Counted from the first letter of the stretch, positions 1 to 64,000 are shown. The stretch: 64,000 nucleotides of DNA from Candidatus Latescibacterota bacterium (GCA_965204375.1 OZ241986.1:5056001-5120000); one strand, 5' to 3'. Made by a program: numbers and translations. Notes: generated from the sequence alone by a model not told the origin.

Positions 1-2766
1 ATGTCCCCAGACCTCTGGGAGCGCATCAGAAAGATCCAGCACCAGATCAACCCCGTGATTCTCAAGCTGCGAACCCATCAACTTCAGACTGCTCTCAATC
101 ACCGCATTCACATCCATCGCCTGGCGCGGCTCCTCGGACACATCGCGCGAGAACACGCGCAAGTGATCGACAGTACCCGCCATCCTGTTGACCACGCCTC
201 GAACATCCTCCATCATCTCCCTCAACTCGTCCGTCTCAAACGGCACGCCCTCCATCAGCCGCAGGGAAATATCCCCAGTAGTTGTCTCGACAGCCGTCAG
301 TGGCTGGTTGAGTTCGTGCGCCACACCCGCAACCATTTGCCCCAGCGACACCAGACGCGCGGACTGCAAAAGCTGCGTCTCGTTAGCAGATGCAAGATCT
401 TCATTTGCTTTCCGCAATCTCCGATCCCTGACAATAATCCGCGAGACCAGAAAGCCCGTGAGAATCACAAACCCCGCAATCAACCCAATAAACCACGGAC
501 GGCGCCACACCAGCGGAACAACATTGAATTGCACCAGCGACGGCACAGGATCTTCATTAAACGCCAGATCGCGCGCTTTAACCTCAATCGTATGCGCCCC
601 CACATCCAGATTCTCAAAAGAACGGACCGTATTCCCGCCATAAGGCGACCACTCCCCGCCATCCAAACGATAGGCGAATTGCAAATCTTCGCGCAATGTG
701 CTTCGCCAGAGATCTGTCCCTGTCCACGCAAAAGTTATCTCTCCATCCTCAGACACTTCATCCGGAGCAAGGGTCATCAGGGTCTCAGGTGGATCGGTCT
801 CTGGCATATATCGGATAGTACGCAGAGTACAGGGTGCTACTATATCCCGAGATTCCGACCGTCTGTGCCAGGCATCTACATCAGATACAGAATTGAGCCA
901 GAGTGTCCCGTCTCGAGACTGGAGAATCGGATCATAAAACTCTGTACGCGGAAAGTCAGGAGGCAAGGCATGTGGTACCCACGTACGCCCATCAAATCGG
1001 CTGACCCCCTCTGCTGTCCCCACCCAGATCGCACCGTCCCGATCCTGAAAAATGCTTCGCACCCTATTGTCCGCCAGCCCGTCTCCGTAATCGAACCGCA
1101 GCCACTCCGTCCCGTCATACCGAAACACCCCATAAGTTCGAGAACCCAACCACAGATCGCCCCGTGGCGTAGTATAAACGGCATCAATAAAATCTTCAAC
1201 CAACACCCCTGGACCCGTGAACGGCACTCTTCGCACCCCATCAAAGCCGAACAACTGCCCCCCAAACCACAAAATCCCATCAGAACTCTGCCCGATCCCA
1301 CGAGCATAATGCGTCATACCCGGAGCAGTGTGATGTGTCCAACTCGTCCCATCGAAAACCACGACCCCACCGAGAAAGCCATATAACCACCAATCCGCAG
1401 CCGCGGCAAACCACAAAGAGCCATCAAACGCTTCATAAACCGAACGCGGATCAACACTCCAGGAAAGCTGGGGATGGCGTTTAAGAATCCATACAGAACC
1501 ATCCAGCCGGGCTGTAGCCGCGACATGCTCATGGCTGCCTGCAGCCCAAAGCGCGCCATCTCGCGTCGCGATAAGCTTACTCGGCGTATCCATCAAGCCA
1601 TCTTCCAGGCCAAACCTCGTCCACCCCTGCTCATCGTAACGCACAACACCGTTATCCTGTGAGATAAACCACTGTGCTCCAGGCGTATCGCACTGAAAGA
1701 TGAGACCCTCATAAGTCTGCGTCTGGTTCTCACTCAAATCCAGACGCACAGCTTCCTCTCCCCTTCCCATAATCCAGAGCGCGCCGTCCGTGGCTTCGTG
1801 GAGTTCCGTGTGATGCGAAGACACGCTCGAATCATAGACGCGCCACGCACCATCCTTATGGGCAATCAAACGGCTACCACCAATCCAGAGCGTCCCATCC
1901 CCACTTTCCACAATAGACGTATAATGGTGATCGCGACCCAGACCACCAATTTCGAGCGCTTCCCACTTCTCGCCATCAAACCGGTTGACGCGCTTGCTAT
2001 TATCGCCATACACGGCCCAAACAACGCCATCTGTTGTCACACAGATCCTCGGATACATCCCCTGATCGATCCCATCTTCCCTACTGAAACGCCGATAGCC
2101 CGATGCAAAATCAAACCGAATCAAATCGCCATAATACGTCCCAAACCAGATCGCTCCGTTGGACCCTTCACACACATCATAAACCATCAACCTTCGATTG
2201 TCCAAAACGCGCTCTGGAACAGCAACAAAAGTCACGGCATCGGATACCATCTCCCGAACATCCGTTGTATCCTCCGCAGCCACATACAGCCTTGCCCCCT
2301 CAAGCGTCAACCTGAGCGCACCCCATTCCGTACCCGCCCACAAGCTCCCATCCTGGGCCTCCATCAAATCATAGGTATTCCATTCTCCCCCCGATGGAAA
2401 TACCCGTTCCCACGTCCCATTCTCAAAACGACTAATACCCCGGTCAGATCCCACATAAACACTTCCATCCCGAGCGACATAAAGCGCGTTGATCTGCGCC
2501 CCAACCATCCCCTCATCAAACGGAAAGAGATGCCAGTTCATCCCGTCGTAGCGATAAATACCATTATCCGTCCCAAATAAAAAATTGCCATCTCCATCCT
2601 GCGCCAAACACGACGCCCCTTGCCCCTTCAATTCTGGAAAAGATCGCCAGCGCCAGGACTCATGCACCGGATCTGCATGACGAGGTGTAAAAGGCTCTGC
2701 CGCAAAACACGCACTCGCGCCCACGAGCATCAGGAGAATCAGACATCTTGCGTATTGATCAATCAT
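1..2766 (-). CDS. Sensor histidine kinase with periplasmic two-component-regulator beta-propeller repeats (3' end outside window)
   Basis: Absent from the ORF track because no stop lies in the window. Manual translation from ATG 2766: signal peptide MIDQYARCLILLMLVGASACFA, propeller repeats (CLAQDGDGNFLFGTDNGIYRYDG; EAFDGSLWF), TM PWFIGLIAGFVILTGFLV, H-box LGQMVAGVAHELNQPL. Frame checked at several points, not at every codon. Confidence 0.9.
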   Translation of the reverse strand, partial: MIDQYARCLILLMLVGASACFAAEPFTPRHADPVHESWRWRSFPELKGQGASCLAQDGDGNFLFGTDNGIYRYDGMNWHLFPFDEGMVGAQINALYVARDGSVYVGSDRGISRFENGTWERVFPSGGEWNTYDLMEAQDGSLWAGTEWGALRLTLEGARLYVAAEDTTDVREMVSDAVTFVAVPERVLDNRRLMVYDVCEGSNGAIWFGTYYGDLIRFDFASGYRRFSREDGIDQGMYPRICVTTDGVVWAVYGDNSKRVNRFDGEKWEALEIGGLGRDHHYTSIVESGDGTLWIGGSRLIAHKDGAWRVYDSSVSSHHTELHEATDGALWIMGRGEEAVRLDLSENQTQTYEGLIFQCDTPGAQWFISQDNGVVRYDEQGWTRFGLEDGLMDTPSKLIATRDGALWAAGSHEHVAATARLDGSVWILKRHPQLSWSVDPRSVYEAFDGSLWFAAAADWWLYGFLGGVVVFDGTSWTHHTAPGMTHYARGIGQSSDGILWFGGQLFGFDGVRRVPFTGPGVLVEDFIDAVYTTPRGDLWLGSRTYGVFRYDGTEWLRFDYGDGLADNRVRSIFQDRDGAIWVGTAEGVSRFDGRTWVPHALPPDFPRTEFYDPILQSRDGTLWLNSVSDVDAWHRRSESRDIVAPCTLRTIRYMPETDPPETLMTLAPDEVSEDGEITFAWTGTDLWRSTLREDLQFAYRLDGGEWSPYGGNTVRSFENLDVGAHTIEVKARDLAFNEDPVPSLVQFNVVPLVWRRPWFIGLIAGFVILTGFLVSRIIVRDRRLRKANEDLASANETQLLQSARLVSLGQMVAGVAHELNQPLTAVETTTGDISLRLMEGVPFETDELREMMEDVRGVVNRMAGTVDHLRVFSRDVSEEPRQAMDVNAVIESSLKLMGSQLENHGVDLVLDLSDALPEVWGH

Positions 2767-3476
2767 CTCAACGAATTTGAAGCGTATGACTTTCTCCTCG
2801 AAAACGGAATAAACAGCACGTAAAATAACACCAGCGCCATGCTATCGAGGAAAAGGAGATACCACGGCCAGGGCAAAAAGAAAAAAGGCGATTTTGTAAT
2901 GGGTGGTTGGCAGAGGAACATATAATTACTCCCCAGCATCAAATTGACGCCAATCAAAACAACAGCCAGAACATTCAGCAAAACAAAAACGCGCAAAACC
3001 GATCTCGCTGTCGGCCGCATGCCCAGGCCCCATGTGGCGAACAGCGCAGCAGCGACAATACCGCCATGCGCGATAAAATATTGAAAAAAGCGATACTGCG
3101 GAAAGCCGAACTCAAGCTGCGGCGTCACAACCGCATTCGTCGCGCCCACAAGCCCCCAGAAATACGCGATCTCATAAGCTGTCTGCCGCCGAAAAACGAG
3201 CATAACCACAACGGCAAAAACAGTAATACCGCACACATGCAACGGCATATACTCCCGCACGAACTCGTGCACCCCAACCGTCGCTATGCGATGGCTCCAG
3301 TTCAGCACCTCGTTGACCGCAATCACCCCTGCAAACCCATAGCAGATCGCCTGGATCGCCTTCGCCGAATCCAGCCACTTAACAACAAGCGTCAAAACAA
3401 TCGGCACGGCGAGAATGACGCCCATCGCGGCGATGTGGGCAAAACCAAAAAATTCAAACTGGCTTGAAGGCATCAT
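2763..3476 (-). CDS. YwaF/TMEM164 (TIGR02206) family integral membrane protein
   Basis: Motifs MPLHVC, YFWG, QYFIAHG, NYMFL, PWPWY; multiple TM helices; ATGA overlap with the kinase start. Confidence 0.8.
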   Translation of the reverse strand: MMPSSQFEFFGFAHIAAMGVILAVPIVLTLVVKWLDSAKAIQAICYGFAGVIAVNEVLNWSHRIATVGVHEFVREYMPLHVCGITVFAVVVMLVFRRQTAYEIAYFWGLVGATNAVVTPQLEFGFPQYRFFQYFIAHGGIVAAALFATWGLGMRPTARSVLRVFVLLNVLAVVLIGVNLMLGSNYMFLCQPPITKSPFFFLPWPWYLLFLDSMALVLFYVLFIPFSRRKSYASNSLR

Positions 3477-3488
3477 TTCTCCATCTAT

Positions 3489-4306
3489 CTATTTCACATT
3501 CACAGTCACCCGGTTATTCACCCGCGTAATCTCTTCCAATTTTTCCTCGGGATCGAGAACCACGGTAACAGCATCCGGCATATCAGAACCCATCGAAAAC
3601 GCGACTGCCCGGGTCACATCCCCTGTGTACATCGCCAGCAAATGCTCAGCCCCTCGCACAAACACGCGATCCGTACAAAATCGGGATCAACCGGCTCTAA
3701 ACGACCACCCACCCGTTGAAACAAATGGGGATAGCTGAGGCGCAACGCCACGCACATCAACCCCACCCGCTGCGACTCATAGAGCTTGCCACTGCCCACA
3801 CCCTCAACGCGAATCAGCACAGAATCTCCCGACACAGACACCGGAAAACGCAACAGTGCCGGTGGCGTTTGATCCCACCCCCTCTGGCGCATCGGGTTAT
3901 CCCTGGTACGCGCCGCAAAAACGCCATTCACATAAACCTGTAGCGACCGCGCATCCGGACCATCGGGCACACCGACTTCAGCCATATAATACCCCGCTGG
4001 CACATCCACTCGAAACACCAGCCCCTCTCGCGCATAGTCTCGACGCCCGTAACGCCCACCAACACCATCCGTCAACAACGCGCCAAACCGGGAAAACGCC
4101 TGGTCAACTTCAACCGAACCGGAAACCCGCGAGATAAACCCATACCCGCGTTCGGCTGTATAAACATCCTCTGGCGTCACCCTTATATAGCCCGATACCA
4201 CCTTTGAATCTGCAGCACCCATATCGAACAAATAGTTCTTCAACTCATCGGCACTCGCCAAACCTGTCCCGATCACAATACCTGTAAACAGAATTAAAAT
4301 CCACAT
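3489..4306 (-). pseudogene. Secreted carbohydrate-binding protein remnant: galactose-binding-like N-terminus plus out-of-frame CARDB-like C-terminus
   Basis: ORF 3614-4306 has a signal peptide and FDMG..GYIRVTPEDVYTAERGYGF, then turns aberrant after VDPDFV. A second frame from ~3674 reads TDRVFVRG...VTVVLDPEEKLEEITRVNNRVTVNVK* (stop 3489-3491). Confidence 0.6.
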
Positions 4307-4374
4307 ATATTACCTCTGTTAAACTGAGTGTTTAAGCCCCTTTTCTTCAAAATATGAAAAAATTGAACAATCAT

Positions 4375-4401
4375 TAAAACTTTTCGCCCCAACCAAACGT
4401 C
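4375..4401 (+). promoter_or_regulatory. Putative ECF sigma-dependent promoter (AAC-N17-CGTC)
   Basis: TAAAAC-17 nt-CGTC about 45 nt upstream of the ECF sigma gene; typical autoregulatory arrangement. Confidence 0.5.
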
Positions 4402-4446
4402 TTGAAAGGTGAACATCACACAAAACCCCAACACGGTCTCTCATTG

Positions 4447-5007
4447 ATGAACGATGCGGAATTGATTGCCCAGTTCCGAGCCGGGCAAATCGCGGCCTTT
4501 AACACCCTGGTCAAACGCTGGGAGTGCCCGATCTACAACTTTGTCCTGCGCTATGTGGGCAATCGAGACGACGCGCGCGACCTGTGTCAGCAAACCTTTA
4601 TTCGCGTGTACAAAAACATGCGGCGTCTGCGCGACCCCGACAAATTCACTTCCTGGATCTATCAAATCGCGCTCAACGCCTGCCGAGATGCTGGCCGCCG
4701 TCGCAGCCTCGTCTCCCTCGACACACTCGACATCCCCATAGCAGACACAACATCTCCCCCAGACGCGCTGATACACGAACAAAGCGTTCGGGACTTGCTC
4801 AACCGCGCACTGCAAAATCTGCCTGAGGAACAGCGCGTCGTCATCATCATGAAAGAATATCAGGGACTCAAATTCACCGAAATTGCCGAAACACTCAAAG
4901 TGCCCCTCAACACCGTCAAATCCAGAATGTATTACGGCCTCTCTGCCCTGAAGAAAATTTTTGACCGCTGGCACATCAGCGAGGACATGGTGCGTTATGA
5001 ACTGTGA
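4447..5007 (+). CDS. ECF (sigma-70 group 4) RNA polymerase sigma factor
   Basis: Region 2 (DARDLCQQTFIRVY, FTSWIYQIALN) and region 4 (EIAETLKVPLNTVKSRMYYG). Confidence 0.93.
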   Translation: MNDAELIAQFRAGQIAAFNTLVKRWECPIYNFVLRYVGNRDDARDLCQQTFIRVYKNMRRLRDPDKFTSWIYQIALNACRDAGRRRSLVSLDTLDIPIADTTSPPDALIHEQSVRDLLNRALQNLPEEQRVVIIMKEYQGLKFTEIAETLKVPLNTVKSRMYYGLSALKKIFDRWHISEDMVRYEL

Positions 5008-5752
5008 CATCACCCGCGAACAACTCATCGCCTACCTCTACGACGAAGACATCCGTCCAAACGAGCGTGAACGCCTCAAAGTTCACATCGAAACCTGCCC
5101 GTCATGCAGCCAAACCCTTGAAGAACTGGGCAGCACATCCCGCATCCTCAATGCCTGGGGCGACGAAAAACCCAGCCTGGATCTCGTCTTCGTACAGGAG
5201 CGCCAACCCCTCTGGCAAAACCTGCTTCCCACGCGATATCCCAAAACCTGGGTGGGCGTAGCCATTGCCGCAATCCTCATCTTCACTTTTCTCAACATCG
5301 AATTTGCCATACGAGACGGCGCATTCCACGCCGCCATTGGCCTGCGGTCCAGTGATCCACCTGAACAAATCGCCATCGCCGACACCTCTGAAGTCATCTC
5401 ATTGGACGCCCCCATCACGCGCGGTGAATTTATCATCCATCAACAAAATCTGATCGACTACACCAATCGCCTCGTCCAAACATCGCAAAACCAGCAGCGC
5501 GCTGAAGTCAACAACACCTTCATCCGCCTCGTAGGCGAACTCGAAACCCAGCGCCAACAGGACCTCTTGCGCATTGACCGCGGGCTACAGATCCTCTACA
5601 ACGCGCAGGAAAACCGCTATGGACATATCCTGACACAGATGGACTCTGTTAAAAAACAACTGTTCTTCTATGATAACGCAGCTGAAGTTCTCATCGTACC
5701 TGAAGATAACCGACCATACCGCACGATTCCCACAGGAAGAAAAACCCCATGA
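4997..5752 (+). CDS. Zinc-binding anti-sigma factor (zf-HC2) with TM helix
   Basis: MNC...HIETCPSC (HxxxCxxC), TM WVGVAIAAILIFTFL; overlaps the sigma gene. Confidence 0.85.
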   Translation: MNCDITREQLIAYLYDEDIRPNERERLKVHIETCPSCSQTLEELGSTSRILNAWGDEKPSLDLVFVQERQPLWQNLLPTRYPKTWVGVAIAAILIFTFLNIEFAIRDGAFHAAIGLRSSDPPEQIAIADTSEVISLDAPITRGEFIIHQQNLIDYTNRLVQTSQNQQRAEVNNTFIRLVGELETQRQQDLLRIDRGLQILYNAQENRYGHILTQMDSVKKQLFFYDNAAEVLIVPEDNRPYRTIPTGRKTP

Positions 5753-6105
5753 AGCGCAAACTCAAAAAACTCACAGTATTGATGACAGCGCCGATCATGC
5801 TATCCCTCGTCTGGAATATTCACGCATCTGACAAAACGCTATCATCGGACACACGGGTAAAAATCGCGCAACCCGATACAATATCAGTGCCTCATACGAC
5901 ACAACTCGATTCCTTAGCCAGGATAATCTCCGATTCTATGCGCGTGAGAATTCTTATCTCAGAACGCCATAACCCCAACACCCGCGACCTGCTTCTCCGG
6001 CCGGCTGACAAAGCCATCTACACCACAAGCGACCTGCTTTTAAGACCCAATGACAACATAAATTCTATATTTATCTTGCACCATACCATGCCTGTACAAC
6101 ACTAA
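5749..6105 (+). CDS. Small exported hypothetical protein
   Basis: ATGA coupling, signal-like N-terminus, internal duplication DLLLRPADK/DLLLRPNDN. Confidence 0.6.
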   Translation: MKRKLKKLTVLMTAPIMLSLVWNIHASDKTLSSDTRVKIAQPDTISVPHTTQLDSLARIISDSMRVRILISERHNPNTRDLLLRPADKAIYTTSDLLLRPNDNINSIFILHHTMPVQH

Positions 6106-6119
6106 AAGGAGATATTTCA

Positions 6120-7337
6120 ATGTATAACCCTCATCTACTGAAAATCGCAATAATTATTCAGATATTTGCTACAAGTGTAATAGCGCAAGAGAGCACGACT
6201 AATCAGGCTAAAGTTTTAGTTATGAATGTAATGGGAAAGGAAAGCCTGATTGGGCAGACTGCTCCAAAATTGAACATTGAAAAATATCTGCAAGCACCAG
6301 AAGGTGAAAAAAGTTTATCCACATTAAAGGGCAACGTTGTCGTCCTGGAATTTTGGGCAACCTGGTGCGCCCCCTGTGTGGCAGCAATCCCACACCTGAA
6401 CCAGTTAAGCGAGGAATTTCGCGATAAGCAAGTGCAATTTATCTCAATAACAGATGAAGGTGAAGACGTAATTGCGCCATTTCTGAAACGGCAAGAAATG
6501 AAATCGTGGATTGGACTGGACACGGATCGGTCGGCTTTCGAAGCTTATGGTGTTAAAGGAATCCCACGGACATTTTTGATCAATCAAAAAGGCATCATCG
6601 CCGCATCGCTTCACCCAGTCGGGCTTTCATCTGACACAATCGAAAAGGTCATCAAGGGAGAAAAAATAGAGCGTCCCAAATTGCCAAAACCAAAAACTGT
6701 CGAAAACGAAGGCACCGATCCCATCTTCAAAATTTTGATCGCACCTACAGAAAAGAGAAAGTGGCCGTCATTCAGTACAGGTAGCTCAAAAGGATATAGA
6801 AAGTTGGACGCAGAGGGCATTACATTGCACCAGGCTTTAAGCTCGGCTTACGATGTCCCTAAAACGCGGATTATAGGTCCAGAAGCACTTTTAGACTCGT
6901 GGTACACAATTTCAGCCAAATTGCCGAGAAATCAATTCGATTTGCTATTCCAACAAGCGTTGACAACATCGCTACAGTTGCGCGTGTCCAACGAAAAAAA
7001 ATCTGTTGAAGTCCTCGTACTCACGGCTGGAGAAGACAGCGCAGAAAAGTTGAAACCCTCAGTAATGGGTTCAGGGGGATCTATGACAAGCGGTGGACGT
7101 GGTAAGATAAAGACAATCAACGGTGAAATCAGTATGCTGGCAAACTCATTGGAGTCCGTTTTAGAGCGTATCGTAGAGGATGGTACTGGGATAGAAGGAA
7201 AATACGATTGGGAAATCACCTATGAAGAAGACGATCCCAATTCCGTGCTCACGGCTCTGAAAGAACAACTCGGTTTGCGAATTCGAAAAGAACAGCGGGA
7301 AATTGAATTCCTGGTTGTAAATGATGCCAATAATTGA
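6120..7337 (+). CDS. TlpA/redoxin domain fused to TIGR03435 (DUF3738)-like domain
   Basis: RBS AGGAG, signal peptide, EFWATWCAPC, C-terminal VEDGTGIEGKYD...ALKEQLGL. Confidence 0.8.
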   Translation: MYNPHLLKIAIIIQIFATSVIAQESTTNQAKVLVMNVMGKESLIGQTAPKLNIEKYLQAPEGEKSLSTLKGNVVVLEFWATWCAPCVAAIPHLNQLSEEFRDKQVQFISITDEGEDVIAPFLKRQEMKSWIGLDTDRSAFEAYGVKGIPRTFLINQKGIIAASLHPVGLSSDTIEKVIKGEKIERPKLPKPKTVENEGTDPIFKILIAPTEKRKWPSFSTGSSKGYRKLDAEGITLHQALSSAYDVPKTRIIGPEALLDSWYTISAKLPRNQFDLLFQQALTTSLQLRVSNEKKSVEVLVLTAGEDSAEKLKPSVMGSGGSMTSGGRGKIKTINGEISMLANSLESVLERIVEDGTGIEGKYDWEITYEEDDPNSVLTALKEQLGLRIRKEQREIEFLVVNDANN

Positions 7338-7371
7338 TTCAGGTATCCCCCAAACGGAAGGAGAAATCAAA

Positions 7372-8598
7372 ATGAGACATATAAAGAAAAAAATCGCGCA
7401 AACCGTCCTCTTTGCGGGAATAGCTCTCTTTACATTTTGCACTTCGACCTTTGCGGATATGGACTGGAAACGCATGAAACGCGACCTCGCCATTCAGGAA
7501 AGCATACTCGACCAATTTTTTGACGAAAAAAATGTTTCCACAACAGGTCTTTACATCGAAAACCACGGCGTTTTGCTCATTGCCAGCGGTGGGATAAAAT
7601 ACGGTGAAATAAATAGGCTTCAAGTGCAGGTAATCCGTAAAGGCGAAAGCAGTGACATTGCTACACCCGCTAAATCCGCCAGGGGTGTTTGGCGAATACA
7701 GAAGAGTAGAGGCGACAAAAGCAGTGAAAATGAAGAGGAAACAATCTTCAAATTTTCCATGTTCGCAAAGAAACCAGAAGCCTCTAAAAGTCAAAATGAA
7801 GCCATAGAAAAACAAATCACTGAATTTTTAGGCCTCTATGGAAATGCCATTGGACAACTCAAAGATGACGATCGCGTAACCGTTCTCTTGAACTCATCAG
7901 AACGTGACTTCCACAGCTTTCTATCTCCATCCATAGAATTTATCGCCTCCATCCAATCCGACTCAATACGCATCAAAAAACACGTAATGGAAACTTTTAA
8001 AAAATCTGAAAGCTTCAAAAACCTGGCGTTCAAAATTACCCGTGTCCTCCTTGAAGCCACCGTCATCAAACGCGATATCGAAGCATACAACCGGGGGAAA
8101 ATTGACGAACAAACCTTCCGTGATCGAATCACCTTTCGCGAGCACGAACCAGAGCGTGTACGCAGCAACTCAATCGACATGATGGCCGACATTTTGACCA
8201 ATACACTCAAAAAGGATACGGATCTCCGCTTTCTGAGTGGCACCAAAAGCACGGGTCTCTATCAAAAGGGCATAGGCGCACTCTTTCTCGTCTCGCAAAA
8301 GGCCGATCCGTTACACCTCGAAACCAGGAACACCGACGCATTCAAAGCCGAGGTCCTGGCAACTCTCGCCTACTACAGTGCAACTCTGCGCGGCTTATCA
8401 TCAGAGGAATCCATCATCGTTCACACCAACCTCATCGGACAGAGCCACTTCAAAATCGGTCACAAAGACAAAACAACCGATATAAAACTTCCCAGTCGCA
8501 TCCTCTTTCGCGTTGCCCAAAGCGACATTGAAGCCTACGCCAGTCAAAAAATCGACCTCGACATATTGAAAAAAAGAGTTGTAGTTACTGAAATGTGA
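7372..8598 (+). CDS. Exported hypothetical protein of the ECF operon
   Basis: RBS GGAG, signal peptide, two internally similar halves (TGLYIENHGVLL / TGLYQKGIGALF). Confidence 0.7.
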   Translation: MRHIKKKIAQTVLFAGIALFTFCTSTFADMDWKRMKRDLAIQESILDQFFDEKNVSTTGLYIENHGVLLIASGGIKYGEINRLQVQVIRKGESSDIATPAKSARGVWRIQKSRGDKSSENEEETIFKFSMFAKKPEASKSQNEAIEKQITEFLGLYGNAIGQLKDDDRVTVLLNSSERDFHSFLSPSIEFIASIQSDSIRIKKHVMETFKKSESFKNLAFKITRVLLEATVIKRDIEAYNRGKIDEQTFRDRITFREHEPERVRSNSIDMMADILTNTLKKDTDLRFLSGTKSTGLYQKGIGALFLVSQKADPLHLETRNTDAFKAEVLATLAYYSATLRGLSSEESIIVHTNLIGQSHFKIGHKDKTTDIKLPSRILFRVAQSDIEAYASQKIDLDILKKRVVVTEM

Positions 8599-8622
8599 GA
8601 CACAAGATTGTGAGACAAAGGA

Positions 8623-8662
8623 AAAAATCCCACCCTGAATACAGGATGGGATTTTTTTATTT
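8623..8662. terminator. Bidirectional intrinsic terminator, copy 1 of a 40-bp direct repeat
   Basis: AAAAATCCCA-CCCTGAATACAGGA-TGGGATTTTTTT; identical copy at 9910-9949. Confidence 0.85.
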
Positions 8663-8723
8663 TCAGCAGCAAATTTCCTGTCACTTTCGTATATAATTCC
8701 CCTTTATTTCAATTCGCAGTGCT

Positions 8724-9146
8724 CTAACTTTTCTCTCTGCTTTGTGTTTGTAAATCATCATTGTATTGATTGAGATATTCTTTACCCGATGGGGTTATTT
8801 TTAGCCAGGATCGTTTATACTCCCGTTTCATATCTTCAAAAGAATATAAATGACCTGAATTTCTTAACTCACTGATCATATTTTGTAAATGTTCATTCTT
8901 TGTGTCCTCTACAGTGCCGAGAATCCTCCTTATTATCGGCAAAACATGAGATTCAGGCACTCCTTCTTCATACAATTTCACTACACCTAAAATAACTTTC
9001 TTTTCTTCTGGATTTGGAGACTGAGGAGATACATATTCAAGAGCGATCTCTGGATATTCTTCAGAAAGCCTGTCCAGAATATCCTGACGTCCTTCATTAT
9101 ATTCTGTCTCATAGTATTCCTCTAATACACTTTGCCAGCGTCCCAT
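8724..9146 (-). CDS. Hypothetical protein with possible C-terminal winged helix (AT-rich islet)
   Basis: 140 aa; ISELRNSGHL...WLKITPSGKEYL resembles a wHTH wing; TAATG-coupled to the upstream ORF. Confidence 0.6.
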   Translation of the reverse strand: MGRWQSVLEEYYETEYNEGRQDILDRLSEEYPEIALEYVSPQSPNPEEKKVILGVVKLYEEGVPESHVLPIIRRILGTVEDTKNEHLQNMISELRNSGHLYSFEDMKREYKRSWLKITPSGKEYLNQYNDDLQTQSREKS

Positions 9147-9556
9147 TATAATTCCCCTTTCAAATTATCACTTAAACGGTTGAGCGTCTCTGGAGGTTGT
9201 TGTGCAAGCCAGTCAAGAATTTCTTTTTTATGTTTTTTCTCGGCTTTTCTCTCACGATGCCTTGCTAACGCAAGTTTTACACGTCCGCGAGCTTCTTTTA
9301 TTTCAAAACCAAGAAAAGTTAGTGTAAACGCAAAAAGACCAGTGGGTACAAAAGCCTGTGCTATACCAACAAATGCGGTTAAAGTAAAACCATTATTTTT
9401 ATGACAAATGTGATACCAACACAACAATCCAAATCCCACAAGAAAAACAAGAGAAAACCAAAATGAAAAATCTAACCTATCCTTCTTATCTATACTCCAA
9501 AAGGATTCTCTTTCTTTTTTACTTTCACTTCCAAGTGGCTGTGGATCAATTGACAT
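9146..9556 (-). CDS. Small two-TM membrane protein (AT-rich islet)
   Basis: Two hydrophobic segments followed by a charged tail. Confidence 0.6.
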   Translation of the reverse strand: MSIDPQPLGSESKKERESFWSIDKKDRLDFSFWFSLVFLVGFGLLCWYHICHKNNGFTLTAFVGIAQAFVPTGLFAFTLTFLGFEIKEARGRVKLALARHRERKAEKKHKKEILDWLAQQPPETLNRLSDNLKGEL

Positions 9557-9777
9557 ATTACGCTTCTTTATCTCATACCTTGAATTTTTCCGTCTGTTCT
9601 TTGCAAACTTCTGGTGTTATTAGTAAGGCAAGTACAACATTTGATATGTGTTGGCTGTTGTATTCAGCAGAGCGGGTCTTGTCCAACAAGTGACAAGGAA
9701 AATATACGAAAAAAATACTTGACAGCAATCCAAAAAATCTGAATCTGGCACTTTTTTTATTTGACTTTCTTATACTT

Positions 9778-9801
9778 GCACAACTGCGATAGCAGTTCAT
9801 C
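9778..9801 (-). repeat. Dispersed palindrome GATGAACTG..CAGTTGT(A/G)C, copy a
   Basis: GATGAACTGC-TATC-GCAGTTGTGC; related copies at 39364, 39902, 39987 and 49806. Confidence 0.7.
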
Positions 9802-9830
9802 TTCTACCACCTATTACCTTCAGGGGTAAA

Positions 9831-9868
9831 AGATGCTTCGTCAGCCTGACGGCTTCCTCAGCATGACA
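9831..9868 (+). repeat. REP-like element
   Basis: AGATGCTTCG-TCAGCCTGACGG-CTTCCTCAGCATGACA, the GAT(G/C)CTTCG...CTCAG(C/G)ATGACA architecture of REP-like repeats. Confidence 0.5.
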
Positions 9869-9909
9869 GAAACGCGAGACATGCGTAACGTCAGCTATTA
9901 AGACAAAAC

Positions 9910-9949
9910 AAAAATCCCACCCTGAATACAGGATGGGATTTTTTTATTT
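9910..9949. terminator. Bidirectional intrinsic terminator, copy 2 of a 40-bp direct repeat
   Basis: Identical to 8623-8662; lies just after the yceI stop. Confidence 0.85.
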
Positions 9950-9962
9950 CAACTTGATCAAC

Positions 9963-10616
9963 TCAATTCCCGCCACCGCCGCGACCACCACGGCCACCTT
10001 GACCACCGCGACGACCCTGCTGGCCTCGAGCCTGTCTCGGCGGACCCGCTTCAATCGTAATATTCACGCGCACCTCATCCCCCAGCACATTGGCAAAATT
10101 CGCCCAGCTATTCACGCCAAAATCCGAACACAACAGCGTCAACTCGGTTTCAAAACCAGCCAGAGGTGTGCCGCGTTGCGGATGCGTACCAATACCGAGC
10201 ACCGTCACCGGCATCGTAATACTCTTCGTCACGCCGTGCATCGTCAAATCACCCGTCACCAGAATTTTTTCCCCTTCTTTCACAGCCGAAGTACTCTTAA
10301 ACGCGATCGTCGGAAAAGTCTCCACCTCAAAGAAATCTGGTCCGCGCAAATGACTGTCGCGACGCTGATTCCCCGTATCGATACTCCGCGCCTGGATCGT
10401 CGTTTCAATCATTGTCTTTTCGGGCGCGCCTGGATCGTAATCAATCGTGCCACCAAACTGATTAAACCGACCCGCCGTGCGGCTCACAAAGTGCCGAATC
10501 GAAAACCCGACCGACGAATGCGATCGGTCAATCTGGTACTTCTCGGCAAAACCCGTATCCGCCATCACAAGTGATGACACCAGTCCCAAACACAACAAAC
10601 GTATGACGCTCAACAT
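9963..10616 (-). CDS. yceI: YceI family polyisoprenoid-binding protein with Gly/Arg-rich tail
   Basis: YQIDRSHSSVGFSIRH, SIDTGNQRRDSHLRGPDFF, GDLTMHGVTK. Confidence 0.92.
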   Translation of the reverse strand: MLSVIRLLCLGLVSSLVMADTGFAEKYQIDRSHSSVGFSIRHFVSRTAGRFNQFGGTIDYDPGAPEKTMIETTIQARSIDTGNQRRDSHLRGPDFFEVETFPTIAFKSTSAVKEGEKILVTGDLTMHGVTKSITMPVTVLGIGTHPQRGTPLAGFETELTLLCSDFGVNSWANFANVLGDEVRVNITIEAGPPRQARGQQGRRGGQGGRGGRGGGGN

Positions 10617-10631
10617 TACACCCTCCTTAAA

Positions 10632-10792
10632 AGAAGTTAGAAGTTAAAAGTTAGAAGTTAGAAACCCACCCAACACCACCCCATAAAGGCAAGTGAGAAG
10701 AAAGAAGGAAGAAGTGAGAAAGCCCCGCCTTACCACCCTAAAGCTGGTGCCTCATCCCATTTCACACTTCTCACTTCACACTTCCTACTTCA
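10632..10792. repeat. Intergenic element with inverted heptamer arrays, (AGAAGTT/G)n ... (CACTTCA/T)n
   Basis: 7-nt tandem units plus linkers shared with 37966-38083 (CCCCGCC..CCCTAAAGCTGGTGC.TCATC). Confidence 0.8.
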
Positions 10793-13050
10793 TCCATCAC
10801 CACGCGCGACGCCGCCAATCCATCTATCCTGGCGACTCTACCCGTCACGGGATCGATCTGCCCAAACGACAACACACCCGTCGGACAACTCTGCACACAG
10901 GCCGAACACCGCACGCACTCCGGATCCTCCATCGGCAAACCCTTATTCGCAAAATTCATCACATCAATGCCCTGGTGGCACACCGACGTACACACACTGC
11001 ACGAAATGCACTTCTTCTTATCTGCAAAAATCCGAAACCGCGAAAACCGCGCATAAACGTGCATCAGCGCAGCTAAGGGACACGCAAACCGGCACCACAT
11101 CCGCCCGCTAAAATGCCAGTAAAAACCCACCCCAATAATCCCCGCCAAAAACAAATCTACAAACCACTGATAATTCAAAAACGTCAGCGGAAATATCAGA
11201 CCGCCCCAATTCACATCCTTCCCCATAAACAGCCCCATATACCCCGCATTCACCCAGTGGTCATAAGGCAACAACCAGCCCGCAATCCGCAATGCCAGAA
11301 GCACAAAAGCCAGAACCAAAATCACCTGTCCCACCATATTCATCCGATTCCAAACAGGACCGTGCGGCATCTTCTGCCGGTGCATATCCCCCATCGTCTC
11401 TGCCAGTGCCCCACACGAACAAATCCACCCGCAATAAGCTCCCTTGCCCCAGCGCCAGATAATCAACGGAATCACCACAAAAGTCTGCACCAGACTAATA
11501 CCCAACCACCACCCCAGCGGCTGGCTCGTAAACACATTCCAGAAAAACAGGGGCCACGCCAGAATAAAGCCCAAACTCCGCCAGTACTCCCGCCCGTGTG
11601 CATCCCACTCCGTCGCCGGGAATAACGCATCGGCCACAGGCTTCAGAAAAGCACCATCGGAAAACCAACCATTGTGCCCCAACCACGGCAAAAAAATGTA
11701 CGGCAACAAAAACAGGGGCACACACTGAATAACCATCAGCGTCACCGTCTGCACCGTCACATAAGGCGTCTGCCGTCGATTAATCCTGCGAATCCCAAAC
11801 CCCACCACACACGCACAATAAGCCAGCGAATAATAAAAACCCGGCTGCGTCATCGACGTCCACACCGTCCCGAAAAGACCCGACTTATCCTCTGCAGGCA
11901 TCAAATTAAACGGAAACAGCTCAGCCCCCTTAAACCACTCGTAAATCGGAATCCCCGCACCCGTCTTCCAGTGATACACAAACACACACGCCAGCATAAT
12001 CAACCCAAAAGACACCCACGTACCCACGCGCCATTCCCCTCTAATCGGCACACCCGACCGCCTGAAAAAATCCAGCGGAGCCTCGCGCCCGATCATGGAA
12101 AACACCGCGTCATTGGGCACGGCCTCGTCACCCTCACCCGTCGAAAGCACCACCTCTTCCTCACCAATCGCCCGCACCTCACTCGCCAGTGCCATCCGCA
12201 AGTGATCCCCGCCCGACAGCACCTCAATCTTTTCCACATTCTCGGGCTTGGGACGGCTCAGTTCCGCACGCCGATACGACAGCGTCACCCGCCCACCGGA
12301 CTCGGCAATTGCAATCGCGGTCTCCAGCGCACTATCGCCACCACCGACCACGAGCACATCCTGGTCCGCATAATCCTTTGGATCGTGCAACCGGTTCATC
12401 ACCTTATCCAGATCCTCGCCCGGCACATTTAACTTTCTAAAATTGCCCGACCGTCCAATCGCCACAATCACCCGGTGCGCCAGCAAATCCTCCCCATCGG
12501 GAATCACCACCCGCAACACATCCCCCTCTCGCTGCACGCACTCCGCACGCGCAAACACCGGCTCGATATCCGCGGTCCGCTCCTCCAACTCATCCAACAA
12601 CCGCTCCTTCACATCTGCCCGATCGGAAAACTGCAAATCACCTGCGGGAACCATATCCGTCGGATACGTGTAAATCGGCTTTGCCTTTGGAAAATTCACC
12701 ACCGTAGAAAACCGCTCTGACGCCTCCAGCAGCACAAAATCCAATTCCCGATTTCTCGCCTCAATACCCGCCGCCATACCCGACACACCCCCACCAATAA
12801 TCACCAGATCGCGCACCCCGTCCCTCTGCGTCCGACTATCAAACCCCGCATCGTCCGCAATCGTCTGCACTGCCCGCGCCCCCGTATCCGACGAAAACTT
12901 CAACAGCGGAATTCCCGTCAAATCCCCCACAATGTACAGCCCGGGCACCGCCGTTGACCCATCTTCATTCATCTCGGGCAACTTCTCCACCGTGCCCGAA
13001 GGCCACCGCGTGTGCAACCAGTGCATATACCGCTTTAAAAATCCAAACAT
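10771..13050 (-). CDS. TrxB/YpdA-like FAD/NAD(P) oxidoreductase fused to a polytopic 4Fe-4S (NapH-like) membrane domain
   Basis: IIGGGVSG and VVGGGDSA Rossmann motifs; YCGWICSCG, WCRFACP; CISCSVCTSVC and CVRCSACVQSCP ferredoxin motifs. Confidence 0.85.
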   Translation of the reverse strand: MFGFLKRYMHWLHTRWPSGTVEKLPEMNEDGSTAVPGLYIVGDLTGIPLLKFSSDTGARAVQTIADDAGFDSRTQRDGVRDLVIIGGGVSGMAAGIEARNRELDFVLLEASERFSTVVNFPKAKPIYTYPTDMVPAGDLQFSDRADVKERLLDELEERTADIEPVFARAECVQREGDVLRVVIPDGEDLLAHRVIVAIGRSGNFRKLNVPGEDLDKVMNRLHDPKDYADQDVLVVGGGDSALETAIAIAESGGRVTLSYRRAELSRPKPENVEKIEVLSGGDHLRMALASEVRAIGEEEVVLSTGEGDEAVPNDAVFSMIGREAPLDFFRRSGVPIRGEWRVGTWVSFGLIMLACVFVYHWKTGAGIPIYEWFKGAELFPFNLMPAEDKSGLFGTVWTSMTQPGFYYSLAYCACVVGFGIRRINRRQTPYVTVQTVTLMVIQCVPLFLLPYIFLPWLGHNGWFSDGAFLKPVADALFPATEWDAHGREYWRSLGFILAWPLFFWNVFTSQPLGWWLGISLVQTFVVIPLIIWRWGKGAYCGWICSCGALAETMGDMHRQKMPHGPVWNRMNMVGQVILVLAFVLLALRIAGWLLPYDHWVNAGYMGLFMGKDVNWGGLIFPLTFLNYQWFVDLFLAGIIGVGFYWHFSGRMWCRFACPLAALMHVYARFSRFRIFADKKKCISCSVCTSVCHQGIDVMNFANKGLPMEDPECVRCSACVQSCPTGVLSFGQIDPVTGRVARIDGLAASRVVMDEVGSVK

Positions 13051-13125
13051 CTTCCCTTCTCCGATGAAAAAATCGCCCGGATAGGATAAATACTCTATCT
13101 CACATCGTCAATGCCAAAATTTGCG

Positions 13126-14145
13126 TCATCCATAAACATCATCGATCAACGCGCGGATATACCCAATCGCATACGCCTTTCCGTGCAATTGCGTATATGC
13201 GGAATGGGCAAAACTCGGCGTGTGATCCATCATATACGGACCATTGAATCCATTATCGCGATAAACCTCCATCGCGCGCTTCATATCGATATCGCCTTCA
13301 TCCATAAAAACTTCGACAAACCGCGGCAACTGACCCCGTACATTGCGGAAATGCACCCAAACAATTTTATTATTCGAAGCCATCTCGGCAATCGCATCGT
13401 AAACACCCTCACCCAGCAACTCCGTCATACACCCCTGGCAAAATAACATGCCATTGTGCTCGCCCGGCGCAATCTCAAAAAGCGTGCGCCTGAATTGATC
13501 CAGCGAAGAACAAATCTGTGCAATACCGCCCAGAGGCTCAGGAATCGGTGGATCATCCGGATGCAGTGCCATACGCACCCCCGACTTCTCCGCAACGGGA
13601 ATCACCGCCTGTAAAAACGCCTCCATATTTGCCCACATCGTCTCTTCTGAAACGGGCGGATCGAATTGCTCTGGACGATTCTGACCAAAATATTCATAGT
13701 CAAACGTGCTATATCTCACCCCGCCGCGACCCGTATCTGAAGGCGTCCGAAAATTCCCCATCGGCTTGAAATTCCAGCCCAAACACGGAATCCCCGCCCT
13801 GCCCAGCGACGCCAGCATCTGACACCAGAAACCGATCTTCTCGTCTCGATCTTCCATAGCCAGCGCAATCTCCTCCCAGCACGGCATAAAAATATTATTC
13901 AACTTCATGCCATGGGATTCCACCAACTCCCGCGCCTTCTCAAATTCCTCCGTACAATCCTCCCCTGCGCGAAGCCGTTGCGCCAGCGCCGTATTCGCCA
14001 CACCCGTGCCACCGCGCTTAGCCGATTTTGCGGGCGGTCGTCCACCCCGCAACTCGAGGTGAATCGAATCCACGCTAATCGCCCTGTGAAAACTCAAAAT
14101 ATCATCGTCCAAATTGTCGTAATGAACCTGATCTTGAATGTACAT
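13126..14145 (-). CDS. uxuA: Mannonate dehydratase (UxuA) family protein
   Basis: MALHPDDPP, LFCQGC, VHFRNVRG, MMDHTP, AYAIGYIRAL. Confidence 0.85.
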   Translation of the reverse strand: MYIQDQVHYDNLDDDILSFHRAISVDSIHLELRGGRPPAKSAKRGGTGVANTALAQRLRAGEDCTEEFEKARELVESHGMKLNNIFMPCWEEIALAMEDRDEKIGFWCQMLASLGRAGIPCLGWNFKPMGNFRTPSDTGRGGVRYSTFDYEYFGQNRPEQFDPPVSEETMWANMEAFLQAVIPVAEKSGVRMALHPDDPPIPEPLGGIAQICSSLDQFRRTLFEIAPGEHNGMLFCQGCMTELLGEGVYDAIAEMASNNKIVWVHFRNVRGQLPRFVEVFMDEGDIDMKRAMEVYRDNGFNGPYMMDHTPSFAHSAYTQLHGKAYAIGYIRALIDDVYG

Positions 14146-14203
14146 TTTTACCACCTCTCGCATCCCAATAAACTGCTAAGCAATTATACCGTTCCTTAAT
14201 TTT

Positions 14204-15610
14204 TTAACTCTCAACCTCGGCATCGGATACCCGCCGTTGACCGCCTTGCCGTTCTTCCGCATCGACAATCTCGGGAACATATCCCTCAACATCTCGAATA
14301 TAGCCGAGCAACCGCGCCTTCATTCGGTCTGCAACCGGACGGTGGCTACTATAGCCAATCAAATTGCGCAACTCGTACGGATCTGCCTCCAGGTCGTAGA
14401 GATACGCCTCGTCATAACTTCTCGCACCCTCTGTACCGGACGGCGCCACATCGCTGTGGACCGCGTACTTCCATCGCTTTGTGCGAACAGCGCGACCAAT
14501 ACCACTCTCTGAAATCTGCACAAACACATCATCCGGCCATGGATCTGCGAGCGATTTCCCACCACCGCCCAAAATGGGAAGCACGGAACGCCCCGACATC
14601 TGATCGGGAATCTCCAACCCGGCGCCATCCAACAGCGAAGGCGGCAAATCCACCAGACTCACCACCTCGCCCAACGTACCCCCTCCTGTAAATGGACCAC
14701 CCGTCAACACCGTTGGAACGCGGATAGAACTCTCGTGACACGAACGCTTGTATTCCTTATTGCGGGTGCGGAAATGACAGGCGTGATCAGACGTGAACAA
14801 CACAATCGTATCCTCTAACAGCCCCAGACTCTTCAGCGCATCGAGCAGCCGCCCATAAGCCTCATCTAACCGCTTGATCATCCCCCAGTACCCACCCAAA
14901 TGCTGATGCGTACTCCCCCCCGTGGGAACCGCGTCGGGATACTCGCCTTCTGCCAAAGGATGCGTGGGCAATCCCTCCAGATCGGGCGGAGTCCATCGCC
15001 CCGCATACATCTCGCGATACCCTTCCGGCGGCGGATAATCGTCCAGATGATTCTGGTGATGGGGTTCCAAAAAAGAAATAAACAGATAAAAGGGATCACT
15101 CTGATGTTCATCCACATACCGAATCGCCGCATCGGTCAGCGCATCAACCCGATAACCGGGCAACTTCACCTCCTGATTGTCATGATCGTAAACAACGCAA
15201 TCATACGTATCAGACGTTCCCTCCAGCGCATTTGCCGCGAGCCAGTACTGGTACCCGCCGCGCGCTTTTACGGGCACAAAACCGCGCCCAGTCGTCGCCA
15301 GATGCCACTTGCCAATATACCCCGTGTGATAACCCGCATCATTAAAACACTGTGCAAGCGTCTTGTGATCCGGATTCAGCCCAATCCCATTGCGATACAC
15401 ACCCGTCTCACTCGCGTACATCCCCGTTTGCAAACACGCACGCGCCGGACCGCACACGGGCTGACAGGTAAAACTATTATAAACATGTGTCCCGTGCTGC
15501 GCCGCCCGATCCAGATTCGGCGTAATACCCAATGGATTGCCATGCGCTGCCATGCAATCCCAGCGCTGTTGATCCGTAAAAAAGACAATAACATTTGGTT
15601 TGTTAGCCAT
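14204..15610 (-). CDS. Formylglycine-dependent sulfatase
   Basis: NVIVFFTDQQR, CGPARA (CxPxR), GYIGKWHL, FTSDH, YDLEADPYE. Confidence 0.93.
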   Translation of the reverse strand: MANKPNVIVFFTDQQRWDCMAAHGNPLGITPNLDRAAQHGTHVYNSFTCQPVCGPARACLQTGMYASETGVYRNGIGLNPDHKTLAQCFNDAGYHTGYIGKWHLATTGRGFVPVKARGGYQYWLAANALEGTSDTYDCVVYDHDNQEVKLPGYRVDALTDAAIRYVDEHQSDPFYLFISFLEPHHQNHLDDYPPPEGYREMYAGRWTPPDLEGLPTHPLAEGEYPDAVPTGGSTHQHLGGYWGMIKRLDEAYGRLLDALKSLGLLEDTIVLFTSDHACHFRTRNKEYKRSCHESSIRVPTVLTGGPFTGGGTLGEVVSLVDLPPSLLDGAGLEIPDQMSGRSVLPILGGGGKSLADPWPDDVFVQISESGIGRAVRTKRWKYAVHSDVAPSGTEGARSYDEAYLYDLEADPYELRNLIGYSSHRPVADRMKARLLGYIRDVEGYVPEIVDAEERQGGQRRVSDAEVES

Positions 15611-15625
15611 AACATCTCCTTTCAT

Positions 15626-17122
15626 TTATGCACCAGGTGTAATTTTGGGATTATCCATACGCGTACAGCGAATACTTTCCCGCATCAGGCGCGCCAAAAG
15701 CTCTGCCTTCACATCCCGCGCCTCCGAACGATCCCACAAATTTACTTTCTCGTGTGGATCATTTTCCAGATCCACCAGCACATTATGTCCAATACCCGAA
15801 GCATCCACCACAATTTTGTAGCGCTCCGTAATCAGCGTCCGCATGGATCCCATCTCCACAAACGCCGCGCGGTCAGGCATATCCGCACCATCATTAATAA
15901 AAGCACGCAACGAACGCCCGGGCAACTCAAAATCCTCAACAGCCCAATCGTCGCGCCGAAATCGCATAGCAATTTGATCTATCCCCGCATAATCCAGCAC
16001 TGTGGGCACAAAATCTAAATTGCTCACCACATCATCGCAAACACCAGTCTGTCCTCCGGGCACCCGCCAGATATACGGTACGCGCAGCAACTCCTCCCAC
16101 TGATAGGGCGTCTTATGCCATAAATGGTGTGACCCCAGGTACTCCCCGTGATCCGCAATAAACGCAACAACCGTATGATCGTACAAACCCTTCGCCTGTA
16201 AAAAATCAATCGCGCGACCCACATTATCATCAATATGCGAAATCATGCCATAAGTCTGCACCATCACCTGCCGCAAATCCGCCTCATCGCCATTGAACCA
16301 AGCGGGGCCCACTCTCCGCAACAAACTATCAGGAGTTGGGTCTTCGTCAACAACAAATGTCTCCGGCAGCGTTAAAGCCCCGGGATCGTACATCTCGCTA
16401 TACGGCCTGCAAGCCACAAACGGATGATGCGGATCGGGAAAAGAACACCATGCAAAAAAATTTTCACCCGCGTCCAAATCATCTATAAAAGCCATCGTGC
16501 GATCTGCAATCCAGTGATTGTAATGCAACTCAGCCGGAATTTGATCGATCTTCCAGGTCTGATAACCAAAATTTTCATACGCCGAAGACTGAGCATAGGG
16601 AACGCACATTGAAGGACCGTCCTCCGGATGATCCTTTTGCGCGACATCGGGATATTCTTCTTCCAACCAATTTCGATAATCCCCACAAACGTAATTCACA
16701 TGTCCACCCACATAATCCGTCTCGCCAAAACCGTAATATCCCTCGGGCAAATGGGTCACCTCACCGCTGTACCACCGATACCGGTTCTCCCATGAATCAC
16801 CCCCCGAAAAAGGCTGCAAATGCAACTTCCCAGCCGCATGCGTGCGATACCCCGCCCCGGACAGCGTTCCCGTCACAGTCGGCATTTCCTCAGACAGACT
16901 CATGCCATTTTGTATCAACCCGTGTTGCGAAGGCGTCAACCCGGTAATCAGAGAAGCCCGCGACGGCTGGCACACCGGATGCGAGCAATAATTGCGGCGA
17001 AACAAAACGCCATCCTGTGTCAGACGATCCAGATTCGGCGTCTGTACATCCGGATGCCCATTGCACCCCATGCAATAAGCCTGCATCTGATCCACACAGA
17101 AAATCAAAAAATTCGGTCGCAT
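15626..17122 (-). CDS. Formylglycine-dependent sulfatase
   Basis: CQPSRASLITG, AGKLH, SFPDPHHP, ADHGEYLG, DLENDPHE. Confidence 0.93.
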   Translation of the reverse strand: MRPNFLIFCVDQMQAYCMGCNGHPDVQTPNLDRLTQDGVLFRRNYCSHPVCQPSRASLITGLTPSQHGLIQNGMSLSEEMPTVTGTLSGAGYRTHAAGKLHLQPFSGGDSWENRYRWYSGEVTHLPEGYYGFGETDYVGGHVNYVCGDYRNWLEEEYPDVAQKDHPEDGPSMCVPYAQSSAYENFGYQTWKIDQIPAELHYNHWIADRTMAFIDDLDAGENFFAWCSFPDPHHPFVACRPYSEMYDPGALTLPETFVVDEDPTPDSLLRRVGPAWFNGDEADLRQVMVQTYGMISHIDDNVGRAIDFLQAKGLYDHTVVAFIADHGEYLGSHHLWHKTPYQWEELLRVPYIWRVPGGQTGVCDDVVSNLDFVPTVLDYAGIDQIAMRFRRDDWAVEDFELPGRSLRAFINDGADMPDRAAFVEMGSMRTLITERYKIVVDASGIGHNVLVDLENDPHEKVNLWDRSEARDVKAELLARLMRESIRCTRMDNPKITPGA

Positions 17123-17221
17123 ATTATAGCTCCGTAGTTATATTCATGCCTACTTTACATCCGTACCAATATACAACTTACACCACGTAGCGCCACCCGT
17201 TTCCCTCAACAGGAGCACGCA

Positions 17222-18088
17222 ATGCGACACTTAGTCACCATCTTTTTCACCATCATCTTCCTCACCCCAACCCATGCAGAAGTAAAACCCTGGGATGACG
17301 CATTCAAAAAACAATGGTACGCCGGACTCGCGGAAATCACGCGCTATGAACTCAAACAGGCGCAATATCGCGATGTTTATGATGGCGATGCCGTCCTCAT
17401 CTTCGTAACCGAAAACTTTCTCACAGACAAACACGTAAAGCACGAACGCGGCGACGGTCCAAGCACCTCCGTACTCAAACTCAACGCTATGCGCCAATTT
17501 ACAACGGGCCTCTATCCCTACTCCATCATGACCTCTGTATTCACACCCGTGGCTCCCGACGAAACGCGCACACTCAAAGTCACCAGCACAGCCCAGGAAT
17601 GGTGCGGACACACCTTTGCCCAAATAAACCAGCGCGACGGCAAATACAAAGCCACACTGCGTTCTTATTTTCAAAGCGATGGCGACCGCGACCTCACATT
17701 GCCCAGCGCCATTCTCGAAGACGAAATCTGGACGCGCATTCGACTGGCACCCGAGCACTTGCCCACAGGTGAAATCCAGATCATTCCGAGCATGCTATAC
17801 CAGCGCCTGACCCACACCCTCCCCGATGTCCAAACCGCCAATGCGGAATTCACCGAAAGCGACACAACTCAGGTCTATACCCTCGCGTACACCTCCATTG
17901 GCCGCAAACTCGCCATAACCTTTGAAAAAAACTATCCCCACGCCATCCTCGGCTGGGAAGAATCCATTCAACGTCGGGGCCGCTGGACTACGACCACAGC
18001 GCGCAAAACGCATACCACAATGATCGACTACTGGAACAAAAACAAAGTTGAAGACATCGCCTATCGCGCACAATTGGGCTTAAAATAG
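17222..18088 (+). CDS. Conserved exported protein (AEITRYELKQ / QEWCGH family)
   Basis: RBS AGGAG, signal peptide, conserved GDAVLIFVTE, GLYPYS, QEWCGH, DYW motifs; function unknown. Confidence 0.75.
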   Translation: MRHLVTIFFTIIFLTPTHAEVKPWDDAFKKQWYAGLAEITRYELKQAQYRDVYDGDAVLIFVTENFLTDKHVKHERGDGPSTSVLKLNAMRQFTTGLYPYSIMTSVFTPVAPDETRTLKVTSTAQEWCGHTFAQINQRDGKYKATLRSYFQSDGDRDLTLPSAILEDEIWTRIRLAPEHLPTGEIQIIPSMLYQRLTHTLPDVQTANAEFTESDTTQVYTLAYTSIGRKLAITFEKNYPHAILGWEESIQRRGRWTTTTARKTHTTMIDYWNKNKVEDIAYRAQLGLK

Positions 18089-18117
18089 TTGTTCATATTA
18101 TGAGACTTGTCTATCTT
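18089..18117 (+). promoter_or_regulatory. Sigma70-type promoter for the ccm operon
   Basis: TTGTTC-17-TATCTT. Confidence 0.45.
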
Positions 18118-18129
18118 TGTAACTGATAT

Positions 18130-18225
18130 TGGGCAAGCAACCACCGATGAACACCGATGGTTGCTGTATTGCCCATCCCGAACACAGGCAAGGGTTGTCC
18201 TGCGTTAGTAAGGCAACAACTCTTA
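18130..18225 (+). ncRNA. Structured 5' leader or sRNA candidate upstream of ccmE
   Basis: Hairpin TGGGCAA-GCAACCA...TGGTTGC-TGTA-TTGCCCA (18130-18175) and a second hairpin at 18181-18206. Confidence 0.4.
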
Positions 18226-18256
18226 TTTTCAACACACTCAAGATACCAGGCATAAA

Positions 18257-18297
18257 ACGCCTTTCATCTGTGTCCATCTGCGTCTATCTGCGGATAC
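18257..18297. repeat. Decamer element ACGCCTTT(CATCTGCGTY)nGGATAC
   Basis: Three ~10-nt units; same element at 57153 and 58625, variants at 49765 and 63791. Confidence 0.75.
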
Positions 18298-18316
18298 TTT
18301 TTTCATAGAGGTTGAA

Positions 18317-18754
18317 ATGACCACCAAAAAAATAAAATTCATCGCTGGATTTGCCGTCATTATCGCCAGCCTGCTCACCATGATCGTGTACAGCTCTGAA
18401 AAAATGTCGCTGTACTACCTCACCGTCTCCGAACTGGAAGCGCGTGAAACCGAATTTGCCAACACCCGCTTCAAACTCGCCGGCAAAGTCATCCCCGGCA
18501 CCATCATCTCCCGCGATGGCAACCGCACCGTCGAATTTGAAATCTCTGACCTCATTGACCAGGACCCCTCTGCCAGCAAACGCACCATCCACTACACCGG
18601 CGTCGTACCCGACACCTTCCGCGAAGAAGCCGATGTCGTACTCGAAGGCAAAATCGGACCCAACGGCATCTTCGTAGCCGACGACATGCTCGCCAAATGC
18701 CCCTCCAAATACGAAAGCCAGAGCTACGAAGAAATCAAAGCGTCGTATGAATAG
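18317..18754 (+). CDS. ccmE: Heme chaperone CcmE, Cys variant
   Basis: N-terminal TM, YYLTVSE, YTGVVPDTF, LAKCPSKY (CxxxY). Confidence 0.93.
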   Translation: MTTKKIKFIAGFAVIIASLLTMIVYSSEKMSLYYLTVSELEARETEFANTRFKLAGKVIPGTIISRDGNRTVEFEISDLIDQDPSASKRTIHYTGVVPDTFREEADVVLEGKIGPNGIFVADDMLAKCPSKYESQSYEEIKASYE

Positions 18755-18778
18755 ACTAAGACCGCCGGGGAGTCTCTG

Positions 18779-18952
18779 ATGATTAAAGATCCTATTGTTG
18801 AGGAAATTCGTCAGCACCGTAGGGCACATGCTGCTGAACATGGAAATGACCTGGGACGCATTGTTCAAGCACTCCGCAAGCGCGAACGGGAGTCTGACCG
18901 TCCAGTGTTGAATCCGGGACCTAAGAAGCGATTGATCCCAATTGAGCGGTAG
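18779..18952 (+). CDS. Small DPIVEE-type protein (57 aa), possible orphan antitoxin
   Basis: Below the ORF-track cutoff: MIKDPIVEEIRQHRRAHAAEHGNDLGRIVQALRKRE...; RBS GGGGAG. Confidence 0.65.
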   Translation: MIKDPIVEEIRQHRRAHAAEHGNDLGRIVQALRKRERESDRPVLNPGPKKRLIPIER

Positions 18953-18974
18953 CAACATTGAGGAATGTTTTGAG

Positions 18975-19388
18975 ATGTTAATACAAGACTACTGGGGTGA
19001 TCTCCAGGTTACTACTGAGCAGTTGACGCCTGCCCAGATACTAAAAGAGCAAGCAAGTGTTTTGAATGAAAAAGTCGGCCGGCATATCAGGGCATCGGTT
19101 ATGACAAGTGGGCTTACAAAACAGCAATTCCGATCAACGCTCGCCATCACAGTTCCGGCATTGGATCGCTATCATCTGGATATCGTTACGGTGATTTATC
19201 CACTGAAAGACTATTACCCACTTGCCTTGTCAGATGACCTTGATGAAAGTGATGAACTGTCTGAGGTGAATTGCCACAGTGAACAGGAATTCCGCGATGC
19301 ATTGCACCGAATATTGAGTTCAAGGCGAACAACAGACACGTTGAATAGTTTGCTGTCATTGACCGCAGAAGAATTTCTGTCCCCATAA
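18975..19388 (+). CDS. Conserved hypothetical protein inserted in the ccm operon
   Basis: DYWGDL..TPAQILKEQASVL..VPALDRY..YPL; codon pattern unlike the flanking ccm genes. Confidence 0.7.
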   Translation: MLIQDYWGDLQVTTEQLTPAQILKEQASVLNEKVGRHIRASVMTSGLTKQQFRSTLAITVPALDRYHLDIVTVIYPLKDYYPLALSDDLDESDELSEVNCHSEQEFRDALHRILSSRRTTDTLNSLLSLTAEEFLSP

Positions 19389-19403
19389 CACAAGATCAAA
19401 CAC

Positions 19404-21389
19404 ATGCTCCCACAACTCGGTAACTTCCTTCTCTATCTCGCCCTATTCACCTCGGCTTATGCGGTCATCGCCGCAATTCTCGCTGCCAAAACCCGGCGAA
19501 TGGGCCTTATTCTGAGCACTGAACGCGCAGTCCTCACAGGTTTTGTACTCTGCCTCTCCGCCATGGCCATTCTCGAAGTGCTCTTCCTCACAGACCGCTT
19601 CGACATCTACTACATCGCCACCCACTCCAGCCGCGACCTGCCCACCGGCTACAAATTCACAGCCGTCTGGTCTGGCATGCAGGGATCGCTCTTGCTCTGG
19701 GCATTGATCCTATCCGGATTCATATTCTTTGCCGTCGTCAAAACCCGTGCCTTCCGCGGACCCCTCGCCTCTTATGCCACGGCCATCATGTCCTTCACGC
19801 TGACCTTCTTCCTCGCGCTCATCTGCATCCACGAAAATCCATTTGTCACCATGCCGCGTGCCCTGCCCGATGGAACCGGCATGAATCCCTTGCTCGTCCA
19901 TCCCGTCATGGCCATCCACCCCCCCATGCTCTATCACGGCTACGTCGGCTTTACCGTACCCTTTGCCTTTGCAATGGCCGCCCTCTTATCCAGACAAATC
20001 GACGAAGAATGGATTCGCACTACCCGCCGCTGGACCCTCCTCGCCTGGTTCTTCCTGGGCACGGGACAACTCCTCGGCGGCAAATGGGCCTACGTCGTCC
20101 TCGGCTGGGGCGGATACTGGGGCTGGGACCCGGTCGAAAACGCCGCCCTCTTGCCCTGGCTAACGGGCACAGCCTTCTTGCACTCCGTCATGATCCAGGA
20201 AAAAAAGGGCATGCTCAAAATCTGGAACATGGTCCTTATCATCGCCACCTACACCCTGTGCATCTACGGCACCTTCCTCACCCGAAGTGGCGTCGTATCC
20301 TCTGTACACGCGTTTGCCCAGTCTCCCATTGGGCCCTGGTTTGGCGTCCTTGTCGTCCTGATCGTCATCTTCTCAAGCCTCCTCCTCGTCTCGCGCCTGG
20401 ACCTGCTCAAAACCAAAACACAATACGAATCTCCCATCTCGCGCGAAGGTGGTTTTTTGCTCAATAATCTGCTCTTCCTCACCGCCACATTCGCCGTCTT
20501 CTGGGGCGTCATGTTTCCCGTGATCTCTGAAGCCGTTACCGGTGACAAAATCACCGTAGGTCCTCCCTACTTCAACACCGTCATGGTACCCATTGGCCTG
20601 CTCCTGCTCGTACTCACGGGCATAGGACCCTTGCTCGCCTGGCGGCGCACCTCGGGCAAAAGCCTGAGAAAGCACTTCACGGGATCGAGCATCATGGGAC
20701 TGATTTGCGGCATCGTCGCCATCGCCCTGGGTGTACGCGACATCTACGCCATCATCTCCTTCATCTTCTGCGGCTTTGTCACAGGCACCATCATCACCGA
20801 ATTTCATCGCGGCGCGCGCGCGCGCGGCAGCAGCTCTGGCGAATCCTATCTCCGCGCAATCGTCAACCTCACCCGGCGAAATCGCCGTCGATATGGCGGT
20901 TATATCATCCACTTTGGCGTGGTCCTGCTCTTCATCGGATTTACCGGCAATGCGTTCAACAAAGATTCCCAGGTCGAACTCAAATACATGGAATCCACCG
21001 ACATCGGCCCCTACACACTCACCTATGAAGGCATTACCGAATCCACCAATCCACTCACCTGGGACATCGTCGCCCAGCTCGGCGTCTATAAACACGGACA
21101 GCGATTGGGCACCATGTGGCCCCACCAAAAAGTCTATTACAAACGACAGGATCAACAAAGAACCACAGAAGTCGCCATCCGATCCAACCTGCGCGAAGAC
21201 CTCTACGCGCTCTATCAGGGCGTTGACATGCGAGACGGCGAAGAAATCGCCCTCTTTCACCTGTACATCAACCCCCTCGTCATGTGGGTCTGGATAGGCG
21301 CGTGGATCATCACAATCGGCACCATCATCGTCATGTGGCCCGACAAGCGCGAAAAACAGGTGATGCAAATGCGGGAGGCGATGGCATGA
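19404..21389 (+). CDS. ccmF: Heme lyase CcmF
   Basis: HPPMLY, WGGYWGWDPVENAAL (WWD domain), TFLTRSGVVSSVHAF. Confidence 0.97.
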   Translation: MLPQLGNFLLYLALFTSAYAVIAAILAAKTRRMGLILSTERAVLTGFVLCLSAMAILEVLFLTDRFDIYYIATHSSRDLPTGYKFTAVWSGMQGSLLLWALILSGFIFFAVVKTRAFRGPLASYATAIMSFTLTFFLALICIHENPFVTMPRALPDGTGMNPLLVHPVMAIHPPMLYHGYVGFTVPFAFAMAALLSRQIDEEWIRTTRRWTLLAWFFLGTGQLLGGKWAYVVLGWGGYWGWDPVENAALLPWLTGTAFLHSVMIQEKKGMLKIWNMVLIIATYTLCIYGTFLTRSGVVSSVHAFAQSPIGPWFGVLVVLIVIFSSLLLVSRLDLLKTKTQYESPISREGGFLLNNLLFLTATFAVFWGVMFPVISEAVTGDKITVGPPYFNTVMVPIGLLLLVLTGIGPLLAWRRTSGKSLRKHFTGSSIMGLICGIVAIALGVRDIYAIISFIFCGFVTGTIITEFHRGARARGSSSGESYLRAIVNLTRRNRRRYGGYIIHFGVVLLFIGFTGNAFNKDSQVELKYMESTDIGPYTLTYEGITESTNPLTWDIVAQLGVYKHGQRLGTMWPHQKVYYKRQDQQRTTEVAIRSNLREDLYALYQGVDMRDGEEIALFHLYINPLVMWVWIGAWIITIGTIIVMWPDKREKQVMQMREAMA

Positions 21390-21844
21390 AGCCCGCAATC
21401 CTCATCCCGATATTCTTTCTTCTCTTCGCAATACCCGTCCGCGCCGAAGTGACCCAGGAACAGGTTGATGAAGTGGGCAAAGAACTCGCCTGCTTGTGCG
21501 GGGACTGCCCGCGCCGACCACTGGATGAATGCATTTGTGGGTATGCACTGCAACAGAAAGACCGCATCAAAAAAATGCTGGCCTCCGGTCAAACATCGCA
21601 GGCCATTATCGATGCTTATATACGTGAATTTGGCCTGGAAATCCTCTCCAAACCGCCAGCCAAAGGCTTCAACCTCGTAGCATGGATCATGCCGCCCCTC
21701 GTTCTTCTTCTCGGATTCTTCGCCGTACGCAGCGTGCTCCGAATCTGGTCAAAAACAAAAAGTCCCACCACACCAGCATCACAACCCGCGCGCGATGATC
21801 CGTACCTCGACCGCCTTGAAAGCGACCTCAAGGAGCGCGAGTGA
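21386..21844 (+). CDS. ccmH: CcmH/NrfF-type protein
   Basis: ELACLCGDC, IIDAYIREFGLEILSKPP, WIMPP TM; ATGA overlap with ccmF. Confidence 0.85.
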   Translation: MKPAILIPIFFLLFAIPVRAEVTQEQVDEVGKELACLCGDCPRRPLDECICGYALQQKDRIKKMLASGQTSQAIIDAYIREFGLEILSKPPAKGFNLVAWIMPPLVLLLGFFAVRSVLRIWSKTKSPTTPASQPARDDPYLDRLESDLKERE

Positions 21845-22224
21845 TGATCATTGCCGCTTTTATCCTCATCGCAGCGGGCATCTTGCTCTTTATATTCACA
21901 CCGCTGTTCGACCCCCGCGACACCAGCACCATCAACCAGATCTCCCGCAGAGAAGCGCGGCGGCGAGAACTGATCGAACAGCGCGACATGGTCTATGAAG
22001 CCATCCGCGAACTCGACTTTGACCATCGCATGGGAAAAGTCGAAGAAGACGACTACCGGCAAACCCGCGCCCGTTATACGGCACAAGCAGTAGAACTCAT
22101 CAAATCCCTCGACAAAGCCGCTGAACGCACAGACCGCCCCGCCCCCAAACCGCAGGGAATCTCCGACCAGATAGAAAAAGAAATCGCCGCCATTCGTCGT
22201 ACCAGAAAAAAACGTAACAAATGA
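21841..22224 (+). CDS. CcmI-like membrane-anchored protein
   Basis: TM then AIRELDFDHRMGKVEEDDY. Confidence 0.7.
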   Translation: MMIIAAFILIAAGILLFIFTPLFDPRDTSTINQISRREARRRELIEQRDMVYEAIRELDFDHRMGKVEEDDYRQTRARYTAQAVELIKSLDKAAERTDRPAPKPQGISDQIEKEIAAIRRTRKKRNK

Positions 22225-22254
22225 AAGGCGTGAAAAAATTAAAAATATCCACTT

Positions 22255-22575
22255 ATGAAATGGGAAATCATATACTTCAACAGCACAGTAAAAAAATCTG
22301 TTGAAACACTTCCAAAAGGATTATATGCACGTTTCTTGCGCATGGCAACAATGATGCGCGAAAACGGTCCTAATTTGGGAATGCCGCATACAAAGTCCAT
22401 GGGGGATGGGCTGTTTGAGATGCGCTTGAGAGCTATGGAGGGAATTGCCCGAATTTTTTACTGCACTATTATTGGCAACCGAATTTACCTGCTACATAGC
22501 ATAATAAAGAAAACTCAGAAAACACCCCAAATAGACCTGGAGATTGCAAAACGTAGAATGAAGGAGGTTAAGTAA
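22255..22575 (+). CDS. higB: RelE/HigB (Gp49-like) toxin
   Basis: GPNLGMPHTKSMGDGLFEMR, ARIFY, LLHSIIKKTQKTP. Confidence 0.88.
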   Translation: MKWEIIYFNSTVKKSVETLPKGLYARFLRMATMMRENGPNLGMPHTKSMGDGLFEMRLRAMEGIARIFYCTIIGNRIYLLHSIIKKTQKTPQIDLEIAKRRMKEVK

Positions 22576-22576
22576 T

Positions 22577-22897
22577 ATGAAAAGAACTGCCCATAAATTC
22601 GATCCGATTCCACTCGATATAGAAGAAGCGTTGGCAAACAATCCGGATGTAAAAGCAGAATATGATCGCCTTGAGCCAGAGTTTGAGTTGCTCAATACAT
22701 TATTGAAAGCTCGAAAGCGAGCAGGCATGACCCAACTGGATGTTGCAAATGCGATGGGTGTTAAACGTCCGTCTGTGGTACGTTTAGAATCGGCAAACGC
22801 AAGTCATTCGCCAAGCGTAAAGACCTTGCAACAATACGCTGAAGCTGTGGGATGTAAATTGGAAATTAAGTTGATACCGCAACAACGGAAGGCGTAG
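22577..22897 (+). CDS. higA: HTH-XRE antitoxin (HigA)
   Basis: ARKRAGMTQLDVANAMGV..VRLES..PSVKTLQQYAEAVG; directly downstream of the toxin. Confidence 0.88.
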   Translation: MKRTAHKFDPIPLDIEEALANNPDVKAEYDRLEPEFELLNTLLKARKRAGMTQLDVANAMGVKRPSVVRLESANASHSPSVKTLQQYAEAVGCKLEIKLIPQQRKA

Positions 22898-22979
22898 TGA
22901 AGATATTGATAATTAGCTGAGGGGTGTGCAGAAAAGACCAGCAAAGAGGAATTATACTACGAGTGTACTGGAGGATATA

Positions 22980-23840
22980 ATGATTCTAATTGATGGTGAA
23001 TGTCCGATCTGCCGTACTACTAAACTACATCTCAATACCAGCGACCTATCGGAGTGTCCAAAATGTAATTTGATGATTGCCATTTTTGGCCCTATAGCAA
23101 CTGTAATGCCGGAAAGGGGAAATGGAAAGTTTAGATTTGAGGATTGTCCGCCAATACATCGAGAAGGTTTAGCTTTAGCACCCTCCAAAGATGATTCTAT
23201 ATTGCCAGATGAGAAAAATCTTTTTAGAGATTTAAATGCGCTTGAAAAGTACCTACCTGTTGTAAAGCAGGAAAATGAAAATACTGATGACTACCATTTG
23301 TGGTTTGAATTTGTAGATCATTTCAACGTTTGTATTGAGAAATGCTCTGATGAACAATTGTGTCAAGCATGGAGCAGCCGCAAAGATCGTACAAAATTCT
23401 ATACTAAGGACCTTCTACCTCAAGTAGCTAAAAATATGAACTTAGAAATAACCAAAGAAAAGTTTAAAGTTGATTTCGTGATGGGGAAAGAAGATTCATC
23501 TGAACATGTAATTCCTAAGATATATATTGAGTCCGAAAATGTTTTCAACAGTGCAGGACAGGAGATTGAGAAACTTTGTTCATTAAACTCGCCTTTGAGA
23601 ATATTGATTACGGTTGATGAATGGCCTAATGATCCTACAAAAAAATTTAGCAAATTGAGAGAATGGCAATCCATAGTTAAAGCGCATAAAAAACAGAATA
23701 AACAGAATTTTTCAGGAACAATCGGGATATTAATTGGGGCTTTCGAATCTGATATTTTAAGATTTCATGCACTTGCATTTTGGCCTGATGGAGACTTAAG
23801 AGATCCAGAGCATGTGATATTTGAAAGAGAGTTAAATTAA
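22980..23840 (+). CDS. Zn-ribbon plus restriction-endonuclease-like (PD-(D/E)xK) protein
   Basis: RBS GAGG; CPIC/CPKC; E-KFKVD...IYIESEN...EIEKL; AT-rich. Confidence 0.6.
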   Translation: MILIDGECPICRTTKLHLNTSDLSECPKCNLMIAIFGPIATVMPERGNGKFRFEDCPPIHREGLALAPSKDDSILPDEKNLFRDLNALEKYLPVVKQENENTDDYHLWFEFVDHFNVCIEKCSDEQLCQAWSSRKDRTKFYTKDLLPQVAKNMNLEITKEKFKVDFVMGKEDSSEHVIPKIYIESENVFNSAGQEIEKLCSLNSPLRILITVDEWPNDPTKKFSKLREWQSIVKAHKKQNKQNFSGTIGILIGAFESDILRFHALAFWPDGDLRDPEHVIFERELN

Positions 23841-23881
23841 GGGGAGGGACTATATAGGATAGTGCCGAAGCAGAGAGTGAG

Positions 23882-23912
23882 AAAAGGCTACGTCTCGAAA
23901 GACGTAGCCTTT
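23882..23912 (+). terminator. Intrinsic terminator
   Basis: AAAGGCTACGTCT-CGAA-AGACGTAGCCTTT perfect stem. Confidence 0.85.
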
Positions 23913-23962
23913 GTTATTTGCCAGAAGTTATAGATTACGCAAGAATCACCACCACATGGTCA

Positions 23963-24190
23963 AGCGGTACATATCTTTCACCTGACCACCCATTCACCGC
24001 TCAAAATGTACACGATATTGTTCTGCACCAAACGGGCGAACCACAAATTCAGGTTGTAAAAAAGGGCACAATACAGCATATTGAAGACATAATAAGGGTA
24101 TTTAAGTACTGTCTATACTATTTGTCGTGCGATGCTGTGACATTGGCCTGATATTTGCTTTGGATTCTGACAGTTGCGTGTATTCCAAAA
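23963..24190 (+). promoter_or_regulatory. Conserved non-coding leader, copy A (sigma70- and sigma54-like motifs)
   Basis: Four collinear blocks shared with 43580-43835; TTGTAA-17-CATATT; TGGCCTGATATTTGCT (-24/-12). Confidence 0.75.
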
Positions 24191-24222
24191 AGACGCTAAC
24201 CTTCAGATCCGGGGCATCTCTT

Positions 24223-25143
24223 ATGGCAGATATTGACACCATCTCCAAATACCTCATTCAACACTATCCCGACCACTTCGCAAATTTTGCCCTCGCACGA
24301 GACGACATCGAGGTCATTGAAGTCATTGACACGGAGCAACTCACGGTTGAAGCACGACAGTCCGATAGCTTCATCCGCGTGAGAATCGGCGACGAAGAGG
24401 CGTTGGTACATAACGAGTTTCAAACCACCGACAGCACCAATCTGCCTATGCCGCGCCGCATGGCTGGCTATATCGGACGCGCCATTGAGCATCACGGTTT
24501 GCCGATATATTCCAATGTCATCTACCTGCGTCCCAATGCTGGGCAACGCGATCCTGGATTCTACGAGCAAGCCCAGCTTGGCTATCGCGTGGTGATTCAG
24601 TACAATGTGATTCGGCTGATCGAAATAGAAGGCCAACGCATCCTAAATACGGGGCATTCGGGTCTGATTCCTTTCACGCCATTGATGAAGCCACCTGAAG
24701 GGATGGCTTCGGATGCGTGGTTGCATCAGTGTATTCACACGGCTCAGACGAGCCGCATAGAACGGACGCGCAAGGCCAATTATCTGGCATGCATGGCGAC
24801 CTTAAGCGAGTTGGTGTATGAATCTGAAGCGATTTCTGAAATCATTATCAAGGAGGGTATCATGGATCTGATCCGCGAATCATCCCTTATTCAATACTTT
24901 AAGCGAGAAGGCATAGAGGAAGGTATTGAGCAAGGTATTGAGCAAGGTATTGAGCAGGGAGGCAGGCAACGTGCCATTGAAGATCTTCTCGATGTGTTGG
25001 AGATCCGATTTGATATGCCCGAGACACACCCCCTATCCACCCACATTGCCGCCATAGACGATTTGCAACGCCTCAAGCAGTTGCACCGTGCGGCGATACA
25101 GGTGCCCAATCTCGAGGCATTTCAGCGCATGTTAGATGCGTGA
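24223..25143 (+). CDS. Rpn family PD-(D/E)xK recombination-promoting nuclease / putative transposase
   Basis: RQSDSF..LVHNEFQT, MPRRMAGY, VIYLRP, LIPFTPLM, EGIEEGIEQGIEQGIEQG repeats. Confidence 0.85.
   Translation: MADIDTISKYLIQHYPDHFANFALARDDIEVIEVIDTEQLTVEARQSDSFIRVRIGDEEALVHNEFQTTDSTNLPMPRRMAGYIGRAIEHHGLPIYSNVIYLRPNAGQRDPGFYEQAQLGYRVVIQYNVIRLIEIEGQRILNTGHSGLIPFTPLMKPPEGMASDAWLHQCIHTAQTSRIERTRKANYLACMATLSELVYESEAISEIIIKEGIMDLIRESSLIQYFKREGIEEGIEQGIEQGIEQGGRQRAIEDLLDVLEIRFDMPETHPLSTHIAAIDDLQRLKQLHRAAIQVPNLEAFQRMLDA
24862..25143 (+). CDS. Putative intragenic RpnS small protein (in-frame internal start, 93 aa)
   Basis: AAGGAGG Shine-Dalgarno 5 nt before an in-frame ATG (MDLIRESS...). Confidence 0.65.
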   Translation: MDLIRESSLIQYFKREGIEEGIEQGIEQGIEQGGRQRAIEDLLDVLEIRFDMPETHPLSTHIAAIDDLQRLKQLHRAAIQVPNLEAFQRMLDA

Positions 25144-25162
25144 CTTGAAACGCGAGAACAAA

Positions 25163-26197
25163 ATGCAACCAATATTCCTCATCGCATTCCTCACACTTCT
25201 TATCACCTCTCCTACCTTCGCGCTTACGGGTCGCGTCGTCAACCAGACCCTCAATCGGCCCGAACCCGATATTGAAGTCTCTTATATCCTCCATGAAGCC
25301 GGAGACGTCACCGTAGTGCGCGACACCACCGACAGCAAGGGCCAATTCACCCTCGACGTCCCCCCAGACCCAGGCGCCGAACCACCGCCCATGCTATTTG
25401 CCCGATACAACGGCATAGACTACCCGGGCAACCCGGCACCTGCGGGCGACACCGTTGACATCCCCGTATTTGAAACCACGGACTCCGACACCGCCATATC
25501 CCTATCTTCACACCACATCCTCCTCGATGCCCAGGCTGGCACAGTCACATATATTTTCATCGTACACAACCACGGCGACCGCACCTACCTCACGGGCGGC
25601 GACGACGGCCACGGCCTGGAAATACCCCTGCCCGACGGCGTAACCGACATTCTTCGCGCACCGCAAGGCGTACACCTGCACGATACATTGCTCGTTGACC
25701 CACGCCCTATCATCCCCGGAAATAGCCAGACCTTTTTCACATTCTCCATACCCCCGTCCAACCGCATCGCACAACGCATCACCTATCCCACCGCGGGCAT
25801 GGACTTGCTCGTCCAGCCGACTGACACGCCCGTCTCTACAACAGTACTTCGAGACCTCGGGGACGTGACATTGGGTACGAATGTCTTTCGACGCTTTGGC
25901 GCCGAACAACTCGCGCCCGGCACACAGATCGACATCGCACTCTCATCGCCCGAGACCACATTCGCATTCAATTCGCAAACCCCAATATGGATCGCTGCTG
26001 CCAGTGTGGTCGCACTCGCAATCCTCGTCCTGTACATGCGCACGCTCAAAACAACGCCCAATCGGCGCACAATACTGCTCGAACAAATCGCCGACCTCGA
26101 CGAGCGATATGAAAACGGCAACCTCTCGGAAACCGATTACAAAAACAGGCGCAATGCCCTCAAAGCCGAAGTCATTGATCTGTCAGATAGCAACTAA
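25163..26197 (+). CDS. Exported carboxypeptidase-regulatory-like domain protein with C-terminal TM, ccm-associated
   Basis: Signal peptide, LTGRVVNQT, TTDSKGQF, TM, LLEQIADLDERYENGNLSETDY. Confidence 0.75.
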   Translation: MQPIFLIAFLTLLITSPTFALTGRVVNQTLNRPEPDIEVSYILHEAGDVTVVRDTTDSKGQFTLDVPPDPGAEPPPMLFARYNGIDYPGNPAPAGDTVDIPVFETTDSDTAISLSSHHILLDAQAGTVTYIFIVHNHGDRTYLTGGDDGHGLEIPLPDGVTDILRAPQGVHLHDTLLVDPRPIIPGNSQTFFTFSIPPSNRIAQRITYPTAGMDLLVQPTDTPVSTTVLRDLGDVTLGTNVFRRFGAEQLAPGTQIDIALSSPETTFAFNSQTPIWIAAASVVALAILVLYMRTLKTTPNRRTILLEQIADLDERYENGNLSETDYKNRRNALKAEVIDLSDSN

Positions 26198-26904
26198 TGA
26201 ACACGGCCATCGACATACAGAACACAACCCGCCGTTTTGGTCATATCACGGCTCTACAAGACATAAACCTCACCGTACCAACGGGATGTATTTTTGCACT
26301 CTTTGGCCCAAACGGAGCGGGCAAAACAACCCTGTTGCGCCTCATCGCCACACTATCAAAACCATCATCGGGCGACATCTGGGTCAGCAATATAGACACC
26401 CGGCGTAATCCGCATGAAATACGAAAAAATATCGGATTCATCTCGCATCAAACCATGCTCTACGACGACCTCACAGCGCGAGAAAATCTCGCATTCTACG
26501 GACGCATGTACGGCCTCCAAAACCTCAATACCCGCATTGAAGAAGTCCTCCTCGCCGTTGGCCTGAAAGATCGCCAGCGCGACCGGATACACAAATTTTC
26601 CCGGGGCATGAAACAGCGACTGGCCATTGCCCGGGCCATCTTGCACCACCCATCGACCCTCTTGCTCGACGAACCCTTCACCGGCCTCGACACATCGGCA
26701 CAGTCGGTATTATCCAGCATAATCACCGACCTCAAAGCAGAAGGACGCACCATCTTCCTGGTCACACACGACCTCGCGCGGGGCCTCGCGCTCGCAGACC
26801 GCTTTGGCATCCTCTTTCAGGGCCAATTAGTACACGAAGCACCGTCAAAAGACATCAGTGAATCCGAATTGCAAACCCTCTACGAAACCAAAACCATCCT
26901 TTGA
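26197..26904 (+). CDS. ccmA: Heme ABC exporter ATPase CcmA
   Basis: GPNGAGKTT, FSRGMKQR, LLLDEPFTGLD; ccm context. Confidence 0.9.
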   Translation: MNTAIDIQNTTRRFGHITALQDINLTVPTGCIFALFGPNGAGKTTLLRLIATLSKPSSGDIWVSNIDTRRNPHEIRKNIGFISHQTMLYDDLTARENLAFYGRMYGLQNLNTRIEEVLLAVGLKDRQRDRIHKFSRGMKQRLAIARAILHHPSTLLLDEPFTGLDTSAQSVLSSIITDLKAEGRTIFLVTHDLARGLALADRFGILFQGQLVHEAPSKDISESELQTLYETKTIL

Positions 26905-26906
26905 AA

Positions 26907-27578
26907 ATGCCTCTTTTCTTTACACAAACCCTCGCCATTCTTCAAAAAGATCTCAAAACCGAATGGCGCACCAGAGAACGCCTCAGCGCCATGGCCTTTT
27001 TCGCCTTTCTGGTCGTCATCATCTTCAATTTTATATATGAACCCGGATCGCCAATCATAAAAACCGTCGCCCCCGGCATCTTCTGGATCGCCACAGCTTT
27101 TGCAGGGCTACTGGGCCTCAGCCGGTCTTATGCCATCGAACAACAAAACGACTGCCTGATGGGATTGCGCCTCACACCCGTGGATCCGGGTGCGATCTTT
27201 TTGGGCAAAATGCTGGGCAACACCCTCACCATGCTCATACTCCAGGCACTCATCTTGCCCATCATCGTCATCTTTCTCAACCTGGAAATCGCACAGGAAT
27301 TCCCGCGTCTAATCCTGCCCATCTTGCTGGGCACCCTCGGTCTTGCGGCCATTGGCACCCTCTTCTCAGCCATGTCGCTCAACACCCGATTGCGAGAAGC
27401 CTTCTTACCCCTGCTCACACTGCCCATTTTCATCCCGGCACTTCTCGCAGCCATTGAATCCTTTCGCGCTGTTCTCGAAGGCAGTGAAATCACAGACTGG
27501 CTCGTACTCAGCGGTGCTTTCGTCGCGCTCTACATCGCTGCATGCCTGCTCTTATTTGAATATGTTCTGGAGGATTGA
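26907..27578 (+). CDS. ccmB: Heme exporter permease CcmB
   Basis: KDLKTEWRTRE, AIFLGK, REAFLPLLTLP. Confidence 0.92.
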   Translation: MPLFFTQTLAILQKDLKTEWRTRERLSAMAFFAFLVVIIFNFIYEPGSPIIKTVAPGIFWIATAFAGLLGLSRSYAIEQQNDCLMGLRLTPVDPGAIFLGKMLGNTLTMLILQALILPIIVIFLNLEIAQEFPRLILPILLGTLGLAAIGTLFSAMSLNTRLREAFLPLLTLPIFIPALLAAIESFRAVLEGSEITDWLVLSGAFVALYIAACLLLFEYVLED

Positions 27579-27580
27579 AC

Positions 27581-28258
27581 ATGCCCCAACGTCCCTACAT
27601 CCTTCCCTTTGTCTTCGGTATTCTCGCGCTCATCTGCTTGGGCATTGCGCCCTACCTGGTGTTCATGTACGCCGGAATAGAAAAAGAAATGGGACTGGCA
27701 CAAAAAATTTTCTACTACCACGTTCCATCTGCTTTCTCAATGTTCCTGGGCAGCTTTCTCTGCTTTGTCTTTAGCGTCTTCTATCTTTGGAAACGCGACA
27801 AAAACTGTGACCTGTGGGCAGCGTGTTCAGCCGAAGTGAGCTTGCTCTTTGGCACCCTGGTCTTAATCACAGGTGCGATCTGGGCAAAACCCATCTGGGG
27901 CGCGTGGTGGGTCTGGGATGCACAACTCACCCTCACCCTCATACTCTGGCTCATTCTCGCGGCGTATCACATGTTGCGCACCTACATCGAAGATCCGGTT
28001 CAAAGCGCACGCTTTCGCGCAGTACTCGGCATAATCGGCTTCCTCAACGTACCCTTCATCCACTACGCCACCAAACTGTGGCGCACGCATCACCCGGAAG
28101 TGGTTCGCGGCGAAGAAATCAGCCTGCCGCCCGACATGAAAATCGCTTTTTTCTTTTGCGTCATCACCTTCTTCGCGCTCTTTTTCGCCCTGCTCTTCAA
28201 ACGCGTATCACTCGCAAAAGCACGGGACGAACTCGAATCGCTCAAAGCTGAAATATAA
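27581..28258 (+). CDS. ccmC: Heme exporter/cytochrome c assembly protein CcmC
   Basis: IFYYHVPSA, WAKPIWGAWWVWD, WRTHHP. Confidence 0.93.
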   Translation: MPQRPYILPFVFGILALICLGIAPYLVFMYAGIEKEMGLAQKIFYYHVPSAFSMFLGSFLCFVFSVFYLWKRDKNCDLWAACSAEVSLLFGTLVLITGAIWAKPIWGAWWVWDAQLTLTLILWLILAAYHMLRTYIEDPVQSARFRAVLGIIGFLNVPFIHYATKLWRTHHPEVVRGEEISLPPDMKIAFFFCVITFFALFFALLFKRVSLAKARDELESLKAEI

Positions 28259-28277
28259 CTTTTTTTCGGAGGCACTT

Positions 28278-28427
28278 ATGCAACACCTCGAATACATGAC
28301 CGCGGCGTACATCATCATATGGGTCGCCATCCTGCTCTACTTCTTGAGCCTGTCCAAACGCGAAAAAGCGATATGGGAAGAACTGCGTGAACTACGCGCC
28401 ACCATCACCAAAAACAACACCCCATAG
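28278..28427 (+). CDS. ccmD: CcmD family small membrane protein (49 aa)
   Basis: Below the ORF-track cutoff; RBS GGAGG; MQHLEYMTAAYIIIWVAILLYFLSLSKREK. Confidence 0.8.
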   Translation: MQHLEYMTAAYIIIWVAILLYFLSLSKREKAIWEELRELRATITKNNTP

Positions 28428-28430
28428 CCC

Positions 28431-29201
28431 ATGGCCATCAAAAACGCAAAAAAAATCCTGAACCTGAAACGCCGCAAAATGCGTCAGGCAGAACAAAAAT
28501 ACCTCATAGAAGGCATTCGCCTCTGCGAAGAAGCACTCAAAAGCAGCGACACCCTCGAACAACTCATCTTCTGCCGGGAAAGCATCGCCCGCAACACGCG
28601 CCTCGAGACCCTCTATCAGACGGCTCTCGCACAGCGCATCCCCATCCAGCAAACCGACTGGCGCGCCTTCAAACACATGTCAGACACGGACACACCGCAA
28701 GGCGTACTCGGCGTGGTATCAATGCCGACCTATGATCCTAAAACCGTCCTCAATACCAATGGTCCATTCCTCATCCTCGACCGCGTCTCCGACCCCGGCA
28801 ACTTGGGCGTCATCATGCGAACAGCCGAAGCCGCCGGATGCAAAAGCATCTTTCTCACCCGCGGATCCGTCGAAGTCTATAACCCCAAAGTCGTACGCGC
28901 CACTATGGGCGCCATCTTTCGCCTCCCCGTCTTCCCCCTCCAGGACGGACCCGCCCTGTTACACCAGCTTCGCCAGCGCAACATCCAGATCATCGCAGCA
29001 CACACCAGCGGCACATCCTTCCACAATCTCCAAACTCAAAACCCCGCTGCCCTCCTCCTCGGCAACGAAGCCTTCGGCATCGACCCCGCCCTCCTCGCCC
29101 TATCCGATCACACCGTCACCATCCCCATGGCCGCCCCAGTCGAATCCCTCAACATCGCAGTCGCAAGCGGCATCCTCCTCTATCAAATTAATCGCACATA
29201 A
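28431..29201 (+). CDS. TrmH/SpoU family RNA methyltransferase
   Basis: LDRVSDPGNLGVIMRTA, GNEAFG, ESLNIAVA. Confidence 0.93.
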   Translation: MAIKNAKKILNLKRRKMRQAEQKYLIEGIRLCEEALKSSDTLEQLIFCRESIARNTRLETLYQTALAQRIPIQQTDWRAFKHMSDTDTPQGVLGVVSMPTYDPKTVLNTNGPFLILDRVSDPGNLGVIMRTAEAAGCKSIFLTRGSVEVYNPKVVRATMGAIFRLPVFPLQDGPALLHQLRQRNIQIIAAHTSGTSFHNLQTQNPAALLLGNEAFGIDPALLALSDHTVTIPMAAPVESLNIAVASGILLYQINRT

Positions 29202-29254
29202 AAAAACCCACCCGCCATCCTCGCGAGTGGGTTTCTGTCGTAATCATCATCCCA

Positions 29255-30292
29255 TCAATCAAATTCTGAAAGCTTGACCGTGCGCCCCTCCGACGCCGAA
29301 AGATCCGCGGCAAAATTGACGCGGTGGGTCTCAAAAGCAATATCAAAATTCGTACGCTCCATCGGCTCATTCGCATTGATACCATCTACAAAAGCCTGGA
29401 ACTGCGGCTCATAAGGGTGATCTGCCACATCGCCAGAGTCAATCAACGAGGTCTCGAGCGTACTCCACCTCTCTTTGCTCATGCCGTGCAACTTGTGCGA
29501 ATAGATCCGATTGTCCAGCAAGCTACCTTCGGAACCCACGAGATGAATATGAAAATAATAGGGCTGTAAGCAATCGACACACGAAGTGACCTTCGCCGCA
29601 TTGCCATTGGCAAATTTGAGAATAGAAACCGTGGTCGTATCGTATTCATAAGGTTCAAAAATATCGGACCTCGATCTCGTCGCGAGACTGGTCACTTCCT
29701 CCACATCGCCATCCATAAAGAACAGACATGCATCCAGAGCGTGACACCCTGCGGTGAGCAAACTCGATCCGGCAAAATCCTTCTTCACATTCCATTCAAA
29801 TTGACCGTACCAGGGACCAATGCCATGGTAGTAATCAACCTCGCCATAGTGCAACTCGCCGAGCAACCCCTCGTCAATAATCGAGCGAATCATAGAAAAA
29901 TGCGCGCTAAAGCGACACTCAAAACAAACACAGGATTGCACACCGGCTGCTACAATCGCATCGCGCACCCGTTTGAGGTCCTCATAAGACAGACAAATAG
30001 GTTTTTCGATCAGCAGGTGTTTGCCCGCCTCGGCAGCCGCAACCGCCTGATCCGCGTGAAATTTGTGTGGCGTGCAAATATCGATAATATGAATATCGGG
30101 ATCTGCGATCATATCATCGTAATTTTTATACGCCTTCAAAGGCGTGCCGTATTCTGCTGCGAGATCGTCTTCGTTGTGATCCCGGCGAGAACATATCGCC
30201 GTGACATTTGCACCATTGACCGCCTTAAACGTATCAATATGCGCCCCAGCTACCCAGCCAAGTCCAACAATGCCGACATTGAGATCGCTCAT
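29255..30292 (-). CDS. Gfo/Idh/MocA oxidoreductase
   Basis: [20 protein letters not shown]. Confidence 0.92.
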
Positions 30293-30314
30293 GAAAGCCT
30301 CCGTGATTAAATCG

Positions 30315-30500
30315 CTAAAAGGGTTTGGGAATGGGTTTACCCAATTCGCTATAGGCTTGTATCATTTCGTTAAGAGCATCTTGTAGTAGTTCTGTGCATT
30401 CTTGTATTGTCGCCCCTTCCGTCACTACTTCTGGCCAATCCAACAATTGCCCCATGTAACCCGACGGAATTGGCGTATAGCAAGCGTTGTATTGTTTCAT
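30315..30500 (-). CDS. hicB: HicB family antitoxin (orphan)
   Basis: [32 protein letters not shown]; no hicA adjacent. Confidence 0.8.
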
Positions 30501-30565
30501 TTCAATCACCTGATTTGAGCCGGAGCTTTTCTTGCCCCGGCTCATTTATTTTCAGCATCCCCAAT

Positions 30566-30805
30566 TTAAGAAACGCGACTTTGAATATGCGGTTGAATTT
30601 CCTCGTATTCTGGAAAGCGTTTCTCCTTAAGTTTGGAGAACACCAGTTCCCCATCAACCGTAACCTCAAAGCGACCACCGCTGGACGGAATCAGGGTAAT
30701 AGCTTCGATATCCTGCTTAAACGCATTGACAATTTGATCCGTCATCCCGACGGATTGTGGTTCATAGCCTCAAGATGCACAATATTCAATTTCTACCCGG
30801 GCCAT
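30566..30805 (-). CDS. SelW/SelT/SelH (Rdx) family selenoprotein, UGA12 read as Sec
   Basis: RBS AGGAGG; MARVEIEYCAS(TGA)GYEPQ...LIPSSGGRFEVTVDGELVFSKLKEKRFPE; hairpin ATCCGTC-GGGAT-GACGGAT ~14 nt after the UGA. Confidence 0.9.
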
Positions 30806-30894
30806 GTGACGCCTCCTTTTGAAAAGAGTGAAAAAAGAGTGAGCGACCTTGTGAAAGAGGCTCTTCGACATATCATGCCTCCTATTATAACCAA

Positions 30895-31653
30895 TTAAAA
30901 AACCGCTTGCCTAAAAAATACACCCGTGCGTTTCGGCAAAAAAGACGCGAGATCTTCGAGATCGAGATCCACATCCAATTCTCTCGCCGCATGGCGTATG
31001 TTATCCCAGCAATCCGCACAGTCATCCCCGGCGAGCATCTCATCAACCTGCCTCGAAAATTCCCTCGCCTCTCCGCGATCCACAGGGAAAGGATAATCAG
31101 CCGTGCGGAAAAAGTCACCAACAAAATCATAGTGCCGCCGACGTTCTTGAGAAAAATTCGCATCCTCGCGATGTACAGAAAGCCATTCCGCCGCCCGGAT
31201 GAGATGATATCCAAAATACGCCATCGCCGGATTGGAAATTCGCGCTTTATTGTGCCTGGTACTCTCCACATGCACACTGCGAATAACCGGACCGGGCCAA
31301 TAAATATCTTTGCGATACCGCTCCGTGCGGCGGTCATAGCCAAAGCCATCGAGTACAAAACCACTCGTCGAGCGAATCGTCAGTGCCAAACGCTTTTGCG
31401 AAAACCGATCGGGCTGCCGCATCAGGGCTTCACGCGTAAAATTGGGAATGCCAAACAGCGCGCTATACGCATAACAGAACACGACATAAGCATGTGACAC
31501 GGGCAACCAGAACAAATCGCCGAGCCGCCGGGACAGGGCATCGAATTTCTCATCCAGAAAAAACCGCCCGTCGGACAGCGCACCAGCCACACACACGGGT
31601 TCTGTTGAAAACGCATCGACAAGGCTCTGGATATCAGCGCGTTTATTACTCAT
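30895..31653 (-). CDS. Hypothetical protein
   Basis: 252-aa ORF with native codon pattern; no motif recognised. Confidence 0.65.
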   Translation of the reverse strand: MSNKRADIQSLVDAFSTEPVCVAGALSDGRFFLDEKFDALSRRLGDLFWLPVSHAYVVFCYAYSALFGIPNFTREALMRQPDRFSQKRLALTIRSTSGFVLDGFGYDRRTERYRKDIYWPGPVIRSVHVESTRHNKARISNPAMAYFGYHLIRAAEWLSVHREDANFSQERRRHYDFVGDFFRTADYPFPVDRGEAREFSRQVDEMLAGDDCADCWDNIRHAARELDVDLDLEDLASFLPKRTGVFFRQAVF

Positions 31654-31667
31654 ACATCATTTTCCGA

Positions 31668-32003
31668 TCATAATCGTTCATAAATCACTCTGCCCTCTCG
31701 CAAACTCCGCGCAATAATGTGATTGATGGAATTTCGCCAGGTATCGACCTCATTCTGACTGTAAACCAGAATATCTTTGGGAACGCGATAGGACGAAAGC
31801 GAACGTCTGATCCGTTTGATCTCTTTGTAACGGCTTCGTTGTGGACCAAATGGCTGTTCTTCTACGACAAGCAAATCCACATCTGAATCTGGTTTCGCAT
31901 TTCCTTTGGCTTGAGACCCAAAAAGAATAATCTGCACGGGATCGACCTCATCCACAATGGCCTTGACCATTTCCGCAATCATATTTTCTGTAGCGACTGC
32001 CAT
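31668..32003 (-). CDS. Minimal nucleotidyltransferase (MNT) domain protein, no HEPN partner
   Basis: ILFGSQAKGNAKPDSDVDLLVV, REGRVIYE. Confidence 0.88.
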   Translation of the reverse strand: MAVATENMIAEMVKAIVDEVDPVQIILFGSQAKGNAKPDSDVDLLVVEEQPFGPQRSRYKEIKRIRRSLSSYRVPKDILVYSQNEVDTWRNSINHIIARSLREGRVIYERL

Positions 32004-32146
32004 ACCGTCCTCACATTATTTTATACCCGGCTTCCCCAAAGCATACTCAGAATTGCGTATTCTTTCAAGTGCTTTTCTGGTGTGCGATCAAACTCTGGCT
32101 CTTGAGAACAGAGACTCAGCGGATACCTGAAGAACGGTATTTGCGC

Positions 32147-32175
32147 TTGACGGGTGCATGGAAGGCACGTAGATT
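32147..32175 (+). promoter_or_regulatory. Sigma70 promoter
   Basis: TTGACG-17-TAGATT upstream of the carboxypeptidase. Confidence 0.6.
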
Positions 32176-32221
32176 TTGGCTTATCGTGTGTTGTATTGAA
32201 ACATCATCACCAGGAGCAAAA

Positions 32222-33736
32222 ATGGCCGATGTCAAATCCACATATCAGAAATTGATTGCAGAAATAAAACAAATTGCCCTATTGGGATCCTGTGCCGGTG
32301 TATTGGGCTGGGACAAACAAACCTACATGCCCAAAGGCGGAGCCGGGCATCGCGCCGAGCAACTCGCACTGCTCACCGGCATGATACACGAACGCGCAAC
32401 CGCCCCTCAAATTGGCGACTATCTCGCAGAAATAGAAAACAGCGACCTGATCTCCAACCCACGCTCCGAAGCCGCAGTCAACGTACGAGAACTTCGCCGA
32501 GACTATGATCGAGCTATCAAATTGCCCCGGTCTCTCGTCGAAGAACTCGCCCGCGTGGCCACCATCGCTCAGCAAGTATGGCGAGAAGCACGCGAAAAAT
32601 CGGACTACGCCCTGTTCCAACCCCACCTCACAAAGATCCTCGATCTAAAACATCAAGAAGTAAATGCGCTGAACAGAGGCGAAACACCTTACGACACCCT
32701 ATTAGACGACTATGAACCCGGCGAAACATCTGAAAACCTGACCCGGGTCTTCTCGGGCTTGCGCGACGAACTCGTCGAACTCGTGGGTGCAATCGCCGAA
32801 TCCGGCAAAAAACCCGACGAAAACATCCTCACGCGCACATATCCCATAGACCAACAAGAAGCATTTGGAAAAACCGCAGCCGCACAAATCGGCTTCAACT
32901 TTGACAACGGGCGTTTAGACATCACCACCCATCCATTTTGCAGCGGCATTGGACCGGGCGACACCCGCCTGACCACGCGGTATAACACAAACTTCTTTTC
33001 CGAATCATTCTTCAGCATCATGCACGAAGCGGGCCATGGCATTTACGACCAGGGCTTAAACGACGAACACTACGGAACCCCTATGGGAGATTCTATATCC
33101 CTGGGCATACACGAATCTCAATCCCGCATGTGGGAAAACTTCGTCGGCCGCAGTGAGGCATTTTGGACACACTTCTTCCCCAAAGTACAAGCCGCATTCC
33201 CAGACGCACTAAGCGATGTATCCGAACGCGACTTCTACGCAGCAATCAACGCCGTCGCTCCCTCATATATTCGCGTAGAAGCCGACGAAGCCACGTACAA
33301 TTTGCACATCATGCTGCGCTTTGAACTCGAACAAGCACTCATCAACGGCGGATTAAAAGCCGAAGACGTCCCCGGCGTCTGGAACGAAACATTTGAAAAA
33401 TATCTGGGACTCACCCCCCCGGACGATGCTCTGGGGTGTTTGCAAGACATACACTGGAGCGGAGGAGGGATAGGGTACTTTCCAACATACTCTTTGGGCA
33501 ATTTGTACGCCGCGCAATTCTTTGAACAAGCGCGCCAGGACGTGGGCGACCTGAATGCACAATTTGCCGAAGGCGTGTTTGAACCCCTGAAAAACTGGCT
33601 AACGGAAAAAATCTATTCGCAGGGCCAGCGCTACCGGGCAAATGAACTCATCGAAGTCGTAACCGGAAAACCCCTGAGCCATGAACCCTTAATGCGGCAT
33701 CTGAGGGCAAAGTACGAACCGTTGTATGGGATTTAG
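32222..33736 (+). CDS. Carboxypeptidase M32 (Taq family)
   Basis: HPF, HEAGH, HESQSRMWEN, IRVEADE, GCLQDIHW, GYFPTYSLG. Confidence 0.96.
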   Translation: MADVKSTYQKLIAEIKQIALLGSCAGVLGWDKQTYMPKGGAGHRAEQLALLTGMIHERATAPQIGDYLAEIENSDLISNPRSEAAVNVRELRRDYDRAIKLPRSLVEELARVATIAQQVWREAREKSDYALFQPHLTKILDLKHQEVNALNRGETPYDTLLDDYEPGETSENLTRVFSGLRDELVELVGAIAESGKKPDENILTRTYPIDQQEAFGKTAAAQIGFNFDNGRLDITTHPFCSGIGPGDTRLTTRYNTNFFSESFFSIMHEAGHGIYDQGLNDEHYGTPMGDSISLGIHESQSRMWENFVGRSEAFWTHFFPKVQAAFPDALSDVSERDFYAAINAVAPSYIRVEADEATYNLHIMLRFELEQALINGGLKAEDVPGVWNETFEKYLGLTPPDDALGCLQDIHWSGGGIGYFPTYSLGNLYAAQFFEQARQDVGDLNAQFAEGVFEPLKNWLTEKIYSQGQRYRANELIEVVTGKPLSHEPLMRHLRAKYEPLYGI

Positions 33737-33740
33737 CGAT

Positions 33741-34682
33741 ATGGCGACCACACAACCCGTAATTTTAGACACCGACCCCGGCGTGGATGACGCGCTGGCC
33801 ATCATGCTTGCTCTGGGATCCCCAGAACTCGATGTAATGGGCATCTGCACCGTAAGCGGCAATGTCCCTCTCGACACCGGCACGCGCAATGCACAGGGAT
33901 TATTGCAACTATTGGACCGCACAGAAATACCCGTCTTTGCGGGCGCAGACCAGCCCTTAAAACGCGACCCTGTATTTGCCACCGAAGTCCATGGCGAAAG
34001 CGGCATGGGACAAGCCGTATTGCCAGAACCCGCCCAGGACGTGCGTGGCAATGCGGTTGACTTCCTGGTGCAAACCCTATCCGATCAATCGGGCGAAATC
34101 ACAATAATAGCCGTCGGACCCCTGACGAATCTGGCACTGGCCGAACAACGCCAGCCGGGAACACTTAAAAAAGCCAAACAGGTCATTGTCATGGGCAGCG
34201 CCATTGCAGAAACCGGCAACTCAACACCCGTGGCAGAATTCAACTTTTACGCCGACCCTCACGCTGCACAAATAGTCGTTCACTCGGATGCAACACTTCT
34301 GATCGTACCATTAGATGCAACGCGTCAGGTAATATTATCCGAAACGGATATCGAAAACAAAATCGCCCCCCAGAAAACAGTCGCATCTCAATTCGTCGTC
34401 GATGCCGTACAGAACGTATTCGCCCTCTACCGACAACTCGGACGCGAGCCAATCGTGTACCTGCACGACCCGCTCGCTGTAGGCGCGGCTATCGCACCCG
34501 AACTCCTCCGCTCAGAAACCCTGTACATCGACATAGAAACATCGGGCGATCTCACCATAGGCCAGGTCGTCACAGACCGCCGCGGCCTGCCCCCACCCTA
34601 TCGTCTTGGAAAACCCGTCAACTGCGCGATGCACGTCAATGCCAAAGCATTTTTGTCCCTATTTCTGACGCGGGTTTTTTAA
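33741..34682 (+). CDS. Inosine/uridine-preferring nucleoside hydrolase
   Basis: DTDPGVDDALA, GPLTNLA, AEFNFYADP, LHDPLA. Confidence 0.95.
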   Translation: MATTQPVILDTDPGVDDALAIMLALGSPELDVMGICTVSGNVPLDTGTRNAQGLLQLLDRTEIPVFAGADQPLKRDPVFATEVHGESGMGQAVLPEPAQDVRGNAVDFLVQTLSDQSGEITIIAVGPLTNLALAEQRQPGTLKKAKQVIVMGSAIAETGNSTPVAEFNFYADPHAAQIVVHSDATLLIVPLDATRQVILSETDIENKIAPQKTVASQFVVDAVQNVFALYRQLGREPIVYLHDPLAVGAAIAPELLRSETLYIDIETSGDLTIGQVVTDRRGLPPPYRLGKPVNCAMHVNAKAFLSLFLTRVF

Positions 34683-34686
34683 ACAT

Positions 34687-35652
34687 CTACGGCCTCTCTC
34701 GTAGCCTCAGATAGCTCTCATAGCGTTGAAGCGCGATATCGCCATTATCCACAGCAGCCCTCACCGCGCAACTGGGTTCGTGGACATGCGAGCAATCGCG
34801 AAACCGACAACCCCCGAGAAACGGGTGAAAATCTCGGAAAAGCAGGGGAATATCTTCGGGCTTTATATCGTACAGATAAAACTCCCGGACACCGGGCATA
34901 TCGCCGACAAACCCCCCCCTGTCGAGCGCGACCAATTCCGTATGGGTCGTCGTATGTATGCCCTCGCCCGTCGCTTTGCTAACAGGTCCTGTACGCAATT
35001 GCAACCCGGGTTGCAACCAATTGAGCAAACTCGACTTTCCAACGCCAGAAGCCCCCATAAAAAGGGTAATTTTCCCGCGCAGAAGATCGTAAAACGCCTC
35101 TTTACCCGCATCGGAAATAATACTGGTATAAACCACCGGATATCCCATCGCCTTGTACGGATGCATAACCCGATCTGCCCAGGCCTCATCGGCGAGATCG
35201 AGCTTATTGAGACACAGTGACACGGATATCTGCTGCCACTCTGCAATACCTATCATGCGATCCAGCAAAATCCAGTCCGGATCTGGCTCACCCGCAGACA
35301 CAATGGGAACAACCTGATCGATATTGGCAGCTAAAAGTTGCTCTCTATAAGACCCACCAGACGCGCGCCGGGAAACCTTGTTGCTGCGGGGACACACCTC
35401 GCGGATCATACCCCGATTATCCGCACCCTCAGAAAAAACCACGCGGTCTCCAACTGCAACCGGGTCAACCACGCGCACCCGCCTGACCGACTGCACGCGG
35501 CGGCGGCGCGAACCCGGCGCAGCTTCGGGATATTCGAGCTGTTTCCGCAAACGAGTCGAAAGCGCGCACATCACCACGCGATCGGCGGTCTGGACGACAT
35601 AATTGCCGAGATGATGGCGGATAACAGTACCTTCATTATCAGATTTAGACAT
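34687..35652 (-). CDS. rsgA: Ribosome small subunit-dependent GTPase A
   Basis: NKLD, GASGVGKSSL, G.HTTT, DMPG, CRFRDCSHVHEPSC. Confidence 0.95.
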   Translation of the reverse strand: MSKSDNEGTVIRHHLGNYVVQTADRVVMCALSTRLRKQLEYPEAAPGSRRRRVQSVRRVRVVDPVAVGDRVVFSEGADNRGMIREVCPRSNKVSRRASGGSYREQLLAANIDQVVPIVSAGEPDPDWILLDRMIGIAEWQQISVSLCLNKLDLADEAWADRVMHPYKAMGYPVVYTSIISDAGKEAFYDLLRGKITLFMGASGVGKSSLLNWLQPGLQLRTGPVSKATGEGIHTTTHTELVALDRGGFVGDMPGVREFYLYDIKPEDIPLLFRDFHPFLGGCRFRDCSHVHEPSCAVRAAVDNGDIALQRYESYLRLRERP

Positions 35653-35688
35653 ATCTATTCAGAGCCTTCCCACTGTGATGGATACCCC

Positions 35689-35770
35689 AAAATAACGCCG
35701 GCCAGATGTACTTGTCAAGCGATGTAGCCTTTGCAAACGGGTTGACATTTGGCGGGGTTTTCTTCATATT
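35689..35770. promoter_or_regulatory. Divergent sigma70 promoters (rsgA / UVR-domain gene)
   Basis: Plus strand TTGACA-17-CATATT (35742-35770); minus strand TTGACA at 35718-35713 followed by TATTTT. Confidence 0.6.
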
Positions 35771-35808
35771 TCCCCGACATTTACAGACTAACAAAAAAAG
35801 GGAAAATA

Positions 35809-36558
35809 ATGAAACGCGACCTCAGCCTATTTTTGTCGAACTGGGATTTTGACCCCACCGATATTTGTGTACGCAAAATTCAGGGCCTGGACGGACGGGA
35901 AAAATTGCAAGTACGCCTGGACCTGGGCGTCATGCAAATGGAATTAAATGATCGGCCTGACGGAACATGTCCGCACGGCCATTTTTCATTGCTCGAATAC
36001 TATTTAGACGAACTCGAAAACGAACAAGCGCAATCTGGCACAGATGAAAATTTTTACCTCGACAGAGACGCGTGCCTCGAATTGAGTCAAGAGGGATTGT
36101 TATTCTATCACCGCTATGTCTGTTTGATGCGATTGGGCGATTTTGAAGCAGTCGCGCGCGACACCGCTCACAATCTGGCACTACTGGATCTCGTGCGGGC
36201 TTATGCCAAAAATGAACAAGACCGAGAAATATTTGAACACTATCGACCTTACGTACTCCTGGTTTACACCCGTGCGCGGGGTGAAATTTGTTTGCAAAAA
36301 GGCGATCATTCCGGTGCCCTGAATCACATTGAAAACGGAATCGACAAAATTCAAACATGTGTGGTAAATTCCGGTGTTGAAGCAGACGAAGAGATCGAAG
36401 CCCTCTCGGAATGGGCCGAAGAAATAGAACGCGACCGTCCAATCACCTTACAAAAAAAACTGGCACAAAAACTCCAAAAAGCCATTTCCGAAGAGCGATA
36501 TGAACAAGCGGCTCGGTTGAGAGACAGGCTCAGTTCGCTGGAAAAAAACAATTTGTAA
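35809..36558 (+). CDS. UvrB/UvrC (UVR) motif-containing protein
   Basis: LQVRLDLGVMQMELNDRPDG; C-terminal LQKAISEERYEQAARLRD. Confidence 0.85.
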   Translation: MKRDLSLFLSNWDFDPTDICVRKIQGLDGREKLQVRLDLGVMQMELNDRPDGTCPHGHFSLLEYYLDELENEQAQSGTDENFYLDRDACLELSQEGLLFYHRYVCLMRLGDFEAVARDTAHNLALLDLVRAYAKNEQDREIFEHYRPYVLLVYTRARGEICLQKGDHSGALNHIENGIDKIQTCVVNSGVEADEEIEALSEWAEEIERDRPITLQKKLAQKLQKAISEERYEQAARLRDRLSSLEKNNL

Positions 36559-36583
36559 AAGCCACAAACCGGGCATCACAATA

Positions 36584-36635
36584 CAAAACATCCTGATTCT
36601 AAACACCGATGTGTTTCTGGATCGGGATTTTTTGT
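36584..36635 (+). terminator. Long imperfect hairpin / terminator
   Basis: ACAAAACATCCTGAT..AAACAC-CGAT-GTGTTT..ATCGGGATTTTTTGT. Confidence 0.55.
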
Positions 36636-36725
36636 ATAAAGGCAGGGGCTGGAGACTGGGGACTGGGGGCTGGGCTGGTGGGTTGGGCGGTTTTCACACT
36701 TCACACTTCATACTTCATACTTCTC
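36636..36725. repeat. Composite heptamer-array element
   Basis: ATAAAGGCA + (GGGGCTG/GAGACTG)n + GTTGGGCGG + (CACTTCA/TACTTCA)n ending at the start codon. Confidence 0.75.
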
Positions 36726-37961
36726 ATGGGCTATGAATGGATCATAATCAGACGACACCTCTTCAGCGTTGGTCGTCGCATGGGATTAACCACAATCATT
36801 GCCATCATAGGTGTCGGGCTGGGCGTTGGAGCACTCGTCATCACTCTATCGGTAATGAATGGCTATGCAGACATGATCTTTGACCGTCAGGTAGGCATAA
36901 ATCCCCATATAACCGTGCGGCGCCCGTACAGCGAACGCATAGAAAATTACGCACCCATCGTCCAATTGCTGGAAAAACATCCCGAAGTAGTCGGTGCCAA
37001 TCCCGTCATAGAAACAGAGGGTTATGTATTGAGCAGGGTCAAAGATGTGGGCACTGTCACATCGGGCGTATTGGTGCGGGGCGTAGATGGCATTGTGAAA
37101 AGCAGCGACATCGCCTATCACATAACCGAAGGGAAAATGGAATTAACCCGCATTGAAGGCAATAACTTTGGAATCGCAATTGGCAAAACACTCGCCGAAA
37201 AATTGGGTGCCTCCGTGGGATCAAAAATTCGCCTGCTGGCTGCTCCCAAAGACCTCACCACAGCCCGCATGCCCCCCCTTCGACAATATGTGATAACCGG
37301 CATTTTTGAAACGGGATTTTACGAATTTGACGCCTCACTAATCTACATATCTCTCGCGGCTGCACAACGGGACTTACAATGGGGCGACCTGGCAACAGGC
37401 ATTCAAGTACGCCTCGTCAATGCATTTGAAGCCAATCGCGTCAGCGTTGAATTGCGAGAGACTTTGGCGGCAACGTATTTCGATATGTTCCCCACATCGT
37501 GGATGTATGCCCAGGGCAATCTGTACGCATGGATCCAGTTGCAAAAATGGGCGAGTTTTGTGGTCTTGAGCTTGATCGTGGTCGTCGCGGGATTCAACAT
37601 CATCAGCATACTAACCATGGCCGTAAATGAGCGCAAACGCGAAATTGGCATCTTAAAAGCAATGGGAGCAGCACCCAAAAGCATCGCCCAAATTTTTTCC
37701 CGTGAAGGCCTGATAATCGGAGCGAGCGGCGTGTTATTTGGCAACATATTGGGCGGGGGCCTGTGCTGGATACAAAAAGTCTATGCACCCATATCGCTTT
37801 CCGGCGATGTTTATTTCATCAACGCCCTCCCCGTAACCATAAACATACTGGACTTCGCAATGATCTCTGCACTGGCGTTGTTACTATGCCTCGTATTTGC
37901 TCGCTGGCCCGCAAAACGAGCGGCAACACTGGACCCCGTAGAATCCATTAGATATGAATAA
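36726..37961 (+). CDS. LolC/E family lipoprotein-releasing ABC permease
   Basis: IAIIGVGLGVGALVITLSVMNG, AGFNIISIL, EIGILKAMGA. Confidence 0.92.
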   Translation: MGYEWIIIRRHLFSVGRRMGLTTIIAIIGVGLGVGALVITLSVMNGYADMIFDRQVGINPHITVRRPYSERIENYAPIVQLLEKHPEVVGANPVIETEGYVLSRVKDVGTVTSGVLVRGVDGIVKSSDIAYHITEGKMELTRIEGNNFGIAIGKTLAEKLGASVGSKIRLLAAPKDLTTARMPPLRQYVITGIFETGFYEFDASLIYISLAAAQRDLQWGDLATGIQVRLVNAFEANRVSVELRETLAATYFDMFPTSWMYAQGNLYAWIQLQKWASFVVLSLIVVVAGFNIISILTMAVNERKREIGILKAMGAAPKSIAQIFSREGLIIGASGVLFGNILGGGLCWIQKVYAPISLSGDVYFINALPVTINILDFAMISALALLLCLVFARWPAKRAATLDPVESIRYE

Positions 37962-37965
37962 AAAA

Positions 37966-38083
37966 AGAAGTTAGAAGTAGGAAGTTAGAAGTTAGAAGAC
38001 CCCGCCCAACTGCCCTAAAGCTGGTGCTTCATCACACTTCACACTTCACACTTCACACTTCACACTTCACACTTCACACTTCA
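37966..38083. repeat. Element with inverted heptamer arms, (AGAAGTT)n-linker-(CACTTCA)n
   Basis: Same linker as 10722-10760. Confidence 0.85.
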
Positions 38084-38085
38084 TT

Positions 38086-39351
38086 ATGACCTACGAATTC
38101 TTCATCGCGCGGCGACTCATGCGCGCCATGCGCCAGCAGCGTCAGATATCGTTTACCGCAGCCATAGCTATTGCAGGCGTAACCATTGGGGTAGCCGCCC
38201 TCGTCATTGTTCTGTCCGTTTTCAACGGCTTTTCGGCATTATTGTGGGACAGCCTGTTGAGCGTAAGCCCGCATATCGTTGTGCAAAAACCCCATGCACA
38301 GCCCATGTCGCCCAACAAAGAACAAATCGAACAATTAGAAAAATTGGCCTCTGTACGCGCAGCAGCACCTTTTGTATCGACCGAAGGATTTGCGCTCCGG
38401 CGACCCCCTGGCGGCGAAATGATCCAGGCTGGCGTAGCCGTGCGGGGAATAGACGCCGCACAATTGGCAAAAATTACAGACCTGAATGCGTACTTATGGG
38501 CAGGTGACCTCGACCTGAATATTCAACCACCCGACCCCGATCAGGACGCGCGCTCTACCAGACGCGCCAAAGTATATGGCACGGCCATTGGTCGCGTACT
38601 CGCAGACCGGCTCGGCGCAGTAATCGGCACCGAAATCATGCTGGGATTGGTACCCAAAGAAGTCCTAATGGGACAACAACCGCAATTATGGCCCTACAAA
38701 GTAACCGCCATCTTTCACACCGGACTGGAAGAACTCGACTCCGCACTCGCATTTGTATCGCTCGAAGCGGCACAACGCGACCTGGGATGGCGCAATCAGA
38801 TATCGGGCATCCAGATTCGGCTCGCCGAGCCATTTGAAGCACACCGCATCGCGCCCACCCTTCCCATAGGAACGGATTTTGACGTCATAACCTGGATGGA
38901 CACACACCGCAACCTGTATGCATCCATCCGTCTGGAAAAATGGTTTAGTTCTCTGGTACTGTGTCTCATCGTAATGGTAGCCGGATTCAACATCGTCAGC
39001 ATTTTGACCATGACAGTAGGCGACAGACAGCGCGACATCGGCATATTAAAAGCAATGGGCGCAACGCCGCGTGCAATTGGCAAAATCTTCACACTCAAGG
39101 GTCTGGGCGTTGGCCTGACGGGCGTCGTCTTTGGCAACGCAATAGGCTATCTCCTGTGCTGGTCACAACAGACATTTGAATGGATCAAACTCCCCGGTCA
39201 AATTTACATCATCCAGGCACTGCCCGTAAAAATGCTCGCCATTGATTTTGCATACATCTCCCTCGCATCTGTAGGCCTGTGCTTTGCATTCGCGCTCTTG
39301 CCCGCCCGCAAAGCCGCCTCACTCGCGCCCGTTGTGGCATTGAGGGAATAA
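38086..39351 (+). CDS. LolC/E family lipoprotein-releasing ABC permease
   Basis: IAIAGVTIGVAALVIVLSVFNGF, LEK, DIGILKAMGA. Confidence 0.92.
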   Translation: MTYEFFIARRLMRAMRQQRQISFTAAIAIAGVTIGVAALVIVLSVFNGFSALLWDSLLSVSPHIVVQKPHAQPMSPNKEQIEQLEKLASVRAAAPFVSTEGFALRRPPGGEMIQAGVAVRGIDAAQLAKITDLNAYLWAGDLDLNIQPPDPDQDARSTRRAKVYGTAIGRVLADRLGAVIGTEIMLGLVPKEVLMGQQPQLWPYKVTAIFHTGLEELDSALAFVSLEAAQRDLGWRNQISGIQIRLAEPFEAHRIAPTLPIGTDFDVITWMDTHRNLYASIRLEKWFSSLVLCLIVMVAGFNIVSILTMTVGDRQRDIGILKAMGATPRAIGKIFTLKGLGVGLTGVVFGNAIGYLLCWSQQTFEWIKLPGQIYIIQALPVKMLAIDFAYISLASVGLCFAFALLPARKAASLAPVVALRE

Positions 39352-39363
39352 AAGTAAGGGCGG

Positions 39364-39395
39364 GTTGAACTGGCCTGAGAGACGGCCAGTTGTAC
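39364..39395 (+). repeat. Dispersed palindrome, copy b
   Basis: GTTGAACTGGCC-TGAGAGAC-GGCCAGTTGTAC. Confidence 0.65.
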
Positions 39396-39422
39396 CCCGC
39401 TCAAAACCCGCCCCAACCAACC

Positions 39423-39905
39423 ATGCAAAAATTGAATTTCCCAACCTCATCCACTTATGACATCGCAAACCGCGACGGGAGCGAAATGATCTTAGACCCT
39501 CTGCGTCAAAAATACGTGGTATTAACCCCCGAAGAATGGGTGCGCCAGAACTTTGTGCGGTACTTGATCGAAGGACTCGGCTACCCACAGGGACGCACCG
39601 CAATCGAAACCGGATTTGTATTTCAGGGCATGCAGTGTCGCGCCGATGTACTCGTATATGACGCAAAAGGAAAAGCACTGTTAATGGCAGAATGCAAAGC
39701 CCCCGAAATAAAAATCACCCAACAGGTCTTTGACCAGATCGGGCGATACAATGCAGTCGTACAGGCCACCTACCTCATCGCAACAAATGGCCTGCAGCAT
39801 TATTGCTGTATGATTGATCGAAAAAACAACGCATATCGCTTTATAGACACACTACCGCGATACGAGGACATCGTAAAAAAAGCGCGAATAGACGGAGCGG
39901 TGTAA
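39423..39905 (+). CDS. Stand-alone HsdR N-terminal (HSDR_N_2) domain protein
   Basis: RQKYVVLTPEEWVRQ, RADV, ECKAP, QIGRYN, TNGLQH. Confidence 0.9.
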   Translation: MQKLNFPTSSTYDIANRDGSEMILDPLRQKYVVLTPEEWVRQNFVRYLIEGLGYPQGRTAIETGFVFQGMQCRADVLVYDAKGKALLMAECKAPEIKITQQVFDQIGRYNAVVQATYLIATNGLQHYCCMIDRKNNAYRFIDTLPRYEDIVKKARIDGAV

Positions 39906-40050
39906 AACTGGTCGTTTCCCAGACCAGTTCATAGACGAATAGACGAACCCCGCCCTACCCCCAAAGTTGTTACAAACTCCGTCGTAGATGAATTGCTGGC
40001 GCAGTTGTACCCCGTTCCGTAGATTCGTAGATTCGTAGATTCGTAGATTC
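39902..40050. repeat. Composite repeat: two palindromes (copies c, d) plus octamer arrays ATAGACGA and AGATTCGT
   Basis: AACTGGTC..GACCAGTTCAT (39902-39932); GATGAATTGCTGGCGCAGTTGTAC (39987-40010); (AGATTCGT)x3. Confidence 0.7.
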
Positions 40051-40063
40051 TCCAGGAGGTTAC

Positions 40064-41656
40064 ATGATTGATCTACTGAGCTTTACCGTCGTACTGTGCG
40101 TATTTCTTACCTGCACCACAACCGCGTGGGGAGAAGGAAACTACAGCAAACTGGTATATCCAGGACCTGATGGGCGACTGGTCTATGTGCCGGATGAAAA
40201 AGGCAATATAATCCCGGACTTCTCGCACTGCGGGTACATGGGGGGTGGTGTAGCACTGCCAGATGTCCCTGTCGTATTAACCGTTCAACCCCAGGCCGAA
40301 GGAGACGACACAGCGCGATTGCAAGCGGCAATTGACGACGTATCTGCGCGCACACCGGACGCCAATGGATTTCGGGGCACCCTGTTACTCGAACGCGGAA
40401 AATATCGGATTGGCGGAACCCTGCAGATTCGGGCAAGTGGCGTCGTACTCCGCGGTCAGGGCGCAGATGAAAACGGCACAGTATTGATCGCAACGGGAAA
40501 AGGAAAGCGCACATTGATCGAATTTAAAGGACGGGGACGCAGACCGCGAGAAATAGAAAACACGCGGCAGAAAATCGCAGATGACTATGTCCCCGTAGGC
40601 GCAAAAACATTTGCCATCGCAGACGCATCGGGTTTTGCACCAGGCGACGCGATCATCGTACATCGCCCCAGCACGGCAAAATGGATCGCAACCATAGGCA
40701 TGGACCGCATAGAAATGAAACATCCCGGAGTTAGGCAATGGAAACCCGGCTCCTACGACTTCCACTTTGACCGCACCATAACCGCCATAAATGGCAATCG
40801 CATAACAATCGACGCACCAATAGGCAACGCGATAGAACGCGAATACGGCGGCGGATCGATTTACAAATACGAATATCCCGGGCGCATTGAACAGGTCGGC
40901 ATTGAGAACCTCCGCGGCGTATCGGAATACGACAACCGCGAAAAAGATCCTCGGCGGGAGGGTGAGTTTATCGATGAAGACCACGCCTGGAACTTCGTCG
41001 TATTTTCCCAGGTACAAAATGCGTGGGCGCGCGATATAACCTCGATCTACTTTGGATATGCGTGTATAACCATTGGCAACCAGGCAAAATGGATGACCGT
41101 ACAGGATAGCCAATGCCTCGACCCCGTATCAAAAATCACCGGATCGCGGCGCTACTCCTTCCCCATCCACGGACAATTATCCCTCGTACAACGGTGTTAT
41201 ACCCGGCGGGGGCGTCACGATTATGTGCTACACGCCCGCGTACCCGGACCAAACGCATTTGTAGATTGCGTAGCGGACATCGCGCACTCCGACACCGGAC
41301 CCCATCACCGCTGGTCTGTTTGCACCCTGTTTGACAACGTAATCGTAAACGGCAACGCCATCAACGTACAGGACCGGCAAAGTTCGGGCACTGGCCACGG
41401 ATGGGCGGGCGCGCAAAAAGTATTGTGGAACTGCGAGGCAGAGAGCTTTATCTTACAAAAACCCCCAACATCGCAAAATTACGCCATTGGCTGCATCGGC
41501 GAGAAACGAGATGGACGATACAGACGCGAGGACGGATATTGGGATTCCCATGGGCAAAAAGTACATCCGCGCAGTCTGTATTTAAAACAACTCGAAGACC
41601 GCCTGGGCATAGAAGCCGTAAAAGCCATAGGCGCACAAATCGGAGAGGGAAATTAA
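40064..41656 (+). CDS. Exported pectin-lyase-like beta-helix protein
   Basis: Signal peptide, IPDFSHCGY, DDTARLQAAID, SGVVLRGQG, GPHHRWS, GHGWAGA. Confidence 0.82.
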   Translation: MIDLLSFTVVLCVFLTCTTTAWGEGNYSKLVYPGPDGRLVYVPDEKGNIIPDFSHCGYMGGGVALPDVPVVLTVQPQAEGDDTARLQAAIDDVSARTPDANGFRGTLLLERGKYRIGGTLQIRASGVVLRGQGADENGTVLIATGKGKRTLIEFKGRGRRPREIENTRQKIADDYVPVGAKTFAIADASGFAPGDAIIVHRPSTAKWIATIGMDRIEMKHPGVRQWKPGSYDFHFDRTITAINGNRITIDAPIGNAIEREYGGGSIYKYEYPGRIEQVGIENLRGVSEYDNREKDPRREGEFIDEDHAWNFVVFSQVQNAWARDITSIYFGYACITIGNQAKWMTVQDSQCLDPVSKITGSRRYSFPIHGQLSLVQRCYTRRGRHDYVLHARVPGPNAFVDCVADIAHSDTGPHHRWSVCTLFDNVIVNGNAINVQDRQSSGTGHGWAGAQKVLWNCEAESFILQKPPTSQNYAIGCIGEKRDGRYRREDGYWDSHGQKVHPRSLYLKQLEDRLGIEAVKAIGAQIGEGN

Positions 41657-42397
41657 ATGGCAAAACGCAAACGACGACCACAAGCGGGACCGGAATTTAT
41701 GCGGCGCACGCAGTTCAAAAACTTAGGCCCAACCGGGCAGGCGCGCAGAGAACCACCGCCCATGCCCGAATTGCATTATCAGGGCGAAACAATAGACCTG
41801 CTCGACCCCGCGCAGATCGAAACAACGCAAATCGACCTGCGCCAGGCCATAGACGAGCGCAAAAGCGAGCGGGTATTCTTCGACGACCCCATCACACTGA
41901 ATGAGCTGACCTACTTACTCTGGGCAACGCAGGGCGTAAAGGAATTTGAACAGGGCGAAACATTTCGCACCGTACCATCGGCGGGTGCGCGCCACGCATT
42001 TGAAACCTATATTGTGGTAAACAACATAGAAGGATTGGACCGCGGGTTATATCGATACCTATCTATGGGACACAAACTGGGAATAATCGACCAATCAAAG
42101 GAAATTGCCGACAGAATTGCCAACACCACCTTGCAGCCTGAACTGATCCAGACAAGTGCCGCCACATTCTTATGGACAGCAGTAGCCACGCGAATGACCT
42201 GGCGCTACGGCGACCGGGGGTATCGCTACATCCACCTTGATGCCGGTCATGTAGGACAGAACCTGTATCTGGGCACCATGGCGGTAAATTGCCGCGCATG
42301 CACCAGTGCGGCATTCAATGACGACGAATTAAACCGGGCGCTCAAACTCGACGGCGTCGAACATTTTGCCGTGTATTTTGGCTCAGTGGGAAAATAA
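41657..42397 (+). CDS. SagB/ThcOx-type nitroreductase
   Basis: RKSER, RTVPSAGARH, RYIHLDAGHVGQN. Confidence 0.9.
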   Translation: MAKRKRRPQAGPEFMRRTQFKNLGPTGQARREPPPMPELHYQGETIDLLDPAQIETTQIDLRQAIDERKSERVFFDDPITLNELTYLLWATQGVKEFEQGETFRTVPSAGARHAFETYIVVNNIEGLDRGLYRYLSMGHKLGIIDQSKEIADRIANTTLQPELIQTSAATFLWTAVATRMTWRYGDRGYRYIHLDAGHVGQNLYLGTMAVNCRACTSAAFNDDELNRALKLDGVEHFAVYFGSVGK

Positions 42398-42410
42398 GGA
42401 GGATAACGTC

Positions 42411-43580
42411 ATGAAAATTGAAGCAATCGACTTTCTGATCCTCAAAAGCGAACCTGTAACCCCGGAATGGCGACCATTGCGCACCATGCGGGAATATCCC
42501 GGCGCGCACAAAGTGCGATTCGGACACCGACTCTTTCAAGGCGATGGGATTCGGCTAACAAAAAGGCCGGCTTACCTCACCTTGCTTCGCATCCGCACAG
42601 ATGCAAACCTGGAAACCTGCGGTATTTTTTCCACCGGCTGGGCACAGGAAGACCTCGAATGGGCAGCGCGCACATTCAAAGTACAGTGGGAACCGGAAAT
42701 CGCAGGCACCGACGCGCTGGACCGGGAGTACATGTGGCACAAAATGTGGATGGCGCGGCGGTATTTCCACATGGCATCCACCGCCCCGCTCGCCCTCATC
42801 GACTCCCTCCTGTGGGACCTGGCGGGCCTTCACGCACAATTACCCGTCCACAAATTGCTCGGCGGATTTCGGAATCGCGTCCCTGCCTACCTCACCGAAA
42901 CCGGCATCCCCTACGAAGACACGCTAAAATCTGCCCAACGAGCTGTTGAGGAGGGATACAAAGGCTTCAAAGACCACTCCATGCTCGGCGTGGAAACCAA
43001 CCTCGCGCTCGCCAAAGACATCCGGGACCTCGTCGGCGACGACATGGTGCTCATGCACGATCCCGTACAACAATACTCCGTCGAAGATGCGATCGTCGTC
43101 GGACGTGGACTCGAAGAACTGAATTATCTCTGGATCGAAGAACCTCTGCAGGAATTCGACATCAACGGCCTGAAGCGGCTATCAGACGCAATCGATCTTC
43201 CAGTAATGGCATTGGAATCCATCCAGGGCAACCCCTATCTCGCCGCGCCGTACCTGTCAATCGGCGCCATCGACATCGTGCGTCAAACAGGACTGGGAAT
43301 CACCGGACAGATGAAATTGGCCAACCTTGCGGAAATGTTTGGGCTGAACTGTCACGGGGGAAATCCCCATGTCGTAGCCGCAGTCAGAAACGACGACTGG
43401 TGGGAAGTCTCGGCCTGGCCGCCCACGGGCGCAGACAGATCCCTCTCCGCGGCCTTTGCTGGCTTGATCGAAGAAACGACCGAAGTACGAGACGGCTACA
43501 TGTACGTGCCGCAAACGCCCGGACTCGGGCGAAACATCAACTGGGACCGAATCGAGGCGCAGACCGTGATCGAGATTTGA
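42411..43580 (+). CDS. Mandelate racemase/muconate lactonizing enzyme family protein
   Basis: LWDLAG..LPVHKLLGG, GFKDH, LMHDP, WIEEP, PQTPGLG. Confidence 0.88.
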   Translation: MKIEAIDFLILKSEPVTPEWRPLRTMREYPGAHKVRFGHRLFQGDGIRLTKRPAYLTLLRIRTDANLETCGIFSTGWAQEDLEWAARTFKVQWEPEIAGTDALDREYMWHKMWMARRYFHMASTAPLALIDSLLWDLAGLHAQLPVHKLLGGFRNRVPAYLTETGIPYEDTLKSAQRAVEEGYKGFKDHSMLGVETNLALAKDIRDLVGDDMVLMHDPVQQYSVEDAIVVGRGLEELNYLWIEEPLQEFDINGLKRLSDAIDLPVMALESIQGNPYLAAPYLSIGAIDIVRQTGLGITGQMKLANLAEMFGLNCHGGNPHVVAAVRNDDWWEVSAWPPTGADRSLSAAFAGLIEETTEVRDGYMYVPQTPGLGRNINWDRIEAQTVIEI

Positions 43581-43835
43581 GCGGAACATATCTTTCAAAA
43601 TATCGCTCATTCATCGCTCAAAATATACACTCTCACCGCCAACGCTTGCACTCTTCCATCCCGCTTCAACAGGCGATCCATAAATTCAAGTTGTAAACAA
43701 GACCGCAATACTGCATATTGAGGGTATAATGAGATGCCTGAACTTCTCTTGAGCCTTTTTATCACTCAATTTTGTGATAATCGCATTTTTGGCCTGATAT
43801 TTGCTTGGGTTCTGACTGTTGTGTGTGTCCAAAAA
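43580..43835 (+). promoter_or_regulatory. Conserved non-coding leader, copy B
   Basis: Homologous to 23963-24190; begins at the stop codon of the upstream gene. Confidence 0.75.
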
Positions 43836-43882
43836 ACGGACAGCCCGGTTTGGACGTATAGCATATAACAAAAGGAGAATGC

Positions 43883-44098
43883 ATGAACGAAGTTACAGAA
43901 TTGAGAGGCAGGCAAACCGAACACGCGGAACGTCTGATCAAGTTGGAAACACTTATTGAGCGATATGACAAAGACCAGCGGGATTTTGTGAAACGTTATG
44001 AACAAGACCAGCGAGAAGCGCGAAGCTGGCAAAAGTGGACTGTCACCCTCATGTGCGGCAGTTGGATTACGCTCATGGCGGCTATCTTGTTGAAGTAA
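43883..44098 (+). CDS. Small coiled-coil protein with C-terminal membrane anchor, copy 1 (71 aa)
   Basis: RBS AAAGGAG; RYxxDQR repeats; TM WTVTLMCGSWITLMAAILLK. Confidence 0.8.
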   Translation: MNEVTELRGRQTEHAERLIKLETLIERYDKDQRDFVKRYEQDQREARSWQKWTVTLMCGSWITLMAAILLK

Positions 44099-44109
44099 AA
44101 GGAGAATGT

Positions 44110-44346
44110 GTGAACGAAACTACAGAATTGAGAGACCGGCAAAGCCAACACGCGGAACGGCTGATCAGATTGGAAACGCTAATTGAGCAGAACCAGGAAC
44201 GTGTGAACCGTTATGAGGAAGACCAGAGGTCTTTTGTAAGCCGTTATGAGGAAGACCAGCGGGAAGCGCGAAGCTGGCAAAAGTGGACTGTCACCCTTAT
44301 GTGCGGGAGTTGGATTACCCTTATGGCGGCTATTTTGTTGAAGTAA
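44110..44346 (+). CDS. Small coiled-coil protein with C-terminal membrane anchor, copy 2 (78 aa, GTG start)
   Basis: Same RBS; identical C-terminus with synonymous differences; 7 aa longer. Confidence 0.8.
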   Translation: MNETTELRDRQSQHAERLIRLETLIEQNQERVNRYEEDQRSFVSRYEEDQREARSWQKWTVTLMCGSWITLMAAILLK

Positions 44347-44361
44347 AGGACCACAGCGGAG

Positions 44362-44417
44362 AAAAAAGAAACGCCCCTTTCGGGGCGTCGAGCCAACGAT
44401 ACTATCGTTGGGGTGGT
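44362..44417 (-). ncRNA. Putative ~56-nt small RNA divergent from the NYN gene
   Basis: Own promoter, hairpin built on the CCAACGATA/TATCGTTGG inverted repeat, then ACGCCCC-GAAA-GGGGCGT and UUCUUUUUU. Confidence 0.6.
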
Positions 44418-44423
44418 AAAAGA

Positions 44424-44451
44424 AATCTACCTAAATATGTTATTTTGTCAA
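44424..44451 (-). promoter_or_regulatory. Sigma70 promoter for the sRNA
   Basis: TTGACA (44451-44446)-16 nt-TAGATT (44429-44424). Confidence 0.6.
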
Positions 44452-44532
44452 GAAAGAATTTCTGTACACCTATGTGTAATTTCGTAATAAAAAAATACCT
44501 TATGTCCCATATTAGACAGGGAGAATCCATTG

Positions 44533-45150
44533 ATGCAGCGCGTATTGGTGTACGTTGATGGGTTCAATCTCTACTACGGCCTCAGATCCAAAGGCTGGCG
44601 GCGCTACTATTGGCTCGACATATATCGTCTGGCAGAGAAACTGCTACGCCCCGACCAGAGTTTGGTAGCTGTCAGGTATTTTACCGCCAGATTGCACAAG
44701 GCAACCGAGCCAGAGAAACAAGAGCGGCAGAAAATCTACCTGGAGGCATTGACTACACTCTCAGACCTATACATCCATTACGGATACTACATCCAGAAAG
44801 ACATGACCTGTCGGAAATGTAGCGCGACCTGGAAAACCTATGAGGAAAAGATGACCGACGTGAATATCGCGGTCGAATTTCTCGGCGACGCTCAAGATGA
44901 TGTCTTTGACACGGCAATCATCATCTCTGGCGACAGTGACCTGACTCGCCCTGTAATCTCTTTCCACAAACGCTATCCGGAAAAACGGGTGGTTATTGCA
45001 TTCCCACCGAGGCGTGTTTCTAAACATTTGCGTAATGTAGCGACTGCATATTTTACCATAGGCCGCAAGAAACTCAGTGACAGTCAGTTACCTGACCAGA
45101 TTACCAAAACCGATGGGTATATCCTTAGCAAGCCCTCAAAGTGGCGTTGA
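44533..45150 (+). CDS. NYN (LabA/DUF88, PIN-like) ribonuclease domain protein
   Basis: YVDGFNLYYG, CRKC, EEKMTDVNIA, ISGDSDL, VVIAFPP. Confidence 0.92.
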   Translation: MQRVLVYVDGFNLYYGLRSKGWRRYYWLDIYRLAEKLLRPDQSLVAVRYFTARLHKATEPEKQERQKIYLEALTTLSDLYIHYGYYIQKDMTCRKCSATWKTYEEKMTDVNIAVEFLGDAQDDVFDTAIIISGDSDLTRPVISFHKRYPEKRVVIAFPPRRVSKHLRNVATAYFTIGRKKLSDSQLPDQITKTDGYILSKPSKWR

Positions 45151-45254
45151 GTATCTTGAATAAGCGCGTCGATTTTCTTAAACGTGCTTTTGCTGGTCTG
45201 ATACCAATAGAGATAATTTTTCCAAGCACCGGCATGGAAACTGATGTTTCTCAT
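45084..45254 (-). pseudogene. yoeB: Truncated YoeB/Txe toxin
   Basis: MRNISFHAGAWKNYLYWYQTSKSTFKKIDALIQDTQRHFEG, then runs antisense into the NYN gene; the C-terminal half is missing. Confidence 0.8.
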
Positions 45255-45256
45255 TC

Positions 45257-45448
45257 TTAGATTAAGTCCTGAGAAACAAAATTGCGTTGACCATTTTGAA
45301 AATCTTTCAGTGCCTTTCGAAGATGAGCAGCGTTATTTGGCGAGGCGAGCAGGTAGTCCGTCTCGTCAGGCTCAGATTTGCCCTTTGGGTCAAGTCGAAC
45401 AGTAGAGTAATCGGGATGTTTGTCCCTATAAATCGTGATGTCGTCCAT
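45257..45448 (-). CDS. yefM: YefM-like antitoxin (toxin-binding C-terminal part)
   Basis: DETDYLLASPNNAAHLRKAL matches the YefM C-terminus; directly upstream of the yoeB fragment. Confidence 0.7.
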   Translation of the reverse strand: MDDITIYRDKHPDYSTVRLDPKGKSEPDETDYLLASPNNAAHLRKALKDFQNGQRNFVSQDLI

Positions 45449-45449
45449 T

Positions 45450-46865
45450 TCAGCCCCCTTTGTTGTCCACCGTATTTGTAATTATATTTTGAAATTTTTT
45501 TACAAACATATCACATTGCTTTTTCATATCGTTGTTAAATTGGTCATGACTGTCGTTTGGAATTGGCAAAAATACCACATAAAAAGGTATTTCTTTTTTT
45601 TGCTGACGCAGAATCACCGGGTCTAATTCCTTCAACTGATCATTGGGCATTGGGTAAATGAATCCACACCCTTTAATAGGGGCCTCATTCCCGTATTGCC
45701 CAATATAGGTATGCAACTGGAAAAGGTCCTCACGCTTTACGCCATATCGACGGTCGTATGTTTTGTATTTCACATCAAAAATATAAAAGCCACCGTTGCT
45801 TTCAATAACTATGTCGGGTTCAAGCCTGCGAGTGTAGGACCCCGAGGGAATCCTATGTATTTTCTCGGACTTGCTCAGTAATTGTATCCCACCTCTCAGA
45901 AGTAGCTTTCGGATAAAATATTCAAATAGCATGGAGACATCAAACAAGAAGGCACTGGTGTCTTTTTCTTCGCCAAAGGTCAATCCCCCACGTCGAATAA
46001 CCCGCTTTGAAAGGTCAATCAACACATTGTAATCGCTATAAAATGGATTAGAAAAATATTTCGTATTCAGAATCTCTTGTCTGGACCTTTTGAAACCCTG
46101 ATTGGCAGCTACAAATGAATTGTAAATATTTCGAGACTCATAGCAAAAAGTATTGTGTTTAATCGTTTCGTAGGCTTTAACAAATAAAGAAACCGCTGGA
46201 CTATTATAGCTGTGCTCTCTGTATGAACATAGATACTTGCCAGATGTTTTGTTCTGAAAGAAATCAACCGGGTCTATATATCCCCTTACTTTTGAAATGC
46301 GTTCATTCCTGGTTATGTAGGCTTTGGGAAGTCCCAGCCGATAAGCGCGTTTGAATTTTATATTCCAGAGGTACGCCAAAAGCCATTCGTACTCATCAGC
46401 ATTCTTTTTACCGCCAACATCTTTCAACTCAAGAAAACCATCCGCATCCGCAATGATATACTGTAAAAAACGGTCTCCGAAACGCGAGCTTATTTTTAGC
46501 GCATAATCTCCTCTTTTTATAAAACCTATCAAATTGCCCGTGTCCAGAGTAAAATTCGTTGCGGTACCGCTTACACTGATAAATCCATCATCTGTATTAT
46601 GCTCATACTCTTCATTATTAAACAAAACGAGGGCATCTGATCGTTTGTCTTTGTCCTTCAGGACCACTTCAATATCACGAGATACTGAATTGATAAAATT
46701 CCAAATCTTGTCTTCATAATGTTCGGGCTTTGTCCGCCTACCAGGCCGCGCATCAAATGTAATTCCTTCATCATCCAGCCGGGGATTTTGGACCTTTCGA
46801 TCAGAAAATAGGTAATGCTGATTATCTACCAGATATCCATCTTTTATGAAGTGGAATAATCGCAT
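45450..46865 (-). CDS. mcrC: McrC family restriction nuclease subunit
   Basis: TGNLIGFI, LFDVSMLFEYFI, LEPDIV..FDVKYK, DLFQLHTY. Confidence 0.88.
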   Translation of the reverse strand: MRLFHFIKDGYLVDNQHYLFSDRKVQNPRLDDEGITFDARPGRRTKPEHYEDKIWNFINSVSRDIEVVLKDKDKRSDALVLFNNEEYEHNTDDGFISVSGTATNFTLDTGNLIGFIKRGDYALKISSRFGDRFLQYIIADADGFLELKDVGGKKNADEYEWLLAYLWNIKFKRAYRLGLPKAYITRNERISKVRGYIDPVDFFQNKTSGKYLCSYREHSYNSPAVSLFVKAYETIKHNTFCYESRNIYNSFVAANQGFKRSRQEILNTKYFSNPFYSDYNVLIDLSKRVIRRGGLTFGEEKDTSAFLFDVSMLFEYFIRKLLLRGGIQLLSKSEKIHRIPSGSYTRRLEPDIVIESNGGFYIFDVKYKTYDRRYGVKREDLFQLHTYIGQYGNEAPIKGCGFIYPMPNDQLKELDPVILRQQKKEIPFYVVFLPIPNDSHDQFNNDMKKQCDMFVKKFQNIITNTVDNKGG

Positions 46866-46876
46866 CGTTTATATTT

Positions 46877-48523
46877 TTACACTCCAAATGCTTTTCCAAA
46901 AGTCCCAATCAATTCTTCGCTACGGCCAGTCCCTCGCAAATACTCCTGCAACAAGGGGTGAATGTGATCATCCCAAATTTGTTTACGAACCTCAGAGATC
47001 GATAAACTGGTCGGATATTTCAGATTCATCAAATAAGCGTGACCGATTTGATAATCAGATCCAAGCAACGCTTCGTTCTCGATTTGCACATTCAGATTTT
47101 CAAGATTATCGGCTAATTCAGCCCATTTCTTATGATGTTCATTGAGGTCGTATTTAAGCAATGTATAATCTGGCGTTATCTCTTCCCATCTAAACCTTCT
47201 ACGAAGAGCCAGATCAAAGCTTTCAACACTCCGGTCAATGGTATTCATAGTTCCGATCAGGTAAACATTGGATGGAATAAAAAATTTGTATCCCTCACTT
47301 TTATCACGAAACATGCCTGTCTTCGGGTCATTCAAGTTGGCATATTGAGTTGTGATACGTCCTTTTACGCCGCGATATTCCAGGCAGTACATCAATTCAC
47401 CAAATACACGGGATAGCTCCGCTCTGTTGATTTCATCAATGATAAAAAAGAACGGCGGCACCGCATCAGCTACACGCCTGGAGGAATCCTGAAATTTTAA
47501 AATATGCTCCCAATGAGGGGCTGTGAGTTTGTCTTTATACCGGTCAAGCTCTTCGATAGTGAGTTTCTCCCAATCCGTACCAATCCCAAGTTTATGTACA
47601 TCGATTTCCCATTTACCCGCTCTTCGACAGAACTCCTTGAACACGCCATTTTGTAGCCTCAGTTGAGCCTCACCATTATGATCTAAGATAGGACGCAACC
47701 CTTCCATAAAATCCTCATAACCAAATGAGGGATGAAACTGAACGACCTCTCTTTGTGTGTCAATTTTGTACCGGTTACTATCCGGCGCAAACTCATCTTT
47801 CCAATTAGTGAAATACGATTTTGTTTGCTGAAGGGCTAAATATGTTTTGCCAGTACCCGGAGGACCGTATTTGACAACTTGTTTATTCAGTTTGAATGGA
47901 TTGGATAAATTCTCGTATAGTCCCCAAACGAACATACTCAAGTAAAACTCATCTGTTTCCCCATTGTTAAGCTTATCTTGAAACTCTTCTTTAAATTTGG
48001 AAAGCAAAAATTGATTTTTCGCAAACCAACTCTGGTCTTGATCCGCAGGATAGGAAGAGATTATGTCTTCTCTAATTAGCCAATTGAAGACCTGCTCAAA
48101 TTTACTGGCATCAGCAGTCGTAGATACGTCTCGAGTGCATGCTGCAGCCACTCGATTCACCAGAACAGGATTGTTCCCTCTCCTTTGAGCTTTCCATACA
48201 TTCTCGAACTTCTCGAACGATTCTTGAGTTGGAGAAACGATAAACTCACTGAGCGTTGATAAGAAATCATTATTACTTATAAATGCTTGAAAATTATCTT
48301 TACTCAAGACAGATTGACCACTATTAGCGATTCCATTGCTTTGTTTTCGTAATAATCTATCAAGAAATTCTTCGTCATTTTTATCCAGTTCTTGACCATT
48401 TTGAATACGCCGTCGCACTTCTTCTACTTCATCACAAAATTCCTTACAGGAGTCACGCCAGCGTTGCCATTGGTGTTTATGGTTATCAACAAGATCTTTA
48501 TAAAGATTCTTAAGCCTGCTCAC
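46877..48523 (-). CDS. mcrB: McrB family AAA+ GTPase
   Basis: GPPGTGKT, QFHPSFGYEDF, IIDEINRAE, GTMNTIDRS, ALRRRF, IGHAY. Confidence 0.93.
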   Translation of the reverse strand: MSRLKNLYKDLVDNHKHQWQRWRDSCKEFCDEVEEVRRRIQNGQELDKNDEEFLDRLLRKQSNGIANSGQSVLSKDNFQAFISNNDFLSTLSEFIVSPTQESFEKFENVWKAQRRGNNPVLVNRVAAACTRDVSTTADASKFEQVFNWLIREDIISSYPADQDQSWFAKNQFLLSKFKEEFQDKLNNGETDEFYLSMFVWGLYENLSNPFKLNKQVVKYGPPGTGKTYLALQQTKSYFTNWKDEFAPDSNRYKIDTQREVVQFHPSFGYEDFMEGLRPILDHNGEAQLRLQNGVFKEFCRRAGKWEIDVHKLGIGTDWEKLTIEELDRYKDKLTAPHWEHILKFQDSSRRVADAVPPFFFIIDEINRAELSRVFGELMYCLEYRGVKGRITTQYANLNDPKTGMFRDKSEGYKFFIPSNVYLIGTMNTIDRSVESFDLALRRRFRWEEITPDYTLLKYDLNEHHKKWAELADNLENLNVQIENEALLGSDYQIGHAYLMNLKYPTSLSISEVRKQIWDDHIHPLLQEYLRGTGRSEELIGTFGKAFGV

Positions 48524-48556
48524 TTTTGTTCCTTCTCCGCTATATTTAGAGATTCG

Positions 48557-49675
48557 CTACCCCAACCACCGCTTTCGTGGAAACCGCGCATATACGTACT
48601 GTTTATCGTACGTATCGTCCTCTGCGTAGGACGAATGCCCGCCCAGCAGATCACACGCATACCTCTCGATCTCTTCATCCACCAGATCAACGCCTAAGCC
48701 CGGACCCTCGGGAATCGCGATATAACTATCGACCACCTCGGGTTGCGGAGCCATCACCTCATACCGCGCCTGAACATCGCCCGTTCGATGTTCCCAGATC
48801 AAGAAATTTGGCAGCGTTGCACACAGATGGATAGACGCGATCTCCCCCACCGGACCCAGCGACCCATCGTGCGGCGCAAACTGGATATAGTGTGCCTCGG
48901 CCATACCCGCGAGCTTTTTCATCTGAGCCAGACCGCCAAACCGACCCGCATCCGGCTGGATAACATCCACGATCTCGCGCTCAATAAGCTCGCGAGCACC
49001 ATAGATGTATGCGAGCCGTTCTCCGGCAGCAAGGGGGATATTGATCGCTTCTGACACGCGCGCAAGCGCCTCCACATTCTCGGGCGCGACCGGTTCCTCG
49101 TAAAAAAACACCCCGAACTCCTCAAGTCTGCGACCCATAGAAATCGCATCGCGCGTCGTCATCCACGGCATACCGTGCAAATCGACCATAATATCGACAT
49201 CGTCCCCCACCTCATTGCGTATCGCCGTAATATCGCGGATACAGTGCTCGATCCCCCCCATCTTGAGACCGGTAAAGCCCTGATCCACGAGTTCCCGGGC
49301 GCGCTCGGCCGTATTCGCGTGCGTGTACACCCGCAATCGCTCGCGCATCCGACCGCCCAGCAATTGCCAGACCGGCATATTAAACGCCTTCCCCTTAATA
49401 TCCCACAGCGCCATCTCAATCGCCGAAATAGCACCCGCACCCACAATGCCCGACATCCCGTGGGTTTGTAAAAACATCTTGCTCCACAACCGCTCGATAT
49501 TAAAGGGATCCTCGCCAATAATCAAGCTCGCTTTGTGGTGAATCTCCGTCTGAATACTCGGCCATGCGGTCGCCTCTCCCACGCCATAGATCCCCTCATC
49601 CGTAAACACCCTGCAAAACAAGAAATTCCTGCCATCCTGTCCCGCAGTATAGGTCTTGACATCCGTAATTTTCAT
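48557..49675 (-). CDS. Galactonate dehydratase-like enolase superfamily protein
   Basis: TDEGIYGVGE, EMALWDIKGK, MVDLHG, YEEP, AGER, APH. Confidence 0.88.
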   Translation of the reverse strand: MKITDVKTYTAGQDGRNFLFCRVFTDEGIYGVGEATAWPSIQTEIHHKASLIIGEDPFNIERLWSKMFLQTHGMSGIVGAGAISAIEMALWDIKGKAFNMPVWQLLGGRMRERLRVYTHANTAERARELVDQGFTGLKMGGIEHCIRDITAIRNEVGDDVDIMVDLHGMPWMTTRDAISMGRRLEEFGVFFYEEPVAPENVEALARVSEAINIPLAAGERLAYIYGARELIEREIVDVIQPDAGRFGGLAQMKKLAGMAEAHYIQFAPHDGSLGPVGEIASIHLCATLPNFLIWEHRTGDVQARYEVMAPQPEVVDSYIAIPEGPGLGVDLVDEEIERYACDLLGGHSSYAEDDTYDKQYVYARFPRKRWLG

Positions 49676-49764
49676 GCCATCACTCCGCGTCATTTACCTG
49701 ATCCGTCATCCTGCCAACAGTGCAGGTTTCGATAGCTTTAATCTCCAGGCCGCATTCCCTACAC

Positions 49765-49829
49765 ACGCCTTCATCTGCGCCATCCGCGTCATCTGTTTAA
49801 GCGATGTACAACTGCGACAGCAGTTCATC
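49765..49829. repeat. CATCTGCG-type array plus dispersed palindrome copy e
   Basis: ACGCCTTCATCTGCGCCATCCGCGTCATCTG; GTACAACTGCGACAGCAGTTCATC (49806-49829). Confidence 0.65.
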
Positions 49830-49838
49830 CGTGATCGA

Positions 49839-51845
49839 TCAGGGATCGCAATGAATCTCGTGCCCCTCTCCGGGAAACCAGAAAACATCGACAAAAACCC
49901 CCAGAAAAACGCCCGCGATATAGCCCATAATCATCCCCAGGAAAAAGGGTGCATAGCGCCGATAGCGTTCCAAACCACCCAACTTCATAATAATCGTCTT
50001 CACACCCCACATCAGGAAAATACTAAAAGAATTATCCTGCATCTCGACCATGCCACAGATCGTAAAACCAATGGGATGGATTGGAAAACCCGGGAAGCGA
50101 TACCGCAGAAAGTAGAGCGTAGCCGTAAAAATGCCGCCTATACCCATAAACAAAAAGCGATTCCAGTCCGTAAACAGCACATCGCCCTGAATTCGAGATA
50201 CAGCCAGCCGACTAAACCCCGCCCCATTGAGAGATCCAATACCCTTAAATGTCGTCCGCCCAAAATTGGCACTGCCAATACCGTAATACCCCTGATAGAT
50301 GACGAAGATGATAACCACCGCCGCACCGAGCAAACAACCGATGAGCACAGTCGGCGCCACGGCTTTGCGGCTGCGCTTTGCCATCGCCATGCTCAACCGC
50401 GGAACATGCGCCATCTGCGTCGTCGCAAACGTCTTCCCATCGGCCACAAGACTCATCGTAAGCGTCAAAATAGAAGCGCCAGCAGGCCCCATATTCCCGA
50501 CGCCGACGGCATGCCATGTAAACCCCGGCGCCGTGAGGGGCACCCGAAGATAGACCAGACCGCTCTCCACCACAATTCGGGACATCCCCACAAACAAAAC
50601 GAGCATCGCAAACGACCAGGCGAGAATCGTCTCCGGCCCCATGCCCGCGCGCCAGAGCCAGAGAAAAACAAAACCGCAACACGTCAGCAAAAGCCAGACA
50701 GCCGTGCGATAGGACATAATCTCTTCGGAATCATCCACGCGCTCATCGCGCAAAAACGCCTTGCGAAAAACATCTCGAAAATGAGACCGCGCAATCCAGA
50801 ATCCCCACCCGACAAAAACGGCCATCCCCCCAAATGTCATCCAGCCAATCGCCGGATGGCTCGAACTCCACGGATCGTTCGGACCCAAATCCAGGCCAAA
50901 GCGGTTGAACAGCCCCACCACACAAATCTGAACCACATGGAAAAACCACAGGCTGAAAAGCACCTCCAGCTTGGTAAAATACCCCAGACAAAACGTGAGC
51001 AACACAAACGTCGTCACAATACTCGGAAAACCCGGCGCCACAGAAATCACATTCCGACCATATCGCCCCGCCAGAAAAGGAAACATCGGCAAATTGACCG
51101 AGAACCACGTGAACACATTCCACGCAATAATGGCAAACGTAAGCCCAAAACCCCATTGAAAAAGCCGATTGCGCACAAGCGTCCTCAGCGTACCCGTCGT
51201 ACCCGAAACACCCGTGAGTTCCAGCAACGCGGTAGCGACCGGAAAAGACAGCCGCTCGTATTCCATCCACTGTTTCCGCAGCAAAACGCTGAGACACAGG
51301 TGAATCGTCAAAATACTCGCAATCAGCGCACCCCACCAGAAAAGCACCGAAAACCACTCGCCCCACGGAAACGCTGCACCGGGCACCTGTCCCTCGTAAA
51401 ATCCGCGCACCGCATCGCGATTGGTAATCGTCGTCCAACTCGGCATATAGGGCAGAAGAAGCTCGTCGAACCGATTCTCTGGCGACGCGTAATACGCAGG
51501 CATCGTCAGCATCTGCAAAAACCACACCGTGAGCCACTCGCCCTGCATAGTAGATGCGACAAAACCGATACAGCAAACCGTGAGCAATTCCGTTGGAGAA
51601 AACCCGATACCGCGCCGCTCGAGAAAAGCGTTCAGAATCAGAAGCCCCACAAAAGGAATGAGCATCGCCATCGAAAGATGCGAATGGTCAGCCCGCGTTG
51701 AATTCACCACAAAGCTGGTATAAGTCGGCCACAGGGGCATGAGCACAGCCATACCCAGCCCAATCAGGAGGGATCGTTTGGTAATAACGGAAGAGCCTTC
51801 GGCCGTTTCGCCTTTGGACAGGCGTGGTTCTGGAGATGCGGACAT
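49839..51845 (-). CDS. DUF6785/DUF6784-type polytopic membrane protein (putative transporter)
   Basis: YYASPEN, LRKQWMEYERLSFP, RIVVESG, FPIHPIGF, PFFLGMIMG. Confidence 0.75.
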   Translation of the reverse strand: MSASPEPRLSKGETAEGSSVITKRSLLIGLGMAVLMPLWPTYTSFVVNSTRADHSHLSMAMLIPFVGLLILNAFLERRGIGFSPTELLTVCCIGFVASTMQGEWLTVWFLQMLTMPAYYASPENRFDELLLPYMPSWTTITNRDAVRGFYEGQVPGAAFPWGEWFSVLFWWGALIASILTIHLCLSVLLRKQWMEYERLSFPVATALLELTGVSGTTGTLRTLVRNRLFQWGFGLTFAIIAWNVFTWFSVNLPMFPFLAGRYGRNVISVAPGFPSIVTTFVLLTFCLGYFTKLEVLFSLWFFHVVQICVVGLFNRFGLDLGPNDPWSSSHPAIGWMTFGGMAVFVGWGFWIARSHFRDVFRKAFLRDERVDDSEEIMSYRTAVWLLLTCCGFVFLWLWRAGMGPETILAWSFAMLVLFVGMSRIVVESGLVYLRVPLTAPGFTWHAVGVGNMGPAGASILTLTMSLVADGKTFATTQMAHVPRLSMAMAKRSRKAVAPTVLIGCLLGAAVVIIFVIYQGYYGIGSANFGRTTFKGIGSLNGAGFSRLAVSRIQGDVLFTDWNRFLFMGIGGIFTATLYFLRYRFPGFPIHPIGFTICGMVEMQDNSFSIFLMWGVKTIIMKLGGLERYRRYAPFFLGMIMGYIAGVFLGVFVDVFWFPGEGHEIHCDP

Positions 51846-51848
51846 AGA

Positions 51849-52832
51849 CTACTCTTCATTAACCGCTTGCAGCAGCGCGTGGATATACCCATACGTGTAC
51901 GCAAAACCGACCTGCCTGGATTCAGGACCAGAAATACCCGGAACGTGATCGGGCATAATCATATATTCGTAGCCTACTTCTTTGAACGTCCGCAAGGCCT
52001 TGAGCATATCCACATCGCCCTCATCGGGGAACACCTCGACAAAATTGCGAAGACCGCCCTTGATATTGCGGAAATGCACATTGAAAATTTTCTTGCGCTC
52101 TCCAAAATAACGGATCACATCATAGGCGTCCGCACTGGGATCTTCCAGGCTCTCGGACATACAGCCCAGGCAGAAATTCAACCCATTGTACGGACTATCG
52201 TACAAATCGATAAACTTCTTAAACCCATCCACCATACCGAGCACGCGCGCGACCCCCCGATACGTCGTTCCATATCCGATACCCGGATCCGAAGGATGAC
52301 ACGCCATCTGGATCTTGTACTCCTCCGCCACGGGCATAATATTCTGCAGCCAGTGATCAATGCGCGCCCACATCTCATCTTCATCCGCAGCACCGCCTTC
52401 AAACTCGCCCAGAGACTGATCCAATTTGTCGTATTCAAACGACGACAACCTCGCACCCCCGCGTCCGTATCGGGGCTCTGTCCGCATATGCCCCAAAATC
52501 GTGATATTGTAATTGAGTCCTCGCAGTCCCGCTTCCGCCGCCATTCTAACCGTCTCGCACATGCGCTCAATGGCCCGGTCACGTTCATCGCTTGGCCCCA
52601 GGAAAATCGCGCCAGCTTCGTTTTGGAAAGCATTGCTGGAACCCAACGGAATGTGAATCATCTCGAGATTAATACCGTATTTATCATACCGATCGCGCAT
52701 GGACTTAATCACATCGGCAGTCCACTCCGCCCAGGGTCCCTCCGGCGTCTGATCGACATTAAAAACCCCGAGTTGCGCGAGAACCTCGATATCCGTGTCG
52801 TCTCGACAACCCACCTGCGTTCCGATATACAT
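51849..52832 (-). CDS. uxuA: Mannonate dehydratase (UxuA) family protein
   Basis: MACHPSDP, GLNFCLGC, VHFRNIKG, MPDHVP, AYTYGYI. Confidence 0.85.
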   Translation of the reverse strand: MYIGTQVGCRDDTDIEVLAQLGVFNVDQTPEGPWAEWTADVIKSMRDRYDKYGINLEMIHIPLGSSNAFQNEAGAIFLGPSDERDRAIERMCETVRMAAEAGLRGLNYNITILGHMRTEPRYGRGGARLSSFEYDKLDQSLGEFEGGAADEDEMWARIDHWLQNIMPVAEEYKIQMACHPSDPGIGYGTTYRGVARVLGMVDGFKKFIDLYDSPYNGLNFCLGCMSESLEDPSADAYDVIRYFGERKKIFNVHFRNIKGGLRNFVEVFPDEGDVDMLKALRTFKEVGYEYMIMPDHVPGISGPESRQVGFAYTYGYIHALLQAVNEE

Positions 52833-52933
52833 GGTAACCTCCAATTTGTGAAGTTAGAACTGCAATAATGCGTTAAATGCCAAAATAAGTTCCGATTCTC
52901 TCAATGTCAATGTGTATGATTTGAAGCCCGATA

Positions 52934-52971
52934 ATAAAAGCCCTGGAGCAATAAGCTATAGGGCTTTTATT
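52934..52971. terminator. Intrinsic terminator hairpin
   Basis: AATAAAAGCCCT..AGGGCTTTTATT. Confidence 0.7.
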
Positions 52972-53073
52972 TTTTGTAACGATCAGCGGTCAGCTAAAAA
53001 TTTTTTGGATCGCGGCTCAAGCATGTCCCCGCATGATGTTGAGCAGGGAATCCTGCCGCGATGACAACCTTCC

Positions 53074-53107
53074 TTCACACTTCTCACTTCCTACTTCACA
53101 CTTCTCA
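53074..53107. repeat. Heptamer array (CACTTCx)n at a gene stop
   Basis: TTCACACTTCTCACTTCCTACTTCACACTTCTCA. Confidence 0.7.
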
Positions 53108-54106
53108 ATCCCAGGGCAGCGGCACCCCCAGACGCGCGCCAACCTCGCGTGCGTTTTCCTGTTCCATCTCGCCATAGCGAATACCCTCGGCCCGATGGAT
53201 CGCCATGCGCTCTTCTTCAATCGCCCCCGGCAGCAACGCGCGGTCATGTCCCGGCATCGGCTCGTACGTCTCGCGCACCGTTCTCACCATGTGATCTGAC
53301 TCAGCCCGGAAAACCTCTTCGGAAACCGCCTGATCAACGCGGATCGCAAGAACACAACCACCCGCACCTGACGAGGGCCATTTTTCTTTCATCTCGTGAG
53401 AAGACGGAAGACTGGCACCCGCCAATCCACCCCCCATAATCGAAGCCACAGCCGTGTACCCAATACTCTTAAAAAACGCCGCCGGAATCATCTCGAACAA
53501 AGCCTCATACTCCGGACCCCGCTGGTAATCGGCCAAAATACAGGTCGCCGCATCCAGAACAATCGGAGGCTCATCCCCAGAGGGAATCGCAAAACATATT
53601 GGCGGATTGCCAAAATAGCCGAGAAGCGGTCCCCTGCCATCCCTCTTTGCATTGCCCTGCTGTCTGCCCTGTACGCAAAAACCAATACACCCCGCCTCGG
53701 AACACATCCTCGCATAATGACCCGCCGAACCAATATGTCCCACATGTCGCGCCAGCCCCATACCCATACCGACCTCCTGAGCCTTGCGAATCGCGTGCTC
53801 TGCTGCGCGCACCATCGGGAGATACCCCACCGTACCATCCCCATCAATAACAGCACACGTCGGCGTCTCGCCGATTACCCGCACATTGGGACGCGGATTG
53901 AGACTCCCATTTTCAAAACTCTTGCAATAGCCATTAACCGTGCGCGTACCGTGGCTGCGAACACCTCGCAGATCGCTATTGACCAGAAGGCGGCTGATCA
54001 CCCGCGCGTGCTCGGTCTCAAGCCCCGCCTTTTCAAAACAAGCTGTGGCAAAATCGAGAAGGCGATCTTCCTGGACCTGAACAAATGATTCGGGAGGTTG
54101 ATTCAT
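53105..54106 (-). CDS. Ldh_2 (malate/L-lactate/sulfolactate dehydrogenase-like) oxidoreductase
   Basis: SDLRGVRSHG, IDGDG..G, HIGSAGHY, GNPPICFAIP, LDAAT; start reassigned to MNQPP. Confidence 0.88.
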   Translation of the reverse strand: MNQPPESFVQVQEDRLLDFATACFEKAGLETEHARVISRLLVNSDLRGVRSHGTRTVNGYCKSFENGSLNPRPNVRVIGETPTCAVIDGDGTVGYLPMVRAAEHAIRKAQEVGMGMGLARHVGHIGSAGHYARMCSEAGCIGFCVQGRQQGNAKRDGRGPLLGYFGNPPICFAIPSGDEPPIVLDAATCILADYQRGPEYEALFEMIPAAFFKSIGYTAVASIMGGGLAGASLPSSHEMKEKWPSSGAGGCVLAIRVDQAVSEEVFRAESDHMVRTVRETYEPMPGHDRALLPGAIEEERMAIHRAEGIRYGEMEQENAREVGARLGVPLPWD

Positions 54107-54143
54107 AGGAATAATCCAAAAGTAAAAAGTGAAAGAACGACCT

Positions 54144-54977
54144 CTAAGACCACAAATAAACCTCGGGATCGTCCTCAGACATGCCGATAAACGACGCCAG
54201 CACAACGCGGGGTTGAGAGCCGACGACAAAAGGAACTTCGTGAATCGTCTCAGAATAAAAAAAGTAGAGATCCCCCGGCTCCAGATTGATCTGCACGCGC
54301 GCAATCCCCTCCTCCTCCGCGTACTCGCGAAACCGCCTCTCCTCGAGAGGGCGTTGAAACGCTGGCGACATAGGTGCCCTGTACAGAATACCCTCGCCGC
54401 TATCCCCCCGATCCTCGCTATTCTGAAAACAGAGCACGCCTGCAAACTGATGTCTAAACCGGGAAACCGTGAAATTATAGCGTTTGGACCGCTTGGACAC
54501 GGAATCGTAATGCGGATAATGCCCCACACCCTCGTGATAAGTTCTAAAAATAGAGGGACCGTAAAGACGCCCATCAACGCTCCGAGCCGTCATAACCCGC
54601 TTGTCTGGAAGCATCCTGGCAAGCGCGTCGTACAGCGTCTTCACGGGATCCTCATACCCATCAAACAAATATGAGAAAAGATCGAGCGTCTGACGAGAAT
54701 GTTCGTAAAAAGCATCTGGATCATTCCCGTGGTGACCCAGACTCGTACCGATATCAACCCGCCGAGGACTGCCATCACCCACCTTGCGCGGATCGTAGAG
54801 CAAATCGCGTTCATAGAACCGCTCAATAAGTTTCGCACAGTGATCCGATGGAAACGCGCAACGCACGATAACAGCGGGAATCTCGCTCGCCATCATCGCA
54901 TCGAACGGCCGCGGAACCTGCGCGAGAATCTCATCAACCGTGCCCTCGACAGGGGACCAGATCGCTGTTTGAGACAT
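54144..54977 (-). CDS. 2OG-Fe(II) oxygenase-like protein
   Basis: PHYD...IHEV..RVVLASF facial-triad pattern; LEPGDLYFF. Confidence 0.65.
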   Translation of the reverse strand: MSQTAIWSPVEGTVDEILAQVPRPFDAMMASEIPAVIVRCAFPSDHCAKLIERFYERDLLYDPRKVGDGSPRRVDIGTSLGHHGNDPDAFYEHSRQTLDLFSYLFDGYEDPVKTLYDALARMLPDKRVMTARSVDGRLYGPSIFRTYHEGVGHYPHYDSVSKRSKRYNFTVSRFRHQFAGVLCFQNSEDRGDSGEGILYRAPMSPAFQRPLEERRFREYAEEEGIARVQINLEPGDLYFFYSETIHEVPFVVGSQPRVVLASFIGMSEDDPEVYLWS

Positions 54978-54998
54978 CGTAATTTCTCCTTACACAGC

Positions 54999-56093
54999 TT
55001 AAGACACAGAACTCAAAGGCTCTGAAATCGCGGCAATTTTCTCCTCATCCAATTCCATCCCCAACCCCGGACCTTCAGGTACAATCACATAACCATTCTC
55101 GTATTGTATGCGCTCCTTAACCACATCGCTCTCGTACAGCAACCCACCTGTTGGATCGCCCGGATAATCGAGATTCTCCACCACAGAACCAAACGTCGCC
55201 TGAGCCGCCACGCCAATGGACAACTCCTGCGTCGTACCCACCAGACACGACAGACCAGCCGCATCGGCCACCTGCGCGATATGCAGCGCATTTGTGAACC
55301 CGCCCGCACCCGACAAACTGATATTAAAAATATCGACATACCGGTGCCGGGCAAACTGATAGGCCTGATCCAGTGAACTGACGTGCTCACTAATCGGCAA
55401 ATCAATGCGCTTGCGCACCTCGTATTGGCCCTCCAGATCTCTCCGGTCAGAAACGGATTCCAGATGAAAAGGCCTGTAGTACCTCAGCAAAACATCCAGC
55501 GCCTGCACCACCCGTTTCCACTTGTGTGCGCCGCTAAAGTCGAGAGACTTCAACACAAACTGATCGCCCCAGGACGACTTCACCCCATCCAAAAAAATCT
55601 CATCTGCCGCCACATTGCCCCCGTGATACAGCCGAAACAGATCCTGACCCTCTTTCATCCTGCGATTGACCCGCGCGATATTCGCCTCGGCATCTTCCCT
55701 GGAATAATTCCTGAAAATCGGATAACACACGCGCCACTTATCCCTCAGCGCCCCGCCAAACACACCCGCAACCGACTGCCCCTGAATCTTGCCGATCAAA
55801 TCAAAAAGACCGATCTCAAACCCCGCTCGAATCGCCCCACCCATTCGGAACCGAGACCTCGCTTCAATGGTGATCGTACGCCACGCCAGCGGATCCTTTC
55901 CCACGAGCAACGACTCGTAGGCACCCTTGACATCATTGAGATCGTACATCACGCCCCAATCGCCCACATCGGACATCTCTCCCAGACCGATCAATCCCTC
56001 ATCCGTATGCATGCGAATAATGACGTGGCGAGACAAATGCCCCGTCTCACGCCTCGATGCAACAGGGGTCAAATCAACACTCGTGATCTTCAT
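54999..56093 (-). CDS. Mandelate racemase/muconate cycloisomerase family protein
   Basis: TDEGLIGLGE, EIGLFDLIGK, PEGPGLG. Confidence 0.85.
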   Translation of the reverse strand: MKITSVDLTPVASRRETGHLSRHVIIRMHTDEGLIGLGEMSDVGDWGVMYDLNDVKGAYESLLVGKDPLAWRTITIEARSRFRMGGAIRAGFEIGLFDLIGKIQGQSVAGVFGGALRDKWRVCYPIFRNYSREDAEANIARVNRRMKEGQDLFRLYHGGNVAADEIFLDGVKSSWGDQFVLKSLDFSGAHKWKRVVQALDVLLRYYRPFHLESVSDRRDLEGQYEVRKRIDLPISEHVSSLDQAYQFARHRYVDIFNISLSGAGGFTNALHIAQVADAAGLSCLVGTTQELSIGVAAQATFGSVVENLDYPGDPTGGLLYESDVVKERIQYENGYVIVPEGPGLGMELDEEKIAAISEPLSSVS

Positions 56094-56262
56094 AATAATC
56101 CTCCTCTGGTCAATACCAGCCAAGGGGTGTACAACACCGCCAAAAATTCATCCACATGACGCATAAACAGCGTCCTGGCGTCTCAACCTCAAACTAACGC
56201 ATTTTTCAGGCAATATCAAGTAATACTGGAGATTAGGGACTGGGGCTGGTTGGGCTACCGCT

Positions 56263-57087
56263 TCAATACTTTCGCGCCAGCGGATCTGCACCGAGAACAT
56301 TGGGATGGGCAATTGCATTGCGGAGGGCTGTATAGAGGGGATGGAGACACTCGACATTTTGCGCGAGGGATCGTATCACAAAAAGATCGGGTCTGGGGGA
56401 AGCAAAGGAAAGCAAGAGCGAATCCCGCGAGGGTTTCAACAAAGGAGCGAGCGATTGGGAAAGACTTTCAACCAGACAGCTAAAACGCGCGGAAATACCC
56501 GCAACAAAAATATTAAAAACAACATTATAGGCCCCAAACGCACCCGTATATGCCGGCGACAACATCTCCGGCGCGGAATAATAGCGCTCCAATAGAACCG
56601 GGCGTTCGGCCGTATGCACAGTAATATCAGACCGGTAACTCGTGTACCCAAAACACTCCCCAAAAGCCATGCGTCCAGCCGTATGACCATCGGCGAGCAC
56701 CAGACATGCGTCAGACCCCAGATGCCACGTCTGCTCCTGCTCAAAAACACTTCGCGCATAAGGGACAACGGGATCGGGCAAAACAACGGCAAGGCCCCCG
56801 GCTTCCACCTCACCGATAATTATTTGTTTACACGGAATACCATTAGGACTCTTATAAACTTTGGTAAACGCCTGAGTCCCCAGATAAAGAGCCGCCCCCT
56901 CACCACAACGCACACACAGCGTCGTCGCATCCCCCTCGACCATACCGCCCCCATAACTGGAAAGCACAACAGCGCAATAATCGCCCTGTGCGGCGGGATT
57001 GAGCAACTTCAAAGGCGCGACTGAGCGACAGGCAGTAAGGACAGAACGGGAACCATTACGGGTCACTTCAATTTGGGAAGGAAGCAA
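56263..57087 (-). CDS. ureD: Urease accessory protein UreD
   Basis: PLKLLNP, SYGGGMVEGD, TQAFTKVYK, LPDPVVPY, ARKY. Confidence 0.9.
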   Translation of the reverse strand: MLPSQIEVTRNGSRSVLTACRSVAPLKLLNPAAQGDYCAVVLSSYGGGMVEGDATTLCVRCGEGAALYLGTQAFTKVYKSPNGIPCKQIIIGEVEAGGLAVVLPDPVVPYARSVFEQEQTWHLGSDACLVLADGHTAGRMAFGECFGYTSYRSDITVHTAERPVLLERYYSAPEMLSPAYTGAFGAYNVVFNIFVAGISARFSCLVESLSQSLAPLLKPSRDSLLLSFASPRPDLFVIRSLAQNVECLHPLYTALRNAIAHPNVLGADPLARKY

Positions 57088-57221
57088 TTCTTAATTCTCA
57101 ATTTTTAATTTTTAATTCACAGAACAGACTTGCGTGCGTGGGGAATATGCATACGCCTTTCATCCGCGTTCATCTGCGTTCATCTGCGGATACAACAGAC
57201 CTGCGCGCATGGAGAACATGC
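57085..57221. repeat. Heptamer array plus decamer element flanked by a 28-bp duplication of the ureG 3' end
   Basis: (AATTTTT/AATTCTT)n; 57123-57150 vs 57194-57221 match at 23/28; CATCTGCGTT units between them. Confidence 0.7.
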
Positions 57222-57898
57222 TCAATAATCTCATCGAGACCAGACCCGTGTTTCAAACAGGCAAAAATCGTGGGACCATCTCCGCGCATCTTCTTTGCAT
57301 CCCGCGCCATAACCCCCAGATCTGCGCCAATGAGACCGGCGAGATCGGTCTTATTGATAACCAACAAATCCGATTGCGTAATCCCCGGACCCCCTTTTCG
57401 GGGAATCTTATCCCCAGCGGACACATCAATCACATAAATCGCGTAATCGACAAGCTCCTTGCTAAAATGCGCCGCCAGATTATCGCCACCACTCTCCACA
57501 AAAAGCAGATCGATATCGCACGCAAATCGGAACATCAGATCCTCAAGCGCGTTCAAATTCAGCGAAATATCTTCCCGAATAGCTGCATGCGGGCATCCGC
57601 CCGTCTCAACCCCAATAATGCGATTCGCCTCAAGCGCCTTGTGACGCAAGAGAAACTCGGCATCCTCCCGCGTAAAAATATCATTCGTAACCACACCGAG
57701 ACTATAGCGTTCACGCAGAGCTTCGCACAGCACGCGAACAAGAGCCGTCTTCCCCGTCCCCACCGGACCACCAACCCCCACGGTAAACGCGCGCTGTGAA
57801 AAATCGCGATCGCCGAGAACCGACTCGCGCAGGGCAAAGTCACCCGGAGATTCAAAAGGCTCATGAGAATGATCGTGATGATGATTGTGATTATGCAT
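57170..57898 (-). CDS. ureG: Urease accessory GTPase UreG with His-rich N-terminus
   Basis: [40 protein letters not shown]. Confidence 0.96.
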
Positions 57899-57908
57899 AG
57901 CAAATCCC

Positions 57909-58577
57909 CTAACTCTGAAACAACCGCGAATACAGATACTCGTGCATACCCTGTGCAATATCCCATTGGGGTGCACAGCGCGTCGCACGCGTATAATCTG
58001 CCTGCGCGACAGAAGTCATAGCTCTAATCGCTGTCTTGTGATGGCGTTTTTGCAACCGCGCGGCTTCGAGGGGACCGATCTGCCCCAGGCGAACAGCCGC
58101 ACTGACCTGATCGCGCAAAAACTGATACATAAAAATCCGGCATGTATGCCCGCGTTTAAGACCCGCAATCCGAAATGTCGTACCAAAAACAATCGTATAA
58201 TGAGCCGGCACAGGTTGCGAAAGTAATATTTTGTGCAACCTCGCCATCGCATCGGAAAAATACAAATCGCGCATCAAACGCAACAAATTGCGTCCCTGCA
58301 CCTCACTCCCGCGGACAATCGCCGGAGCCGTAAGCATCGCGTCGTAAGTCAGCAGAATATTGGTCAAATCTGCGGGAATCGGATCACCCTTAAAACACGC
58401 ATTAATAAACGGAACCTCACTTCTCGCCGTCGCGTGAATCACCGTTTGCAGATACGCATCCAGATCATCAGAAGACCGCAACAACCCCATCTGTTTGGTC
58501 GCCTCCAGACCATTGGAAAATGCGTATCCACCCGTAGGGAAATTGCTATCGGCAAGTGTGAGAAGATCGAATAACAT
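57909..58577 (-). CDS. ureF: Urease accessory protein UreF
   Basis: [40 protein letters not shown]. Confidence 0.95.
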
Positions 58578-58588
58578 AATTAAAGGCG

Positions 58589-58664
58589 GTGAGACGTAAA
58601 ACGTGAGACGACCACCCAACCAGCCCCTTTTCATCTGCGTTCATCTGCGTTCATCTGCGGATAC
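58589..58664. repeat. Heptamer array plus CCACCCAACC core plus decamer element
   Basis: GTGAGAC-GTAAAAC-GTGAGAC-GACCACCCAACC; (CATCTGCGTT)2CATCTGCGGATAC. Confidence 0.7.
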
Positions 58665-58680
58665 TTTTAGCCTTATCCCA

Positions 58681-60384
58681 TCAAAACAAATTATAAAGCT
58701 GTGCCAGCGGCAATTTCTCCGCCGCCTCACAGGTAAGTAACTCGCCATCAACCGTAACGCTATAAGTCTCCGGATCGATATGAATATCGGGAATAAAATC
58801 ATTGAGCTTCATATCCCTCTTCCCAATACCCCGACAATTGGACACTGCAACAACGCCTTTGGACAAATTGTAAGACGCAACGGTCTCCAGCGAAGCCCGG
58901 GAGACAAAAGCGAGAGACGCAGAACCCACGGCATTGCCATAAGCGCCGAACATAGGACGCGGATACACGGGTTGCGGCGTGGGAATCGAGGCATTGGGAT
59001 CGCCCATCTGTGAATACGCAATTATGCCCCCCTTAATCACCATCTCGGGTTTTGCACCAAAAAAAGCAGGCTTCCAGAGCGCGAGGTCCGCGAGTTTACC
59101 CACCTCAACCGAACCGATATGATCGCTCAAACCATGAGCCGTCGCGGGATTAATCGTGTACTTGGCGATATACCGCTTCACGCGCCCATTATCATTTCCC
59201 CCATCGCCGTTCAATGCACCGCGCTGCTCGCGCATCTTATGGGCAGTCTGCCATGTGCGACAAATAACCTCCCCCACGCGCCCCATCGCCTGACTATCCG
59301 ATGCAATAATCGACAGCGCCCCCATATCGTGCAAAATATCTTCTGCCGCAATCGTCTCCTGCCGGATCCGACTCTCGGCAAAAGCCACATCCTCGGGTAT
59401 ATTCTTATCCAGATGATGGCACACCATGAGCATATCGAGATGCTCGTCAATCGTATTCGCCGTAAAAGGCCGCGTGGGATTCGTAGATGAAGGCAAAACA
59501 TTCGCCTCGCCACAAAGACGCATAATATCCGGCGCGTGTCCCCCACCCGCACCCTCCGTGTGATACGTGTGAATCGTGCGCCCCTTAAAAGCCGCACAAC
59601 TCTGTTCCACAAAACCCGACTCATTGAGCGTATCGGTGTGGATCGCCACCTGAACATCGTATTCTTCGGCAACCGAGAGACAGGAATCAATAGCCGCAGG
59701 CGTCGTACCCCAGTCCTCGTGGAGTTTGAGACCACAAGCCCCACCCTCAATCTGTTCAATAAGCCCTTGCGGAAGCGAAGAATTGCCCTTGCCCAAAAAT
59801 CCAAAATTGAGGGGAAAGGCATCACTCGACTCCAGCATCATGCGAATGTGATGCGTCCCCGGTGTACACGTCGTGGCATTGGTCCCCGTCGCCGGACCCG
59901 TGCCGCCACCGAGCATCGTCGTAATACCCGAAGCAATCGCCTCCTCAACTTGCTGAGGACAAATAAAATGGACATGCACATCGAGCGCACCAGCCGTGAG
60001 TATATGACCTTCGCCCGCGATAACCTCGGTCGTAACCCCCACGATGAGATCGGGATTAACACCCGACATAATATCGGGATTACCCGCTTTGCCAATACCG
60101 GCGATACGCCCGTCTTTAATCCCAATATCCGCTTTGTATATCCCCGTATAATCAACGACAAGCGCATTCGTAATCACGAGATCCAGCGCCTTATCCTGCG
60201 ACACGCCCGTAGCCTGGCCCATGCCATCGCGCAGCACCTTACCCCCGCCAAACTTGCATTCATCGCCGTAAATCGTATAATCGTTTTCCACTTCAACGAC
60301 AAGATGGGTATCGCCCAATTGAACGCGGTCTCCCGTAGTGGGACCGTACATACTGGCATAAGCGATTCGATCAATTTGAGACAT
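58681..60384 (-). CDS. ureC: Urease alpha subunit
   Basis: [40 protein letters not shown]. Confidence 0.98.
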
Positions 60385-61135
60385 TTGGAATCCCCTTAAA
60401 TCCACCATCTCCCGCTCTTTGCAAAGCCTCCGCCTTATTCTCATCGATCTGCCCCGAAATAAGGCCATTTCCCCCATAGACCGTGCGGTTGCCGGCAATA
60501 GCCACGAGATTGACCGTCCTGCTCTCGCCGGGTTCAAAACGCACGGCAGTACCAGATGGAATATCGAGACGGAAGCCATAAGCTTTTTCGCGATCAAACG
60601 AAAGCGCGGGATTAACTTCAAAAAATGTATAATGCGAACCCACCTGTATCGGGCGATCACCGGTATTGGTCACAGAAAGAGAAATGGTCTCCCGGTCCGC
60701 ATTGAGAGTAATCGGATCCGCAGCCGTAGTCCCGGTACCCGGCATTTCTGAAACCGTATTATCCGGTGACCAGGGCGCGCGGACGCGCGTAAGCCCCGAA
60801 CCGTACAACGCGAGTTCAGAATCGCCTTCCACACGACAAATAGGATGGTGAACCGTCACAAGTTTCGTCCCGTCGGGAAACGTACCCTCCACCTGCACCT
60901 CGTGAACCATATCCGGAACACCGGGCAAAACATCTTCCGTACCCAACAACTGCTTGCCCTTGTCCATAAGCGTGGCAACGGACTCGCCATCGCGGATAAA
61001 TTCGAGAAGCTGTGCCGCGATAAGCGATACAGCTTCCGGGTAATTGAGACGCAAGCCCCGGGCATACCGCTTCTGCGCGAGAAAACCAGCGTTGTGAAGC
61101 ATCAATTTGTCAATTTCTTTAGGCGATAAATACAT
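60371..61135 (-). CDS. ureAB: Fused urease gamma/beta subunit
   Basis: [59 protein letters not shown]. Confidence 0.96.
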
Positions 61136-61148
61136 GGAAAATCCCTGC

Positions 61149-61880
61149 TCAAAACGTAAGATACTGCTTAATACTCTCATCCGACAATTCATCCGCAGAA
61201 CCGCACAACGCAATCGTTCCGCGATCCATCAAATAAAAATAATCGGCAATCTGCCGGGCAAAATCAAAATACTGCTCCACCAGAATAATGGTGAGATTGC
61301 CTTTATCCTTCAGATGAATCAACACATTTTCTATATCGAGAATAATCGAAGGCTGAATACCCTCTGTAGGCTCGTCCAGAATGAGAATATCCGGATCGCC
61401 AACAAGCGCACGGGCAATGGCGAGTTGCTGTTGCTGTCCCCCACTGAGATTTCCACCCATTCGATCTTGCATATCGGCCAACACGGGAAAAAGATCGTAA
61501 ATCAGCTCCTCCGGTAGAGTTGCAAGGCCATCTGTGCGCGCTTCCAAACCAATTTGCAAATTCTCATTCACCGTGAGCCTGGGAAAAATCTCGCGCCCTT
61601 GCGGCACATAACTCAAACCCGCGCGCGCCCGCAAATCCGGTGTCTGTCCCGTTATATTCTCCCCGTTCAACAGAATATTCCCCCGCCGAGGACGCAGCAG
61701 ACCCATTATCGTCTTGATAAGCGTCGTCTTCCCAACGCCATTGCGCCCCATAACTGCCACAATAGCCCCTCTGGGGATATCCATATCAATATCGCGCAAG
61801 ATGAGACTCTCGCCGTAATAAACATCCAGACCTCGAACGGCAAGCGCGGTGTCTGTAATTGTCGTAGTCGTGGCGGTCAT
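61149..61880 (-). CDS. urtE: Urea ABC transporter ATPase
   Basis: [41 protein letters not shown]. Confidence 0.95.
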
Positions 61881-62629
61881 AGCTGCGCACTACCCAGATA
61901 ACATTCAATAACCCGGGGATCATTTTGCACCTGATCCATCGGTCCTTCAACGAGCACCTTGCCCTCGTGGAGAACCGTAACAGTGCGGGCGATCTGTCTC
62001 ACAAATTCCATATCGTGCTCAATAACAATAATCGCGTGATTCATCGTCAGGCGTTCGAGAAGTTCTCCCGTCTTAACCGTTTCTTCATCCGTCATACCAG
62101 CAGCGGGTTCATCAATCAAAAAAAGCTCGGGATCTTGCAAAATGACCATCGCAATCTCGAGCCACTGTTTTTGCCCGTGCGAAAGCGCATCGGCAACAGT
62201 ATGCAAGTGATCGGCCAGACCCGTCTGTTCTGCAACAGCCTGGATGCGATCGCGATTTTTATCCGACAAACGCGAAACAAGCGAAAAGAGAACCGTGTGG
62301 TCGGTCTTGAGCGCCAGCATCAAATTCTCGTACACCGTAAGAGAAGTAAAAACAGACGGCGTTTGAAACTTGCGGCCAACACCTGCTTTGACAATCGCAT
62401 CTTCGCTCATCTGGGTAAGATCGAACTTTTCAAAACGCGCACTGCCGCGGTCGGGTTTGGTCTTCCCACACAAAACATCGAGAAACGTCGTTTTACCCGC
62501 ACCATTTGGACCGATAACGACGCGCAATTCCCGGTCGTGCAGGACAAACTCATCTATATCGAGCGCGACAAAACCATCAAAAGACACGCGCAAATTTTGA
62601 ACAGTCAGCAGAACCGGATCAAAAATCAT
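61877..62629 (-). CDS. urtD: Urea ABC transporter ATPase
   Basis: GPNGAGKTT, GRKFQTP, LSHGQKQWLEI, DEPAAGM. Confidence 0.95.
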   Translation of the reverse strand: MIFDPVLLTVQNLRVSFDGFVALDIDEFVLHDRELRVVIGPNGAGKTTFLDVLCGKTKPDRGSARFEKFDLTQMSEDAIVKAGVGRKFQTPSVFTSLTVYENLMLALKTDHTVLFSLVSRLSDKNRDRIQAVAEQTGLADHLHTVADALSHGQKQWLEIAMVILQDPELFLIDEPAAGMTDEETVKTGELLERLTMNHAIIVIEHDMEFVRQIARTVTVLHEGKVLVEGPMDQVQNDPRVIECYLGSAQL

Positions 62630-62630
62630 A

Positions 62631-63731
62631 TCAATCCTGACTTTCAGCGGCTACAGGCAAAGTCGTCCGCATACGTCTGGGCAAAAAACGCTTCAGACTA
62701 CTTATCTTTATCTTAGATCGCAAACCAATGAGACCATCGGGGAAAAAGAGCACAACGCCGATAAAGAGGAAGCCCAAAAAGTAGAGCCATGTACCGGGGA
62801 ACGCACCCGTCAAAAAACTGTAGAGAAGATTCACAAGCACCGCACCGATAATCGGACCAATCAGAGTCCCCCGCCCGCCAACAGCAACCCATATCACCAT
62901 CTCAATAGAAGCCTGCACATCCATGCGACCCGGTGTAATAATCCCGGTCTGAGGCACATAGAGCAATCCACCCAGAGCACCGAGCATACTGGCCATCACA
63001 AAGACAAATACCTTGTAGCTCATAACGCGATAGCCGATAAAACGCAGCCGATGTTCACTATCGCGAACCGCAATAAGCACGCGTCCGAGTTTGGATTTCA
63101 CCACAAAACGACACAAAAAATAGGAAACAAAAAGTGTGACAAAAGCAATGATATAAAGACCGCGTTTGCTCGCCGGATCGGCCAACTCAAAACCGAGCAA
63201 AGTTTTAAAATCCGTCAGACCATTGGTACCGCCGAGCATGGTCTCATTCCGCAAAAAAATGAGCCAGACCCCCAGGGCAAGAGCCTGCGTAATAATGGCA
63301 AAATAAACTCCTTGGAGACGGCTGCGAAAAGCGAGAAACCCAAAAATGAGCGCAATAAGTGCCGGAATCATAAGCGATAGGATAAATGCAAATGTAAAAG
63401 TGTGAAAAGGCTCCCAAAAAAGCGGCAATTGTTCCACGCGATTCCACACCATAAAATCGGGCAACGCACTCCCATAAACCCCTTGCGTACCCGTCTTGAG
63501 CAGCATGTGCATACCAATCGCATACCCGCCCAAACAAAAAAAGAACGCCTGACACAGCGAAAGAATACCCGTATATCCCCAGATCAGATCAATCCCCAGT
63601 GCGGCAATCGCAAAACAAAAATAACGGCCCCAGAGATTTAATGTCGTATCTGAAAGCAATCCCATCGCATTGAGCACGGGCGCGGCAATGCCAAAGAGAA
63701 GGAATACGATGATGGGACGGTAGTAAGTCAT
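62631..63731 (-). CDS. urtC: Urea ABC transporter permease
   Basis: IDLIWGYTGILSL, LPDFMVW, GGTNGLTDF, VPQTGII. Confidence 0.95.
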   Translation of the reverse strand: MTYYRPIIVFLLFGIAAPVLNAMGLLSDTTLNLWGRYFCFAIAALGIDLIWGYTGILSLCQAFFFCLGGYAIGMHMLLKTGTQGVYGSALPDFMVWNRVEQLPLFWEPFHTFTFAFILSLMIPALIALIFGFLAFRSRLQGVYFAIITQALALGVWLIFLRNETMLGGTNGLTDFKTLLGFELADPASKRGLYIIAFVTLFVSYFLCRFVVKSKLGRVLIAVRDSEHRLRFIGYRVMSYKVFVFVMASMLGALGGLLYVPQTGIITPGRMDVQASIEMVIWVAVGGRGTLIGPIIGAVLVNLLYSFLTGAFPGTWLYFLGFLFIGVVLFFPDGLIGLRSKIKISSLKRFLPRRMRTTLPVAAESQD

Positions 63732-63808
63732 AAAGCATATCCGTATTGTGGCAGTTCGTCTGCGTAAAACGCTCAAATTACTCGCGTTTTTTCTGCGTCA
63801 TCTGCGGA

Positions 63809-64000
63809 TTATTCATCCCTCCCCCTCGCGGGAAAAATGCCCGTGGGACGCAACTGTAAAAAGAGGATAATAAGGCCCAAAATGAGCACCTTGGCATACA
63901 CGGCTTCGGCGAAGGGTTCAATAACCTTATTGGAAACACCAATACCGAGACCCGCGACAATAGTCCCCAAAATTTTTCCAACACCGCCCACGACAACCAC
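63809..64000 (-). CDS. urtB: Urea ABC transporter permease (3' part; 5' end outside window)
   Basis: VVVGGVG..GTIVAG, YAKVLIL..FLQLRPTGIFPARGR. Confidence 0.9.
   Translation of the reverse strand: MVVVGGVGKILGTIVAGLGIGVSNKVIEPFAEAVYAKVLILGLIILFLQLRPTGIFPARGRDE

Follow-up and report, generated by a model that had tools for sequence, protein, structure and literature searches.

A small RNA gene conserved beside NYN-domain genes of the candidate defence family HEC-09 in many bacterial phyla

The window (i.e., the whole stretch of 64,000 nucleotides that was analysed, from Candidatus Latescibacterota bacterium, GCA_965204375.1 OZ241986.1:5056001-5120000) carries on its plus strand a gene for an NYN-domain nuclease and, on its minus strand and divergent from that gene, a compact unit predicted to specify a non-coding RNA of 56 nt. 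The open reading frame of the nuclease extends from a TTG at 44530 to 45150, with the ATG at 44533 as its likely start, and profile searches place the product in the PADLOC candidate family HEC-09: it matches model PDLC04163 over the full length (residues 1-203 of 203; E 1.6e-91), and its only Pfam match is to PF01936 (E 6.2e-14, over the curated cut-off). Two small open reading frames lie upstream, without a plus-strand terminator, and McrC-like and McrB-like genes follow beyond the nuclease gene on the minus strand, which agrees with the McrBC neighbourhood reported in a preliminary description of this DNA. The island as a whole is bounded by two genes of the enolase superfamily (MR_MLE).

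The promoter of the RNA unit was located by consensus scan on the minus strand, with the -35 hexamer TTGACA at 44446..44451 and, 16 nt away, the -10 hexamer TAGATT at 44424..44429. The RNA itself (44362..44417, minus strand), whose ends are taken from promoter and terminator, would start with the A at 44417, seven bases past the -10, and end with its U-run at 44362. It consists, in order, of a 5' tail ACCACCCC; a 19-nt hairpin, P1 (44411-44393, minus strand; CCAACGATAGTATCGTTGG in the RNA sense), which is a 9+1+9 inverted repeat and whose apex (within 44393..44411) reads GAUAGUAUC, the family consensus being GAUAGYAUC; a 3-nt linker; and a second hairpin, P2 (44389-44370, minus strand; GACGCCCC-GAAA-GGGGCGTT), followed in the U-run by TCTTTTTTCT. 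Being a G+C-rich hairpin with a U-run on the transcribed strand, P2 has the form of an intrinsic (Rho-independent) terminator, with GACGC...GCGUU as its conserved base, and its T-run exists on the minus strand only. The promoter with its 16-nt spacing and a start near 44417, the 9-bp inverted repeat, the GAAA-loop terminator with a U-tract confined to one strand, and the absence of an open reading frame from the 56 nt between 44417 and 44362 had all been described beforehand, and all are present. When folded, the window RNA adopts exactly P1 and P2 at -25.2 kcal/mol (z = -4.5), a value that none of 200 shuffled sequences equalled. A minus-strand open reading frame of 42 aa (44402-44530) overlaps the promoter of the RNA.

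The consensus scan, taken alone, does no better than chance: 2 promoter-like sites were found against 3.9 ± 2.4 in shuffled sequences, and 2 terminator-like sites against 3.5 ± 2.1. That the unit goes beyond chance is therefore judged from its conservation across genomes and not from the scan. Among Logan contigs of sponge and coral metatranscriptomes, the element was covered in three of four runs (X9, X20, X21); a 66-nt contig of X20 is an exact match to 44361-44425, and X9 also spans most of the NYN gene. Because such contigs give no ends, strand or level, and may derive from library DNA, they are neutral as to transcription of the small RNA.

The borders of the RNA and NYN genes as a module can be read from an insertion/deletion of 44351..45238 relative to a related genome (G016), in which the match at G016:C1:40950-41916 skips from query position 751 to query position 1640 (query being the window coordinate minus 43599). 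Because a related genome keeps both small open reading frames and misses 44351-45238, the RNA and NYN genes appear to act as a single insertion; and in four other genomes (G013, G017, G015 and G006) the pair sits in differing genomic contexts. The two small upstream open reading frames, of coiled-coil or membrane type, were considered as a possible protein antitoxin and rejected, as they accompany the unit in this genus only and are missing from every other phylum examined.

When 40 relatives were searched by DNA, the 100 nt that hold the RNA unit proved to be conserved beside NYN homologues in other genomic settings, and the unit was also found at sites that have no NYN gene. The regions upstream of ten NYN genes (64-99% protein identity) each have an identical minus-sense layout: TTGACA, 17 nt, a TAnnnT hexamer, about 7 nt, ACC(A/C)CCCC, P1, P2 and a T-run. 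The TTGAC is invariant in all 17 units from the genus, and the -10 of homologous units reads TATTAT, TATCAT or TATAAT at the equivalent position. P1 has undergone paired changes (CCAACG/CGTTGG vs. CCAGCG/CGCTGG vs. CCAGTG/CACTGG), and P2 differs in length among units. In one genome (G011) three units stand in tandem upstream of NYN, and in three others (G006, G001 and G019) units flank NYN on both sides. A MAFFT alignment of the 17 units contains 97.0% paired cells, with 3 pairs changed on both sides, and its covariation score was reached by none of 500 shuffles.

The sequence of the unit is found once in the 6.34-Mb genome, and with a covariance model the window RNA, at 86 bits, is likewise the sole match there. 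For a wider comparison, species-representative genomes were scanned with an NYN alignment, which gave 570 relatives, and the best 80 loci (43-65% identity) were taken; the set was thus picked by closeness and not at random, and its related genomes do not count as independent. In this set a covariance model built from the 17 units of the genus gave 80 matches at E <= 0.001, and 70 of the 80 loci have a match no more than 300 nt upstream of NYN (67 divergent from the gene and 3 co-oriented with it). Copies are found only downstream at two further loci and 1.35 kb off at another, which leaves seven without a match to the model: three of them (L096, L101 and L097) contain a diverged unit that can be recognized by eye, one (L095) ends at a contig edge, and three (L048, L085 and L115) have no unit by model or by eye. 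Judged by record titles, the loci come from more than 10 phyla, among them Chloroflexota, Proteobacteria, Planctomycetota, Bacteroidota, Ignavibacteriota, Acidobacteriota, Actinobacteriota, Verrucomicrobiota and Deinococcota. Some form tandem arrays of 2-4 units, and at such multi-copy loci each unit takes up about 100-200 nt and has a promoter and a terminator of its own.

The alignment of the 80 matches has 97.6% paired cells, against 28-52% when the alignment is slid as a control. Compensatory changes occur in 15 of the 16 base pairs (P1, 8/8; P2, 7/8), and double-change cells number 191, compared with 48.3 ± 6.5 after shuffling, no shuffle out of 500 reaching the observed value. Having been fitted to the structure, this alignment is biased in the structure's favour; the bias is of little concern, given how large the effect is and that the MAFFT alignment agrees independently. 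Cells with G·U outnumber those with A·C by 109 to 7, and therefore the structure has been selected on the strand that bears promoter and U-run (in the window, the minus strand). The expectation that NYN homologues would share a divergent promoter and a two-hairpin RNA with covariation was thus borne out. We regard it as nearly certain that the small RNA gene is real, as is its partnership with NYN, and in this comparison of genomes the predicted RNA proves to be a near-universal neighbour of this NYN clade across phyla.

The type of promoter follows the lineage of the host, and the sequence of the RNA is constant. Sigma-70-type promoters scoring at least 9 out of 12 precede 41 of the 80 units across phyla; TAnnTTTG, which we take to be the -7 motif of Bacteroidetes promoters, stands at the right distance in 16 of 22 units from Bacteroidota, Ignavibacteriota, Chlorobiota and allied loci and in only 1 of 58 elsewhere. 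A T-run (at least 7 T in the last 12 nt) closes 78 of the 80 units. Near-invariant letters are found in the 5' tail (A-C-(C/A)-N-C-N-C), the apex of P1 (GAUAGYAUC), the linker (N-C-C) and the base of P2 (GACGC...GCGU(U/C)UCU). Because these letters fall in paired and unpaired parts alike, they suggest that the RNA is recognized by a protein.

The association holds in both directions when whole chromosomes are considered. Five complete chromosomes of different lineages were scanned genome-wide for the RNA and for NYN: all nine RNA matches adjoin a strong NYN match, all six strong NYN matches (E < 1e-70) have the RNA, and six weaker NYN paralogues are without it. At the level of the order (53 genomes; full or near-full NYN defined as E <= 1e-60), each of the 17 full or near-full NYN genes has an RNA within 200 nt. 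The 52 RNA matches in the same genomes are distributed differently: 22 lie beside a full or near-full NYN gene, 6 beside a broken or truncated one, and 24 have no NYN inside 1 kb. Orphan units of the genus retain their promoters and occupy sites where relatives carry NYN. In a neighbouring genus, at least seven genomes share another orphan at a syntenic site, between what are presumably a GntR-like gene and modB/modC-like genes, and there the RNA part is conserved and the flanks are not. Within the order, full or near-full NYN is always accompanied by the RNA, and the RNA is often found without the nuclease, an asymmetry typical of a toxin and its antitoxin.

In the protein, the motifs DGFN, EEKMTD and SGDSD are all present, as the preliminary description had it for the acidic residues, and 76-81 of 81 homologues retain D10, E106, D135, D137, C94 and C97. 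An AlphaFold2 model (32 sequences; pLDDT 95.3) has the NYN (PIN-like) fold together with the conserved acidic metal-binding residues. Foldseek ranks VPA0982 (2qip, E 2.6e-10) and the NYN domains of MARF1 highest, the E-values for structures of this type (6fdl, 5yaa and 2qip) ranging from 2.6e-10 to 8e-5. They share the acidic active-site residues at a sequence identity to the window protein of 10-21%, and they differ from the HEC-09 clade, in which a hairpin carrying two conserved cysteines (C94 and C97) is inserted. By sequence alone, a search of solved structures returned one weak NYN match, 2qip at E 0.0012, the other matches listed (E 0.13-1) being chance; and in the searches made, no RNA partner gene came up for 6fdl, 5yaa or 2qip. 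Because the acidic residues and cysteines are kept in 76-81 of 81 homologues, the window protein is likely to be an active nuclease, and it is predicted to be a metal-dependent ribonuclease of PIN-like fold that belongs to the candidate defence family HEC-09.

HEC-09 was defined as a single gene (Payne et al., bioRxiv 10.1101/2024.01.29.577857), and the available text of that preprint already reports a fold like that of the MARF1 NYN domain. It also describes the only published test of the family, in which constructs with about 150 bp of upstream sequence and an added T5/lac promoter gave no protection against the phages tried and no toxicity. In the same text the terms ncRNA, sRNA, non-coding, noncoding and intergenic have no matches. 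The window gene resembles HEC-09 in its end-to-end profile match, its MARF1-like NYN fold and its setting among defence genes; it differs in having a conserved RNA partner where a single gene had been published, and in lying beside McrBC-like genes instead of in an Hma system. The Hma embedding (helicase, methylase, ATPase), which is absent from the window, is how the family was found and not a property of the protein. In a literature search, 'HEC-09' and 'NYN' occurred together only in the preprint that defines HEC-09, and a search for NYN with type III or small-RNA terms gave no NYN paper among the matches listed. Rfam 15 likewise has no match to 44362-44451 at E up to 10, and none turned up in 19 unit-bearing loci at E up to 0.1. 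These searches accord with the earlier remark that no system of NYN and small RNA had been described.

The closest precedents are systems in which a small RNA restrains a harmful enzyme. ToxIN, CptIN and TenpIN, as the accessible text of PMC5086642 presents them, likewise combine a ribonuclease with a small non-coding RNA, the end of which is fixed by a terminator and the gene for which can be multiplied. Their toxins are ToxN/AbiQ-like, however, and here Pfam and the fold both indicate NYN; their RNA is a repeat array cut from a precursor, whereas here each RNA unit is autonomous, with a promoter and a terminator to itself, and the window has a single unit and no tandem repeat array; and they form one operon, whereas here the RNA and nuclease genes diverge, in the window as in 67 of 70 loci. 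The ToxIN-like order of promoter, RNA, terminator and NYN is found in 3 of 70 loci (L064, L091 and L103), and in L064 the NYN reading frame is interrupted by a stop at codon 27. The pair of NYN and small RNA belongs to none of the ToxIN, CptIN and TenpIN families, so that the designation 'type III-like' given to the locus survives for a possible mode of action and fails for family membership, on grounds of fold, repeat array and operon. In AvcID, to judge from the portion of PMC10511110 available, a single non-repeat small RNA is paired with a defence enzyme, as here: AvcI exceeds the toxin message, inhibits the enzyme and is lost once transcription stops, and loss of this labile RNA activates AvcD. 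AvcD is a deoxycytidylate deaminase with no relation to NYN in sequence or fold, and AvcI is about 170-280 nt long with no terminator found between avcI and avcD, compared with about 56 nt and a terminator here.

Copies of the RNA also occur in viruses. A pattern written from its conserved letters matches 58 viral contigs, and a second covariance model used as a check confirmed 58 of 58 (E <= 0.0016); over the columns shown they comprise 40 distinct sequences. All but one of these contigs (57/58) are without NYN: the N-terminal motif of the protein is absent near the viral copies in every contig except L168, which alone has an NYN gene. Neighbouring genes include those for a baseplate hub, a wedge subunit, a tail sheath, ribonucleotide reductase and a homing endonuclease. 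In 17 of the 26 viral loci inspected, a co-directional open reading frame ends at or inside the promoter columns of the model, and the element there is thus the 3' end of a phage message and not a separate gene.

A cultured phage holds a unit as well. BLAST of phage collections with a phage copy returned only Thermus phage phiLo, although RNAs as short as these exceed the reach of BLAST, so that no count can be drawn from this result. The phiLo unit scores 68.7 bits, has the promoter TTGACA-17-TATAAT and lies in an unannotated gap. Its 66 nt are 95.5% identical to a sequence on plasmid pTHEOS01 of Thermus oshimai JL-2, in which the RNA stands divergently beside an annotated 'NYN domain-containing protein' that is 55% identical to the window protein; this plasmid locus adjoins a gene annotated as 'helicase-related protein'. 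The stretch common to phage and plasmid is 189 nt long (96.8% identity) and spans the RNA unit, the ribosome-binding site of NYN and its first 22 codons, after which the two diverge. The -10 is TTTAAT in pTHEOS01 vs. TATAAT in phiLo. The nuclease itself is rare in phages: among 50,697 phage records, 3 match the window NYN, and phiLo is not one of them.

On balance, we think it probable, if by a modest margin, that the small RNA inhibits NYN in the manner of a type III antitoxin and that phages copy it as a decoy. The RNA would bind the nuclease through its 5' tail (A-C-(C/A)-N-C-N-C), P1 apex (GAUAGYAUC) and P2 base (GACGC), and would keep it inactive. It would be produced in excess and would have to decay once host transcription halts, an instability assumed by analogy with type III systems. 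Shut-off of host transcription by a phage might then let the RNA pool drop, whereupon NYN would cut RNA and the infection would be aborted; and the phage might reply with the RNA alone as a decoy, expressed from its own promoter or as the 3' end of its messages. An inhibitor is suggested by the one-sided dependence between nuclease and RNA, by the extra copies of the RNA, and by the contrast, in 44 loci, between a strong RNA promoter and no recognizable NYN promoter, as well as by the few loci with the order promoter-RNA-terminator-NYN and by the phage copies that lack NYN. Varied position and orientation (3 co-oriented and 2 downstream-only loci) would fit an RNA that acts in trans. The logic of inhibitor and decoy has precedents in AvcID (PMC10511110) and in ToxIN (PMC5086642), from which, as the available text of PMC3475682 relates, a phage can escape by means of an RNA mimic, pseudo-ToxI, which the phage-borne copies found here recall. 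The RNA partner that had been proposed for NYN is upheld by the comparative test, and its proposed role as antitoxin or decoy is indicated indirectly, by asymmetry, tandem copies, gene order and phage copies.

Several observations sit less easily with an inhibitor. In the published test, by the text available, HEC-09 did not protect against the phages used; the RNA consists of one unit and not of a repeat array cut by the toxin; and a terminator hairpin that looks stable does not itself suggest a labile RNA. The orphan that is syntenic genus-wide could point to a separate role for the RNA, most phage copies are promoterless terminators at gene ends (17 of the 26 inspected) and can also be read as a terminator family, and 3 of 80 NYN loci are without any unit.

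If the RNA were instead a partner that NYN requires (e.g., a ribonucleoprotein scaffold, an activator or a specificity element), or if the phage element were the target of NYN and the host copy tuned or sponged it, co-occurrence and sequence conservation would apply equally, NYN could recognize the element at the 3' ends of phage genes, and the absence of toxicity and of defence in the available account of the published HEC-09 test would be accommodated. However, an activator or a target should be lost by phages, whereas it is NYN that phiLo has lost and the RNA, with a consensus promoter, that it has retained; orphan RNAs are common and none of 17 intact NYN genes is without the RNA, which is the pattern of a protective partner; and the constancy of the RNA across phyla argues against a variable guide. 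We consider a required partner or target unlikely. Still less probable, in our view, is that the unit regulates expression of NYN in cis or by base pairing, as an antisense RNA (type I-like, of which SymR/SymE is an example), by promoter interference or as a shield against read-through. The -35 lies close to the NYN start (median distance 36 nt, range 10-232), and no positional peak for a conserved plus-strand -10 between RNA start and NYN start was seen in 44 loci, so the NYN message may begin inside or beyond the RNA gene; the want of a plus-strand terminator after the small upstream open reading frames of the window points the same way. Yet an antisense pair needs no conserved sequence, and many letters of this RNA are near-invariant across phyla; its complementarity to the NYN start region shows no excess (mean z = -0.17; 1 of 63 loci below -2); and the unit occurs elsewhere too, in 3 co-oriented and 2 downstream-only loci, as 24 orphans and in 57 viral contigs without NYN.

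That the unit has no RNA function at all, being a terminator or insulator cassette or a DNA site that moves with mobile genes, is very improbable. Many phage copies do stand where terminators are expected, and the consensus scan by itself is at chance, as a mere cassette would have it; but a lineage-matched promoter directly before a terminator, conservation of tail, P1 apex and P2 base beyond the needs of termination, and the adjacency to NYN of all nine genome-wide matches in the five chromosomes speak against a cassette. A DNA site is at odds with the strand-specific G·U bias, and an integron attC-like or other site, which had been considered for the units that flank NYN in G006, G001 and G019, was rejected in view of that bias and of the promoters.

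Going further, and with due reserve, we can imagine HEC-09 as an abortive-infection system found throughout these phyla, in which an NYN ribonuclease and an RNA antitoxin make up a new class of protein-RNA pair. Phages might repeatedly have captured the RNA as a decoy, mostly wiring it to the 3' ends of messages, and phiLo and the T. oshimai plasmid might show such a capture nearly in the act. The apex of P1, if drawn as a 7-nt loop (AUAGYAU), would resemble an anticodon loop and could then serve as a pseudo-substrate in the active site of a nuclease that targets tRNA-like loops. This wider picture is tentative, and it is put forward with less assurance than inhibition of NYN by the RNA.

The partnership turns a 'single-gene' HEC-09 candidate, which had failed its only test, into a two-part system, and it brings to light a well-supported RNA family, new and strongly covarying, whose members occur in more than 10 phyla and in phages. 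Were the inhibitor model true, RNA-antitoxin systems would gain a nuclease fold and a gene layout that are new to them, and there would be a natural case of phages stealing an RNA antitoxin, in a cultured phage and a cultured host genus.

At five loci an intact RNA unit, the predicted two-hairpin non-coding RNA with its promoter and terminator, adjoins a broken gene for the HEC-09 family predicted nuclease NYN: L064 (1501-1578), L069 (1501-1692) and L019 and L028, from other genomes, and G032:C37:85289-85900. Across these loci the damage to NYN takes the form of early stops, an internal deletion and a split gene. Elsewhere the RNA unit is multiplied. In the Dehalococcoidia locus L036, an array of four complete units (2165-2574) lies downstream of NYN, and what looks like an additional, decayed unit stands upstream of it; in L027, three complete units (1467-1972) precede NYN with a period of about 200 nt. 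On the low-G+C phage contigs L135 (1638-2438), L174 and L161, the gene immediately after the RNA element is homing-endonuclease-like, as judged by a phrog_314 match for L135 and by similar N-termini for L174 and L161.

Several genomes of the genus hold a second family of NYN paralogues, which are related to the HEC-09 alignment at E about 1e-30, have open frames of 221-248 aa, and lack a match to the covariance model of the RNA. The window's own genome carries two of them outside the window, at G000:C1:4845097-4845699 and 5048936-5049589, the latter about 7 kb before the window start.

Within the window, two tandem paralogous small ORFs precede NYN on the plus strand (43883-44098 and 44110-44346; 71 and 78 aa; DNA identity 86-88%), and no plus-strand terminator was found between them and NYN. 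Both have a coiled-coil-like N-terminal part and a hydrophobic C-terminal end, neither matched any family in Pfam, NCBIfam or PADLOC, and relatives carry one to three copies of this type of ORF. To their left, window 43600-43838 holds a repeat, roughly 240 bp long, that is dispersed: it matches 25 places in the same genome and has numerous copies in each genome of the genus. It folds no better than its shuffles (z = -0.17). The McrB-like protein encoded on the minus strand at 46877-48523 has an AAA_5 domain; its match to the NCBIfam McrB model is confined to C-terminal residues 358-529, and the family search returned no match for its N-terminal ~200 residues.

An orphan RNA variant occupies one syntenic site in seven loci of the neighbouring genus g6 (L116-L118, L123, L124, L126 and L127), flanked by genes that we take, from their sequences, to be GntR-like and modB/modC-like. 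In L116 it is present as two tandem copies. Between species the RNA part of this orphan is almost invariant, while its promoter part is drifting.
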